Positions 1-64,000 of a DNA stretch of 64,000 nucleotides are shown one piece after another; positions within the stretch are counted from its first letter, which is position 1; the number at the start of each line of letters is the position of its first letter. The position numbers and the translations under genes are program-made. This DNA is from Carcharhinus longimanus. Lineage: Eukaryota. The notes below the pieces were generated by a model. It was given only the letters and a program-made list of their open reading frames with translations. It had not been told where the DNA came from and searched no databases. The stretch covers positions 159,314,299 to 159,378,298 of the forward strand of contig JASCQW010000001.1 of NCBI GenBank assembly GCA_030264375.1. The letters run 5' to 3'.

Positions 1-72
<72 letters not shown>
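1..72. repeat. Poly-C homopolymer
   Basis: 72 consecutive C at the window edge; the length may be a sequencing or assembly artefact. Confidence 0.9.
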
Positions 73-721
73 ACAAACGCGTGTATGCAAAGTGTTCTCA
101 TCATCAAACCTTCAATGTCCTATATTTCAGTCAGGACTGAAGGAAATAGTCATTCCTAATACATTCTGGAGCAGTAAATTTAGAATGGGTTGGATTTAAA
201 TTTATGGGATCCTCATTCCTCCACCGAAAAAGTTAGAGATGAGTCTGTTCCCTCCCCCCTCAACCTTCCAGCCACCACCGCTCCCTCCCACCCTCCCACT
301 CCACTACAGTGCCTGTAGACATTGAATTACTGTGGTAACCTCCATGAGTTCCATGGGGAACCTCTAAGTGATCTCCCAGTGAATACGAGTTCCTCTGATA
401 ATCGGCAATAGCCTGCCCAGTTGCAACTCAGCACCAAAATCCTTTAATAAGGCAGACACTGGGGTGGATTTACAGAACAGTTGTCCCGATTTGGACTTAT
501 GTACATATAACGTGGAGCTGTGGTTTGATTTTGCGTTTGACAATAAATACCATTGTTTTCCAGTTGGGATTCCTGAATTATTACAATGACCATTAGCCTG
601 TTAATTTATTTTATAGCTGAGACTTCTGCCTCCCCATTTGGAGAGGAAGTCCTACCTCTGAGAGCAACCAACTAATCAAATGGCCAACTTCCCTCCAGCC
701 CCAGTAGTGCCAGGGGGCATC

Positions 722-1027
722 CTAGAATCCCTACAGTGCAAAAGGAGGCCATTTGGCCCATCGAGTCTGCACTGAGCACAATCCAACCCAGGCCCGATAT
801 CCCACATATTTACCCTGCTAATCCCTGACGCTAGGGTCAATTTATCACAATCAGTCAACGTAATCCACACACCTTTCTTTGGACTGTGGGAGGGAACTGG
901 AGCACCTGGGGGGAACCCACGCAGGCACGGGGAGAATGTGCAGATTCTGCACAGATAGTGAACCAAGGCTGAAACTGAATCCATGTCACTGCACTGAGAG
1001 GCAGCAGTACTAACCACTGTGCCACAT
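722..1027 (-). mobile_element. HE1-type tRNA-derived V-SINE
   Basis: A/B-box head (GTGGCACAGTGGTTAG...GGATTCAGTTTC), central GTGGGTTCCCCC..CTCCCACAGTCCAAAG block and CR1-like tail CACTGTAGGGATTCTA. Confidence 0.85.
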
Positions 1028-1837
1028 TGACCACTATTGGGAATGCATCCAGTTCCCAACAGCGAGGAGCCACAGAGGGGGTGTTAAAGATAAGCCAGGG
1101 GAGAAAGTTTTGGTGGGGCCAGGCTAGCAGGCCTAGTCCAGGGGGCTAAGGGATCCAGGGTGGACAGAGTAGGAGCTGGAGGGAATATGTAGAGAGGTGG
1201 GAATACCTTGGCCTCCAATGGGCCAGTTAAAGAGCAACTCACCCTTTCCTGCCAGCCCACACAATGAAAGGTACCATCTTGGACGCTTGGTGATGAGCCT
1301 CTTCTGCTGCAGCAGGATAGGGCCCTTAAGTGATGGAGGGGTCAGTAAAAGTCTGCCCAATGAAACCAAATGTGAATTTGACTTGTGTGTAAAAGCACTG
1401 ACTAATCTCTATTCCAGTGCACGAATATCCCTTGTGAACAGTGCAAACCTGAACTATAGCGAGTTTCTTGATTTAATCATTAGAAAGCAGNNNNNNNNNN
1501 NNNNNNNNNNNNNNNNNNNNNNNNNNNNNNNNNNNNNNNNNNNNNNNNNNNNNNNNNNNNNNNNNNNNNNNNNNNNNNNNNNNNNNNNNNAAAGCAGTTG
1601 AATGGACTGTGAGATGAATGGAAAACTGCTCCTAGGAGTTCCTATTTTCCTGCACATTTTGAAAAAGAAACAACCATTCCAGCGATACTACACGAAGGGA
1701 CCAATTTCAGGTGAGGAAGGCTGCTTTGAAAGTTTGCAATCTTGAAATTGACAGTTCGAATTTTGTTTTCTTGTTTCTAGCTGAACTCTCTCATTGTTCA
1801 GGGTTGAGAACTCCCTGATGTGCTGACACTAAATCAC

Positions 1838-1929
1838 AGGGCACGATCTTACTGTCCATTCATGCCACGCTCCCGCTGCAGCTGGCTGGGAAAATCCCGC
1901 TGGCATGAACAGTGGGAAAATCCCAGCCT
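1838..1929. mobile_element. Short GC-rich MITE-like element (related to 33046-33181)
   Basis: Ends GGGCACGATCTTAC ... GGAAAATCCCAGCC; inverted relative to the 33046 copy. Confidence 0.55.
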
Positions 1930-1944
1930 CAGTGTCAATTTGAG

Positions 1945-2495
1945 GTTGCACACTCAACGCTGGGTCAACTGTGGGTCCGAGCCCCAATTCATGGCTTGAG
2001 CCTGGTCTGATACTCTAACACACTGGGGGAGGGACGCACCATCGAAGGTGCTGCCCTTTTGGATGAGATATTAAGCCAAGATTCTAACCGTCCTCACCAA
2101 AGGACATAAAAGATACCATTGAAATATTTTAATGAAGATCGGGGCCATATAGCTGGTCTCCACGTCAATATTTATCCATCAGCAACACCATGCACACAAA
2201 ATTCTGGTCATTTATCACCCTGCAGTTTGTGGGAGCTTGCAGTGAGTAAATTGTTTCGCTATATTTCCTGCGTTACAACAGTGACTTTGGGCAGGATTTT
2301 ACAGCCTCACTCAAGCGAGACCTGAAATTCCCACCTCTGGTCAATGGACATTTTCATTGTCCGCCCCCTGCCCGCTCCAATTCCCGGGCGGGCGGGGCGG
2401 TAGAATTACATTTCAAAAAGCACTTAAATGAGCGTAATAAGCTCCAGCACATCTTGTGTTCACTAAAGGCTCCATCTGAATGCAAATCTTTCCAT
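1945..2495 (+). mobile_element. Old DeuSINE-like element (AmnSINE1/SacSINE1 type), interrupted by a MITE
   Basis: GTTTGTGGGAGCTTGC...TTACAACAGTGACT/ACATTTCAAAAAGCACTT...AAAGGC...AATGCAAATCTTTC resembles the recalled AmnSINE1-type 3' region. Confidence 0.5.
2289..2408. mobile_element. MITE-like element with GGGCAGGATTTTAC terminus
   Basis: Clear inverted homologue of 38835-38957 and related to 6478-6588. Confidence 0.65.
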
Positions 2496-2556
2496 CTCGT
2501 CAAATAGGATTGCGATGCAAGCTATTCTGTGCATTTCACAAGGCAAAGAAAACTAG

Positions 2557-3085
2557 GAAACATAGAAGATAGGAGCAGGAGAAGGACATTAGGCCCTTCA
2601 AGATTGCTCTACCATTTGTCACGATTATGACTGATCATCCAACTCAATAGCCTAATTCTGCTTTCTCGCCATAACCTTTGATTCCGTTCGCCCCAAGTGC
2701 TACATCTAGCCACCTCTTGAATACGTTCAATGTTTTGGCATCAACTACTTCCAGTGGTAATGAATTCCACAGGGTCATTCCTCTTTGGGTGAAGAAATGT
2801 CTCCTCACCTTCATCCTAAATGGTCTAACTGAATCCTCAGACTGTGACCCCTGGTTCTGGAATCTCCCATCATCGAGAACATCCTCCCTGCATCCATCCT
2901 GTCTAGCCCTCTTAGAATTTTATAAGTAGCTATGAGATCCCCCCTCATTCGCCTGAACTCCAGTGAAAACAATCCTAACCGAGTCCATCTCTCCTCATAC
3001 ATCAGTCCCGCCATCCCTGGAATCAACCTAGTAAACCTTCGCTGCACTCCCTCGAGATCAAGAACATCCTTCCTCAGAAAAGGAA
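2557..3085 (-). mobile_element. CR1 LINE 3' fragment (ORF2 C-terminus and tail)
   Basis: Translates as LEGVQRRFTRLIPGM..YEER..LGLFSLEFRRMRGDLI. Tail CTCCTATCTTCTATGTTTC. Close copies at 61413 and 63472. Confidence 0.9.
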
Positions 3086-3974
3086 GGCAAGATGAGTTTA
3101 TGCAAAGAAACACATCATGTCTGCGCCTGATATGAAATGATTTAATGTTTTCTTTTTAAAAAAAAGTAACTTCACAAATGAAAATCATAATGGAATATTT
3201 GAACTTGTGTTAAGTACATTCTTGCTCCTGGTCCACCGGTTGCCAATGTAGCCTTCAGCTGAAGCTGGATATAACTTGCTGTTTAGTTTTTTTCAACGTT
3301 ATTTGAAGAAAGCCACATCAAGATTGAAAAATGAAAATGCATCAAGATGTTTTTTTTGCAATTTGCATATACTGGATTTGCAGCATCTAACAATTAGATG
3401 CAGATTATATTCTTTTCACAAGAAAGATATAGATAGCCTTTATGCTTGACAATAAATTATTTTTTATACTTTTTTAATTTTTTTTAAAAAACAAAAAAAT
3501 TCAGGAAAAAATGTGAAACATAGAACATATATTTTTTTCAGAGTTCATTTTACAAACAACATGGAACTAAATTCACTGAATGTCAGAAAGCTGTGATATA
3601 AATAATGAAAGTATTGCCATGATATTCACAGAGCGATACTGGAGAGTTTTCACAGGAATGCTTATTAATAATAACAGTTACAAGACAAATAAAGATCGCC
3701 AATACCAAAGCGAATCGCTTTGGTCCCATACATAGTTTTTATTTCTCTCCCTCCCCACACTCTCAGAAAAAAAAATCAAAGTGAGGGAGAACCAAAAACA
3801 AAATGCAGACAAATTGATGCGGGCGTGAAGTGTTGTCCGGTTTGAATGCAAAGTCTCGCTGCACTCTTGCAACTTATAGGTTTACCATTTGTAAGCCCAT
3901 CTGTCGGAAATGACCAATCAATAAGATCCAATCAGATTGGAACACATTTTCTTACTGTAGAAGTTTTAAGTCTA

Positions 3975-4243
3975 TCTATTAGTGTCACAAATAGGCTTAA
4001 ATTAACATGGCAATGAAGTTACCATGAAAGTCGCCTAGTCGCCACACTCCGGCGCCTGTTCGGGTACACTGAGGGAGAATTTAGAACAGCCAATGCACCC
4101 ANNNNNNNNNNNNNNNNNNNNNNNNNNNNNNNNNNNNNNNNNNNNNNNNNNNNNNNNNNNNNNNNNNNNNNNNNNNNNNNNNNNNNNNNAACCCGGGTCC
4201 AAGGCGCTGTGAGTCAGCAGTGCTAACCACTGTGCCACCATGC
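3975..4243 (-). mobile_element. V-SINE variant with an alternative (Rex1-like) tail, spanning a gap
   Basis: HE1 head at 4190-4243; tail ends ...GTGACACTAATA. Homologous to 41866-42175. Confidence 0.7.
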
Positions 4244-6279
4244 CCATTTCCAAACCCCCCCCCGCAACCCCGAACACCACCACGCTGCAAGCTTTAATAT
4301 TTCCCGCTCTGTTCGCTAAGTCAGATCCAGTGATTGTTTAAAAGGGGCCTTTTTGCCCGTGTCTAACTCTAAATGGTCCATCTGTTTAAACGGCACCTGT
4401 TTAGAACACTCTGTCCACAGTGCCAATGCTTTAATATGTCCTGGTGCCCTAACTTAAAATATCACCTAACAGTATGTGTGCCTCTAAATAATATAGCATG
4501 TAACTAACCAGCAGATACAGCAGTTCAAGAATATTTATGTTTTCTTTAAATAAGTGGATTGGTTATTAAGGAATATCAGTATACTGCTGAAAACTGTAGG
4601 GGTACAGTCAAAAGGTGTAAACAGTGTTAGTCTGAACCATGGCCCATTGTTGACATCTCATGCACATTTCTAAAAGGACAATTAGAACGTCACATGCATG
4701 TTTTCCCCGGTAGATTATACCATGCTCATTGTATGCCATAACACTTAATACTCAGGGCAATCATTTATACCTCAGTGCTGCTTCAACATTAGCAGATTGC
4801 AAACAGCGTAAACATGTGATGGGAAGCACCTCAACTAAATTCTCACAGCAGACTGTCGCAGCAACCCTACCCCACCCCCCCACTCCCCTCCTTCCCCACC
4901 CACCCCCGGCCAAAACAAAGAAAAACAGTCTTTGAATGTACCCCTACAGTTTTCAGTCTGTGCGACCCACCGCTTGTGTAAGGTCTCAAAGGGAAAAGGT
5001 TCACTTCACGACGTTGGCTAAGGAAGGCGGAGAACGGGCTCGGTGATTAAAGAAATCAAATCACGTTCATCTCCCGGGAGTGTTGTTTTGTCAGAAGCTG
5101 TGCCTGGGGAGAGGAGGCGGGGGGAGGGGGTGGCGCTCCTGGCGAGACTGGGACGATCGGTTCTCTGTTAACTGGCAGACATTTGTGTCTCAGTTTGGGG
5201 GGGGGAGGTGTTCAGGACAAATTTGAAATGATAGAGTCAGATCTCCGTTAATGCTTGTCCATTTTGATCTCTGACACCCTTAGCATCACCACATCCCCCC
5301 CACTTCCCCACCCACGAAACAAAACCACCTCTTTGCCATTTACAAAATCGAGTCATAGAGGTTTACAGCATGGAAATAGGCCCTTTGGCCCAACTTGTCC
5401 ATGCCGTCCTTCTTTGTTTAACCGCTAGGCTAGTCCCAATTGCCCCCGTTTGGACTCTGTCCCATCTTACCCATGTCACTGTCTAAAATAGAGGATACAT
5501 GCATCAGTTAAGCCATCAGCTAAAGTTTCCAAAGGTTTCGATCACCCTTGACGTGATCAGACATACAGAAGCGGGATCAGGAACGAAAGGAATGTTTAGT
5601 TCCACCAGATGCTTGAAATAGCTGTCGGATTCTTCCCCGCTGCCGATTGCAAAACTGCAGAAATTCCATTGGAGTGTTAACATTGCACAATCCTTCTGTA
5701 TTATTAACATGCACACAATGATGTAAAAAGACAACAGCATTCAAAGTAATGAAAACACAGGCTTGACAGCTTGAAGTGACAAGACACTCGAAGTTTCTGA
5801 CACATCTGTGTTGCGGTGACAGAATGAACTAGCGCTGATCATAATAAACATTCTATCGCAATTTTGAATAATTCAAATTTTCGGTTAAGTTCAGGGAACT
5901 GCTTTGATCATTTTTGACAGCCACACGTCCCTCTGGGTTTCCTTGCTCTTGACAAGAGTCGAGCTCTGCGATGTCTTTTGAAAGCAGAGGGTTATGGATT
6001 GAGAGTTCAGATGGCACACAGCTTTCTTCATACTGAAAGAGGAAACTGAATTGTTGCAGCTACGTTGACAGGACTGATAATGAAGTACACAATTAAACAG
6101 AAAAAAAAAGTTTATTTGAAAGAGGCTTTAAATGCGTCTGTTTCACAAACACAGGAAGATATCAGAAACTTTGTCCTTTTGCTGACTGCAGGTTCAATGC
6201 TGTGTATTTTGAACAGGTGTGGACTCTAATCTGCATCTCTAACAGCTTGTAAGTGTTGTGAACCCCCAACAAATTGATC

Positions 6280-6790
6280 ATAGGATCCCTACAGTGCAGA
6301 AGGAGGCCATTAGGCCCATTGAGCCTGCACCTAGTCTTCGACAGAGCATCTTAGAACCACAGATTCTCTACAGTGCAGAAGTAGGCCATTAGGCCTTCGA
6401 GCATGCTCCAACAACAATTCCACCCAGGCCCTTTCACCCAACCCCACATATTTATGCAGCTAATCCCCCTAACATTTTGACGGGATTTTCCAGCCATGCG
6501 CGCCCCAAGACCGGAAAATCCTGCCCCAGGTCAATGGACCTTTGCATGGTCTGGGAATCGTAGTGGGCCGGATGGGAAAATTCCATCCTAAAGGTCAATT
6601 TAGCATGGCCAATCAACCTAACCTGCACCTATTTGGACTGTGGGAGGAATCCGGAGCACCGGGAGGAAACCCACGCAGACACGGGAAGAACATGCAAACT
6701 CTACACAGACAGTGACCCAAGGCAGGAGTTGAACCCAGATCCCTGGCACTGTGAGGCAGCAGTGCTAACCACTGTGCCACCGTGCCGCCC
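6280..6790 (-). mobile_element. HE1-type V-SINE with duplicated tail and a nested MITE (6478-6588)
   Basis: Full head and V-domain at 6589-6790; tail motif present twice (about 6285 and 6365). Confidence 0.85.
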
Positions 6791-7859
6791 AAATGATGTT
6801 GCCACACCCCCATCACAGTTTCCACATCCCGTGTCAGTTCAATGAAAGTAAAGGTTTTATGACATGGAGGCCTATTCCCGCAGCAGCAGATGCCACAAAG
6901 GAAGATGGTGACAACTAGAATGTATAACAGATTGTTCTAAATCGTCAGAAAGCCATTGCAAAACTCTCATGCAGAGGGCAACAGAATCCTTCCATCAAAA
7001 CTTCTCCGCCTACTGCAATCTGCTTGCTCTTAGCCAGCGTCCTACGCTCTGCGACTGGCACAGGGAAGACATTGAGTCAAGTTGAGTGACTCGCTCCCTC
7101 ACCTTTCCTTGCCAAGACCTTCCAACCTAGTTCCAAGCGGTGACTCCTCTGATTTGTGTGGTTGGAAAGCTCCTCCAAGCGATGCAGGGAGGTGCAGATG
7201 AGAGCTACACTGAGTCAAAAGGCCTGGTTCAAAAGGGACAATAGGGTGTTGGTTTCCCCAAGAAGTTGCACTATTTGCAAAGTACAATGTGACCCTACAA
7301 AAACGCCAAGAATACTGATACCACTTTTTGAAAGCAAGCCGTTTCAATGAACTAATTTTGAGCAAACACATTGAACAACTTCACTGATCAGACACTCAGA
7401 GGGAACACACTCCCTTTCGAAGAATCCTCAGGCAGCTCCACTTTCAAATCATGAAGTTTGTAGCATGCTTGTGAGAGACTTCCTCGATAATGGCACTCAC
7501 AGATTCTTGTGTTTTTTTTCTGGCTAAGCCCCACTTCTGGTCTCTTTTTAATCGGGAGATTTGCTTAAGCTCATAACCCATCGGTTCCCATCCAAAAGCA
7601 CAGCAGTGAAGCATTACTGAACGAGCAGATCAAAGTGATACATCTCCTTCATCCCTATACATGATGTGTGTGCGTGTGTGTGTGTGGGTTTCGCTCTCAT
7701 CACCTCCCCCTCCCACCGACCTCCTGTTGTCGACAATGAACTCGCCAGAATCCAAACTCCACCCCCCAGGAAAATTACCCTCCTTTCTTGGGACGTTCCT
7801 TTGCTCATCAGAAGGTTTGGTAGCAGGTACCAGGAAACGGCAACTGATGTGCTAACTCC

Positions 7860-8121
7860 TTTTTCAGCATAAAGTAACATGAAGGCACCGTTGATATCTT
7901 TCTGTGTTAAAATACTGTAAAAACGCTACATATGGCACATTAGTATTGTGAATGCTAACTTTTTTTTTTACATATATATATTTTAATCTATAAAAACTTG
8001 TAGACTTTCTACTAGCTGCAAGGTTCTTCTGCTAAAATAAAATAAAATGTTTAATTTAAAGTAAAGTATCCGGAGTACTTCATTATATAAAATAAAGTTT
8101 TACTGGTGCACCTATGTATTT
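7860..8121 (-). promoter_or_regulatory. NRG1: Proximal NRG1 3'UTR: AU-rich block with clustered miRNA seed matches and ATTAAA hexamers
   Basis: Directly follows the stop. Minus-strand ATTAAA at 8050-8055 and 7982-7987. Seed matches GTGCCATA, ATGTAGC, CAGTATT and GTGCCTT lie within 7882-7938. Confidence 0.75.
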
Positions 8122-8761
8122 TTAGACAGCAATTGGGTCCTGATTAGCAATTACATTGGACAGCCTGACTTGTAACTCTTCCTGTGTAGAGTACCTATTG
8201 GTGGAGTTAGTCCTGTTTTCAGCCAATCGGTATGCAGGGGCTGATTCTACGCTCGTTGCCATGGCGTTCTGTATGCTCAGAAAGGGTGTCTCTTCCCCTA
8301 TTCGTTCATCTTCAGTCTCACTGTCAGAGCTACAGCTCTCGGAGCTTGGATTGCCCTCGCTCTCCATTCTGTGTGAAATGTGGCCATTAGCCTTTGTTCT
8401 TTTCCCTTTCCTGCTGCTGGCCCCTTTCTTGGGCGACTCGAGGGCCGGCTCGTACTCCTGCGTGGTCTCGTACTCGTCGTCCTCGGCCACCCTCAGCGGG
8501 CTGGCCGGGATGCTGCCACTGTCCTTGATGGAGTTGCGGTACTGCTTGTAAGGGTCCTGCCTCTTCTCCCGTGGCCGAGGAGGGGTTATCAGAAGCAGAG
8601 GCCTCTCCTCCTCGATTAAGGGGCTTATGGCCACCGATGGCATGGATATAGTCAGGCTAGAGACCGGCGGCGACATCTCTGAATCGGGCGACTTGGGGGA
8701 CATTGGGGTCCTGAAGTCCACTGGCGACATTCTGGCCGGGGTGGTCATGGCAGAGACAAAC
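8122..8761 (-). CDS. NRG1: Terminal exon, a-type cytoplasmic tail: FVSAMTTPARMSPVDF...EYETTQEYEP...LSNVIANQDPIAV*
   Basis: attacag|GTTTGTC acceptor; TAA at 8122-8124. The ORF ends in the diagnostic NRG1 C-terminus ANQDPIAV. Confidence 0.97.
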
Positions 8762-8894
8762 CTGTAATGTAATAACAGCACCAGTGAAGATGGCAACAAC
8801 AAAAAAAGAAATTCCTTTATACAAAGGATTCTCTGTCCCTTTACTGGAGATAAGATCCATTCTGTTGGCGAGCGTAAGCTATATGAATATATTA

Positions 8895-9190
8895 AGCCCA
8901 CCAACACCTCTGCTTTCTCAGAAGACTAAGGAAATTTGGTATGTCCACTACAACTCTGACCAACTTTTACAGACGCACTATAGAAAGCGTTCTTTCTGAC
9001 TGTATCACAGCTTGGTATGGCTCCTGCAGTATCTAGGACTGCAAGAGACTACAAAAGGTTGTGAACGAAGCCCAGTACATCACATAAACCAGCCTCCCAT
9101 CCACTGACACTGTCTACATTTCCCGCTGCCTCGGAAAAGCAGCCAGCATAATTAAGCACTCCGAACATACTCTATTCCACCTTCTTCCCC
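8895..9190 (+). mobile_element. Rex1/Babar-type LINE RT C-terminal fragment (degenerate)
   Basis: Translates as FLRRLRKFGMSTTTLTNFYRRTIESVLSDCITAWYGSCS*DCKRLQKVV, with in-frame stops. Confidence 0.75.
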
Positions 9191-9699
9191 AGGTGCCTTC
9201 CATATTCACTCTCCACTCTCCATTCCAAATCATGTTAAACCATGGCCCAGCCAACTCACCCCACTGTTCCCTTCCAGCCCCCATGCCAACTCATAGCCTT
9301 TCCATTCCCATTCACCCAGTATACACCCTATATATAACATGGTTACTATACATGCCATTGTATAGTAACAATGGCATTAGCAGAACTGCTCAGAAAACAA
9401 AACAAAACTGATGTCTCTGCAACTGTATAAAAGTGTCAATCAGACAAAACATTAAAGTATCAATAATAAAGGTTTCAAACATTTTGAACCTCTTAATCTT
9501 GGGCAAATAAACATTTTGACTGTGACAAAAGAGAAATAACTTATTATGACCCCTTAAAAATGCCAATCAAGCAACAATAGTTCTCTCCAGTCGTCAAATC
9601 CCTACTAAGATAATGTTTTTATGCATCTGGGCTCGCAGCCTAAGCATGTATAACAAGGACAGGAATTAGAACTCTTTTACGTCGAATTGGATAGTTCCC

Positions 9700-9846
9700 C
9701 CCTCAAAGCTCCTCGCAATGTTTCTTGATCCAAGTAGGACAACTCCAGCTTTTCCAACCTAAACTTGTAGATGAAATCCTGCATGCACAGAACCATTCTG
9801 GTAAATCTCCTCTGTACCCTGTTAGGGACACTCACATCCTTCCTAA
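9700..9846 (-). mobile_element. CR1 LINE fragment
   Basis: Minus strand AGGAAGGATGTG...GGGTACAGAGGAGATTTACCAGAATGGTT...GGAAAAGCTGGAGTTGTCCT. Confidence 0.65.
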
Positions 9847-9877
9847 TGTCCAAATTGTTGGATCAGAAATCAAGCCT

Positions 9878-10034
9878 TCAGTTAATTGTGTCTTGATCCG
9901 TTAATAGTTTTTGGGAATGTGTGGAACTGCAAGCTGATATCATCCTTCTGAATTTGGTGACACAGCCATTTGCTCTTGGGACAGCAATTGAATCCTGATT
10001 AGCAACAACATTGCTCAACTTGGAAGAGGTCTTT
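9878..10034 (-). other. Candidate alternative terminal exon or degenerate duplicate of the a-tail end: (R)KTSSKLSNVVANQDSIAVPRANG...QDTIN*
   Basis: ctgtcccatctgttcccacag| acceptor, in frame with the donor at 10691. Positions 9980-10013 match 8125-8158 at 30/34 nt. Confidence 0.5.
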
Positions 10035-10690
10035 CTGTGGGAACAGATGGGACAGTTCAGACTGTGTTCAAATCCATCAGAGACTGACAGGAATGAGAGT
10101 CTTTGCTACTCATTTCATGGGTATGGAGTGAACTTGTAGTCCAATTCCTGATATGTGTGACAGATTTTTAATTTATGCTAATTACTGAACTCAAAGAGGT
10201 CAGAGGGCTGGCGAATGTGAGACATGTTAGTGGGCTGCCAGGATTGTGGTCTTCTGAGGTTGGAGAAGATTACAAGGAGAATTTGCATCTTTCACAAATA
10301 CCCAAGAGAGTGAAGAGTTGGACACTGCATCCAAAATACAGCACTTCCTACACTGAAGCAGAGTCAGCTTCGATAATGAGTACAAGCCTCTGGAATAATC
10401 CATGATTTTTGACTCAAAGGCACAAGACCTAATACCTGAGCCAAGACTGGCACATCTTAAGAGTTGTGCAGGTTACAGCCATGCCCTCGGTCCCTACAAT
10501 TGCATTCAGATCTCCGTCTACGGTCAGGGCAATAACCTCACTCCCTACTGACTAAGCTGTGCCATTAATCTCACCTTCCAGCCAAACATCCCTTCCCAGT
10601 TAAAGTTTTGTCCTCTGTTACTATTATACCTTATACCCGTACACTCAGTTATTACAGCCACAAAGTACAAAAATAGCTGCGGGGCCTTAC

Positions 10691-10894
10691 CTTTCGCTAT
10701 GCGGTGAATCTCGGAGAGAGTCCGGAGTGTCTCTCGAGTTCCTCACACAGATAAGCATCTCTCGCCGACCTGCCACACCGTTGAGTCGCCCTCGGTGATT
10801 GATTGGGCTGGTGTGCCTGCTGGTTTCTACTGAAGAAGTTACAAGCACGGAGGGGCTGTCTGAGATGACACTTTCCGTTTGGCCTGTACTCCAA
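10691..10894 (-). CDS. NRG1: Cytoplasmic exon 3: WSTGQTESVISDSPSVLVTSSVETSRHTSP...RDSPHSE(R); read-through gives the c-tail ending PHSER*
   Basis: ggccacag|TTGGAGT...GAAAG|gtaagg; 204 bp, phase 2-2; contained in ORF 10687-10956. Confidence 0.94.
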
Positions 10895-11119
10895 CTGTGG
10901 CCGACACAAAGAGAAACATCTTTAAATCCCTGAGTCAGGTTAACTGTGGAAAGCACTCAGCCAACATTTTTATTTTCACAGAGGGAGATCTTCAGCTTCT
11001 TCCCAGCTGTAATTGGCACCACACCTTTGATTTTAAAGAATAATTATCCTTTTGTCTAAGTTATTGAGACACATCGTTATAGGAGAAGCAAGGGGCTTCA
11101 GCAATATTTTATGTTCTTA

Positions 11120-11665
11120 CGTGGGAAGTGGGCATTGCTGGCAAGGCAGGCATTTCATAGAATCATAAAACCATAGAATCCCTACAGTGCAGAAGGAGGC
11201 CATTTGGCCCATCGAGCCTGCACTGACAATGACCCACGCAGGCCCTATCCCTGTAACCCCATATATTTACTCTGCCAATCCCCCTGACACTAATGGACAA
11301 TTTATCACAACCAATCCACCTAACTGGCACATCTTTGTCTCAATAATTTTGGCAAAAGGATATTTATTCTCTAAAAACAAATTTGTTGCTTATTCTTAAT
11401 TGCCTTTGAACTGAACTTGATTGCCTTTGAACTTGCTAGGCTTCTTCAGAGGGCAGTTAAGAGTCAACCACATTGCTGGGTGGGTCTGGAGTCATGTGTA
11501 GACCAGACCAGGCATGGACAGCAGATTTCCTTCTCTAACGGACATCAGTGAACCAGATGGGTTTTTGTAACAATGTCCGATAGTCTGATGGTCACAGTTG
11601 TCGAGACTAGATTTATTAAAGGAATTTAAATTCCACCAGCTGCCATGGTGGGGTTTGAATCCACA
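11120..11665 (-). mobile_element. SINE family B (core AAACCCATCTGGTTCACT..GTCC..GAAGGAAATCTGC), interrupted by an HE1 3' fragment at about 11157-11335
   Basis: Shares its core with copies at 28510, 33497, 34810, 42800, 48755 and 56955. Family name uncertain. Confidence 0.75.
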
Positions 11666-13149
11666 CTGAGGCTTAGAGAATGGTCCAATTGAGGAGCACT
11701 GGAGGGTTGGAATATCAGTCAGACAACAGCCATGTATGTAGCATGTATATATTTATGTACCAGTATGTAGGTAGCGGCGGCGGTGAGGGGGGGCAGGGGG
11801 GGGGGTGACTTGTATAAAGCAACCTTGGAGGAATTGACTGCTGAAGGCTTCTTGAGCATTGTGGGTGGTCCTGCAGGGAGACAGGAGCAAGATATCACAT
11901 TCCAAATTGACTATGCCTCAAAGGCCCACTCAACTGTTGAAGCAGCATTCAAGTGCATTGCTTTAGATAAAAGGGATGTTAATGCAATTTGCCCATTACG
12001 GTAGGGTTTAATTGAGCCTGTGTGTGTGGCTTGTTCATTGTCACGTGCTGGCTTATTGTCAATCTGCAGTCACCTTGGCTACCTCGTGGATTCAGAACTC
12101 TACATCAAACAGCAAAGAGCCAAACTCAACACGGCGCTCCAGCTATAGAGGCCGAAAATCTACCACATCGCCCGCTCCAGAGGTTCCCAGAACGGAAACC
12201 TCCTTTGGCTTTGGGTCCTAAAATCCTGCCCAGAGTGTGTGGTACAATCAGCCAAACATAGACTAAAATTGATACCACATCACATCATGAACATTAAAGT
12301 ATGTGACTGAGTTAATTTCACATTCATCCGAGGCCAGTTCCTTTCTCCTTGGCACATTGACAGATGAAACTGAGATGTAAAGTAGCATTTTCAATGGAAC
12401 TGAAAATGGGGAAAGTTAGTGGCAGTCAACATCATGTGTCAAGGTTAAAATTCCCCTCAACGTAACAAGGCATCTCCTTCAAATGAAGTACGGAGAGAGG
12501 ACAGGGAACTATTGGACCAGTGTGCTGATATAACAACAGTCCGCATTTTAAACTTGCACAGTCGGATCTTATTGTTGCACCCTGCTATAAATTTGTGTGC
12601 TCACATTTATAATGGAAATTGCCTATGTAAACTTGTCACACTGTAGTTTAACCATTTTGCTCCCCCCACCGCCCGCAACCTCACAAGTATGGCTGCTCCG
12701 GTGCCTATATCGGACAGGGGAGGAGAATGCATGTTTTATATAGACAGCTTTTAATACATTAACATGAACTTGGCAAGTGGTAAGCACAAGAGGAATTGCA
12801 CGATAAGCATTCTAATAGATTGTAAATATTAATAAATGCTATTTTCATTAATTTGTATCAGTATTTTATAAAGATTAGAATTATAGTGGCATTTAGATAA
12901 TTGTTTTCATAGTGGGTTAGATTGGATAAGGGAGATGGGGGTAAGGGGATGGGTTTCGGTTCTTCCAACGTGGTGTCTGAGGTGATCAGTGCCAATGAAG
13001 CAAAAGATGGTTCCAAGCTAAACATTGTCACTTCTTTGACGTAGATTTGTGAGGAAGACTTTTCACCAGATATAAAAATATGAAAATATAATTGGAGGGC
13101 AATTGTATGAAGCACCCTCGGAAACCATCCACTTTTGTCCAGTGTTCAT

Positions 13150-13467
13150 AGGGCTACAGAATCCCTATAGCGCAGAAGAGGCCAGTCAGCCCATCTAATC
13201 GGCACCAACTTTCTTACCCAGGCCCTCTCCCCCGCCTTGTCCCCATAACCCCATGGTTAATCCGCCTGACCTACACATTCTGGGACAATTGATCATGGCC
13301 AATCCACCTAACTTGTAAACCTTTGGATTTTTGAGAGTAAATCAGAGCACCTGGAGGAAATCCATGCAGACGCAGGGAGAACGTGCAAACTCCACACAGT
13401 GACCCAAGTCGGAACTGAACCCAGGTCCCTGGCACGGTGAGGCAACAGTGCTAACCACTGTGCCACC
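13150..13467 (-). mobile_element. HE1-type V-SINE
   Basis: Head, V-domain and tail are all visible. Confidence 0.85.
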
Positions 13468-13754
13468 AGGGGTGTTGTTCACAACCAATAGAGGTTCATT
13501 TGTGTGACACCTGCTTCCCCTTCAGTTTACCGCAGATCTTTGCTAATTGGTTCTTGTTCTACACTACCAAGACTGGAATTGAACCCAGGTCCCTGGCATT
13601 GTGAGACAGAAGTGCTAAGCCACTGTACATTTACAGATGAAACTGCAATGCTGCCAGGGCTGTTGTCCACAACTAATAGAGGTTCCTTTCTGTGATATCT
13701 GCTTCCCCTTTTTGTTTATTGCAGATCTCTGCTATTGATTCTTGTTCTCCGCTA
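13404..13754. repeat. Diverged direct tandem duplication (about 165-190 bp x2) of a SINE head plus unique flank
   Basis: GGAA(C/T)TGAACCCAGGTCCCTGGCA...AATAGAGGTTC...CTGCTTCCCCTT...GCAGATCT...TTCTTGTTCT occurs twice. Confidence 0.8.
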
Positions 13755-13786
13755 TCTGATCAAATAGTGCTGTTTAATCCAGATAC

Positions 13787-13917
13787 CTGTGGCTGGGTGT
13801 GTGAGTAACTGTCGTAGAGTGATGGGTCGTCGATGTATAGTGACTGGTTGAGAACGAGGTTTCCGTTTCTCGCTCAATGACATGTTCAGTGGATCCTGGG
13901 TTTTTCATTATATATTG
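13787..13917 (-). CDS. NRG1: Cytoplasmic exon 2: QYIMKNPGSTEHVIERETETSFSTSHYTSTTHHSTTVTHTPSH(S)
   Basis: tgtttgtttgcag|CAATAT...AGCCACAG|gtatct; 131 bp, phase 0-2. Read manually; it is not in the ORF track. Confidence 0.95.
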
Positions 13918-14194
13918 CTGCAAACAAACAGTACGAGGTTAGAAGACAAGAAAACTCAAAACAGCAAAAGGTCATCGAGCAGGTCCATCAAACCCATGCT
14001 GTCCATTTGTGACTCACCACCATTACAGACACTATCCTCCAGCTAAGGTCTCCTTCCTCTTTTATTCCTAATCTCTACAAAATCTATTGAAACGGCACCA
14101 AACTGGGCTCTAATAGAAATTAAATAACAGCAGTCCATGGTTGGTGGAACGTTCAAGACAATATTAGTGCACGTCCGCGCTTTTTCGAAAATGG

Positions 14195-14375
14195 TGGTCA
14201 GAATTCTCTGGCCGATCAGGCCAGTGGGATTCTCCAGTCCCACCCATGGGTTTCCTGCTGGTGTGGGGTGATGCCAATTGACAGCGGCGGGACCAGAGAA
14301 TCCTGCCACTAGCGAGCAACATGCCACCTCCCGCCCCACGAGAAACACGCGGCTGGGAGGCCGGAGATCCGTGCC
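14195..14375. mobile_element. GC-rich MITE-like element
   Basis: GGTCAGAATTCTCTGGCC ... GGCCGGAGATCCGTGCC imperfect terminal inverted repeats, with an internal GGGATTCTC/GAGAATCCT inversion. Confidence 0.5.
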
Positions 14376-15427
14376 TTTCTTTACTCAATCGTGCCAACCA
14401 GTTTAACATCCTTCCTGACATGTTCACTGACTATTAACACACTGCAGGCGTTAAAAAAAAATCAGACACACAGAAACCACCAGTCTAAAAAATTAAGAAA
14501 TGTTATTTTTTTTCTTTGCTACATCCTATTTCTCTGTTCAAACCCCCAGGCTGGCTTTTGAATGAATACCAAGACTGGAGGGATGCAATTATTGATTGTA
14601 CGTTTCAGTAGGGAAAGGCTCAAAATAAAACCCTTCCAGTGTGAATTATATAATGTTCAGTATTAATACAGGGATAATGACTTGGCTTTTGTGCTGTTTG
14701 ATATGCTAGGGAATGTTTTCAGTGCCACAAGGCCTGATTTTATAGGCTTATTGTTGCTTGTGTCTATCAAGTAACTTGTGCCATTTGGATTGTCCTAATC
14801 TTGGCCATTTTATCACCACTGTTACTTTGTGGTCAACAATTTATTGCCAACCATTTATTAATTCTCGGCCAGAAGATGCTGACCAGAGACTCATTCATGA
14901 TACAGAAGGAAGGAGGCCATTTGGCCCACTGTCCACAATTTAGCAGCCATGCTAGCTGCCGGCACAAATCATATTATGGTCGCTGAATCTAGCAAGAGAC
15001 AAAAAGTGGGACCTGCACTGGTGAGATTTCGGAACATGATCTTCTCTGCACCCTCCAACGTAAATGAAAATCAGTTGTTATGAGCGTGTTGGGCACAGGC
15101 AAGTATAGCCCCCAGATGGTGAGGGACAAGCCCAATGCAGTATCCTGGCACAGTCCCCTAGCACCAAAGGACAGTGCCAAACTGGCCATGCCAACCTGGC
15201 AATGCCACTCGAGGAAAGTGCCAATCTGTTGCCATTTCCTTTCCCATTGTTCTCTCTGTTTCTCCCTCTACTCTTTTGTTTCATTAGTTGAGGAGATTGA
15301 CCACTTGGCCCTGCATGCATGAGATTCCTGTTCTCAGATCACATTTCCAGTGATGCAACCGGAGGAATGAGTTACGAAGTTCAATCCGAGACATTTGCCA
15401 GGATATGCCCCATTTGAGCAAGGTCTG

Positions 15428-15690
15428 CACCATTAACACAACAGTATTAATCCCATACCGTGTCTACTGACACAATACTGCTAACTCTATATTACGCCCA
15501 CTGACACACTCGCATAATGCTGTTAATCCAATATTGTATTACACTATTCATTTGCTAATTCTGTATTCCATCCACTGACACACTAACGCAGCTATTAATT
15601 TGATATATTATTCTGTCACATTAACACAATGTTATTAATCCTATATTGTATCTAATGACACATTGCTGTTAACTGGATATAGCACTGGCA
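15428..15690. repeat. Degenerate minisatellite of about 34-40 bp (ACTGACACAATGCTGTTAATCCTATATTGT-like)
   Basis: About 7 recurring 'ACAC..T(G/A)TTAA..TAT' units. Confidence 0.6.
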
Positions 15691-15734
15691 GCAGTGGGGG
15701 GAGTGGGAGGGGTATGGTGGTAAAGGAGTGGGGG

Positions 15735-16115
15735 AGGTATAGGTTGGGCAGGCTGGGACTATATCCCTTAGAGCGCAGAAGAATGAGATGTGATCTTAAA
15801 GAAACATATAAGATCCTGAGGAGGCTTGTCAGGGTGGATACTGAAAGGATGTTTTCCCCGTGTGGGAGAGAATTAGGGGACGTAGTTGAAAAATAAGGGG
15901 TCCCCACATAAGCTGGAGCTCAGGAGAAATTCTTTCCCTCAGACAGTCGTAATCTCTGGAACTCTTCCTCAGAGAATAGTGGAGGCAGCGTCCCTGAATA
16001 ATGTTATGGCAGAAATGGCTAAATTCGCGACTCACGTGGGAGTCAAAAGTTATTGGAGGTGGGTGGGAATGTAGAGCTGAGGTCACACTCAGATTGGACA
16101 TGACTGTATTAAATG
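15735..16115 (+). mobile_element. CR1 LINE 3' fragment
   Basis: RLGRLGLYPLERRRMRCDLKETYKILRRL motif. Confidence 0.85.
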
Positions 16116-16597
16116 GTAAAGTTTATTTATTAGTCCCAAGTAGACTTGCATTAACACTGCAAAAATGGTAGAGCGGGCTTGGATACATCTCACTCGGTAG
16201 TTTGTGGGTGCAATGGTCATCAAATTAAAGCATCAAAGTAACTTCCAATGATTGTGAAAGTTTCAATTCTAAATCTCCTCCACAATTTCACAGCCTGAAC
16301 AGCAACACTACTCCAGAGTCAGGTTTATCGGAAGCAGCGCTGTAACACACAGGAGGCGTCACTCAGACAAATCCCAGTGGCACCGGCTGCATGTTGGGGG
16401 ACCCATAAGGAGGAATCGGGGTGGGGGGGGGAAAGGTGGGATCAGGATACTGATTCTGATGAGCTATGATCAAAATGAATGGCGGAACAGGCTCGAAGGA
16501 CCAAGTGGCCTACTCCTGTTTCTACGTTTCTGCACTGCAACTCATCGTCACGCTCATACAACGCAGGTAAGGGGACCTCAATACCAACTCGACTTAC

Positions 16598-16724
16598 ATT
16601 TGCCAACTGAACATTGTCTGCCGGAGGATTTGTATGGTGGGGCCCGTTCACAAGGTTTACCATGTTGTTTCGTTCAGATCGGAGACTCTGTCTTAGCCGG
16701 TCATGCAGCTTTTTCCGCTGTTTT
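16598..16724 (-). CDS. NRG1: Cytoplasmic exon 1: KQRKKLHDRLRQSLRSERNNMVNLVNGPHHTNPPADNVQLAN
   Basis: caatccag|AAAACAG...GCAAAT|gtaagt; 127 bp, phase 2-0. Nearly identical to the NRG1 juxtamembrane cytoplasmic sequence. Confidence 0.96.
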
Positions 16725-17174
16725 CTGGATTGGGTGACAGAAGGAATACAATCAGAAATCAAGATCAAATAATGGTCTTGGAATTTCTTTACATTAGATG
16801 GATTCGAACTCCAGCTATGAAGATGTGACAGCTCGTTTCTGTGGTGCTAGTGGAGCATCCAACCTTAATTCCCAGCCCTTCAAACATGGCTCTTATTAAA
16901 TCTTTCCTCAACTTCCTGTTCAAACCAAGTGTTTCTCAAAATATATACAGGTAAGAACCAATTGAATGGAGAGTTGTACGCTGCCTAAAAACATACTGCT
17001 CGTGTTACATGGCATGGATTGTGGAATACATTTGTAACAGAAACTCTCCAAAAAAACAATTTCAATCCAAATCTTCTATCCTGAGATAGAAGCACGAGGA
17101 ATTGAATCAAATCTACAACACAGACTCAGGCCCAGGTGGTCTAGACTGGTTTTTGTGTTACACGCAAGATGATT

Positions 17175-17480
17175 GGGCACAGTGGCACAGCGGTTAGCAT
17201 TGCTGCTTCACCACGCCAGGGACCTGGGTTCGAATCCCAGCTTGGGTCACTGTGGAATTTGCACATTCTCTGTGTGGCTTTCCTCCGGGTGCTCCAGTTT
17301 CCTCCCACAGTCCAAAGATGTACGAGTTAGGTGGATTGGCCATGCTACATTGTCCCTGAATGTCAGGGGGATTAGCTAGGATAAATGCATAGAGTTATGG
17401 GAATGGGGCCTGGATGGGATTGTGGCTGGTGCATACTCAATGGGCCGAATGGCCTCCTTCTGCACTGTAGGATTCTATGT
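17175..17480 (+). mobile_element. HE1-type V-SINE
   Basis: GGCACAGTGGCACAGCGGTTAGC...GGTTCGAATCCC head; tail TGCACTGTAGGATTCTATG. Confidence 0.88.
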
Positions 17481-17877
17481 AACTCTGTGTAAGATAGCTC
17501 CTACCGTACTCACCCCATCAACACATCTTTCTCAGCCGCCTCCCTCTTGTACTTATCCCACTGTACCTTAAATAGTTAGATTTTTCACCGACAAGGGAGT
17601 CAAGTGTTATGGGGGGGTGGGGGGATGGAGGTGGGGGCCTGCAGATGGGAAAGTGGGAGAAGGCCACAATCAAATCAGCCATGACCTTGACAAATAGTGG
17701 AGCAAGCTTGTTGGGATCAATGCCATACTCCTGTTCCTACTTCTTGAGTACTTAAGGGCATCTGCGTTTTTTTCAACTACTCCACATGGTAGTAAATTCC
17801 AACTGCACTCTGGGTCAAGAGGTTACTCCTGAAATATTTATTGGATCTCGTTGTGAAGTTCTCACATTTCTCACTGA

Positions 17878-18225
17878 GGGTGGCACAGTGGTTAGCACTG
17901 CTGTCTCACAGCTCCAGGGATCTGGGTTCGATTCTGACCTCAGGTAACTGCCTGTGTGACGTTTGCATGTTCTCCCCATGTCTGCGTGGGTTTCCTCCGG
18001 GTACTCCGGTTTCTCCCACAGTCCAAAAATGTGCAAGTTAGGTGGATTGGCCATGATCAAATTCTCCTTAATGTCCCAAGATGTGTAGGTTAGATGGATT
18101 AGCCGTAGGAAATGTGTGGGGTTGCGGGAATAGGGTGGGGTAGAGGGCCTGGTAAGACACTCCGATAGAGAGTTGGTGCAGACTCGATGGGCTGAATGGC
18201 CTCTGCTGCACTGGAATTCTATGAT
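17878..18225 (+). mobile_element. HE1-type V-SINE
   Basis: Full head, V-domain and tail. Confidence 0.88.
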
Positions 18226-18694
18226 GATTTGCATCCTCTAGTTTTGGACTTCCCCACAAGTGGACACATCTTCTATTTACTTAAAACCTGTCCCTTTTTC
18301 CCCTTCAGTAAATGCTGCACCTTGACTTCAAATACAAATATTCAACATCAAGAGCTTTGCAGATAGTTGCTACACTGAAAACCATACATGATGAAAGTTG
18401 AAAGTCTGATTGTGATTTTGGGACAGGTATCAGCTGGCTCTTAGTCCCTCCAAACACTGGACAGCCAGTGGCATTGTGTCCCACGAATGAACAAAATTAA
18501 AGTTGAATGCAAGGGTGGCATCGAAGTATGGAGCCTGGATTATTGAAGCAGTACAGTGATGGTGGGGGAGGGTGAATCAAAGGATGTCCATCAGCGATCT
18601 GATGTGAAACCCCAGCCTCTGCATTTTTAATGCAAAAGTATTATGCAATACGACGTAAAAATCTGCCATTGCCATCAGCGGATCAAATCCCACT

Positions 18695-19290
18695 GAGGGT
18701 ATGGAGAAGATTCACGAGAATGAACCCGGGAGTAAAAAGCTTGACACATGAGGAGCGTTTGAGGACTCTGGCTCTGTACTCGATGCAGTTTAGAAGGATG
18801 AGGGGGGGGATTTCATTGAAGCTCACAGGAAACTGAAAGGCCTGAGTAGAACGGATGTGGGGAAGATATTTCCATTAGTAGGAGAGACTAGGATCCAAAG
18901 ACACAGCCTCAGTATAAAAGGACGACCCTTTAGAACTGAGATGGGGAGGAATTCCTTCAGCCAAGGGGTAGTGAATCTGTGGAATTCATTGCCACAGAAG
19001 GCTGTGAAGGCCAGTCATTGAGTGTATTTAAGACAGAGATAGATAAGTTCTTGACTAGTGAGGGGTTACAGGCAAAGCTGGGAAAATTCTTGATTGGTGA
19101 GGGGTTACAGGCAAAGCTGGGAAAGTTCTTGATTGGTGAGGGGTTACAGGCAAAGCTGGGAAAGTTCTTGATTGGTGAGGGGTTACAGGCAAAGCTGGGA
19201 GAGTGGGGGGCTGATAAACCTATCAGCCACGATTGAATGGTGGAGCAGACTGGAAGGGCTGAATGGCCTAATTCTGCTCCTATACCTTAT
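18695..19290 (+). mobile_element. CR1 LINE 3' fragment with an internal tandem expansion
   Basis: RRFTRMNPGVKSLTHEERLRTLALYSMQFRRMRG motif; tail GGGCTGAATGGCCTAATTCTGCTCCTAT. Confidence 0.88.
19045..19200. repeat. 39-bp tandem repeat x4
   Basis: Unit AAGTTCTTGATTGGTGAGGGGTTACAGGCAAAGCTGGGA starts at 19045, 19084, 19123 and 19162. Confidence 0.95.
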
Positions 19291-19595
19291 GGCTTTCCTT
19301 TACCCACCCCAAGATTGGGCACTACCAATTACTGTGACAATTCTGCCCTTCGACCTTAATAAGAGACTCTATCCAAATGACAGCAAAATACAGATTTAAC
19401 AACTTAAAGGCACAGTTAATTCGCTGAGTGCTCTATGTTGCTTAAATATCATTGGGTGGAAAGGCTGACTTTTAAAGCAATCCAATTCCCGAGCAACAAA
19501 AAGAATTCCCGCTGAGAGGGAGGAAGGAACGGAACAGATGTATGAGTGTCAATCAGGTTCTATCTTGGATTTGAAATAATGAAACTTTGGATTAC

Positions 19596-19698
19596 TTTGT
19601 CTTGCAGTACGCCACCACACACATGATGCCAACCACCAGGAGGGCAATACAGATCCCTGTTATCGTCAGCACTCGCTTCTGGTACAGCTCCTCAGCTT
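19596..19698 (-). CDS. NRG1: Transmembrane exon: AEELYQKRVLTITGICIALLVVGIMCVVAYCKT(K)
   Basis: ttctctcttcag|AAGCTGAG...AAGACAAA|gtaatc; 103 bp. CIALLVVGIMC is the NRG1 form; NRG2 has CVALLVVGIVC (recalled). Confidence 0.97.
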
Positions 19699-22204
19699 CT
19701 GAAGAGAGAAGCAGAGAACAGCAGGTTACAGCCTGAGGTATGCTGTGTGGCCAACATGCCATGAAAGTGCAATCGCTTCGCGCTGTCAACGAGGAGAAAT
19801 TGCTTGTACAGTTTCCATTTTCCACCTGCTTTGTACCCTCAAAGGCAATTAAAACACACAAAATGGAAGCTCACGGCAATTTTTTTTTTCAAAAAAAGGC
19901 AATTCGCAGCTTAGGCAGAGCTTTCCGCTTCATTTAAATTCTTCTGGACTCACGCTGTGCCTGAGTAGGAGCATTGGAACAGACACAGCTTCATGCTTAA
20001 AACTGGTCTTGTAATTATCATTGTGGCGTTGGCACTCACGGCAGTAAGCGCTGATGACCAAAAAGGAACATGTGAAGACACACGTGTAAGCTCTGGCAAG
20101 TACCAGGCAAACCAGCTGACATCTGTCGTGAGATTTGTCCATCTTTTACATGTGAACACGGCTCTGTATGTTTAAAATGCATGCCAGTGTTCTCAATCTT
20201 AAATGTCACTCCGAGCATTTCCTTGGAGCAGTTACGTGTGCCATTTCCAATCAGAAACACATCCATCTTTCCAGTCTTTTGCTGATGCGCAGGAATAAAC
20301 ATCTGATCAATTGCAAAAGCCATGTTTAAGCCCGACGTTGCCTTTTTTGAACTCCTGCAGTCCAACTTAAACAAAAAAAACATTCTTGACAATTGTACGT
20401 AACACTGGAGTTAAAGTGTTATTGGGTTTTCACTCACTGATGTTTCCTGCAACATCAATAATTTGCCAGATATTTTTACAGTCAATCCATTGATTCATTT
20501 GCTGTGTATGTTCGAAACAATTTGTTCTGCTATAATTTTTGAACATTTTATTCACATTTCCTCAGCTCCTCCTTGGAGCCAGCTTCACGAGCCCCAGATC
20601 AGCCGAGAGGGAGGGGCAGCAGTTGTTTACGGAAGTTTTCCTTTTAGATCCTCTTCAGTGGGAATATTTCCCACTCACTCCCCTACCCACCCCGCCACCC
20701 TGAATCCACATCTCTGGCAGAGAAACATCACTGAGTAACACACCTTTTGAGGTAAATGTCAGAATGGAGATCAGCTGACAGGACCAAGAATGCTTTTATT
20801 ACATTTAAAATAGAATTTATTTCTTTTTGAAGCAAATGTTTGTCATTAAAATGATTTATTATGGGAAAATCAGTGCAAAAATCTGAAGATTCTCCCAAGC
20901 CACATGGGTATCATCTTAAAAAATTGGACGAACATGTATCGTTCAGTTTATTCATTAGTGTCACAAGTAGTCTTAACATTAACACTGCAGTGAAGTNNNN
21001 NNNNNNNNNNNNNNNNNNNNNNNNNNNNNNNNNNNNNNNNNNNNNNNNNNNNNNNNNNNNNNNNNNNNNNNNNNNNNNNNNNNNNNNNNNNNNNNNNNNN
21101 NNNNNNNNNNNNNNNNNNNNNNNNNNNNNNNNNNNNNNNNNNNNNNNNNNNNNNNNNNNNNNNNNNNNNNNNNNNNNNNNNNNNNNNNNNNNNNNNNNNN
21201 NNNNNNNNNNNNNNNNNNNNNNNNNNNNNNNNNNNNNNNNNNNNNNNNNNNNNNNNNNNNNNNNNNNNNNNNNNNNNNNNNNNNNNNNNNNNNNNNNNNN
21301 NNNNNNNNNNNNNNNNNNNNNNNNNNNNNNNNNNNNNNNNNNNNNNNNNNNNNNNNNNNNNNNNNNNNNNNNNNNNNNNNNNNNNNNNNNNNNNNNNNNN
21401 NNNNNNNNNNNNNNNNNNNNNNNNNNNNNNNNNNNNNNNNNNNNNNNNNNNNNNNNNNNNNNNNNNNNNNNNNNNNNNNNNNNNNNNNNNNNNNNNNNNN
21501 NNNNNNNNNNNNNNNNNNNNNNNNNNNNNNNNNNNNNNNNNNNNNNNNNNNNNNNNNNNNNNNCAACATTGAGGGCCGAAGAGCCTGTACTGCGCTGTAA
21601 TGTTCTACGTTCTAAGTAAGATGCGTGATATTCAGACAAAGAAAAGCATCAGTCACAGCTAGGGGTAGGCTGGGGAACGAAACAGCGATGATTGGCAGGC
21701 ATTGTGGACCTTTAGGCACTGGTGTCTGTTGCAAAGCTGGCTTTCTGAATCTCAGCAAAGAGTTCATCCAGTTGCTTGCGTGGACCTTTCTGGGCTGAGG
21801 CATGTTTGTTCTGCACTTATTATTTCTTTCTGACAGTTGGGTCAATTTGAAATCGAAAAGGGGTGGATGACTAGACTGGGAGGCAAATCACAAAAACAAG
21901 CCATCTATAACCTACAGCATAAATGTGGAGGGCCTTTTTACGGGGTACAGGAACTTTTATAAATACTTCAAATTCTTCCTGATTTTCACTTGTACAAAGG
22001 AGAATCATTCTCTCAGCAACTGGCTGTGTTTTCTTTTGTTGATATTATCAGCGTGGTTCCTGTACAACTGGCCGATAGCCATCCTGCTATTTACAATAAC
22101 AACACGAGACATCACGAGAGATAGGTCAACACCAAGTCTATACAAGACCAAACATCAATTCAACTGGAATTGTTCTGGAAAATTAATTCGCCAAAGCAGC
22201 GAGT

Positions 22205-22232
22205 GATATATATATATATATATATAGATATA
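22205..22232. repeat. (TA)n microsatellite
   Basis: Read directly from the sequence. Confidence 0.9.
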
Positions 22233-24694
22233 TTTTAAAAGAAAAACAAAAAGGAAAGGAGAAAAAAAAAGGTGCCAGAAAGGTAAGAGATCTTTGATTT
22301 TAAAAAGTAGTAGTTTTAGGTTAAGGAATCAATAGTAGGCCTGGTATAGCATGCTTGATAGTGGAAAGTAAAACACGGGAGGACTTGGAAGGGAGTGATC
22401 AGAGCAAAATGTGAAGGGATGCCCCACACAACATAACCACCGACTGACTGAACCAGCACAAAAATGAATCACAAGTTATTTTTGAAAGGGAATAAAGGTG
22501 ACAATAAAGATAAAAAAATGAAGGGGATTTCAATCTCATCGTACTGCTTTAAGCAACTGTTGGCTACATCCCTTGCCCGCAGTCAGGCACAGGCCTGGTG
22601 TTGGTCAGAGGCCGCGTTTGAAGTGTATTCAGTTAAAACACCGCTTTTTTAGTAAGTGCCTTGCACGATTTCCTTAGGCCTCCTGGGCCCAAAGAGGAAG
22701 GGACCTGTATCATTTAGTCTGTGGTTCCTCCATTGTTTGCAGCTCCAGATTCTTGGGAATTCCTGGAAGGACGTCTGTCGAAGGCCCTGTGCTGCCCTTG
22801 CCAGCTAAAAAGCCTCAAGGCTGGTTCATTTGGGAGCATAGTGTCCTTCGCGTGACAGCAAAATGGGAATCCAGAAAAGGACCGCCATTACGCACTGGGG
22901 TGTTGGGGGGGGGGATGTGGGCGGGGTGCAGAAGGTGGCTTGTGACTGCCCCGTAAGGGGGGGAAATAAATGACCAGGGATCAAGCTCCAGAATCACGTG
23001 CTGATTCATGAGAATACAATTCATTGAACTGCAAGATGCTTTTATTTCCAGCTTGGGTCCAAAAAAATGAAGCACTTGGAAACTTTTAAAAGGGTAAAAA
23101 TGTAACAATAAAGATTTAAAAAAAATGAAGGTGATTTCAATCAAATTAGACTGCTTGAAGCATCTTTCTCGCCTGCAGTCAGGCCCAGGCCTATTGCCAT
23201 CGTCAAAGGCCTTGCTGAACTGTCTTCAATTGAGACACAGCTTTCTAAATAAAATTAGTGGTAATAAATGTTTTAACTTCTCGTTAGACAGGGGAGGGAG
23301 GTGTGGGGGAGGCTGACTGGTGTTGGGTAGAAAGATCTTCCGAACTCTCCTGACAATCAGTTCCTAAAAATTCGGCCAGTCAGCACAGATCACTTTCTAC
23401 CATTGCAATCTCCAGCCAGAAATGTCGTCTATTTTTCACAAGTGCACTTATTATCCCTACAAATTGAACCCGTTTCCATTTGAGGCAGCGCTAGACCACT
23501 CTCACCGGCAGCTCACAAGCTTCCATTTTGAGGCCTTCCTCAGCGAACTTACTTGTTCCAGATTCGGGGTGGTGGAGAAAGAGCTGTTAACATGTGGATA
23601 AACTGATACAGACTTCAACACTGAAAGGATGCAGGATGTGCTGCAGAAAGTTTCCATTTTCTAATAAAGAATTTAAAGCTGAACCTTCCTGTGCTTCTNN
23701 NNNNNNNNNNNNNNNNNNNNNNNNNNNNNNNNNNNNNNNNNNNNNNNNNNNNNNNNNNNNNNNNNNNNNNNNNNNNNNNNNNNNNNNNNNNNNNNNNNAG
23801 GGGGGCTCAAAAATTTAGGGGCAGGTTGCTGGGTGCTTTCTCCATTTCGTCTGATCCCTTGGGGAGCTGGTATTGTGAAGTCAAACTGGATTGAAGGCTG
23901 CCAAGTTTTGGATCAATTTGGATATGAAATCAACCTTTGAATGATTTTTGCATCGCAGCATCTGTCATTTCACAAATCACACCTTCGCAGTTAATTCCTC
24001 GTTTTGTGACACAGAAATACACGATGGGGAAACGGCAGAAATATCTACTCTGGCTCCAAGAAAGAGAGCGTTGTTAGAATTTGACAGTGGCTCACTCAGG
24101 AGAAGTTTCGTCTTTGATAACTCCACCGGCTCCTGCTTTTTCTCCCTGCACACTCAAATTGAAATTGGATTTAGAAAAATGGCGGCCTTAGCCATGACCA
24201 ACTTATATCAGAAAGGTAGCATTGCACTTAAACAATCGGGGCGGGGGGGGTGCTATTTCTATCACAGGCTTTATTTAGTTTGAATTGATTTAAAAAAAAA
24301 TTCCTCAGGAAGCTTCAATTCCTGGAAGTCAAATCGAAATCTAGATTGTGCAATAGGGTTGGTGCATAGATCAACCATGGCCTGATTGAATGGTGGAGCA
24401 GGGTTCGAGGGAATTGAATAGCTTGCATCTACAAATCAAGTTTCCTGGCGGGGTTGAAAGAACCATTCCCTTTTAACGTTTTGCGTGCTACCCCACGAGA
24501 AGTGCGGCCAAGTGCTATACAGGCTGTTATGGCTGGATCATCCCTTCCAAAAGCAACAGGGGTGGGGAAGGGGGAAGGAGGAGGGGGGGGAGAGAGAGAG
24601 AGAGACAGAGAGAGAGACACGGAGTTAGGAACTGAAGGCAGGTCATTGCTGTCAGGTCTAATTCTGCAGATGAAAAGGAATGATTTGTCCATAC

Positions 24695-24718
24695 CCATAA
24701 ATTCAATTCCAAGATGCT
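24695..24718 (-). CDS. NRG1: Juxtamembrane stalk-1 microexon (K)HLGIEFM(E)
   Basis: ttctgcattggcag|AGCATCTTGGAATTGAATTTATGG|gtatgg; 24 bp, phase 1-1. Matches the NRG1 beta1 linker KHLGIEFME. Confidence 0.96.
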
Positions 24719-25354
24719 CTGCCAATGCAGAAAGTTGACAAAAATAATAAAAAAACAAGAAAAGAGAAAAAAAACACAAGGGAAAAAAAGTTTCAGAGAA
24801 AAGCAGTACAACATACTGGGGGAAAAATATCACACGAGTAACATGATTAGAGCCTGCACGTAAGAGACAATGGTGACATTCCAGAGGACACCGTGCTCAT
24901 ATAAGCTGCTTAATCCTGATGCAAAGTGCATGCTTTTCAAAAGAGGGAGAACAGATCCACACAAGCTCTAGGAGAAGAAACACCCCGAGGTCTGAAAATC
25001 TAGCCGGCAATTCTATCATCTGGAGGGACGAAATATAAGAGAACTTTCCGGTAATGATGCGAGGACATTTTGGGAATATTCAACTGATTTTTCTTTTTTC
25101 CGAGGTGTTGCGTTCCCTATCATGAGGTAGAGCGATGCCTTTCATAGTTTATCTGAACTCTGCAAGACGGCTCACTGGCTTTGCTACGACGGGTTCAAGC
25201 CCAGTTAAAAAAAAAGTTTGAAAAATTATAACATTTACATCCATGGCACCTGACTGTTGGTAACTGTGAAATTTTAAGGAGTGAGATTTATGACTAGGAA
25301 AGATGCGAATTGCAGCCTGATGTTTGTCTTCCCTTAATTAGGTATTAATTAGGT

Positions 25355-25705
25355 AGTGGTATTATTGCTAGAATATTAATCTAGAAACTCAACTAATGTT
25401 CTGNNNNNNNNNNNNNNNNNNNNNNNNNNNNNNNNNNNNNNNNNNNNNNNNNNNNNNNNNNNNNNNNNNNNNNNNNNNNNNNNNNNNNNNNNNNNNNNNN
25501 NNNNNNNNNNNNNNNNNNNNNNNNNNNNNNNNNNNNNNNNNNNNNNNNNNNNNNNNNNNNNNNNNNNNNNNNNNNNNNNNNNNNNNNNNNNNNNNNNNNN
25601 NNNNNNNNNNNNNNNNNNNNNNNNNNNNNNNNNNNNNNNNNNNNNNNNNNGATGGGCAATACATGCTGGACAACCAGCGACGCCCATGTCCCATGAATGA
25701 ATCAA
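25355..25705 (+). mobile_element. SINE family B spanning a gap
   Basis: Head GTGGTATTATTGCTAG before the gap; tail GATGGGCAATA..GCCCATGTCCCATGAATGAAT after it. Confidence 0.7.
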
Positions 25706-26689
25706 AAATCAAAAGATGTGGCATTCTTAGCCACCCCCACCCCCCCCAACACCACAAATTGAAAGGAAATTGTCCATCCCCATCCAAGTAATGGAGAATG
25801 GCAGAAGGATGTCAGGCACACTTTGAAATTCAGCGTGTCTGAATAACTTGGCGTGGAGCCAACGGATCATTTCAGTGGTGGGATTGTGGTCGGTGCAGGC
25901 TCGATGGGCTGAATGGCCTCCTTCTGCACTGTAGGGATTCTATGGTTCTATGAGATAACTTCAAAAAGGCACCGTACAAAAGCTTTATTATTTTAAGTTC
26001 AAAGTTGACGGTGATAATGGCCCTTTGGAACAAATATTATGTCAAGAAAATCGCAAATTACTACTCAAAAAAAGGCGATTTCAAAACGCTTGCCCAATTT
26101 TTTTGCCTCAAAGGGTAAATCAGAAGGATCAAACTTTGGTTTCCTCAGATAACCTGGCAGTCCTGCATGAGTACCGCTGACAATACACATTAGTTATGTT
26201 GGAAAGGAGAAACAAGGCAAGGGTTAAATAGCCAACATGCTGCAGCATGCATCCACTAATATCGCCAAATACGCTCAGACAAATGTTAGGCGGAATGACA
26301 ATCACGAGAGAGGAAAACTCATTCAGGTTAAGGGGTCAGGAAAGGGTCATCAAAAATGGGGCAAACTATAATAATTGCATGATCATTAGAATGGATAACA
26401 CAACGTTAGGGAAGCATGCTCACAGCACAGGGACTTAAAGATTCAGCATGCATCACTCATTCCACAGACATCTGAATTCTTCACTTAACCCCACCAAGCT
26501 CCGCCATTCAACTAAGGGATCGAGACAGTTGCATTAAAGAACTGGCTACAGCTATTAAAGCTATCTGGTTACTGTCAGGCTACCACTTAAAATATTTTCC
26601 ACCTTGTAAACTCCAATAAATTGGCTTCCCAACTCAAATAGGAATGCAACATGACAGTATCAATGCCAGTAAATAGGGAACATCTCAGT

Positions 26690-27435
26690 TGGGCATCATT
26701 CCTTTTCCCTAATCTAGCTGAGGGGTCAATTACCAGGGGACATAGATTTACAGTGATTGGTAGAAGGATTAGAGGGGACACCAGGAAAAACTTTTTCACC
26801 AGAGGGTGGTGGGCATCTGGAACCCATTGCCTGAGTTGGTGGTCGTGGCTGAAACACTCAACTCACTTATAAGATCCCTGGACATGCATCTGAGGTGCTG
26901 GAACCTACAAGGCTATGGACAAGGTTCTGGAAAGTGGGGTTAAAATGCGCAGCTAGTTTCTTTTCTCTCTTTTTTGCTGGCACAGAGCAGACGTCTCTCT
27001 AGAGCGTAGAAGGCTGAGGGGGAACATGACTGAGGTGTATGAGGTTATGAGGGGTATGGACAAGGCGAGTAGGCAGCAGTTGTTCCACTTGGTTGAGGGG
27101 TCAAACAGGAGGGGGCATGGCTTTAGGGTGAGGGGCAGGAGATTCAGAGGGGATTTGAGAAAACACCTTTTCACTCAGAGAATGGCGGGAATCTGGAATG
27201 CACTGCCTGGGAGGCCAGAAACCTTTAAAAAAAGGTATTTGGATGAGCACTTGAAACATCATAACATTCAAGGATATGGAAAAAGTGCTGGAAAATGGGA
27301 TTGGTGCTACTTTAGGAGTGGTGATTGTCGATGCAGAATCAATGGGCTGAAGGACATTTTTGCGCTGGATGACTTTATGATTCTAGGATGTGATGGGCTG
27401 AAAGGCCTCTTTCTGCACTGTGACCTTTCTATGGT
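26690..27435 (+). mobile_element. Two adjacent CR1 3' fragments
   Basis: EGSITRGHRFTVIGRRIRGDTRKNFFT and EGSNRRGHGFRVRGRRFRGDLRKHLFTQR motifs. Confidence 0.85.
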
Positions 27436-27607
27436 TCTAAAAGCAGCAAAACATTTAATTCTCTATTTCATGCATTAGCCAGTCAGAACAATCCAGGATG
27501 CAACACGTTTGCTGAAATGGGCAGACTGAAGGACAGTTCCTCTTCTGGATAGCTACTGTGTAAAACTACACTGACCTGGAGAGCAGATTGACACCGAAAC
27601 TTATGTT

Positions 27608-28160
27608 GAGTAGAAAGTAAAGACACCATAGTCCCAGATGACCATAGGCTGCTCCTCTCTCTGAGGGGGAGAATTGATTAGTGGTGATTTAATCTGAGGA
27701 TCACCCCACCTCAGGCGAGGAACAAGGTTGAGAATCATAGACTCCTACAGTGCAGGAGGAGATCATTCGGCCCATCAAGTCTGCACCGACCACAATCCCA
27801 CCCTGGCCATATAACCCCAGGTGTTTACCCTGCTAAATCCCCAGACATTAAGTGGCGATTTATTATGGCCAATTAACCTAACCTGCACATCTTTGGACTG
27901 TGGGAGGAAATCAGAGCACTTAGAGGAAAGCCATACAAACACGGGGAGAATGTGCAAACTCTGCACAGACAGTGACCCGAGGCTGGAACTGAACCTGTCA
28001 CCTTAGCAATGTGAGGCAGCAGTGCTAACCACTGTGCTACCATGCCGCCATGAAGGTGGGACCTTCATGAGTAACCTCAGTTGGTATAGGAATTGAACCC
28101 ATGCTTTTGGCATCGCTCTGCACCGTGAACCAGCTGTCCAGCCAACTGAGCTAAACCAGG
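27608..28160 (-). mobile_element. tRNA-headed SINE (family C) split by an HE1 SINE at about 27733-28048
   Basis: Minus-strand head GGTTTAGCTCAGTTGGCTGG...GGGTTCAATTCC at 28085-28158. The body resumes at 27608-27732 beyond a complete HE1 copy. Confidence 0.7.
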
Positions 28161-28509
28161 GTCCAAGCTGAGTACAATTTAACAAAATCATATCTCTCAG
28201 CGATGTGCAAAGCATCAACACACAACATCATTGTGTGAAATCTGACAGCACGGGACTTGTTAAAAAATTTGGTATGTTAAACTGTGCCTGTGAGGATGTA
28301 CTGATATTGAGTGGAATAGCATTCCACATAGGAAGCCTAAATCACATGTAGTCTTCCAAGTGAAAAGAAAATAAAGGGTGGGGAATAACCAGAAAAAGAT
28401 TGGCAAAATAAATTGTGTCCTTATTTTTTTATTACCATTATAATTTCCTTTGCCCAGATTTATAATAGGAACAGCCCATGGAAAATGTGTTGTATGGTTA
28501 TGAAATCTA

Positions 28510-28850
28510 GGCAGGTGGCCTAGTGGTATTATCATTAGGCCACTAATCACAGCAACTCAGTTAATGTTCTGGGGACCTGGGTTCAAATCCTGCAGATGGT
28601 AAAATTTGAATTCAATTAAAAAAACATCTGGAATTAAGAATCTACTGATGACCATGAAACCATGGTCGGAAAAACCCATCTGGTTCACTAATGTCTTTTC
28701 GGGAAAGAAATATGTCGTTCTTGCTTGATCTGGCCTATATGTTACTCCAGAACCACAGCAATGTGGTTGACTGTCAACTGCCCTTGGGCAACTAGAGATG
28801 GGCAATAAATGCCGGCCCAGCCAGTGACACCCATGTCCCACGAATGAAAA
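28510..28850 (+). mobile_element. SINE family B, full length
   Basis: GGTGGCCTAGTGG A-box, GGTTCAAATCC B-box, core, and tail CCCATGTCCCACGAATGAAAAAA. Confidence 0.85.
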
Positions 28851-29552
28851 AATAATTCTGGGCCCTCTGGTGAGTACAAATATTAACAGATAAATGGCTT
28901 ACTGGGAGCACTGCTGGGTCAAAATNNNNNNNNNNNNNNNNNNNNNNNNNNNNNNNNNNNNNNNNNNNNNNNNNACGGAAGAGATGTTCGTTCATGGCCA
29001 TTCTGTGTATCGTGTATGTTGGCTTTATCTATCCAATAGCTTTGTTTGGAAAAATAAATAAATAAATAAAGGTTCGGAGTTCTGGAATGTGCAACTGGGG
29101 AATTATCAGCTGCATTTGGCTGGAACTAGTGGACCCTTATCGTATCCTTTTCCCTTTGTTTTTTTGTAATAACACAATGATTGGGCACTCGTTGGAATGC
29201 ATATTGCCTGAGGTTGTGTCAGAGCAACACCACGTTCTGTCTGTGAGGTTACAGGAAGATTGGAGTTACGCTATCGTACTTTCGGAAGGCAAGATGTCTG
29301 AGCTGTTGTTTCCTTCATGACACTATCAGCATTCCTTAATGCTTCCTCAGTGTGCTGTTCAGACACCAGATACTGGGTCTGATACGCAGCGGCTTGCAGG
29401 CCAGAGAACCTTTTCACACATGTTCTGCTGGAGTTCCCTACCTAACAGCGTTGTGAAGGCAACATCACCACAAGGATTGTGGCGGTTCGAGAAGGAGATC
29501 TGCTCAAGGCAACTTGAGAAGAGCAATAACTAGGGAATAGTAACTAGTAACT

Positions 29553-29867
29553 AGGGTGGCACAGTGGTTAGCACTGCTGCCTCACAGTGTGAGGGACCTG
29601 GGTTCGATTCCCAGCTTGGAGTCACTGTCTATGTGGAGTTCGCACATTCTCCCCATGTCTGTGAGAGTTTCCTCCTGGTGCTCTGGTTTCCTCCCACAGT
29701 CCAAAGATGTCTGGGTTAAACTGGATTGGGCAGGATAGGCTGCCTCCTCATGTCAGGGGGATTAGCAGGGTAAATGCATGGGGTTACAGGGATAGTGCTG
29801 GGGAGGGATTGTGGTCAGTACAGACTCAATGGGCCAAATGGCCTCCTCCTGCACTACAAGATTCTAT
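29553..29867 (+). mobile_element. HE1-type V-SINE
   Basis: Head, V-domain and tail. Confidence 0.88.
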
Positions 29868-31022
29868 ATCAACATTGCCCATATTCCATAAATAAATAAA
29901 AATAATCTTTTCTGACTAAACAGGGAATGGGAGAGATACAAAGGATAATGTAAAGTGACACACTAATATATCAATTTAATAATAGCTAAGGCTTCAAAAA
30001 AATTATTGTAAACTAGCATAAAATGTCCAATCACTTTTTAACCACCAATCACTTCCCTGTTTCAGATCTCAGAGTCATAGAGGCTTACAGCATGGAAACA
30101 GACCCTTCGGCCCAACTTGTCCATGCTGCCCCTCTAGCTAAGAACTAAATGGGTGATGGCGAATCTTAAGTATAATGGGAAGTTGGAAATGTTATTGTAA
30201 AAGGACCATACTGACCTTTCCAACTACACTCACACAGAGGGAGCTATCTTTTTGCTGCAAGTAGTCTTGTAGATTCGGAACACTGCTTTGGCCCAATATG
30301 GGGTAAAGTTCTTCAGTTCACCCCTACTCTGACCTGTCGATGGCTATCATTGAATTTCTAAGCAATGTATTTCTGTCAAAGCCAGATACCCAGGCTTCTT
30401 TTATCAATCGCCTCATCTTGATCAGCGTCCTATCTCTCCCGATCCCAATTCCAAATCCTACTGTTTCTCAGCCACTACCTCCCCCCAACCTCCTGTCCAC
30501 TTTTTGCATATAATTTGTCTCCCCCAACATCTTTGTTTCCTTCACTGGGTGCGATGTTACTGGCCATTCAGGCCACGCTCTCAATGCAAAGAAGTCGGAG
30601 AATTTGGAGGCCAGTCAAGTCTCCATTCAATGCAGCAAGATGGAAAAGGCTGGCCAGTGTGAACGGTGGCAAGATTCCAGCCATTGTCTTTGTCACTCTC
30701 TCTCTCTTTCCCCTTTCCAGTATTCCTCATCCTTTCCCTTCCTCTCCTGACCCCCCNNNNNNNNNNNNNNNNNNNNNNNNNNNNNNNNNNNNNNNNNNNN
30801 NNNNNNNNNNNNNNNNNNNNNNNNNNNNNNNNNNNNNNNNNNNNNNNNNNNNNNNNNNNNNNNNNNNNNNNNNNNNNNNNNNNNNNNNNNNNNNNNNNNN
30901 NNNNNNNNNNNNNNNNNNNNNNNNNNNNNNGTCACATGTACAGTGAGAACTCATCCACAGGAAAACCTCCACTAAAGCATACACCTTTCACCCCTAAAGC
31001 ATGATCTTATTCATATAACCTT

Positions 31023-31322
31023 GGGTGGCATGGTGGCACAGTGGTTAGCACTGCTGCCTCACAGCTCCAGGAACCTGGGTTCGATTCCCAGCTTCGATCA
31101 TTGTGCAAACTCCGCACAGACATTCTCCTCATGTCTGCTCTGGTTTCCTCCACAGTCCAAGATGTGGAGATTATGTTGAGTGGCCATGCTAAATTGCCCC
31201 TTAGTGTCCCGGGTGCATAGGTTAGAGGGGTAAATATGTGGAGTGACAGGGATAGGGCCCGGGTGGGATTATTGTTGATGGGCCAAATGGCCTTCTTCTG
31301 CACTGTAGGGATTCGATGATTC
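31023..31322 (+). mobile_element. HE1-type V-SINE
   Basis: Head, V-domain and tail. Confidence 0.85.
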
Positions 31323-32024
31323 CTATAGCCTGTGCTGGACCCGTGACTGAAAATGGATTGGGTGTTAAGAGTATAAATGATACATTCACATGTTAGTAAA
31401 TCCTCGTAGAGCGATATCTCTCTCCAGGCGGTGTCCGCAAATCAAACACGGATCCATCAGTCTGGATCAACAGGACCCATTTGCAAACCCTGATAAGGAT
31501 TCCTGAGTCCATTATTTCACAATCTTGCTGTCTATTCTCCTAATGTAAACACCAAAATATCACTGCAATAAATTGTGGCGTGAGGGGGCCTGTTCTTCTT
31601 TAAGCTGTCAAAGCACTGCCTATTCTCCTGTCTTGCTTGTATTTCACAGACACTGAAGACCCTGATTAAGGCTGCTACTGTTGGGGCTGAGCTGAAGACA
31701 TTTACATATTGTTCACTGGACATTTTAGATTCCAAAAAAAAAAAGGGTTAGATCAGTGCATTAGGAGACCCACTTTCTGGGGTATTTGTATTGCAGGCTG
31801 TGTGACCATCAAGGAGCACTTTGCAACAAGGCTCACCCACCTAACTTCCCTATCTCGCCCACCATCGGAATCATAGCGGATGGGACACAGACCATACACA
31901 GATCTGTTGACTTCAGGTAGGATTTTCCAGTTTTGGGGCGCGTGTAGCCAGAAGTTACAAACTTCCTTGTTTCCCCCTCTGCACACATCAGCAAGAAATC
32001 ACTACAGAATCTACAGATACCCAG

Positions 32025-32465
32025 ATTCAAAGATCAAAGAACAAAGAAAATTACAGCACAGGAGCAGGCCCTTTGGCCCTCCAAGCCTGTGCCGACCATG
32101 CTGCCTGTTTGAACTAAAACCCCCCGATCCTTCCAGCAACCTTATCCCTCTGTTCCCATCCTATTCATGTATTTGTCAAGATGCCCCTTAAAAGTCACCA
32201 TCGTATCTGCTTCCACTACCTCTCCCAGCAGCAAGTTCCAGGCACCCTCTGTGTAAAAAACTTGCCTCGTACATTTCCTTTAAACCTTGTCCCTCGCACC
32301 TTAAACCCATGCCCCCTAGTAATTGACTCTTCCCCCTGGGAAAAAGTTTCTGATTATCCACTCTGTCCATGCTTCTCATAATCTTGTAGATTTCTATCAG
32401 GTCGCCTCTTAACCTCCGTCGTTCCAATGAGAACAAACCAAGTTTCTCCAACCTCTCCTCATAGC
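32025..32465 (-). mobile_element. CR1 LINE 3' fragment
   Basis: EKLGLFSLERRRLRGDLIEIYKIMRSMDRV motif. Confidence 0.9.
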
Positions 32466-33045
32466 TTCCTTCCTACAATTGGCATAGAAGATACTCCCTG
32501 TCATGACCAATCTTTGCCCTTTTCTGAGACTCCTTAGATCGTTACTAAAGGGCTGGTTTTTTGCAGGTGGGGAATTGGCTACAGAAGGTTGACTGACCTA
32601 TTGAGATCCTGAGCAGCTTTCCTTTCAGTTGGGTTCCCACCCATTTGATGCTTCTGCTGCAGTTAAATTTCACCCCATGACATTATTACATTGGTGATAT
32701 CAATATTCCTTTGGGTCAGGTGAGAGTGGAGGTGGGTATTGTATTAATTGGGTTAACAAGAAATCTGCTGAGTAAAATTGATGTTGACCACTCTATTTCC
32801 AACTGTGGTCTCTGTTTCTGAATATTTCTTTAATCTTGTGCATCAACCCCTCGCACAGTCCCACTTCCTAATGTCTTCCAAGATTGTCACTCCCTTGATT
32901 GAGGTGTCTAAGATTATGAGAGGTACGAATAGGGTGGGTAGGGAAAAGCCATTCCCCTTGGTTGAGGAGTCAGTCAGAGAAAGATGATTCAAATTATAGA
33001 ATGTTGCGTTCAGAAACAGACCATTCTGCCCATAAACTCCACCCT

Positions 33046-33181
33046 AGGCCAGAATTTTACAGCTGTTCACACCGGCAGGATTTTCCCATCCCGTTGCAGT
33101 GAAGAGATTTGGCTGGCCGCCAAATTCTCCAGCCTCGCTGCAGTGGGAGCATGGTGTAAACAGTCAATAAGATCGCACCCC
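33046..33181. mobile_element. MITE-like element
   Basis: GGCCAGAATTTTAC ... TAAGATCGCACCC termini. Confidence 0.6.
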
Positions 33182-33496
33182 TCATGATTTCCCCTCTGTG
33201 ACCAACCTAGCCTAATGCCATTCACCCATTTGATCCCCATATCCGTAACATCAGACCCATTCTAAAGCCATATTCCTCTTCACTCCCCATTCACTTTAAA
33301 ATTACGCCCCCACTTATCCTATCCTGCTTACTCCCTGCTCTTAATACTGTTAATATTAATGCTCCTCTATTGCTAAACTCTCCAGTTCACTCTGTTTTGA
33401 CATCAGTTTGAGACAAAAAAATTCCATAATCTCCCCACTCGCCCCTTGAAGGCTCATTTTCTCACCTCACCTTTAATTCTTTTTGTCATTGTTTTC

Positions 33497-33835
33497 AAGG
33501 GGAGACAGTAACGTGTTGGTATTGTCACTGGGCTAGTAATGTAGAGACCCAGGGTCAGGGACCAGTGTGAGAATTCCACCATGGCAGATTGTGAAATTTA
33601 AATTCAATAAAAATCTGGAATTAAAAATCTACTGATGACCATGAAACCATTGTCGATTATCATAAAAACCCATCTGGTTCACTAATGTTCTTTAGGAAAG
33701 GAAATCTGCTGTCCTTACTTGGCCTGGCCTACACATGACTCCAGCTCCAAATCAATGTCATTGACTCTTAAATTCCCTCAGGGATGGGCAATAAATCCTG
33801 CCCCAGCCAGCAGTGCCCACATCCCATGAATGAAT
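33497..33835 (+). mobile_element. SINE family B, full length
   Basis: Core and tail GCCCACATCCCATGAATGAAT. Confidence 0.85.
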
Positions 33836-33945
33836 TTAAAATAAAGTTTATGTCCTCTTATTACTATCTTGCCAATCTCGTAGAAGCAATCGATCACTTG
33901 GGACTTTAAAATAAGTCGTCACTTGACAGCACAGAACCTGAATAT

Positions 33946-34204
33946 TGTTGAAGAAAGATACAGGCTGTCAAAGCTTTTAGTCTTGCACTCTTCAGGACAG
34001 ATATGCAAGAATGCCAAATCTCAACAGGAACAACAATTTATACTGCATGAGAAGCGCGTGTTGAATTGGTATTCTTGCCAACAATTGGCATCTTCTTTCC
34101 ACATGGCATAAATTATTATTCCCTTTAGAGATTTGGTATTTTTGTGAATCTATCCTGATGAGTGCAAGTTGAAAAGCTTTGAGAGCATGTCTCTTTTTTC
34201 AGCA
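33946..34204. mobile_element. Palindromic Penelope-like remnant with degenerate hammerhead cores on both arms
   Basis: Inverted arms of about 95 bp (33946-34040 and 34109-34204). CTGATGA-GTGCAAGTT-GAAA-AGCTT at 34155-34179. Confidence 0.65.
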
Positions 34205-34809
34205 TAAGTTTTCATAGTCTCACAAACCTTTTAAGGGTTGCTGGTTAGCTGTTTGAAAAGCCCGAATTTTGAATGGCTCCCTCTAGACTGCAGCTCAATC
34301 CCTTCTTCCATTGCATTAATACTCTTCCTTAAAAGGGGCACCCAGAAAGGGGTTTCCAATTCCTTTGATATTAGTTACGTCTCTCCATACCTGCAAACGT
34401 CTGGAAACATCCACCTTTCTAATGGCCTGTATTTACACTCAGCTTTAGTTCTGGTGCATTTCCTCAGCATATCATTATTGACACCACACATCAAGGGATA
34501 AGCAGACTAAAGGATACTTTGTGCCTTCTTGGCTGATTGATCCGGGTCAGACAATGGGAAGGGTTGGATATAATGTTGGGAGTACCTAATGAACAAAGGA
34601 CACACTCAGTAAAGGGCCTGGCAAAAAACTAAATCAATTCACCCACTGCGGGAACTGTGGCGAATTCCTTTAGCATGGTTTTATTGTCCCCTGCATTGAA
34701 CTCTAACTATAAACCTTCACAAAAAAATGACATTCTCCTGTCATTTATTCCTATTTCCTTTTCTTACTAGTCCTTGACTAGGGAAACATTGAGAAGACAA
34801 TGTTTTCTT

Positions 34810-35012
34810 TTTATTCATTCATGGGACATGAGTGTCGCTGGCTGGCCAGCATTTATTGCCCATTCTAAATTGCCCAAGGGCAGTTGAAAGTCAACCACAC
34901 TGCTGCGGCTCTGGAGTCACATGTAGGCCACACCAGGTAAGGATGGCAGATCTCCTTCTCTGAAAGGACATTCGTGAACCAGATATGTTTTTCTGACAAT
35001 CCACAATGGTTT
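34810..35012 (-). mobile_element. SINE family B, 3' half ending at a gap
   Basis: Reverse tail ATTCATTCATGGGAC plus core. Confidence 0.8.
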
Positions 35013-36210
35013 NNNNNNNNNNNNNNNNNNNNNNNNNNNNNNNNNNNNNNNNNNNNNNNNNNNNNNNNNNNNNNNNNNNNNNNNNNNNNNNNNNNNNNNN
35101 NNNNNNNNNNNNNNNNNNNNNNNNNATTCCGCATCCTTTGTTTCCCTAAGGGAATTAAGAACAAATCATGTGATGTGGGGCTAGGGTCACATGACAGCTA
35201 AATCAGGTAGGGGTGGCAGATTGCTTTCCTGTAGGATATTAGTGAACCATGTGGGTTTTTACTGCAATTTTGGCACTTAAGTGGTCACTTTCTGGTGCTA
35301 ACCCACAAATAGCAATCTACTGGACTGTCGTCAGTGTATTGCTTCACCAGGCTAGAAGAGGGCACTGGTCTCATGTCAATCTTGGCATTTAAAGAGTTAA
35401 CCACGTCCCTGTTGTTTCCCTGACTCTCACATATTTGAAGTTGTATCCTTGCTTTAACTCTTGCCTGTTCAACTTGTAATGATTCACGGTTCCTACAATA
35501 AATCGGATCCTTGCTTACCCTTGCAATCTCCTTCTATGACATTCCCTTTGTGGCTTTGCTCTGCAGGATGCCAACCCCTAACTGCAGAATGTGATGGTGA
35601 CAAACGGATACTGTTGCAAACATGCCGACTTTCTTTGATTCCTACAGTCCCCCACCTTGGTTTATTCTTCATTCCTCTTGAACGCATCCTTGGCTTTTAT
35701 TGATTAAGCTAGCACTAAGCTAGAGGCCCGGGGTGATTTATAATGCCACAGAAAATAGTCATTCCCTCTTCCATCAGTCACCATTGTGCTTGTTTCGAGT
35801 ACAGTCACAGAGCCTTAGCTAAGCTGCTGTTTAGATGTAACAGAGCAGACATCATCATTTATCTTGCCATCAATATCTAACAGCTATTGTACTTGTTTCC
35901 ATTTCTGTCTGTGCCTTTTACTGTGGTTTTATATTCCCTGTGGGTCTTTACTGCGACAGCTACTCACTTTATGTTACCAGTTACTGACCGTGCAGTAAAC
36001 TTTCCCCCCAACTCCCTTCCTTCCAAATAACACTGATAACAGGAGTGTTACAAAACTGATAGCAGAAGTGTTCATTCGCCTCCTCTATTGAAGTGACTGA
36101 TTTTTGAAGCTGTGATATTTTACAGGTTGCGAAGAGGGTTATCCGTCTGGACTGCTACATAAAATCTTAACTTCCTGAAATGAATTTGCCATTGGATTTT
36201 CTCCATCATC

Positions 36211-36527
36211 TGTGGCACAGTGGTTAGCACTGCTGCCTCACAGCGCCAGTGACCCCGGTTCAATTCTGGCCTTGGGTGACTGTGCACATTCTCCCTGTGT
36301 CTGTGTGAGTTTCCTCCTGGTTGCTCCAATTTCCTCCCATAGTCCAAAGATGTGCAGATTAGGTGGATTGGCCCTTAGTTTTCAAAGATGTGTAGGTTAG
36401 GGGGATCAGCCATGGCAAATGTGTGGCGTTAAGCATCAGGGTAGCGGGCGGACATGATAAGACACTTTGTCAGAGAGTCAGTGCAGACCAATGGTCTCCT
36501 TCTGCACTGTAGGGATTGTATGATTCC
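36211..36527 (+). mobile_element. HE1-type V-SINE
   Basis: Head, V-domain and tail. Confidence 0.85.
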
Positions 36528-37686
36528 TGCCCTAAAGGCATTTAGTCTGTGCTTGGGCCGTTCTTCTGCATGCATAAGGGACACCCTCCAGTGCCCCATC
36601 CAGGAGGCAATTAGGATTGTGCATGTGGCAGGCTACTGAGCTGTGGGAAGATGGTGTGCCCAGTCACTAAGACTCACTATCCAGGGGGATGTGGGTGAGT
36701 GAGCAGGAATGGAATCCCTATCAATCTTACTATGCAGCAACGCGACACTGGGGCCAATTGTCGAGCTCCTAGGCAAGTACTGGCAGCAGACACAGCACAG
36801 ACTGAGGTTTGAGTGCATGACCTTATTGGATAAAGTCATTGGGGATTAATTTTACCTTTTGGAATGGAAGGACAAACTGGGCCCGAGTCCAGTGTCCAGC
36901 CAACTTGGTATATCAAACTTACAAACTAAAATCACCCACCAAGCAGTCATGAGGTGAACACAAAGTCAATTCACTCATATGCGATGTGCCACCAGGAAAC
37001 AGTGAGGTGAGGTCTCAGGTAATGTTTTTTCTGAGTTACATATTGCCTGACTTTCTTTTAATTCTGCCTCTAACTACACTGGGTTTGTTGTTAATTAGTG
37101 AAGCCATCTCTCAGTCATCTTTCTTTTATCCCTGATCCTTTTGAACATCTCTGCCAGCCGTCACCTCCTGAGAACGCTTGCTGATTTGTAGCAGAAAAAT
37201 GTCATCTTTCTCCTTGTCATCTTTCTGTGACCCTTCTGAATCCAGCAGTCCTTATTACCGAACAGGATTATCTTTCATCCCTTGATATGCCGCATCCGTC
37301 TACAATCCTCATTATTGAACATTATTGTCCCAGAGCCTTCATTTGTGACTTGCAATCCCTTGGTGTACCTTCCTGGTGCCTTGCCCCTTTCTAATGGACA
37401 TGTTCATCCACACCCCCTCCCCCACTATCTCCCTTTCGCCTCTGAACCTGCTTTCCTGAGCGAGAAATGTGAGACTAAGCACTCTGCTATATGTCCTGCC
37501 ATTGGCTGCATGTGGCGGGCGGGCAGGCTCACTGGCTTTAGCCTGTCTGCTTTTCGCTCTCTTGTGTCTGAGTGAAGGTAGAAATTTGGGACTGAGGCGA
37601 AACAGCAAAAGCAGCAATTAAACAACAAAACGAGCAGCAGCAGAAACAACAGCAGGAATGAACAGTGTGACAAAGCATGCTTCAAT

Positions 37687-37715
37687 TCAGGGGGAGACAG
37701 AAGAAGTGGACGTAC
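37687..37715 (-). CDS. NRG1: beta3-type read-through tail STSTSSVSP* (secreted isoform)
   Basis: Reading through the beta donor gives AGT ACG TCC ACT TCT TCT GTC TCC CCC TGA. It starts STST like human beta3 (STSTPFLSLPE). Confidence 0.6.
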
Positions 37716-37774
37716 TGTAAAAACTGGCCATTACGTAGTTTTGGCAGCGATCACCAGTAAATTCATTTGGACAC
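37716..37774 (-). CDS. NRG1: EGF beta exon: CPNEFTGDRCQNYVMASFY
   Basis: ttgtcttgtcag|GTGTCCA...TTTTACA|gtacgt; 59 bp, phase 2-1. Peptide identical to recalled NRG1 beta. Confidence 0.97.
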
Positions 37775-38574
37775 CTGACAAGACAAATAAAATGAGAGAG
37801 AAAGAGAGGAGAGAGAAGATAAGTAACTGTCAGGATAGAGTCACCTTCAGCACCAGGCCTCATCACCTTGGTGTGGTCACTGTTTAATCCTTTTTTAACC
37901 TGGAAATCGTCATCTCTGCAACACTCAATAATTGCTGGCTTACGACAGCAAGAGAAAAAAAATTGTCATTCTGCATTTACCAGCCATGAAAATTCACCTC
38001 CTTCAATTGTGTCTGGAGTTGTATAGCCGAACCGAATTAAAGTGAGACAGTGCGCACTTACAAATTTAGATAAAGCAAAGTTTAATCCTCAATTCTGTAA
38101 TTTGGGAATGCCAGATTTCTACCAATTTACTGGCACTGTCAGCCGAGTCCCATTTTCCAAATGGTCACTTGTGTGTACAAGAGGAGATTGCTTATGTTCT
38201 ACTCCCTCGGAAAAGATGCTGTACAGTTCCTGTTTTAAATATTTTGGGACCATCAAACTCTGCTGGCGGGGAATGAAAAGGAGGGAGAGGATTTTAATAG
38301 CTGTAAACACACACTGCAGTGGTGAGGTACTGAATCTGTACTGTGCTGTTTCTCTCAGTGGAAATACAAAAAAAAGCAATAAGAACAGCAAACAGTACAA
38401 AGATTACTGAGGGCCTGGTTACACCATCAGAAGCTGCCCAGATCAAAGAAAAGAAATAGGCATTTTAAAAGTAGCTTTCTCTCTGAGTAGTGACAACACC
38501 AAGGGCTGTTTCTTTAGAGCTGCAGAGGGAAAGAGAGAAAAATAAAACACAGACATGATTATATCTTCACATAC

Positions 38575-38642
38575 GTTCAGGTATAAAGACCCTCATGGGT
38601 ACAGTCTCTGTACATCTCTCTCCGGTGAATCCGGGATCACAC
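38575..38642 (-). CDS. NRG1: EGF alpha exon: CDPGFTGERCTETVPMRVFIPE
   Basis: tttttaccctccag|GTGTGAT...CCTGAAC|gtatgt; 68 bp, phase 2-1. Resembles human NRG1 alpha CQPGFTGARCTENVPMKV (recalled). Confidence 0.93.
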
Positions 38643-38834
38643 CTGGAGGGTAAAAATGGCACATAAACAAGCAGAACAAATGATCTCAAACGGTCTAGGC
38701 ATGACGCATGCGTTGAAAATCACGGGTGAATTCACGTCGGAGGGGGGGGCTGACTGTTACAATCCGGCAGGTTTGGCTGCCTGCATTTAATGGCCAGTTA
38801 CCATTCCCCTGGCTGCCTTCTCCACTGAAGGTGG

Positions 38835-38957
38835 TGGTCGGAACTTTACCGCCCCGCCTGCCACAGAATCGGAGCGGGCGGACAACAGGAAGGTCCGTTG
38901 ACCTCGGGTGGGACTTTACGGGTTTTGGGACGAGCAAGGCTGTTAAAATCCTGCCCC
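38835..38957. mobile_element. MITE-like element about 190 bp upstream of the alpha exon
   Basis: GGTCGGAACTTTAC ... TTAAAATCCTGCCC; inverted homologue of 2289-2408. Confidence 0.65.
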
Positions 38958-39447
38958 AGTAACTTTTGCAGGGTTATTTATACGTTCGCACGTGACAGGA
39001 CAAGAAAATTGCCACTTTGCATAAGTTCATGTCTCTAGCATGCGACTTCAGGTTAATAATAACAACAGCCATTCTACATTCAACCCTTTTCAAATTTATA
39101 GGCATAAATGACACAGTGAATATAAGTGTATGTAATGGATGATTACCTGGTTTTGTTGTTTTTAATTTCCCTTGTAATGTATCAAGGCCCAAAGACTTAA
39201 TTCAAATTTAGAATATTTTCACAAAGAGTGGAACATTGTTTGCAAAGTTACAACAAGGGGCATCCCATTGCGTTCCTGCTATTTTGCACATTATTTACAA
39301 CTGGAGGAAGTCTATCACTCTGTTTCTAACTGTCTTCACAACAACTACAGCCTAATTTATTAGTTTGCAAGCCATGAAATCAAAAAGCAAAAAGTTGCCA
39401 ATCTAACACTCGCAAAATGCCCAGTAAATTAAGGGAAAAAAAACAGC

Positions 39448-39656
39448 AACCAAAAGGGAAAATGCTGGAAAATCTCAGCAGGCCTGGCAGTATCTAAGGA
39501 GAGAAAAGAGCTGACGTTCTGCCAGACAACATTGACAAAGAATCATCTGGACTTGAAACGTCAGCTCTTTTCTTACAGATGCTGCCAGACCTGCTGAGAT
39601 TTTCCAGCTTTTTCTCTTTTGGTTTCAGATTCCAGCATCCGCAGTAATTTGCTTTA
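39448..39656. mobile_element. Palindromic Penelope-like terminal remnant
   Basis: Inverted arms AAATGCTGGAAAATCTCAGCAGG...GAGCTGACGTT and AACGTCAGCTC...CCTGCTGAGATTTTCCAGC. Single-arm copies at 52255-52350 and 59628-59725. Confidence 0.7.
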
Positions 39657-39871
39657 GAAAAAAAAGCAGCAGATTGCTTAGTGTGAATCAGACACTTTGA
39701 GATAGGGAGTCTGAAGATCAGTGATCTGCTAACCCAAACACCTTTCTCTATATATATTTAAGAAAACATGGCCTCAGGGAATTTAAATCATTAAGTGATA
39801 TTTGGAATATCGTTTTGCCAAGTCTCTGACATTGCTTAGCCAACTTGTTTCATTTAATTTTCCTTTTCTTT

Positions 39872-40032
39872 GGGCGGCATGGTGGCACAGTGGTTAGCAC
39901 AGCTGCCTCACAGTGCCAGGGACACGGGTTCAATCCCTGGCTTGGGTCACTGTGCAGAGTTTGCACATTCTCCTCATGTCTGCGTGGGTTTCCTCCGGGT
40001 GCTCCGGTTTCCTCCCACAGTCCAAAGATGTG
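39872..40032 (+). mobile_element. HE1-type V-SINE 5' part, running into a gap
   Basis: Near-consensus head and V-domain. Confidence 0.88.
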
Positions 40033-41865
40033 NNNNNNNNNNNNNNNNNNNNNNNNNNNNNNNNNNNNNNNNNNNNNNNNNNNNNNNNNNNNNNNNNNNN
40101 NNNNNNNNNNNNNNNNNNNNNNNNNNNNNNNNNNNNNNNNNNNNNNNNNNNNNNNNNNNNNNNNNNNNNNNNNNNNNNNNNNNNNNNNNNNNNNNNNNNN
40201 NNNNNNNNNNNNNNNNNNNNNNNNNNNNNNNNNNNNNNNNNNNNNNNNNNNNNNNNNNNNNNNNNNNNNNNNNNNNNNNNNNNNNNNNNNNNNNNNNNNN
40301 NNNNNNNNNNNNNNNNNNNNNNNNNNNNNNNNNNNNNNNNNNNNNNNNNNNNNNNNNNNNNNNNNNNNNNNNNNNNNNNNNNNNNNNNNNNNNNNNNNNN
40401 NNNNNNNNNNNNNNNNNNNNNNNNNNNNNNNNNNNNNNNNNNNNNNNNNNNNNNNNNNNNNNNNNNNNNNNNNNNNNNNNNNNNNNNNNNNNNNNNNNNN
40501 NNNNNNNNNNNNNNNNNNNNNNNNNNNNNNNNNNNNNNNNNNNNNNNNNNNNNNNNNNNNNNNNNNNNNNNNNNNNNNNNNNNNNNNNNNNNNNNNNNNN
40601 NNNNNNNNNNNNNNNNNNNNNNNNNNNNNNNNNNNNNNNNNNNNNNNNNNNNNNNNNNNNNNNNNNNNNNNNNNNNNNNNNNNNNNNNNCACAACTTCCT
40701 GATTCAGGTAGTTTCAACACACTGGAATGACCTTTCTCGACGCTAGCCTCCCCAACAACTGTGGCTGAACCTCTCGCTTGTGCCTTTCTCCTTCAAATTA
40801 ATGACTGGGGGCTGAGTGAGTGCGCTAATCCAATGCTCATTCCTACTTTAGGCCCTCAGACTTTATGCGTGGCGTCTAACTAAACTATTATTAGCCTTCC
40901 ACCAATAAAAAGTGCTCAACTGACCTGACAATGAATGAAACATTTTTCTCAAGCTGACATATCCTACAGGGCACTGTGGTTTTGGGTTGATAACGAATAT
41001 TTAGAACTGCTCTTAACCTCGTTCCACTCAACAATGCGCTTCCTTAAATTGGGATAGGGAAGGGCGGGTTGGACTGCCAACATTGTTACATTTTTGCCCA
41101 TTACTATTGCGATCATGGCCAGTTGCTATGCTTTGTCAATATAACACATTAATTATAACATGGTAAAGCCCAAGCTGATTGATGGAGATGCCTGCGGGCA
41201 TTGCTTCATCGGGACTTTAAGCCAAGCATTACATCTGCATCCTATTTTATTTCAGTCGCTTGTACCAGCAAGGCTAATTGTTGCTGTGCAATGCGCGTAA
41301 AACTGGACGTGCATTGTCTGAGAAAATTATGGAATGGTGCACTTTTAGAATCTGGCTACAGGTCCAATTTCTATTATTTTTGAAATCTGTTTACTATTTC
41401 CATTTCAAATATTCCATTCAGCTGAAAATGGGTTGAATGGCGTCAGTGAATGTGAGGGCCACTTGCCACTGATCCAGTAACCAACCCACCCCCAAACACA
41501 TTCCCTCTCATTCACTGCTCAGTTACACATGGGTTGTACCATTTACTTTTCAATAGCCTCTTTGTTTGTTTTCTCGCAGTTGTGTTGGAACCTCCAATCT
41601 ATTTCATGTAATAACACAGTGACTTCAATGAGTTTTGAAGAAGTCACCGGTGTGATGAGAATTTAAGGGCGAGTGTTGAAGGAAGCTCTGAAATAGAAAG
41701 CAGGACTTAATGTGGGGAAAAGGGCATTGTGAAGACTTCAGACTACAAAGCATGTGACAGGAAAATTATTTTATCCTCACTGTTTATCTTAATTCTTCTA
41801 TAGATAAGTGTGTGCATTGGTGTGCATGTGTGTGTGCATGCGTGTGTGTGTGTGAGTGGCTTCTG

Positions 41866-42175
41866 TTTGATTCATTAGTGTCACAAGTAGGCTTACATCA
41901 ACACTGCAATGAAGTTACTGTGAAAATCCCCCCCCCCCCGTTTCCACACTCCAGCACCTGTTCAGATACACTGAGGGAGAATTTAGCATAGCCAATGCAC
42001 CTGACTAGCACGTCTTTCAGACTGTGGGAGGAAACTGGAGCACGCAGAGGAAACGGACTCAGACATGGGGAAAATGTGCAGACCCCAAACAAAGAGTGAC
42101 CCCCAAGCTGGGAATTGAACCTGGGTCCCTGGTGCTGTGAGGTAGCAGTGCTAACCACTGTGCCATCATGCTGCC
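41866..42175 (-). mobile_element. V-SINE variant with the alternative tail
   Basis: HE1 head and V-domain followed by ...TTCACAGTAACTTCATTGCAGTGTT...GTGACACTAATGAA instead of the CR1-like tail. Confidence 0.8.
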
Positions 42176-42179
42176 CAGT

Positions 42180-42471
42180 ATGTTTGCATGTCTGTGTCTA
42201 TGTATTAATGTGAGTGTTTGTGTATATCTGTGTGTGCGTCCCTGTCTGGTGCATCTGTGTGTATGTGTTTGAGTGTGTACTTGCATGTGTCTCGGGGGTG
42301 TTGTGAGCATGCCTGTGTCTTTATATGTGTGTTTGTGCATCTGCGTGTGTGTGCATGTCTGAGTGTATGTGTGCACATCCCTGTATGTGTGCTTGTCCTC
42401 ATGCATATCTGTGTGCATGTATGTCTGAGTATGTGATGGGGAGTTGTGTGTGTGTGTGTGTGTGTGTGTGT
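42180..42471. repeat. Degenerate (TG)n-rich tract ending in a perfect (TG)n
   Basis: Read directly. Other TG tracts at 7662-7686, 41805-41856 and 45677-45735; (GA)n at 24590-24618. Confidence 0.9.
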
Positions 42472-42799
42472 GGAGCGAGGGGAAGGCAGGGGGATAGTGT
42501 GTATGTGCAGGATGGACAATATACTTTTTACATTAAAAGTAAATAGCAATGCAGATGAAAATCTACAGTCAGAGATGCCACTGTTTTCTTGCCAATCCAT
42601 TCAATATATGCCATCCAATCCGTATTGCTTTTAAATACTGGGAGTCGCTATTACTCCACAGATATGCAATTTACAAACTGCTTTTGCACATAAAACGGCT
42701 GAAAGGCAGGCAAGTTTTTAAGTTAATAAATATTGTTGGAATTAAGTGGCATCAAATGGGCTTCTTTGTGGAGCCAATTAACAGAGAACCTTTCTCTTT

Positions 42800-43020
42800 A
42801 TTCTTTCATGGGCTGTGGGCGTCGCTGACAGGGCCAGCATTTGTTGTTTATCCCCAATTTCCCTTGAACTGAGTGGCTTGTTCAGCCATTTCAGAGGGTA
42901 GTTCAGTGTCAATCACATTGCTGTAGATCTGGACTCAGATGTAAGCTGGACTGGGTAATGACAGCAGATTTCTTTCCCGAAAGGACATTAGTGAACCAGG
43001 TGCTATTTTACAACGATAGT
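42800..43020 (-). mobile_element. SINE family B, 3' half
   Basis: CAGCAGATTTC...AAGGACATTAGTGAACCAG core. Confidence 0.75.
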
Positions 43021-43359
43021 TTGCCACCATCATACAATAGATATAATTGACTTCCCATTAAAGCATTAGCGATTGTACATTAATATTGAAATGGGAAATG
43101 GTCAATCTCTAGCTTGTTTTATAGTTTGTATCAGTTTAAGCCCCATAGTATTGTTGGCTCTTTTAGTCCCAAAATTGGTGGAAACCTTATATTAAACTTG
43201 ATGGAATCGACGGGGTTAGGTGACAAAAAGACCTGGTGATTAAGGAGGGCTGGCAAAGGAGAGGTGTAGTTACCAGTTGCACACAGGCAACCAGTTCAAC
43301 ATTAAATCTGTTGCATTATCTGCAAGGCTGCTCCTCTCATGGCCTCCATCAGAAAGATG

Positions 43360-43740
43360 TAGAAATATAGATACTAGAATCAGGAATCGGCCATTTGGCC
43401 CTTCAAGCCCGCTCTGCCATTCATCTTGATCATGGTTGATCGTCGAATTCAATATCCTGATCCCCCCTTTCCTTCCATATCCCTTGATCCCTTTAGCTCC
43501 AAGTGCTATATTTAGTTTCTTCTTGAAATCACACAAAATTTTGGCCTCAGCTACTTTCTGTGGTAGAGAATTCCACACATTCACCACTCTCTGGGTGAAG
43601 AAATTGCTCCTCATCTCAGTTCTAAAAGGTTTACCCCTTATCCTCAAACTATGATCCCCTGATTCTGGACTCCCTCACCATCAGGGACATTCTTTCTGAA
43701 TCTACCCTGTTAGAATTTTATAAATTTCTCTGAGATCCTG
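43360..43740 (-). mobile_element. CR1 LINE 3' fragment
   Basis: RIRGKPFRTEMRSNFFTQRVVNVWNSLPQK motif. Confidence 0.9.
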
Positions 43741-44264
43741 TGAGGGACGTGCAACACTCTCTTTGTACAGAGGAAGAAGGCACGCTTGGTCTTCAGCACT
43801 CTGAGCAAAAAGAAATCAAGATCTGTCCGGAAACTAACAGGGAGACTACAGTCATGGAATAATTAAGCATTCCCAAAGCAGGTTGAGCTCCTGTCTTTAC
43901 AGACTAGGAATGGGCAATGTGTTAACACAGTGAAGGGTGCTGAAACATTCTATCAGCCCAAAGCATGGCTTCTTCTCTCTGTATAACCCATGTGTTCCTG
44001 AGAGTGGCAGATCCTCACTCCTAAACATGCATGTGTGCACACACAATTCCTTAAATTTCAACATTATCCAAGGGTTAGGTCAGCCTCAGATTGTTTCTAC
44101 AGGAATGGATTGACAGGAGGAGCGAGCCATTCCAATCTCAGTGGCAACAAGAGACCTGGAAGAGCCGGTTTATTTTTATCACTGTGGCTGATCTGGTTTT
44201 GGACTGATAATGTCTACGCTGCAAACTGACTGGGCTACACTGATCAAAATTGTGTCAGGGCTGC

Positions 44265-44885
44265 ACAGACTGGACGCAGGGATGATGTTTTCTCTGGCTG
44301 CGGGGGGAGGGGAGGTGTTGAGAATAAGGGGTCACAGTCTCAGGATACAGGTTGAGAACTGAGATGAGGAACAACTTTTTCAATTTGAGAGTGGTGAACC
44401 TGTGGAATTCTCTGCCACAGAGAGGGGCGGTATGGTGGCATAGCGGTTAGCACTGCTGCCTCACAGCGCCAGGGACCCGGGTTCAATTCCTGGCTTGGGT
44501 CACTGGCACTGTGGAGTTTGCACATTCTCCCTGTGTCTGCATGGGTTTCCTCCCAAAGTCCAAAGATGCGCAGGTTAGATGGATTGGCATGCTAAGTTCT
44601 TCTACAATGTCAGGGAGACTAGCAAGGTAAATATGTGGGTTTACGGGGATAGGGCCTGGGTGGGATTGTGGTCGGTGCAGACTCGATGGGCCAAGTGGCC
44701 TTTTCCTGCGCTGTAGGGATACTATGATTCTATGAATTCACTGAATATATTTAAGAAGGAAATAGATAGGTTTCTAGACATTGAGGGGTATGGGGTGAGT
44801 GTGCAAGTAAGGTTTTGAGATAAAGGATCAACCAGACTTATACTGAATGGCAGAACAGACTCAAAGGGCCAGATAGCCTACACCT
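44265..44885 (+). mobile_element. CR1 3' fragment interrupted by an HE1 SINE (about 44423-44735)
   Basis: CR1 sequence GTGGAATTCTCTGCCACAGAG breaks off and resumes as ATTCACTGAATATATTTAAG after a complete SINE. Confidence 0.85.
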
Positions 44886-46629
44886 ACTAGTAGCAGCTAG
44901 ACTGCATGGAACAGCCATGGAAATAGGGCTTGCTTGGAGTGGAAATTGCTTCTGCTTAAAGATCCATGTACAAGAGATGTCAGCTGCATTGGCTCGGGTT
45001 AATCTGAACACCATTGTATTGACATTGGTCTTTGGTTACATGGCAAAATGGATGGCAGTGAATCAGTAACTCATATTACACTCCACCCAATGTTCTTTCC
45101 CATTACAGCCACCAGGTCCTTACTGCCCATTTTCATCATCTGGGTGTGTCCATTGTACAAAACAACTTGCCACCTGCAGAGGTCTGGTGTCCATCTGAAG
45201 TGGTGGATGGATATAGGTTTAACAGTGTGCTGTTCCTAGCAAAGTTCATCCCTCTGTCACATGGCAGCTTCTTTGCTGCACCAGTCATCCAGCCACCCAT
45301 CTATTCGTATGACTGTACTGAGTCATGGGAATGATGTAAGATACAGGCTTAATGAGCTTTGCACAGATACATGGCATAGTCCTCGTCTGGAGTTCACATG
45401 CACATTATCAGATGTCACTGAACACTGGCCACAATTAGAACTCAAGGTGGCTGCCTGCCCCCTACCCCAGTCCCTTTGAGGTCAATTACAGAGCACCCAA
45501 TTGCTGATGTGTCCAATATCTGCTACCACTAGTCAAATAGTGGAACCATGATCTGATCTGTGCTTTGATGGGAGTGGAGCATAAGGGATGTCAGATTTAA
45601 TTCATAACCAAGACTAGATTTCAATGCATTAATGTCACATCGATTCTTACAGGCATGTTATAGTACTAAACTAATTAGTGTGTGTGAGTGTGTGAGTGTG
45701 TGAGTGTGTGTGTGAGTGTGAGTGTGTGTGTGTGTGGTGTGAAAGTGCATGTAGGTGTGCGTGTATGTAGACGCAAGAATGTGTATATGGTTGGAGAGGG
45801 TTGTTCACAATGGTACCACATATAGCAGGCAGCTGATGGGTATTCTGAGTGGGTCAAGGAAGCACTTAATAAAGCAAGGTTCAAAGCTTCCCTTAAAAAC
45901 CAGAAATAATGACTCCCTATTTCATCGGTTAGTATTATAGTCAAAAATTGTTCAGGACAGTGGCCGGGGAGGGGGAAGCACATTGTACTACAGCAGAGAA
46001 AACACCAATATTTCTCAAGTGGATGCTTTGAATGTAAGCAGTAAGACAATGGGAAGGAGTTCAAAGGACAGCTGTGTGGGCCATGCAGCTTTTGGACAAT
46101 GTATCAGCTAATTAGAACTTGAACAATAAAAGAACCAGTTCAGGCTTGGATTTGACAATTGGGTGAATACGCATTTAAATCTTGAGCCAATGGTGAGGCA
46201 CTGACTCCTACCATCACTATCACTTTACTCCTAAAACAGTATGAACATACTTTCAGCTTAAACCATCCTTGTTTTGAAATTTTATCAAATTGAAATCTAT
46301 ACATAGACTTTAGCGTGACAGTGTGGTGTTGAAAGTGAAAGGGAGAGTTTGTAAGTATTGTTATATAAGTAATATAATGTATGATTCGAGTGGAGGCCGG
46401 ATGCTGTTGTAGTTTGGGTCTTGTTTTTAAAGGGAGGATAATGGTTTTGAAGTACAATATCTGGGAAACCTACGAAGGCCCTATCATATTGATAAACTGG
46501 GGGCTGTGATGACAATCCAGTCACACATTATGGCCGGGTTCCAGTAATAAGTAACATGAGACGTCGCATGTGCTCGGGAGAGAACCTTGGACACCAAAGC
46601 TCTCCCCCATTGAAGATTTTCCTCACTTG

Positions 46630-46892
46630 GTATGCAGGGAAAAGTTTAGAGGAGATGTGCGAGGCGAGTTTTTTTTTTACACAGAGGGTGGTAAATGTCT
46701 GGAATCTGCTGCCTGGGGAGGTGGTGGGAGCAGGAATGATAGCAGCATTTAGACGAATACATGACTAGGGTGGGAATGGAAGAATTTGGACTCCGTAAGT
46801 GCATACAGTTTTAGATTAGGCAGGCATCATGATTGGCGCAGGCTTGGAGGGCCAAAAGGCCTGTTCCTATGCTGTACTGTTCTTTGTTCTTT
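46630..46892 (+). mobile_element. CR1 LINE 3' fragment
   Basis: FFTQRVVNVWNLLPGEVV motif and tail CCTGTTCCTATGCTGTACTGTTCTTTGTTCTTT. Confidence 0.85.
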
Positions 46893-47196
46893 GGGTCTAT
46901 TGTAGAATAACTGTGGAGATTGAGTGCCATAAGCAGTCAACGACTCATTAGTGTTGTGTCATGTGATTGCCTGGATGAATTATTTGGATCTTTAGTTCCA
47001 ATGTTCCAAGCACTCTCGCAATTGGGATGCAAGATCTGGGTTCCAGTAATGTTCTCAGACTGCGGTTCAACATGGATTATTAACAGCTGACCAGCGCCAC
47101 TTGTAACAAAATATGCAGCAATAAAACCTCTTATACAGCGACACAAGAGCAGACATGTGGAAAGAAGAGCATGAAGGAAAGGTTGGATTCACTTAC

Positions 47197-47317
47197 TGAC
47201 AGGAGAGTTTATTAATACCATTGATAACGAAACACTGTCCTCCGTTCACACAATAGTGCCGATTGGTCTCGTTGCATGGCCTCGCGTGGCCTGACCAAGG
47301 TGTAGGTGAAGTGGTGG
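47197..47317 (-). CDS. NRG1: Neuregulin common EGF-domain exon (Cys1-Cys4): xTTSPTPWSGHARPCNETNRHYCVNGGQCFVINGINKLSC(Q)
   Basis: Minus strand reads ttcttcccctctgcag|CCACCACT...TCCTGTCA|gtaagt. It is 121 bp, phase 1-2, with CX7CX5CX10C spacing and a CVNGG motif, and joins in frame to the alpha and beta exons. The peptide itself is more NRG2-like (see findings). Confidence 0.92.
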
Positions 47318-47604
47318 CTGCAGAGGGGAAGAACAGCGACATTAAAGACACGATTATTACCATAATAATGGTAATTACAGCACATTCAACAAGGCATGAA
47401 GTCCAGTGGCCAACCAGTCAAATAGGACTGAACTGTTATTCTGTGGCTGCAATTATTAAACTGCCACTGGGAGAATGAGATGCATCCATAAATTAAAGTT
47501 CCATTCTTGTGTTTGACTTTTTCTGCAGCCTTGTTCCTCCCTATCTCTGTAACCTCCTGCTGCCCTACAACTATGAGAGCTCTCCATCAAATCTGGCTTC
47601 TTAT

Positions 47605-47722
47605 ACACGGTAAAAAGTCTGACAACACCAGTTTTTAGTCCAACCGATTTATTTGATTGTGAGTTTACTATCAAATAAATCGGTTGGACTAAAACCTGGT
47701 GTTGTCAGACTTTTTACTGTGT
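47605..47722. repeat. Near-perfect inverted repeat (53-bp arms, 12-nt loop)
   Basis: 47605-47657 is the reverse complement of 47670-47722 with 2 mismatches. Confidence 0.95.
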
Positions 47723-47754
47723 TTACCCCAGTCCAACGCCGGCACATCCACATC

Positions 47755-48310
47755 ATTCTTCCATTGATCCAATGTCTAATCCAATTTACTACCTCTCCAT
47801 GTATACCTAGCAACTGAACCTTCCTAACTAACCTCCCATGCAGGACCTTGTCAAAGACTTTACTGAAGTAGTATAGTGTCCAGTTCTTGTCACCAGACGT
47901 GCAAAGTTTGAGAGTCCTTAATAGGATGGAAAGAGGAGATTTAGCAGAATGTAACAAAAAATACCCCACCCCGGCACCAAAGTTAAGGTGCAGAAGTTGG
48001 AGTTGTTCTCCCTGGATCAAAGGAGGTTGAGGGAAGATTTGATAGATGTATCAACTAATCTTGTGTATATAATTTCTGTTGGGCATTAGGGCAAGGCATG
48101 AAGGGGTGGTAATAACCTTGAATCCAGTGCTTATGAGTGGTGGAAACAGAGTGAATGATTTCAAAAGGAAATTGGGTAGGCACTTGAGGGAAGTAAACTA
48201 GCAGGGCTACGAGAATGAAGTTTGAGAATGGGACTGACTTGATTGCTCTGCAAAGAGCTGGCATGGACTCTGGACTGAATGGCCTCCCTCTGCCATTTTG
48301 ACTGATTCTA
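47755..48310. mobile_element. CR1 fragments: RT region on - (47755-47870) and 3' end on + (about 47985-48310)
   Basis: FSKVFDKVLHGRLVRKVQLLGIHGEVVNWIRHWI on minus; TGGAGTTGTTCTCC...GGGAAGATTTGATAGA on plus. Confidence 0.75.
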
Positions 48311-48754
48311 GGCACTATTCGAAACTAGGAAAAGCAAATGCATGAGCAGTTTGTAAAAGTGACTGCTGTGTGAAATAAGACAAGTGACGCAATTCAAATC
48401 TCTATGTAGGCAACAGTAGGAGATTGGAATGTTTGCCTGTTGGCTGTGCTTTGACAATGTTAAAAACATCTTTTTTCTGCAACGCAGGATGTTCCTCAGA
48501 ACTTTTACCAGTAACAGCAGACCAACTGTGACAAAGAGTACTGTTTCACCTGATGGGTTGTTTCTTGATTATATAAGCATGCAATAGATTTCAAGGCTGT
48601 TTGTTTGTTTTAAAGTGAGAGAACTACAGAACACAGACAACAGTATTTCCAAATGGAGCAATTGTTAGCCTTGCATTAAGCAATTTTAAAATTGAATCAT
48701 GAAGCCAATTAGACAATTCACATTGTTGTCATGTAAATGCAACAATGTGTGAAA

Positions 48755-49112
48755 GAGGAAGGTGATGGCCTAGTGATTATTGTTGTTAGACTATTGATCC
48801 AGAAACACAGCTAATGTTCTGAGAACCTGGATTTAAATTCCACCACGGCAGATGGGATTTGAATTGGATTAATTCCAGATTTTTTTCAATCTACCAAGAC
48901 CATGAAACCATTGCTGATTGTCAGGAAAAACCCATCTGGTTCACTAATTTATTAAGGCAAGGACGGAAATCTGCTGTCCTCAGCTACTTCTGACTCCATT
49001 GCCACAGCAATGTGGTTGACTCTCAATGCCCTCTGAAATGGCTTAGCAAGACATTTGGTTTCAAGTTGAGCAATAAACGTTGGTCAGCCAGCAACACCCA
49101 TGTCCCACGAAC
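48755..49112 (+). mobile_element. SINE family B
   Basis: Head GATGGCCTAGTG, core AAACCCATCTGGTTCACTAAT and tail CCCATGTCCCACGAA. Confidence 0.8.
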
Positions 49113-50339
49113 AAATTTTAAAAAGGGGCATGAGATGAGGCCGAGTAGATAAGCGTTTCTGTGACTATTCCTGGTCAGCTAACCAGTGGCGTAACTTAGG
49201 GGATCGTGCAAACCATAGAAAAGTTACAGCACAGAAGGAGGCCACGTGGCCTATCTTGTTCATGCCAGCCTGAGGACACCCAGGTGCCCTTTGTAATCTT
49301 TCTTTCCTGCCCATAACCCTGTAGGGCTTTCAGTAGAGGAAAGCAGCTCGAGTAGAAATGCACTACACCTGTAAAAACAATCAACCAATGACAAATTGCT
49401 ATTTTGGGCAAAAATGCAATTATTTCTTATGTAAATGAGGGCTGATAGACAGTCAGCAACTCCTGGAAGAATTAGAGAGGAGGAGAACTTGGATGCATTC
49501 AACAGCATCCAAAAGTTGGAGAGAGGAGGACCTGGAGACAGCATGATCTCAGAGCAATCCAATCCAGTTTGGCTCTTGTACTGATAGAGAAAAATTGAAG
49601 AACGATTTCATAGGAAACAAGTGGTTGATATTTGCTTGTTTAACTTCTATGTAATTTATTTGTAATATTAGGTTTGCCAACAGTCATGAGAAAAATTTAA
49701 CATAATAAAGATGACAGGGCAAGTAACATGAAGTGACTGCAGAATTTGGGAGCTATTGGATGCAGCTGTGATCCACAACACACACATCTGTAGCACTGTA
49801 TATGGCTTGATGAGCTTCAGCTCAATGAACAGGAGACTGAACTGCAGACTCTGATGCATCAGAGGGGGAAAGTTACTGGACGATTTGTACCAGGAGGCAG
49901 TCACAACCCCTATGATAGGATTGTTGGATTTTGGTCAATGATCAGGAACAGGAGGATGAGTCTAAGTGAGGTGAGGCAGGTATGGGGATCCAGAAGGTAG
50001 AAATGGTGAAGCCTCAGCTTTGCAATTGTCCAACAGATTTAAAATGTGTTTGTAATCTGCATGGATAAAAATGGGGCATCAGGATGGATCAGTGAACTGA
50101 TTATAACAGCTTGGTGCAGGCAGTGGGGGGCATAAATAGAAATGTAGTGGTAATTGGAGACCACATAGCTGGTAGGATAGACATGGCTTTCTGTGGCTGA
50201 AAGTGTGAATCCAGAACGCGCTGTCGCCTACCTGGTGCCAGGACTTGGGTCATCTGCAGCACCTCTCCCTGTCACTCCTCAGCTGGGTGGGACTACCCTT
50301 GCCTTTTATCATTCTTACCTAATCATAGCCAGAGTATAT

Positions 50340-50860
50340 TTAATACAGTACAGTATACAGTTAATGGCAGAATCCTTGAGTAGAGGGATCTGGGTGTACA
50401 GGTACACAGATCAAAAGTGGCAACACAGGTGGAGAAGGTAGTCAAGAAGGCATATGGCATGCTTGCCTTCATTGGTCAGGGTACTGAGTTTGCAATATGG
50501 CTTGCCAATTTTTAGCTTTATAGAACCTTAGTTAGGCCACGCTTGGAATATAGTGTTCAATTCTGGTTGCCATACTACCAGAAGGATGTGGAGGCTTTGG
50601 AGAGGGTACAGAAGAGATTTACTAGGATGTTGCCTGGTATGGAGGGCATTAGTGATGAGAGATTGGAGAAACTCTGGAACAGCNNNNNNNNNNNNNNNNN
50701 NNNNNNNNNNNNNNNNNNNNNNNNNNNNNNNNNNNNNNNNNNNNNNNNNNNNNNNNNNNNNNNNNNNNNNNNNNNNNNNNNNNATCTTATTGAATGGCGG
50801 GGCAGGCTCGAAGGGCTAGATGGCCTACTCCTGCTCCTATTTCTTACGTTCTTATGTTCT
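50340..50860 (+). mobile_element. CR1 LINE fragment spanning a gap
   Basis: LVRPRLEYSVQFWLPYYQKDVEALERVQKRFTRMLPGM motif. Confidence 0.88.
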
Positions 50861-50869
50861 CCCTGTAAC

Positions 50870-51071
50870 TAAGTGGCAATTTAGCACGACCAACCAACCT
50901 AACCCGCACATCTTTGGACCGTGGGAGGAAACCGGAGCACCCGGAGAAAACCCACGCAGACACAGGGAGAAAGTACAAACTCCACACAGACAGTGACCCG
51001 AGGCCAGAATTGAACACGAGTCCTTGGCACTGTGAGGCATCAGTGTTAACGATTGTACCACCGAACTGCCC
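50870..51071 (-). mobile_element. HE1-type V-SINE 5' portion
   Basis: Head and V-domain. Confidence 0.82.
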
Positions 51072-53462
51072 TGTAATGCTACATTCCGCACTCGCTCCTT
51101 TCCTCCTCTATGAACGCTATGCTTTCACTGTATAGTGTGCAAGAAACAATACTTTTCACTCACTGCCAATACATGTGGCAATAATAAAACAAATCAAATT
51201 TTGCCTTTAAATGCAATGAACAGTTTACGTGTCACAACCAAGAAGAACATTTGTGATTTACTGTTATCAGAAATAGTACTGGATACATGTCCCTTGTTCT
51301 TAAGCCTGGTTGGTACAACCTCTACCTGCGGCACAGATTGGTTAGCTAAAACAAAGAGATGTCAGAATGGAACTGGAGGCTGGGTTAGCACTGGGCAGGA
51401 GTTTTATCTGTGACTCTTGTCTTTCCTATCTGCTCTGCTCAGAGGTTCCTGCATTTTCTTTTTTTATGTACACAACAGATTTCCAGAATCTCTTTTATTG
51501 TGAAGCGACACATCTAACTTGTCTGAACGATCTGTGTACCGATTTTATTTGAAAATTAATTACTATCAACAACTTGACATCAGGTCCAGAGCTGCGAAAA
51601 GAAAGATATCTTCTGCTGGCAAATTATAACTAAAACTGCTCCCCCCCCACCTCGCCACCTCAACAAACTTCAAGATACCCCTCCATCAACTCTTACCATC
51701 AAATAAATTGGCGATTTTAATCAGCTTAAAAGACTCAGCCCCGTCCCCCGCCCTACTGTCTCGATGCTCTTAAGCCCCCTCACTTCTGTGCTGGAGACTC
51801 CCTTCATTTTCCTAATTGAACAGGCGCCTCAGATATTGTGAGTTCTGAAATGCTTCTGTCAGCCGCTGTAACCTTGGATGAGTGGACTTCAGGCTAACAT
51901 GTTACATGAGCGAAAGAGAAGCAAAGTGAGAATTGACGTTCTTGTGTTAGGCAGAGGGATATAAAGAGGAAGGAGTTATACTAAGCACTATAATTGCCTT
52001 TCACAACCTCTTGTATTCCCCTTGCTCACTCTGCTCTTCCCTCTCTCCCATACGTGGCACGTGTGTAAATTCATCTGATCCCACGCACGAACGAGTAAAG
52101 CATCGGATTTGGCTACAAATATTGACAGCCTCGGCTTAACTATCCATAGAGCATTAACTCTTTGACCCACTGAGACTAAAAGCTTCCAACTTGGCCAGCC
52201 AGCGCAGAGAGAGAGGAGAATGGAGCACAGAGAGAGCTTGAGAACAGAGAACCCAAAGAAAACCTGCTGGAAAATCTCAGCAGGTCTGGCAGCAACTGTA
52301 AGGAAAGGAAAGAGCTGACGTTTCGAGTCCAGATGACCCTTTGTCAAACCTTTTGAGAATAAGAGGTTGACAGTGAACAGCACATAAGCTGTAAATGAAG
52401 TACTGTAACGTCAGGTCGTAGTACCTCACGTCAGCGTGTAGGCCGCAGAACCAAATAGGAGCAATGCTCATACTAAAAACCAACAGATCTTTGTGGCTTT
52501 AGTTCTTTTTTCAATCCTCATATCCTGATGGCAAAGCCGAGTGAAATGATATTAAAAAAAAATCTGAAATCCTCATTTTTATTCTTCATTTTCCAAATAT
52601 TGATTTTAAGAGGCTTTGGGGGGGGGAGGAGGCCCAACGTTGTGAGAAAAGAAGTGATATTCCATCACAGCAGAGTGTGAGGGTGGGAGAGGGAGGTGAG
52701 AATACAATTCCTGGAGCTGAGCTGATGGCTGCTTTTCAGAACATCACAACAACAACAACAACAACAACTTGCATTCGTGAGGCGCCCTTAATGGGTGCCT
52801 GGCAGCATCGAACATGATCTGGTGCTGCCGCCGTCCAGGTCACTTGTAACCTGCTTCATAACAAACCCCTCTGAAAGCACAGCGACCAGCGTTGTTGATA
52901 TTCGATAGAACGTCGCTCAAATTAAAGACTAAACCCACAAATTTAACCATTCAATTCGTAATTGTAATTCACTCACAAAGGATTTGACTGAATGGGCCTT
53001 CACCCGTTTTTAAAGGACCATACTAAAGCTCCACAGTATTTGCACACTCTGCTCCAACAAAAGACTGTTTTGAACAGTTTTTCTTCTGTGGTTCAAAGAG
53101 ACGGCAATCTTCCTCATTCTACTCTCATTTAAAGAAACTATAACCTGTGATATAGAACCTCCACATCGTACAAACCCTTCAAATCGCTGGAGGTACAGAG
53201 GGAATCTAGTTTGGAAGTGTATGACCAGCTCCTTAGCCTCCGCTCATAAGGCTCTTTGCGAGACAGCTTATTTTCTCACCGGCTGCCAGCTGGCTGCCTC
53301 ACAGGCTGCAGTTTAACCCCCGCTTTGCCAACACATCAACCTCCACAGCTTTACTCAGGATGGCTTTGTGTCAACGCAAATCTACCTTCGTATTCTTATC
53401 CTTTTTTTAAAAACCTGAACACACATAATGAGTGTCCTCAGTCTGAAGTAGGGAAAGGAACT

Positions 53463-53910
53463 TAGAACCGTAGAATCCCTACCGTGCCAAAGGAGGCCAT
53501 CAAGTCCGCACCAACTCTCCGAAATCCCACCCAGGTCACCCTCTGCCTGCCCTATCCCCGTAATCCTCCATATTTACCATAGTCAATCTACCTAACCAGC
53601 ATATCTTTGAACACGAGAGGTGGAATATTATGTCCTCGCCAGGGTGAGACCAACTGAGAAATCCGTTCTTCGAACCTCACCCACCCCAATTTTGGGGCGG
53701 GCGGGCCGGTGAAATTCTGGCCTAAGGGGCAATTCAGCATGGTCCCTCCACCTAACCTGCACACCTTTCAGACTGTGGGAGGAAGCCGGAGGAAACCCAC
53801 GCAGATACGCGGAGAATGTGCAAACTCCACACGGACATTGACCCAAGGCCGGAATCGAACCTGGGTCCCTGGTGATGTGAAACAGCAGTGCTAACCACTA
53901 TGCTACTGTC
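53463..53910 (-). mobile_element. HE1-type V-SINE with a nested MITE (about 53617-53722)
   Basis: The SINE is broken at GAACAC|...|TAAGGGGCAATT. Confidence 0.82.
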
Positions 53911-54729
53911 CCACTTGGGCAGCAAAGTCACTCATAAGATTTTAAATACTAGGCAAGAATGCCGACTCTCCCACGACAATTAGTCTAGAGGCTGGAGGCT
54001 GTGGACTGGCTAGGAATTGTTGTAAAAAGGCACACATTGGAGATTAGGTCAGAGTAAAACGTGCCCTACTGTATGGGGAGGTGTCAGACAACCAGCGTGT
54101 AGGAAAGACAAATAATCCACAGCAACAGTAAGAGAGACTAAAAAGAATGACAATTGACTCGCTCGTAACTCATCTACACTCGTGCGTGCTTATATGACCG
54201 GGGCACAGAAAAAAACTTGGGAGGACTCCAGAAATAAAATACCTTCTTGGAAAATATTGAAAATCAAAGGCGTGAAAGCCTGGACCGGTCAGTGTGAATC
54301 AGAGACGCATTTCTCACACAGCATCAGCAGCCAGCCAGCACTAGGGTATCCCAACAAAGCCAAAACTTGGCCACAGTCAGAAAAAACATCAACGTTTCAG
54401 AGCTATTGAAATGTTAGCACTTTTGAGTGGATGACAAACTGCCCTCCACCACCTTCACTCTTCCCCCTCCTCCCTGCACCCTCTCCTTTAACTCTCTTAC
54501 CTGGGAGGAAGCGCATTTTTTTAAATGCTGTGGCAGATAAAAACGTCTCGTCCCAAGATCGAGTGATCTCGCCCTAACACTTACTGCAGTCGGCTCAAGC
54601 AAGCTCGAGAGGTTGCTCCTGTGACTTCTCTGAAATGATCTCAGGACCTTTCTCTTTTTTTTTTGTTTGCTGGTTTAAGTATACTCCCTTGGCCACGTCA
54701 TTGCACCATCTGATGTGCACTTGTGATGG

Positions 54730-54893
54730 TCAACAGGCACTGAGACGTCAGCCACAGGGGNNNNNNNNNNNNNNNNNNNNNNNNNNNNNNNNNNNNNNNN
54801 NNNNNNNNNNNNNNNNNNNNNNNNNNNNNNNNNNNNNNNNNNNNNNNNNNNNNNNNNNNNGGACAACAGGCACAGAGACGTCAGCCACAGGGG
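54730..54893. repeat. Minisatellite (CAACAGGCACWGAGACGTCAGCCACAGGGG) flanking a gap
   Basis: The same ~30-bp unit occurs on both sides of the N run. Confidence 0.65.
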
Positions 54894-55644
54894 AATGGAG
54901 AGCCCAGCTCCAAGACAGGCACAAGGGAACACAACTCAAAGAACAAATACCACCCGTGCCTTCAAGTGCAGGCAGCAAGTGCAGCAACTGCCTCAAAACA
55001 CTTGTCCTGTCATTGCTTCCAGGACAGATAAAGATTTTAAGAATGGGAATCAGCCCACGTAACTTATTATTATATTGAATCAATACAGCCATCAAATCAA
55101 GCTGCCAAACCCTTCTACCCAAATGAAAGAATGCAAAGTGTGATTGTCCACGCTAATTGCTCCATCTTCTACAACTAGCAACAAGGACAAATGTAATCAG
55201 CCCCGAGCCACCCCTTTCTTCCCAAAGCCACCTCGTACTTGCACTCATACCGCGACGGTCAACTTGTTCGCAGGTATTTTTAACCCCGCATTAGCCGAGA
55301 CTGAAAACAATGACACTTCTGAATCCTCACTCGCACAATACACCTCTCTGGAATCCTCGTGCCATCTCAGACGAGGGCGACCTAGCTTCTCCTCGCGCCG
55401 GCTGTTTAAAAAGCAGGATGTGGTCCAGAGGCTCGGTCAATTTAATGGGCATCCTGTGTAAGACTAGACAACCCCTTATCAATCCTTCAGTCGGACCACT
55501 TCTCTGTCGAGAAAGAGCCAGGTGGCAAATCTAGTGAGAAGGAGACGGTGACCTTTCTCGATACTCTACCTTCCATTATTCCTACCTTCCTTCTAATCGA
55601 GAGTATTTAGTCCCCATGACCCAAAGTCAATTCTCTTCACAGAA

Positions 55645-56155
55645 AATCATTACAGCGCAGAAGGAGGCCATTCGGTCCATTGAGTCGGCACCAGCTCTCA
55701 GAGAGCATTCAACCTAGTCCCACTCCTTTTCCCTGTAACCTTGCACTTTATTCCTTTTCAGAAAGCAACCCTTTCCGATACCTCGATTGAACCTACCTCC
55801 ACCACCTTCTCAGGAAGTTCGTTCTGGATGCCAACACCCTTTGGGTGGGAAAAAATTTTCCTCCCATCTCTTCCACTCCTTTGGCCCATTATTTTGAACC
55901 TATGCCATCTGGTTCTTGATTCTCTCTTGAGTGGGAACAGTGTCTCACTATTTACCCTGTCCATACCCTTCAGGATCTTGAATCTCTTTGTCAAGTCTCT
56001 TCTCAGCCTTTTACCCTCCAAGGGAGACGGTCGCAAACCTCTCCAATCTACAGCTACAGATCTTTATCCCTGGAATCCTTTTTGCGAATCTCCTCTGTAC
56101 TCTCTCTCCATTACCTGCACGTCCTTCCTCAAGTATGGTGCCCAGAACTGGGCAC
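55645..56155 (-). mobile_element. CR1 LINE 3' fragment
   Basis: LEGKRLRRDLTKRFKILKGMDRVNSETLFPL motif. Confidence 0.82.
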
Positions 56156-56954
56156 AGTAGTGTGAAAGCCATGTTTATAAGGAATGGAGGAACACGGCGG
56201 ATAAGATCTGATTAATGTGGGATCGAGCGTGCGTGATTCTGCGACAGTTCCGTTAACTGCTGTCCAATTGAATGGTGCCTCTGTTCTCAATAAAATTATG
56301 TTATATAATGACAAGATTACTTTCACAAAGATAAGCTCAGGAGAACGAGGGTTGATGGGGAGAGCTCTGCCTGCGCTCTTGCTTCACGTTCTGTATTTAA
56401 AATCTAATAATAATGCGTGCAAACAATCAGCTGGCAATTAATCATCAGGAGGGGGGGGGTCACAAAATCAAAAAAGCAATTATTAACATGCTGATATCAA
56501 TATTACTCAAATGGCCAGGGGGCCCGTACTGAACAGACTGTGTGTTTGGCCAGATGGGTCAAGGATAGATAAATTGATGCAAAATGACAAGGAAAAGTTT
56601 CTCTTCAATTAACAACTTATCTGTAAACTTACATCTTAACCATCTCTCTCTGTAGAAGATGTAATAATAATCTAGAATCGCCCGCCCTACCTTCCCTCCT
56701 ACAAAGGTTGCGGATCGTGGGGTAATTTAAATTGCACCCAAATCAGAAATTTGACAGGTTCAGGGGAAAAACTTGGGGAAAGAGATTAAACTGGGCTGGA
56801 ACAGGGACGATAGGCCAAGTGGCATCCTTCCCTTGTTGTAAAATGTTGTGATTCTATGAAGGAGCGTCGAGGGTTAAGGGTCCAAAGGAAGATGGAGGTC
56901 GATGAGGTACAGATCAGCTATACCCAAACTGAATGGTGGAAAAGGCTTGTTGGG

Positions 56955-57540
56955 GGGAGATGGTGGCACAGTGGTAATGTCACTGGCCCAGCAATCAGGC
57001 TAATGCTCTAGGGAGTATTATAAATCCCACCATCGCAGCTGACAGAATTTAAACTCAGTGAAATTGAAAAGCTAGTCTTAGTAATGCTGTTAACAAAAAT
57101 GATTGCTGCAAAAACCCATCTGGTTCACCAATTTTTTTTTTTAAAGAGTCCCTACAGTGCAGGAGGAGGCCATTCGGCCCATCAAACCTGCACTGACAAT
57201 CCCCCTCAGGCACTATACTTATAACCTCAAGTATTTTACCCACTAATCCCCTGTCACTCAGGCATGGCCAATCCACCTAACATGCACATCTTTGAACACT
57301 AAGGTGCAATTTAGCATGGCTAATATACCCAACCTGCACATCTTTGGACTNNNNNNNNNNGGACTGTGGGCGGAAACCGGAGAACCCGGAGGAACCACAC
57401 GCAGACACGGGGAGAATGTACAAACTCCACACAGACAGTGGCCTGAGGCCAGAATTGAATCTGGGTCCCTGGCGCGGTGAGGCAGCAGTGCTAACCATTG
57501 TACCACATGTCCATTGTGGAAGGAAACCTGCCATCCTTTG
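56955..57540. mobile_element. SINE family B (+) interrupted by an HE1 SINE (-, about 57145-57505)
   Basis: The core stops at AAACCCATCTGGTTCAC (57130) and resumes as GGAAGGAAACCTGCCATCC (about 57518). Confidence 0.78.
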
Positions 57541-58673
57541 ACAGCCGACATCCCACCAAAGAACAAATTTGTTTAAAAAGGGCCTGACTTTCTTCCTGAG
57601 GCAGCCGATGTTCAACAGGTTTACTTAATCCCAATCACCCTAACGGAGCCTTCGTCATTAATTTTGGATCCCACACACCGAAGCCAAGGAGGTCCGCAGT
57701 CACTTGATTGCGGCTGTTCCTTGTGTGGCCGTCTCTCCCCCATCGCCCTCACGTATTCCCGCGTTACGTCCCGAGGAAAAGGGATAGCAGAAAAATCCAC
57801 GTGATACGAGAGCACTTTGGGAGTCGATTCAAGTTGTTCCAGGAAAACTGAGCTCAGCAGACCAAGAACAGGCCAAGCGAGATGCCTCCTTGACACAACT
57901 GGCTGAGTCAGCATCGAGGCACTAAAGAGAATAGTGCCTTGTCCATCACACAGAATAAAATATTGCTGGCACGCGAAGAGGCTCAGTCTCTGAATTCTGC
58001 TGACATTCCACAAGCTTCCTCTTTTCAGCTTTCATGACTCGATTAAATTACGGCCTGTATTTCACCTTAGCCGCTTAATAGGCCAGCCAGCTCCTCTGCT
58101 GAATCATTGCCGCGTTTCCATAAGGAAATTGCACTCATAATAGAAATGTGCAAAATCTGCAGCAGGACATCAAAGTAGCCTTAAATTACTTCCATCTCCC
58201 TGAATGCTGAACCAGTCATTTAGCATCACTTGCTCACTGCTTCATGCCAAAAGTTTGAAACATTTTTCTACATTAAATAGTAAACATAACTGAATATGTC
58301 TTGCACTCCCACGCACATACATATCCACGTAAAATAACCTTCTCGCAGACAAATTTAAATCATTTAAAACAAATAATTAAGTAGGCCTCAACAACATCCT
58401 GACTCCTTCCTAATCTAATTTCCATGAATGAGAAGAATTATACGAGATGGTTTATAGAAGCACATTGAGGCTAAAGTCTCATTCTGTCACCCTGAAGCTC
58501 AATTTTCTGCAGTTAAGTTAAACTTAGAGCCAAAACCTTTACATCGTCAAGGATTATTTTCACTTGCTCACTTAGATTTTTAGTTTTGGTGTTGCAATAT
58601 TATGGCCGCCTTCTGCATTTACTGTGGAATGTGATTCATGGCCCTGGTTCATCACCTTTACAGCACATGAGCA

Positions 58674-59215
58674 GGGGCAGCACGGTGGCACAGTGGTTAG
58701 CACTACTGCCGCACAGCGCCAGGGACCCGGGTTCAGTTCCGGCCTCAGGTCACTGTCTTTGTGGAGTTTGCACTTTCTCCTTGTGTCTGCGTGGATTTCC
58801 TCCAGTTTCCTCTCNNNNNNNNNNNNNNNNNNNNNNNNNNNNNNNNNNNNNNNNNNNNNNNNNNNNNNNNNNNNNNNNNNNNNNNNNNNNNNNNNNNNNN
58901 NNNNNNNNNNNNNNGCCAGGGACCCGGGTTCAGTTCCGGCCTCGGGTCACTGTCTTTGTGGAGTTTGCACTTTCTCCTTGTGTCTGCGTGGATTTCCTCC
59001 AGTTTCCTCTCACAGTCCAAAGATGTACGGGTTAAGTGGATTGACCGTGCTAATGTCCCGAGATGTGTCGGATAGATGGATTTGCCATGGGAAATGTGTG
59101 GGTTTATGTGAATAGGGCAGCAGGAGGGCCTGGGTAAGTTGCTCTTTCAGAGAGTTGGTGCAGACTCGATGGGCTGAATACCCTCTTCTGCACTGTGGGG
59201 ATTCTGTGATCCTAT
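58674..59215 (+). mobile_element. HE1-type V-SINE, 5' part duplicated across a gap
   Basis: 58718-58814 is repeated almost identically at 58915-59011. Confidence 0.85.
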
Positions 59216-59273
59216 GAGTGGGAACTTAGACTCAAACAGTAAAAACTCATAAATACTCAAAATTATGTAAATA

Positions 59274-59590
59274 CGGCACGGTAGCACAGTGGTTAGCACT
59301 GCTGCATCTCAGCACCAGGGACCCGGTATCGATTGCTAGCATGGGTCACTGTCTGTGTGGCGTTTGCACATTCTCCTCGTGTTTGCGTGGGTCTCCTCTG
59401 ATTTCCTCTCACTGTCCAAAGGTGTTTGGGTTAGGTGGATTGGCCACGCTAAATTGCCCTTTACTGTCAGGGGGACTAGCTTGGGTGTTTGCGTGGGGTT
59501 GTGGGGGGAGGGCCTGGGTGAGATTGTGGTCGGTGAAGACTCGATGGGCCAAATGGCCTCCTTCTGCACTGTAGGGGTTCTCTATGATTC
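59274..59590 (+). mobile_element. HE1-type V-SINE
   Basis: Head, V-domain and tail. Confidence 0.87.
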
Positions 59591-60424
59591 ATTTCAACAA
59601 TATTACGCCTGTCTCTAAAATTTATATAGCTCTGACAAAGGGTTAGCGTGACTTGAAACATTGGCTCTATTCTCTCCACAGATGCAGTCAGACCTGCTGA
59701 GATTTTCCAGCATTTTTCTGTTTTTGTTGTTTATGTCTAACCTTGGATTCTGTTTAGTAAGTATGGATTTGTGCTGATTCATTTTGCAGTGACTCATCAT
59801 GCTTACCAATTTTTGAATTGTTGACTAAGGAAGAATAATGGGGCTTAATGATTGACCTCCTCACAAAACAAAAATATATCCTGAAATAATGACCTCTTCT
59901 TGAGGTTTTGATGACATTTCTGTCCTGTTTTAGCTCCACAATCGCAGCTTACTATATACGAACAAATGTTTATTCATCTGAGGCCATCAACGAGGTAATA
60001 TATGAGTAAGACATGGTCAGGTCTCACGCTGAACACTGCGTCGAGTTCTGGTCATCAAGGAGACACTCAAGCACTGAGCTTGTGCATAGAAGAGATGCCC
60101 CCCCTCCACTCTAACAGTGGTCAGACTTATAAGGAAAAGAGGCACCCGAGAGGCAATTTTACAAATGTGTACAAGTGTGTTCAGAGAGTGGAGTTCATAA
60201 AATATCATCTTAAACTGCGAGGGCTAAAACAAAGGACACAGGTTTGAGCTTGAGGGCCCATCCAGAAATTTTTCTTCAAGAAACTATGGAATTTCCAGGT
60301 CAGGCAGGGGAGGCATTTAAGAAAGAATTGAACTGTATGATTGGGGGACTTTAACGTTTTTCAAAATGGACGAATTAGAATGGGATGATCATCCATAATT
60401 ATCTTTCAATTTTGATAGTTACTT

Positions 60425-60718
60425 CAATAATCAAGGACCCTGGTGCACCCTGGACATTCTCTCTTCCACCTTCTTCCAGCGGGAAAAAGATACAAAAGTC
60501 TGAGGTCACGTACCAATCGACTCAACAACAGCTTCNNNNNNNNNNNNNNNNNNNNNNNNNNNNNNNNTCGTACTATGTTGATCTTTGTCTACACGTTAGC
60601 CATGACTGCAACACTACATTCTGCACTCTCTCCTTTCCTTCTCTATGTAGGTACGCTTAGTTGAGCAAGACACAATACTTTTCACTGCATACTAATACAA
60701 GTGACCATAATAAATCAA
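60425..60718 (+). mobile_element. Rex1/Babar-type LINE 3' end
   Basis: HPGHSLFHLLPAGKRYKSLRSRTNRLNNSF motif and tail CAATACTTTTCACTG...GTGACCATAATAAATCAA. The tail also occurs at about 51075-51200. Confidence 0.75.
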
Positions 60719-61412
60719 CAAGATATTGCTGTGTATAATATGGAAGTATACATTGTTTGCATTGACCATATATAATTTATATACACATATTATATAGGCA
60801 ATTTGTCAAGCATACATATGACCAGGCACTGTCAATGGTGAATATTATTGGTGACAAAGTACTTTAACTTTCTTAATATACGGATAATTTTATTTTTGCA
60901 GATAGTATTTGTGAGTGTTTGAGTATAATTGCTGTCCTTTCCACTTCTGATGAATAAAGCCTGTGTGACTGACAGGTCACATTGCAGATACGAGCATGCC
61001 AACCCTAACTCCCAGCAACAGCCAGTGAGTGCCCCTTTCTTCAAGAACGTGCAAAATGGACAATAGGAGGTAGAAAAATAAATCTAGTAAGAAGGTTTAA
61101 ATTTTACTTACATCAAGAGTCAAAACATGCCAGGAAAATTTAGAATAGGTGTTGTATACTCAAAGTTGCAAAAAAACATTGAGAAAGCAGGGAGAGAGCC
61201 GGGCACACATTGGAAAGAAAGTTAATTCTTAAATCTTAATGCAAAATTATACTTGACAGGATTAATTTAGTCAGGTGTTAACCCTATTCCTGATCTTGGG
61301 GTAAGCATTATTACTACAATACCAGTGTGAGTTTGCTGGAATTCAAAGATCCTTGACATCTCCTTGGATTCTGCCTAATTTGTTAAGGATTTCCAGCATT
61401 TATTTAAACCTT

Positions 61413-61581
61413 AAGAAACATAGAAGATAGGAGCAGGACGAGGCCATTCAGCCCTTCTAGCCTGCTCCACCATTCATCACGATCATGGCTGACTGTCCCA
61501 CCGAACTGCCTAATCCTACTTTCTCCCCCATCACCTTTGATCCCATTCGCCCCAAGTGCTGTATCTAGTCATGTCTTGAAT
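61413..61581 (-). mobile_element. CR1 3' end running into a gap
   Basis: Similar to 2557-2722. Confidence 0.8.
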
Positions 61582-63471
61582 NNNNNNNNNNNNNNNNNNN
61601 NNNNNNNNNNNNNNNNNNNNNNNNNNNNNNNNNNNNNNNNNNNNNNNNNNNNNNNNNNNNNNNNNNNNNNNNNNNNNNNNNTTTCCTCTCAAGGGCATGT
61701 TTTGTCTGTCTCAGCCTGTGGGACAAGAGTGAAAGACTGGCCACAGGAATTGAAGTTACATAGCTCAAGCATGCCTCTTACTGAGTTAATCAAGGAGTGT
61801 TGGTGATATATTCAGGGCGTGCCTGGAGCACGTCTTGTCCTAGCAGAGTACTGCAAAAAGTAAGAACAGAGAAGGTTGCAGTAGTAACATTCCAGATTTC
61901 ACCCTCAGCTATCAAAGACACAGATGGTGATAACATGCATCCATAAACTTATACGTAATCAGTTTTTCAAATTGGCTCACCTTTGAACATAGAGGTTAAT
62001 TTGAACCTGACTCTCTAGGAGGGAATTCCAAGGGCTGGGACAGAATCCCGGTTTTATATCCCATACTGTATTATTCCTTGCTGATTTTGATGTGGATTAA
62101 AATTGGGCTGGATGTAAAAGCAGTGTTGTACCAATCTCAGTCTGTTTAATGATCTGGTTTCATTAAAGTGGCAGACCCTTTGCAGGGATACTGAATGCCT
62201 CACCACCCACAAAATATGGAACAATCAGGAAGTCTACAAGTAGAAAGCAAACATTTTTACAAATCTTTATGGAAGTATTGTTTTTATATTGATTTTAATC
62301 TCCCAACGTGATGTAATTCAGATACATAACTCGAGTCACAGAAATAAAATTTGTGAGTTAGGTTCCATCAGCCTTGCCTTGCTTGTGGTCACTGTGTTTT
62401 CAGTAAAACCATCAATTCTCGTTGCATGTACTTCACTGTTCCAAAATTCTAACTCACCCTGCAAGCTTAACGACACTGTCCAAGCCCTCATTTGCTTGGA
62501 TTGTTTAGATTTAGTGCCACCCAGTTAGCAGCAATGAGCAGTGAGTTAAAAGTGTCATACCATGTACTTTAAACATGTAATTCTAAAGCACTTTCCAACT
62601 GAACTTTTAACATTGAAGTTTGTTTTGGTCTTCCGCCCAAAGACAGTTTTGCCAATTTTCTCAAACATTTATATTCAATCATCTTTCATTATGCTTAATG
62701 ACCATTTTAAAAAAACACAAAACAAATAGTGCCAAACAACTTAAAGCAGCATTTATATTGTGACTACTAGTCCAGAAGATTGATTTTCAGCAAGTTTATA
62801 TTCTCTGGCTGCAAAACAGTGTTCTGTGGCTAAGAGAGAACCCCATACGTATGTACTTTGATGTACATACAGAGCTCAACACCTGGCTGGTAAACTATAA
62901 ATGCATTGAGATGTTGGCAGCAGTGCCTACCTTCTCAAAACACTGTAAAAATATTCTGTTAAATCTGTAAAAGCAGCCAGAGATCCAGAGAGTCTTTCAA
63001 CCCAATTCCACACTGCATTGGAATGGTGTTCCTTGTGCCGTGAGGTCCAAGAAGAGAGGGGTGGTCTGCCTGGGATTCTCATCCTAACCCCCCATCCCCA
63101 GAGATGTCTTTGAGTCGCATTGTTATTTTTGCTTATGGGCAGTAAAAGCTGTTGTAAGCTGGTGCAGGAATGATAGTATAATCATACCCAGAGAATAATA
63201 TTGATGTTCTTTCATTAGTTCCATCACCATTTAATTATATTTGTTTAAATCAGGAGTACAGTAACATCACCCAATACTCTGTTGAAGAATTATGTCGGGC
63301 AACAGTGATGGGAGATTGAGAGAAGTGGTCATCTGGGGTACGAACTAATTCATTACCCTTGCACCATCAGCTCAACTTTCAATCCAGTATTTCCAATGCT
63401 GGCGTCAGCATTAACTGTTTAAAACAAGTATATACTCAGAATAAAAACAAATCAAAGTAGATGGAACAAAT

Positions 63472-64000
63472 AACATAGAAGATAGAAGCAAGAGAGGCCA
63501 TTTGGCTCTTTGACCCTGCCCCACCATTCATTACGATCATGGCTGATCGTCCAACTCAATAGCCTAATCCTATAACCTCCTTATAACCTTTGATCACATT
63601 CGCCCCAAGTGCTATATCTAGCTGCTCCTTCAATGCATTCAATGTTTTGGCATTAACTACTTCCTGTGATAATAAATTCCACAGGCTCACCATTCTTTAG
63701 AAATGTCTCCTCATCTCTGCCCTAAATGGTCTACCCTATATCCTCAGCATGTGACCCCTGGTTCTGAACTCCCCCACCATCAGAAACATTCCCTCTGCCT
63801 CTACCTTGTCTAATCCTGTTAGAATTTTATAAATTTCTATGAGATCCCCCCTCATTCATCCGAACTCCGAACCTAGTCAATCTCTCCTCATACATCAGTC
63901 CCGTCGTCCCTTGAGTCAGCCTGGTAAACTTTCACTGCATTCCCTCGAGAGCAAGAACATTTTTCCTCAGAAAAGGAGACCAAAACCGCACACAATATTC
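63472..64000 (-). mobile_element. CR1 LINE 3' fragment continuing out of the window
   Basis: Colinear with 2557-3085 along its whole length. Confidence 0.88.

Follow-up and report, generated by a model that had tools for sequence, protein, structure and literature searches.

A short copy of the NRG1 C-terminal coding end in the last intron of the gene in Carcharhinus longimanus, probably a neutral local duplication

Alternative exons that arise by tandem exon duplication are a known class, and the b-tail exon of human NRG1, exon 17, is unrelated in sequence to the a-tail. Human NRG1 carries alternate a or b tails and has a 3′ end in exon c3 (PMC11360300), and exon 17, which precedes the last exon (exon 18), is described as skippable (PMC7788813). 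The NRG1 intracellular domain signals, is needed in vivo and binds LIM kinase (PMC2172983). Short local duplicates were catalogued by Pace et al. (2009; PMC2671141), who counted 824 repair-mediated duplications in human, with donor and copy within 5 kb and mostly within 3 kb, and attributed them to synthesis-dependent strand annealing; both partial and whole exons were copied, and the two whole exons were without coding constraint. Here, we describe a short copy of the end of the NRG1 coding sequence in the last intron of the gene in C. longimanus. We favour, with good though incomplete confidence, a neutral proximal duplication, in which the end of NRG1 was copied locally by a templated event and has been drifting without coding function.

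On the minus strand of the window, by which we mean the whole 64,000-nt stretch of DNA analysed, lies the 3′ part of NRG1. Its EGF, alpha, beta, transmembrane and cytoplasmic exons were placed by tblastn with shark NRG1 proteins, including the penultimate coding exon at 10691–10894 (minus strand), with its splice donor GT at 10690–10689. The coding part of the terminal (a-tail) exon occupies 8122–8761 (minus strand) and comprises 212 codons and a TAA; its closest match is Mustelus asterias NRG1, with 209 of 212 residues identical. Alpha-type and beta-type EGF exons were both found (window 38642 and 37774, minus strand), and the beta exon continues into a short open stretch and then a stop, resembling a secreted form that we take to be beta3. 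Read-through of the penultimate exon's donor (10692–10687, minus strand) meets an immediate TAA and would yield the shortest tail, presumably the c-type. One paralogous neuregulin terminal exon, and no other, was found in the genome (L012 / G000:C109:38914050-38914682; 52% identity, with a different C-terminus); we take it to be NRG2. At its corresponding donor, read-through meets no immediate stop.

The intronic copy lies at 9980–10013 on the minus strand and is identical at 30 of 34 positions to a donor segment at 8125–8158 (minus strand), the last 11 codons and one additional base of the a-tail (E 3.1e-6 by blastn, with the remainder of the window as the target). The copy may extend to 43 nt, reaching 10022, with a weaker match. 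The encoded peptides are LSNVVANQDSIAV and LSNVIANQDPIAV, and the match and both peptides are as the original prediction had given them. The copied stretch coincides exactly with the a-tail's most conserved end and stops with the last sense codon. By Smith-Waterman alignment, the exon and intron scored 48, against 21.3 ± 2.2 and a maximum of 31 for 300 Markov-shuffled introns. A genome-wide scan (2.68 Gb) with a 24-nt degenerate core pattern, allowing up to 2 mismatches, returned two matches, the intronic copy and the terminal exon, and none for a reversed control; 9860–10690 is otherwise single-copy in the genome. A pattern scan of metagenome contigs had no matches. An origin of the copy from NRG2 was ruled out, the copy scoring 14 against the NRG2 exon.

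The copy is also present in related sharks: it was found in contigs of four DNA-type runs, X15–X18 (four of the six unlabelled runs containing the sequence), two of which come from organisms about 4% divergent, and none of the four showed an empty site. It is therefore neither an artefact of this assembly nor private to this genome. A match by chance, or an assembly artefact, might be entertained for a segment of only 34 nt in an assembly that does have duplicated ends beside gaps, but the alignment score far above the shuffles, the distance of both arms from any gap and the X15–X18 contigs refute it, and we give it next to no credence.

The similarity is sharply confined. In 10-nt blocks along the diagonal, scores of 6, 8, 8 and 10 were obtained across the core and 1–5 elsewhere, and masking the core lowered the best exon-intron score to 21, the shuffle mean. 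Lenient alignments detected nothing further, either between the rest of the terminal exon and the upstream intron (p=0.55) or in the flanks (upstream 240 nt, p=0.18; downstream 200 nt, p=0.98). By codon position, identity is 9/11, 11/11 and 10/12. Had selection on the protein preserved the core while its flanks decayed past recognition, third positions would be expected to lie close to saturation. At least 10 matches among 12 third positions has a probability of 0.0006 at saturation, or 0.016 when codon bias is allowed for, which argues for a short DNA copy and not an old exon duplicate kept at the protein level. The simplest reading is a short copy, made at the DNA level, of moderate age. An old interspersed repeat fragment, with 74–83% identity to many genomic copies, lies nearby at 9703–9849.

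These data bear on the proposal that the whole terminal exon was tandemly duplicated long ago, with the motif of the duplicate then kept by selection or refreshed by gene conversion, and with the duplicate perhaps once ending in its own stop. Such an event would fit a match that stops at the last sense codon and spans the most conserved motif, the similarity of two more residues upstream of the core, and a 1.86-kb spacing suited to a tandem unit. Against it, the flanks hold no residual similarity on either side and the third positions are unsaturated; the four core differences fall as two adjacent pairs, of which two differences change residues; a residue change at 10014 is common to X16, X17 and X18; and the last intron of the NRG2 paralog contains no copy of either gene's C-terminal end. 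We regard this explanation as improbable. What survives of the earlier claim is that a duplication occurred; its extent and age do not, as nothing outside 34–43 nt aligns and the synonymous positions are unsaturated. Like tandem-duplicated alternative exons, the locus places paralogous sequence in the adjacent intron with an in-frame acceptor; unlike them, it shares 34 of 640 nt with the terminal exon, has a candidate acceptor that is not homologous to the terminal exon's own, and displays no protein-level conservation.

To gauge how common such local duplicates are, we surveyed 464 kb around the window, masking repeats to leave 254,568 locally unique nt, for pairs at most 10 kb apart scoring at least 40. 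Eight of 22 near pairs touched assembly gaps and were dropped, leaving 14: the NRG1 pair, 7 inverted and 6 direct. Repeats placed independently of distance would give 0.9 pairs, a comparison in which low-copy repeats could inflate the observed count because masking drew on the 464 kb alone. The direct pairs include 46 nt at 100% identity 1.6 kb apart and 34 nt at 88% identity 7.6 kb apart. Three neighbouring pairs were checked genome-wide: two were two-copy but gap-adjoining, and are among those dropped from the count, and for the third only the query itself was found, its 34-nt partner being below the reach of that search. The perfect 46-nt direct duplicate (L047:1605-1650 and L047:3288-3333), which adjoins no gap and lies near an NRG1 Ig exon, is a more recent instance of such local copying. 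Diverged, near-tandem direct pairs also occur in NRG1 introns at 13481–13748 (81 nt, 84%), 15431–15680 (62 nt, 79%) and 22457–23252 (205 nt, 71%), while short inverted pairs at 4587–4956 and 11027–11380, 270–320 nt apart, are possibly terminal repeats of small DNA transposons. At 54728–54893, an identical 33 nt flanks a 100-N gap, an assembly overlap artefact of which several more occur in the flanking 400 kb.

The NRG1 pair resembles the set of Pace et al. (PMC2671141) in several respects. It consists of a unique donor and one copy, not in tandem, less than 3 kb apart and within the same gene; part of an exon was placed into an intron; and there is no poly-A tail, inspection of the flanks having found no poly-A/T tract at the ends of the copy, and no sign of coding constraint. 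Its arms are separated by 1,822 nt, which lies between that set's limits of 50 nt and 5 kb. It differs in being 34–43 nt long, against their cut-off of 50 and mean of 162, and in being more diverged (88%). Because it falls below that cut-off, we consider that it works like a repair-mediated proximal duplication without counting it among theirs; and since it is not inside a known transposon, unlike their cases, its breakpoints are unreadable. By analogy with that set, local templated copying such as break repair is the likely origin, in which a break end in the final intron would have copied 34–43 nt of the nearby terminal exon and then rejoined. The copied piece, 1.8 kb away, would probably have drifted neutrally since.

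A candidate acceptor lies next to the copy. Its AG, at 10036–10035, is 21 nt upstream of the core, and the acceptor segment at 10035–10057 (minus strand) contains 14 pyrimidines in 20 positions and ends in CAG. The resulting exon start at 10034 is in phase 2, as is the true acceptor at 8761, and in phase with the donor at 10691, opening a candidate frame at 9878–10034 (minus strand) of 51 codons to a TGA at 9880–9878. Acceptor, phase and frame were all borne out as first proposed; coding constraint on the frame, or use of it, was not detected. Echoes of the a-tail PASPL motif, claimed in addition, exist as PGSPL (10242) and FASPL (10215), yet both are found upstream of the acceptor, are out of frame with the candidate tail and stand at chance level. 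Scored with a crude matrix built on the gene's 8 true acceptors, which range from 2.2 to 10.1, the candidate reached 3.6; by the same crude matrix it stands among the top 73 of 2400 intronic AGs (top 3%) and seventh of 147 in its own intron. An in-frame, stop-free acceptor this good is found within 60 nt of a random position in 2.8% of cases (136/4923), and one of any positive score in 10.3%. Beyond the candidate stop and as far as 9700, the one donor-like site, GTGAGT, is at 9830–9835 (minus strand), within the interspersed repeat. As a donor, it would define a 199-nt cassette, 10034–9836, whose stop would fall 42 nt short of the last junction; such a transcript is thus predicted to escape nonsense-mediated decay. 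The stretch from the candidate stop to the terminal exon contains neither AATAAA nor ATTAAA.

These features raise the alternative of an exonised duplicate: a minor, tissue-restricted transcript joining 10691 to 10034, in which a 51-residue tail replaces the 212-residue a-tail, probably as the 199-nt cassette rejoining the terminal exon, in the manner of a lineage-specific b-type tail. An acceptor within the range of true sites, the donor-like site at 9835 and the human precedents of a skippable exon 17 and alternate tails (PMC7788813 and PMC11360300) speak for it. Against this, six AGs of the same intron outscore the candidate, the donor lies inside a repeat, and the free C-terminus of the motif would be lost. 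Like the mammalian b-tail exon, the candidate has the same intron position and a phase-compatible acceptor and would swap the long a-tail for a short tail; unlike that exon, it contains a copy of the a-tail end, and neither expression nor constraint was found for it.

Sequence from relatives allowed us to examine constraint directly. X18 differs from the window at 41 of 1071 nt (about 96% identity), of which 40 differences are listed; the unlisted one is a G>A change and so cannot affect the AG. The differences listed for X16 and X17 are not complete. X18 retains both the AG and the frame, in favour of exonisation, but its changes within the candidate frame, 1 synonymous and 5 nonsynonymous (only 6 changes, in one relative), resemble a neutral expectation of 72% nonsynonymous. 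The penultimate exon in X18 carries 5 synonymous changes and 1 nonsynonymous (p=0.008 against neutral), and the contrast between the two (1/5 vs 5/1) has a Fisher p of 0.08. The substitution rate in X18 is 3.8% in the candidate frame and 4.3% in the intron. The 34-nt core is free of listed changes in X16–X18, where some differences are unlisted; for X18, this has a probability of 0.22 at the intron rate. In X17, a 39-nt deletion at 10077–10115, 41–79 nt upstream of the AG, takes out the sole CTRAY-like branch candidate, which was spotted by eye.

Transcript and protein evidence follows the canonical structure. The penultimate exon is spliced to the terminal exon in all four probable RNA assemblies that we examined (X1, X5, X6 and X12; one contig each), and the loose end of each contig corresponds to 8759–8730, inside the terminal exon. 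These assemblies represent four related organisms from four studies; they are four of 14 such runs, with small shares, and their RNA status is a guess, no run recorded as RNA having been found to contain the sequence. They gave no cover over 9868–10686 and no joint between 10691 and 10034, a result that pertains to contigs, from which rare isoforms are dropped, in organisms that may or may not carry the intronic copy, and to the loose ends shown, nine others lying outside it; missing cover over a part is no proof by itself. Of 193 NRG1 proteins retrieved, none had the candidate tail and none had the motif copied internally. The a-tail directly follows the penultimate exon in all 120 homologues listed (the best 120 of 145) and in 71 of 73 further cluster members, the other two being fragments; this protein set includes no other short-tail isoform and may hence be blind to such forms. 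The 51-residue frame had no match among proteins of near length or among longer ones, the latter being weak evidence, and HMMER against 1.84 billion representatives gave four matches, none of them NRG1: three long repeat proteins, matched over 8–11 stretches, and one 148-residue protein, matched over 4. In the literature searched, which subscription journals lie outside, we found no paper on shark NRG1 tails.

Reuse of the duplicate as a tail exon, as originally suggested, thus gained no positive support: changes in X18 are neutral-like, four of four junctions are canonical and none of the 193 proteins has the tail. All of the functional tests that we ran came out neutral or canonical. We grade these negatives as soft, because rare forms are lost from contigs, the transcripts come from relatives and the protein set lacks other short tails. 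On balance, we hold exonisation to be unlikely, while still a more serious contender than an old exon duplicate. In the neutral duplication that we prefer, the in-frame AG would be cryptic and there by chance, with use no higher than noise level. The in-phase acceptor and the end of the copy at the stop codon are real coincidences and remain odd, though scanning many windows picks out such cases. The small remainder of probability falls to chance or a non-coding role.

Were the duplicate exonised, ground sharks would possess a new NRG1 cytoplasmic tail, made from the C-terminal motif of the gene itself by repair-type micro-duplication, in a short isoform with the motif internal and the rest of the a-tail dropped; this would constitute an independent b-like tail in the very intron that houses the mammalian b-tail, an outcome that we consider unlikely. 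If true, it would show cleanly how a micro-duplication can give rise to a new coding exon and would be a case of convergent NRG1 tail switching, even then as a minor isoform in one shark lineage. If the copy is neutral, it is another short local duplication of a kind known in vertebrate genomes, distinguished only by the conserved motif that was copied.

Follow-up and report, generated by a model that had tools for sequence, protein, structure and literature searches.

The locus considered here raises the question of why a shark neuregulin gene that ends in an NRG1-type tail carries a common EGF exon resembling that of NRG2. The window, i.e. the whole stretch of 64,000 nucleotides analysed (Carcharhinus longimanus, contig JASCQW010000001.1, forward-strand positions 159,314,299 to 159,378,298), contains the exons listed in Table 1. 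The original prediction described a mosaic ligand, with an NRG2-like EGF exon on an NRG1 backbone, and proposed that it reflects either an ancestral NRG1/2 module or exon conversion. Of these, retention of the ancestral module in sharks, with the longer loop arising later, is the better supported by hagfish character states and by phylogenetic trees.

The common EGF exon and the identity of the gene

The predicted translation of the common EGF exon, its 121-bp length, its 10-residue loop and an N-E-T sequon after Cys1 were all confirmed, and the mammalian sequences given for comparison match database proteins (NRG1, P0102/P0122; NRG2, P0153/P0338). The exon is 67-72% identical to several NRG2 exons versus 33% to mammalian NRG1; by residue, 25-28 of 39 positions are identical in 15 of 19 NRG2 rows (22-26 in the others), compared with 11-21 of 39 in 12 rows of bony-vertebrate NRG1, and 13 in both pig and platypus. 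A similarity search with the exon gave matches far above chance (E 6e-20 against 5.8 billion proteins), and EGF could be aligned with it gap-free from Cys1 to Cys4 (query 14-39, chain 6-31).

Table 1. Exons of the neuregulin gene and the neighbouring assembly gap, in window coordinates
Feature	Position	Strand	Remarks
Common EGF exon, Cys1-Cys4	47197..47317	minus	121 bp, AG/GT ends, 10-residue Cys3-Cys4 loop
Assembly gap	40033..40689	.	657 N, within the common-alpha intron
Alpha exon, Cys5-Cys6 and alpha stalk	38575..38642	minus	68 bp, ends in PMRVFIPE stretch
Beta exon, Cys5-Cys6 and beta stalk	37716..37774	minus	59 bp
Stalk-1 mini-exon	24695..24718	minus	24 bp
Transmembrane (TM) exon	19596..19698	minus	103 bp
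Cytoplasmic exon 1	16598..16724	minus	
Cytoplasmic exon 2	13787..13917	minus	
Cytoplasmic exon 3	10691..10894	minus	
Last exon, a-tail	8122..8761	minus	NRG1-type C-terminus, stop at 8122

The EGF domain is divided between Cys4 and Cys5, such that the common exon is followed by alternative alpha and beta exons. A single common EGF exon was found at the locus, where it follows the Ig and type III exons and precedes the alpha, beta, stalk, TM and tail exons; no bony-type common exon was detected over the 145 kb that precede the alpha exon (N makes up 15,058 of the 120,000 bases lying outside the window). The alpha exon translation is identical in P0012 and P0020, and that of the beta exon is common to shark, amphibian, bird and mammal NRG1. 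Read past its donor, the beta exon reaches a stop near 37689, probably giving a beta3-like secreted form. Splicing in C. longimanus would follow this arrangement, judging from splice signals and from relatives; a sequencing-run search with the last exon listed no RNA run for the species.

The gene is the ordinary NRG1 of cartilaginous fish, as is apparent from the tail and Ig trees, the type III exon and the synteny with WRN. Nine cartilaginous orthologues fall inside the NRG1 clade in the tail tree (support 96/95) and cartilaginous sequences group with NRG1 in the Ig tree (98/98), both trees being built from relatives rather than from the window's own exons; the a-tail in the window is 85% identical to one cartilaginous orthologue versus 52% to the species' own NRG2. 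Upstream of the window exons lie the NRG1 Ig exons (C1:159.502 and 159.493 Mb) and a cysteine-rich type III exon (159.449 Mb) that is 92% identical to P0015. In agreement with NRG1 synteny, WRN exonuclease exons occur on the same strand ~1.0 Mb upstream, head to head with a Pur gene, WRN and a Pur gene being upstream of human NRG1 also. The MAK16 side is an exception, either not conserved or not found, as the only match is on another contig (C166), so MAK16 is uninformative as a marker. The Pur paralogues beside NRG1 and NRG2 are indistinguishable because most of both frames read N.

A complete, separate NRG2 is present on contig C109, and comparison with it alters how the backbone should be viewed. 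The beta, stalk-1, TM and a-tail exons had all been called clearly NRG1; this holds for the a-tail, but the other three are not diagnostic, since they are near-identical in the NRG2 of the same genome, which shares 18 of 19 residues with the window in the beta exon (counted by eye), 6 of 7 in stalk-1 and 32 of 34 in TM. The term mosaic is thus not apt, as the supposed NRG1 exons adjacent to the common exon are common to shark NRG2 and the same combination occurs in hagfish.

Distribution of the loop and evidence for a probable ancestral exon

The exon is typical of cartilaginous fish. It is matched at 92-98% by 24 proteins, 23 of which, from 13 sharks and rays, are named NRG1 and already annotated (e.g. 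RefSeq pro-neuregulin-1 of Hypanus, Pristis, Scyliorhinus, Heterodontus and Leucoraja), with identities reaching 98%; these relatives agree with the window in loop length and in the alpha and beta exons. In the chimaera Callorhinchus (P0028) the common exon is 64% identical to that of the window, with the same loop length. None of the cartilaginous NRG1 examined has the typical 13-residue loop, the Cys3-Cys4 loop being of 10 residues in all 35 proteins that combine the cartilaginous-type motif with an NRG1 C-terminus, versus 13 or 15 in all 106 others in the same tally; P0011, without alpha and beta exons, was omitted from a loop-length tally. A loop of 13 is found in bichir, paddlefish, eel and salmon NRG1, both 13 and 15 occur within frogs, and amphibian NRG1 retains V-x-N-G-I at the loop start. 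All 120 of the best matches listed have a loop of 10, and their informative names all say NRG2. The 13-15-residue loop marks bony vertebrates, not the NRG1 gene as a whole.

Bony-vertebrate NRG1/heregulin (PDB 1HAE, 1HRE, 3U7U, 7MN5) shares the overall layout of Ig, type III, common, alpha, beta, stalk, TM and tail exons, and is like the window gene residue for residue in the beta exon, in its tail clade and in its WRN neighbourhood. By contrast, in addition to its longer loop, it has Leu, Val or Phe after the His where shark NRG1 has Ala, and mostly lacks the sequon after Cys1. Shark NRG1 models also join Ig directly to the EGF exon, unlike mammal and frog NRG1, the Ig-to-EGF spacer of which has no match in the shark locus. 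Jawed-vertebrate NRG2 has in common with shark NRG1 the 10-residue loop, His-Ala-Arg before Cys1, the sequon and Leu-Ser before Cys4, yet differs in locus, in Tyr-Tyr after Cys3, in Val before Cys3 and in the Ig and tail regions.

The one jawless-fish copy of the common exon available for comparison (Myxine, P0279) shows 58-62% identity with cartilaginous NRG1 proteins (56% with the window) and 52-62% with NRG2, compared with 32-48% with bony NRG1; its C-terminus is NRG1-like. Hagfish and lamprey neuregulins (P0279 Myxine, P0256 Eptatretus, P0166 Petromyzon) combine an NRG2-like Ig and EGF region with an NRG1-like beta exon, TM and C-terminal end, as does the shark gene; the P0256 and P0166 records are without the common exon, the Myxine loop is of 12 rather than 10 residues, and these genes may be orthologous either to NRG1 or to NRG2. 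A lamprey, coelacanth or lungfish NRG1 common exon was not seen among the matches listed (best 120 of 3096 and best 120 of 2949) or among the best 150 representatives.

The states that shark NRG1 shares with NRG2, i.e. Arg in the region before Cys1, Asn after Cys1, Ser/Thr in the sequon and Leu-Ser before Cys4, are also those of hagfish. Other positions match bony NRG1 but differ from NRG2 (Phe after Cys3, Val/Ile at the following residue, Asn at +4 and, in some, Pro before Cys1), and the two residue types interleave along the exon. In relative-rate comparisons the cartilaginous exon is closer than the bony one to hagfish states in all 39 cases, p being <0.05 singly in 14 of the 39, which are not independent of one another. 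Both exon trees place all NRG2, including that of sharks, in one clade (97/94; 95/88) that leaves out shark NRG1 and the window-type exon, and in both the bony NRG1 stem is long (0.37, 0.61); a sister position of the shark NRG1 exon to all NRG2 is not rejected (p-AU 0.41). It is therefore probable (roughly 0.8) that the NRG2-like common exon preserves the EGF module inherited from the NRG1/NRG2 common ancestor, the resemblance to NRG2 most likely arising because sharks kept the ancestral form and the bony-vertebrate gene changed.

With such a history, bony-vertebrate NRG1 would, after the duplication, have had its common exon remodelled, gaining three residues in the loop and a bulkier one after the His and, in most lineages, losing the sequon, and lungfish and tetrapod NRG2 would have had the beta exon remodelled. 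Sharks would have undergone neither change, such that each shark gene would look mosaic only against mammals. The beta exon of shark and many teleost NRG2 does resemble that of NRG1, and that of lungfish, bird and mammal NRG2 differs.

Loop length by itself polarises poorly, the loop being of 12 residues both in hagfish and in this genome's NRG3. NRG3 also has several states in common with bony NRG1, among which it is placed in the LG+G4 exon tree (92/97, long branch); together with the 12-residue loops, this is compatible with a long-loop ancestor and later shortening. The exon trees (40 columns) are without NRG1 monophyly, the grouping having support of 74/68 with NRG3 inside and being absent from the best tree of the second analysis (p-AU 0.21).

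Less probable alternatives: conversion, shortening and mis-assembly

The main competing possibility is that NRG2 overwrote all or part (e.g. the loop) of the NRG1 common exon in the cartilaginous stem, >400 million years ago, which assumes that an NRG1/NRG3 ancestor already had a long loop. The 12-residue loops of NRG3 and hagfish, and the position of NRG3 with bony NRG1 in the LG+G4 tree, are in its favour, though an NRG1 clade that excludes NRG3 is also not rejected (p-AU 0.39). Shark NRG1 and most shark NRG2 share a Lys, three residues ahead of Cys4, at a position that is Gln in bony NRG2 and hagfish, but Lys is likewise usual there in bony NRG1. A union of shark NRG1 with shark NRG2 is left unrejected by AU tests (p 0.121 and 0.142), yet is 10-15 log-likelihood units worse and does not occur in the best trees. 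The alpha, beta and stalk DNA is very alike between the shark paralogues (5 of 6 fourfold sites in alpha), so exchange between the two loci is not unthinkable; against this, the NRG1-type and NRG2-type residues alternate without a tract, the Tyr-Tyr and Val states common to cartilaginous and bony NRG2 are missing from shark NRG1, and the exons differ in length (121 versus 124 bp). Synonymous identity to the species' own NRG2 is not raised in the common exon (3 of 10 fourfold sites, 11 of 24 codons) relative to TM (6 of 16 fourfold sites) and the a-tail (12 of 47). Recent conversion can thus be rejected; synonymous sites would be saturated for an event older than the shark-chimaera split, so the test bears on recent conversion only. 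Given no conversion signal, and NRG2-like residues that are mostly hagfish states too, the conversion alternative in the original prediction did not gain support, and its ancient form is improbable.

Less probable still is an independent shortening of the cartilaginous NRG1 loop by two or three residues, converging on the length found in NRG2. Loop length is labile, as the frog, hagfish and NRG3 loops exemplify, and the loop is reported to be flexible in the ErbB4 complex (PMC7566517). Such shortening would, however, need to reproduce nearly the residues of NRG2 as well as its length, the Leu-Ser ending is already present in hagfish, and shortening does not account for the NRG2-like residues elsewhere in the exon.

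The intronic gap in the assembly could in principle hide a mis-join, with an exon from another locus, or a mislabelled NRG2, brought next to the NRG1 exons. This can be rejected, given orthologues with the same exon order and transcript-length contigs: the same exon is in the NRG1 models of the 13 named sharks and rays, and four Logan contigs (2.4-2.8 kb) encode 594-residue proteins comprising Ig, this exon, alpha, TM and tail, so providing the predicted join of the common exon to alpha and the NRG1 tail. The complete NRG2 elsewhere and the lack of a bony-type exon in the 145 kb searched upstream of alpha, gaps aside, argue likewise, leaving a mis-join with a negligible probability.

Ligand properties and divergence of the neuregulin pair

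From established NRG1 biology, the common exon would be spliced to either alpha or beta, the precursor would be shed, and the shark EGF domain would activate ErbB3 and ErbB4, the beta form being the potent one; family membership and the conserved beta exon likewise suggest binding to and activation of both receptors. As ligands, shark NRG1-beta and NRG2-beta are predicted to resemble each other far more than their mammalian counterparts do. The shark form of the exon may also change ErbB3/ErbB4 preference, as originally proposed. Position 3, position 24 and Pro29 of human NRG1 are reported to affect ErbB3 binding more than ErbB4 binding (PMC7566517). Shark NRG1 is a natural variant at these sites, where position 3 is Ala, position 24 is Asn and Pro29 is absent, such that a binding comparison would be informative on the evolution of ErbB3/ErbB4 ligand preference.

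A broader, tentative proposal is that the original neuregulin ligand of jawed vertebrates is still in use in cartilaginous fish, with shark NRG1-beta and NRG2-beta being nearly equivalent at the receptor, and that the human ErbB3-tuning features (Leu3, Lys24 and the Pro29 loop) are confined to bony vertebrates, having arisen after myelin and the NRG1/NRG2 split. Divergence of the pair would then have been reciprocal, affecting the common exon of NRG1 and the beta exon of NRG2, with NRG2 also diverging as an ancestral type III exon decayed. Shark NRG2 still shows a type III-like exon, which contains a stop codon; type III forms of shark NRG2 were absent from the 51 cluster members listed, which cover five shark and ray NRG2 (46 plus 5 representatives). 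The comparison indicates that NRG1 and NRG2 were nearly one ligand early on, and places the origin of the longer human NRG1 loop on the stem of bony vertebrates, after their divergence from cartilaginous fish and before bichir and tetrapods parted. Many sharks have an annotated copy of this gene, which is in itself ordinary; the value lies in the comparison, and no new mechanism is opened. A literature search, thin for the subscription journals in which the classic studies of heregulin mutagenesis and neuregulin evolution appeared, gave no paper dealing with the EGF loop of shark NRG1. Within cartilaginous NRG1, the window is alone among 10 rows in having Thr in place of Ser in the sequon, and otherwise nothing notable differs.

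Gene identity and the EGF exon

A neuregulin gene has its 3' half in the window, and the gene is NRG1. The locus runs from Ig exons through a type III cysteine-rich exon to the EGF exon; nine cartilaginous orthologues fall inside NRG1 in a tree of the tail (support 96/95) and group with NRG1 in an Ig tree (98/98), a union of their Ig with that of shark NRG2 being rejected (p-AU 0.008). On the same strand, ~1.0 Mb upstream, is WRN, arranged head to head with a Pur gene, which is the setting of human NRG1. MAK16 was not found beside NRG1, its sole match being on another contig; it and a third Pur gene lie away from NRG1 at G000:C166:11216869 and 19527266 (loci L034, L035). The separate NRG2 locus for which the original prediction called is present, complete, on contig C109, and an NRG3-like gene is on C168; both labels follow likeness to named NRG2 proteins, NRG3 being presumed.

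Exons of the neuregulin gene in the window
Feature	Position	Strand	Remarks
Common EGF exon	47317-47197, 121 bp	minus	AG/GT ends; 10-residue Cys3-Cys4 loop; N-E-T sequon
Alpha exon	38642-38575	minus	
Beta exon	37774-37716	minus	
Stalk-1, TM, then four tail exons	after beta	minus	

The EGF exon had been described accurately from the start in length, loop and sequon. Its identity is 64-72% with most NRG2 exons sampled and 28-54% with 12 bony-vertebrate NRG1 exons (33% with pig and platypus). Of the 25 candidates from a homologue search with the exon, 24 were 92-98% identical to it; 23 of these bear the name NRG1 (13 sharks and rays) and one is an unnamed Logan protein. The loop has 10 residues in shark, ray and also chimaera NRG1, not the 13 expected of a typical NRG1. 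The 594-residue proteins encoded by four Logan contigs (2.4-2.8 kb) cluster with skate NRG1 and run from Ig through EGF exon, alpha and TM to tail, a continuity which nothing but a spliced transcript could give; the joint from EGF exon to beta appears in annotated models only. Given the orthologous exons and transcript-length contigs, an assembly artefact is rejected, its probability being negligible. No second, bony-type common exon turned up in the 145 kb upstream of the alpha exon, the 120 kb past the window containing 15,058 N.

Loop length and the apparent mosaic

Among the proteins collected, the loop has 10 residues in all 35 cartilaginous-type proteins with an NRG1 C terminus and 13 or 15 in all 106 others with that C terminus, including paddlefish, eel and salmon; that of bichir is 13. 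The long form therefore goes back at least to the bony-vertebrate stem. EGF aligns gap-free to the shark exon across Cys1-Cys4, and frog NRG1 keeps the V-x-N-G-I loop start, with residues added after it. A 15-residue loop, a further insertion, occurs in many frogs (proteins P0032-P0091; 27 of 120 proteins tallied).

The original prediction regarded the beta, stalk-1 and TM exons as clearly NRG1, and the ligand as a mosaic; neither view survives. In NRG2 of the same genome these exons are identical at 18/19, 6/7 and 32/34 residues (for beta, 1/19 residues and 3/59 bases differ by eye), and NRG2 beta exons of many teleosts are also similar, those of lungfish, bird and mammal having diverged; the three are thus shared ancestral exons and do not mark NRG1. 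Comparison with mammals misleads in both directions. When the Ig-EGF-TM region of a hagfish neuregulin (Myxine, P0279) was the query, the best 120 of 2949 matches all had 10-residue loops and were NRG2 wherever the name was informative, and the C-terminal ends of hagfish and lamprey neuregulin are NRG1-like, so the hagfish protein has the shark gene's combination. The EGF exon is genuine and conserved, and the gene that bears it is a known one, with orthologues already annotated in RefSeq.

At the DNA level, NRG1 and NRG2 of this genome hardly differ over the stalk-1 and beta exons with their flanking intron (24695-24740 and 37690-37780; NRG2 loci L033 and L021), where splicing-control elements have likely been retained since duplication. 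In the alpha exon 5/6 fourfold sites are alike between the two genes. PMC4494069 lists NRG1 and NRG2 as sharing alternative exons since jawed vertebrates. A literature search whose scope excluded most subscription journals found no paper on the shark NRG1 EGF loop, and the accessible parts of PMC1618406, PMC2834686, PMC4914847 and PMC8672417 do not mention it.

Ancestral retention or conversion

Of the two origins originally proposed, retention of the EGF exon from the ancestor is favoured, with a probability of about 0.8. Column by column, the states it shares with NRG2 are mostly hagfish states too; it has Phe after Cys3, Asn at +4 and Lys at -3 in common with bony NRG1, whereas Tyr-Tyr and Val, which cartilaginous NRG2 shares with bony NRG2, are absent from it. 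The cartilaginous exon was nearer hagfish in 39/39 relative-rate comparisons, which are not independent (14 individually significant). Two exon trees (40 columns) unite all NRG2 without shark NRG1 (97/94, 95/88), the bony NRG1 stem being long; for the exon they do not establish NRG1 monophyly (74/68; p-AU 0.21), a point against retention.

An old conversion is improbable, in that NRG1-type and NRG2-type residues alternate along the exon and its fourfold sites are alike with the genome's NRG2 at 3/10, no higher than in TM (6/16) or tail (12/47), although such sites are blind to very old events. Uniting shark NRG1 with shark NRG2 costs 10-15 log units, yet is not rejected (p-AU 0.121 and 0.142). 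Conversion, or a long-loop ancestor, gains from the 12-residue loops of NRG3 and hagfish (one jawless-fish exon) and from NRG3, whose states are partly common to bony NRG1, nesting among bony NRG1 in one tree, although a clade of NRG1 excluding NRG3 is not rejected (p-AU 0.39). That the loop shortened independently is harder still to credit.

Receptor binding and N-terminal exons

As is established for NRG1, the precursor would be shed, and its EGF domain would activate ErbB4 and ErbB3/ErbB2. In one review (PMC11060329) the affinity of NRG2-beta for both receptors is relatively high and that of NRG2-alpha weak; a 10-residue loop is evidently compatible with binding both. Another review (PMC8064692) makes residue 45, in the alpha/beta exon, the determinant of potency; since the shark beta exon equals that of mammalian NRG1, this determinant is unchanged. 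In human NRG1, PMC7566517 reports, the loop is flexible, His2 and Leu3 substitutions harm ErbB3 binding more than ErbB4, and selectivity for ErbB4 results when changes at 2, 24 and 29 are combined. In the shark exon His2 is retained, position 3 is Ala, position 24 is Asn and Pro29 is absent, and on this basis the shark ligand is predicted to lean modestly toward ErbB4 on human receptors; shark receptors may have co-evolved. The evolutionary insight that the exon offers is modest.

At the NRG2 locus (L017, G000:C109:39028105-39028686, minus), a cysteine-rich, hydrophobic, type III-like frame lies between Ig and EGF exons, a position equivalent to that in NRG1; it shares 30% identity with the type III exon of NRG1, carries a GT donor and is interrupted by a single in-frame TAA. 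An N terminus of similar hydrophobic character is found in zebrafish nrg2a isoform X21 (P0159); none of the 51 listed cluster members of shark and ray NRG2 has a type III N terminus, and mammalian NRG2 is not known to have a type III form. The frame suggests that the type III exon may predate the NRG1/2/3 split and be decaying or unannotated in NRG2. The Ig-to-EGF spacer of pig and frog NRG1 had no match in G000:C1:159378299-159498298 (L060-L071), shark models joining Ig straight to the EGF exon, as in NRG2. Downstream of the second Ig exon, at G000:C1:159488131-159488220, a short exon-like match with an internal stop, 73% identical to the alternative end of protein P0197, perhaps represents an Ig-only truncated form.
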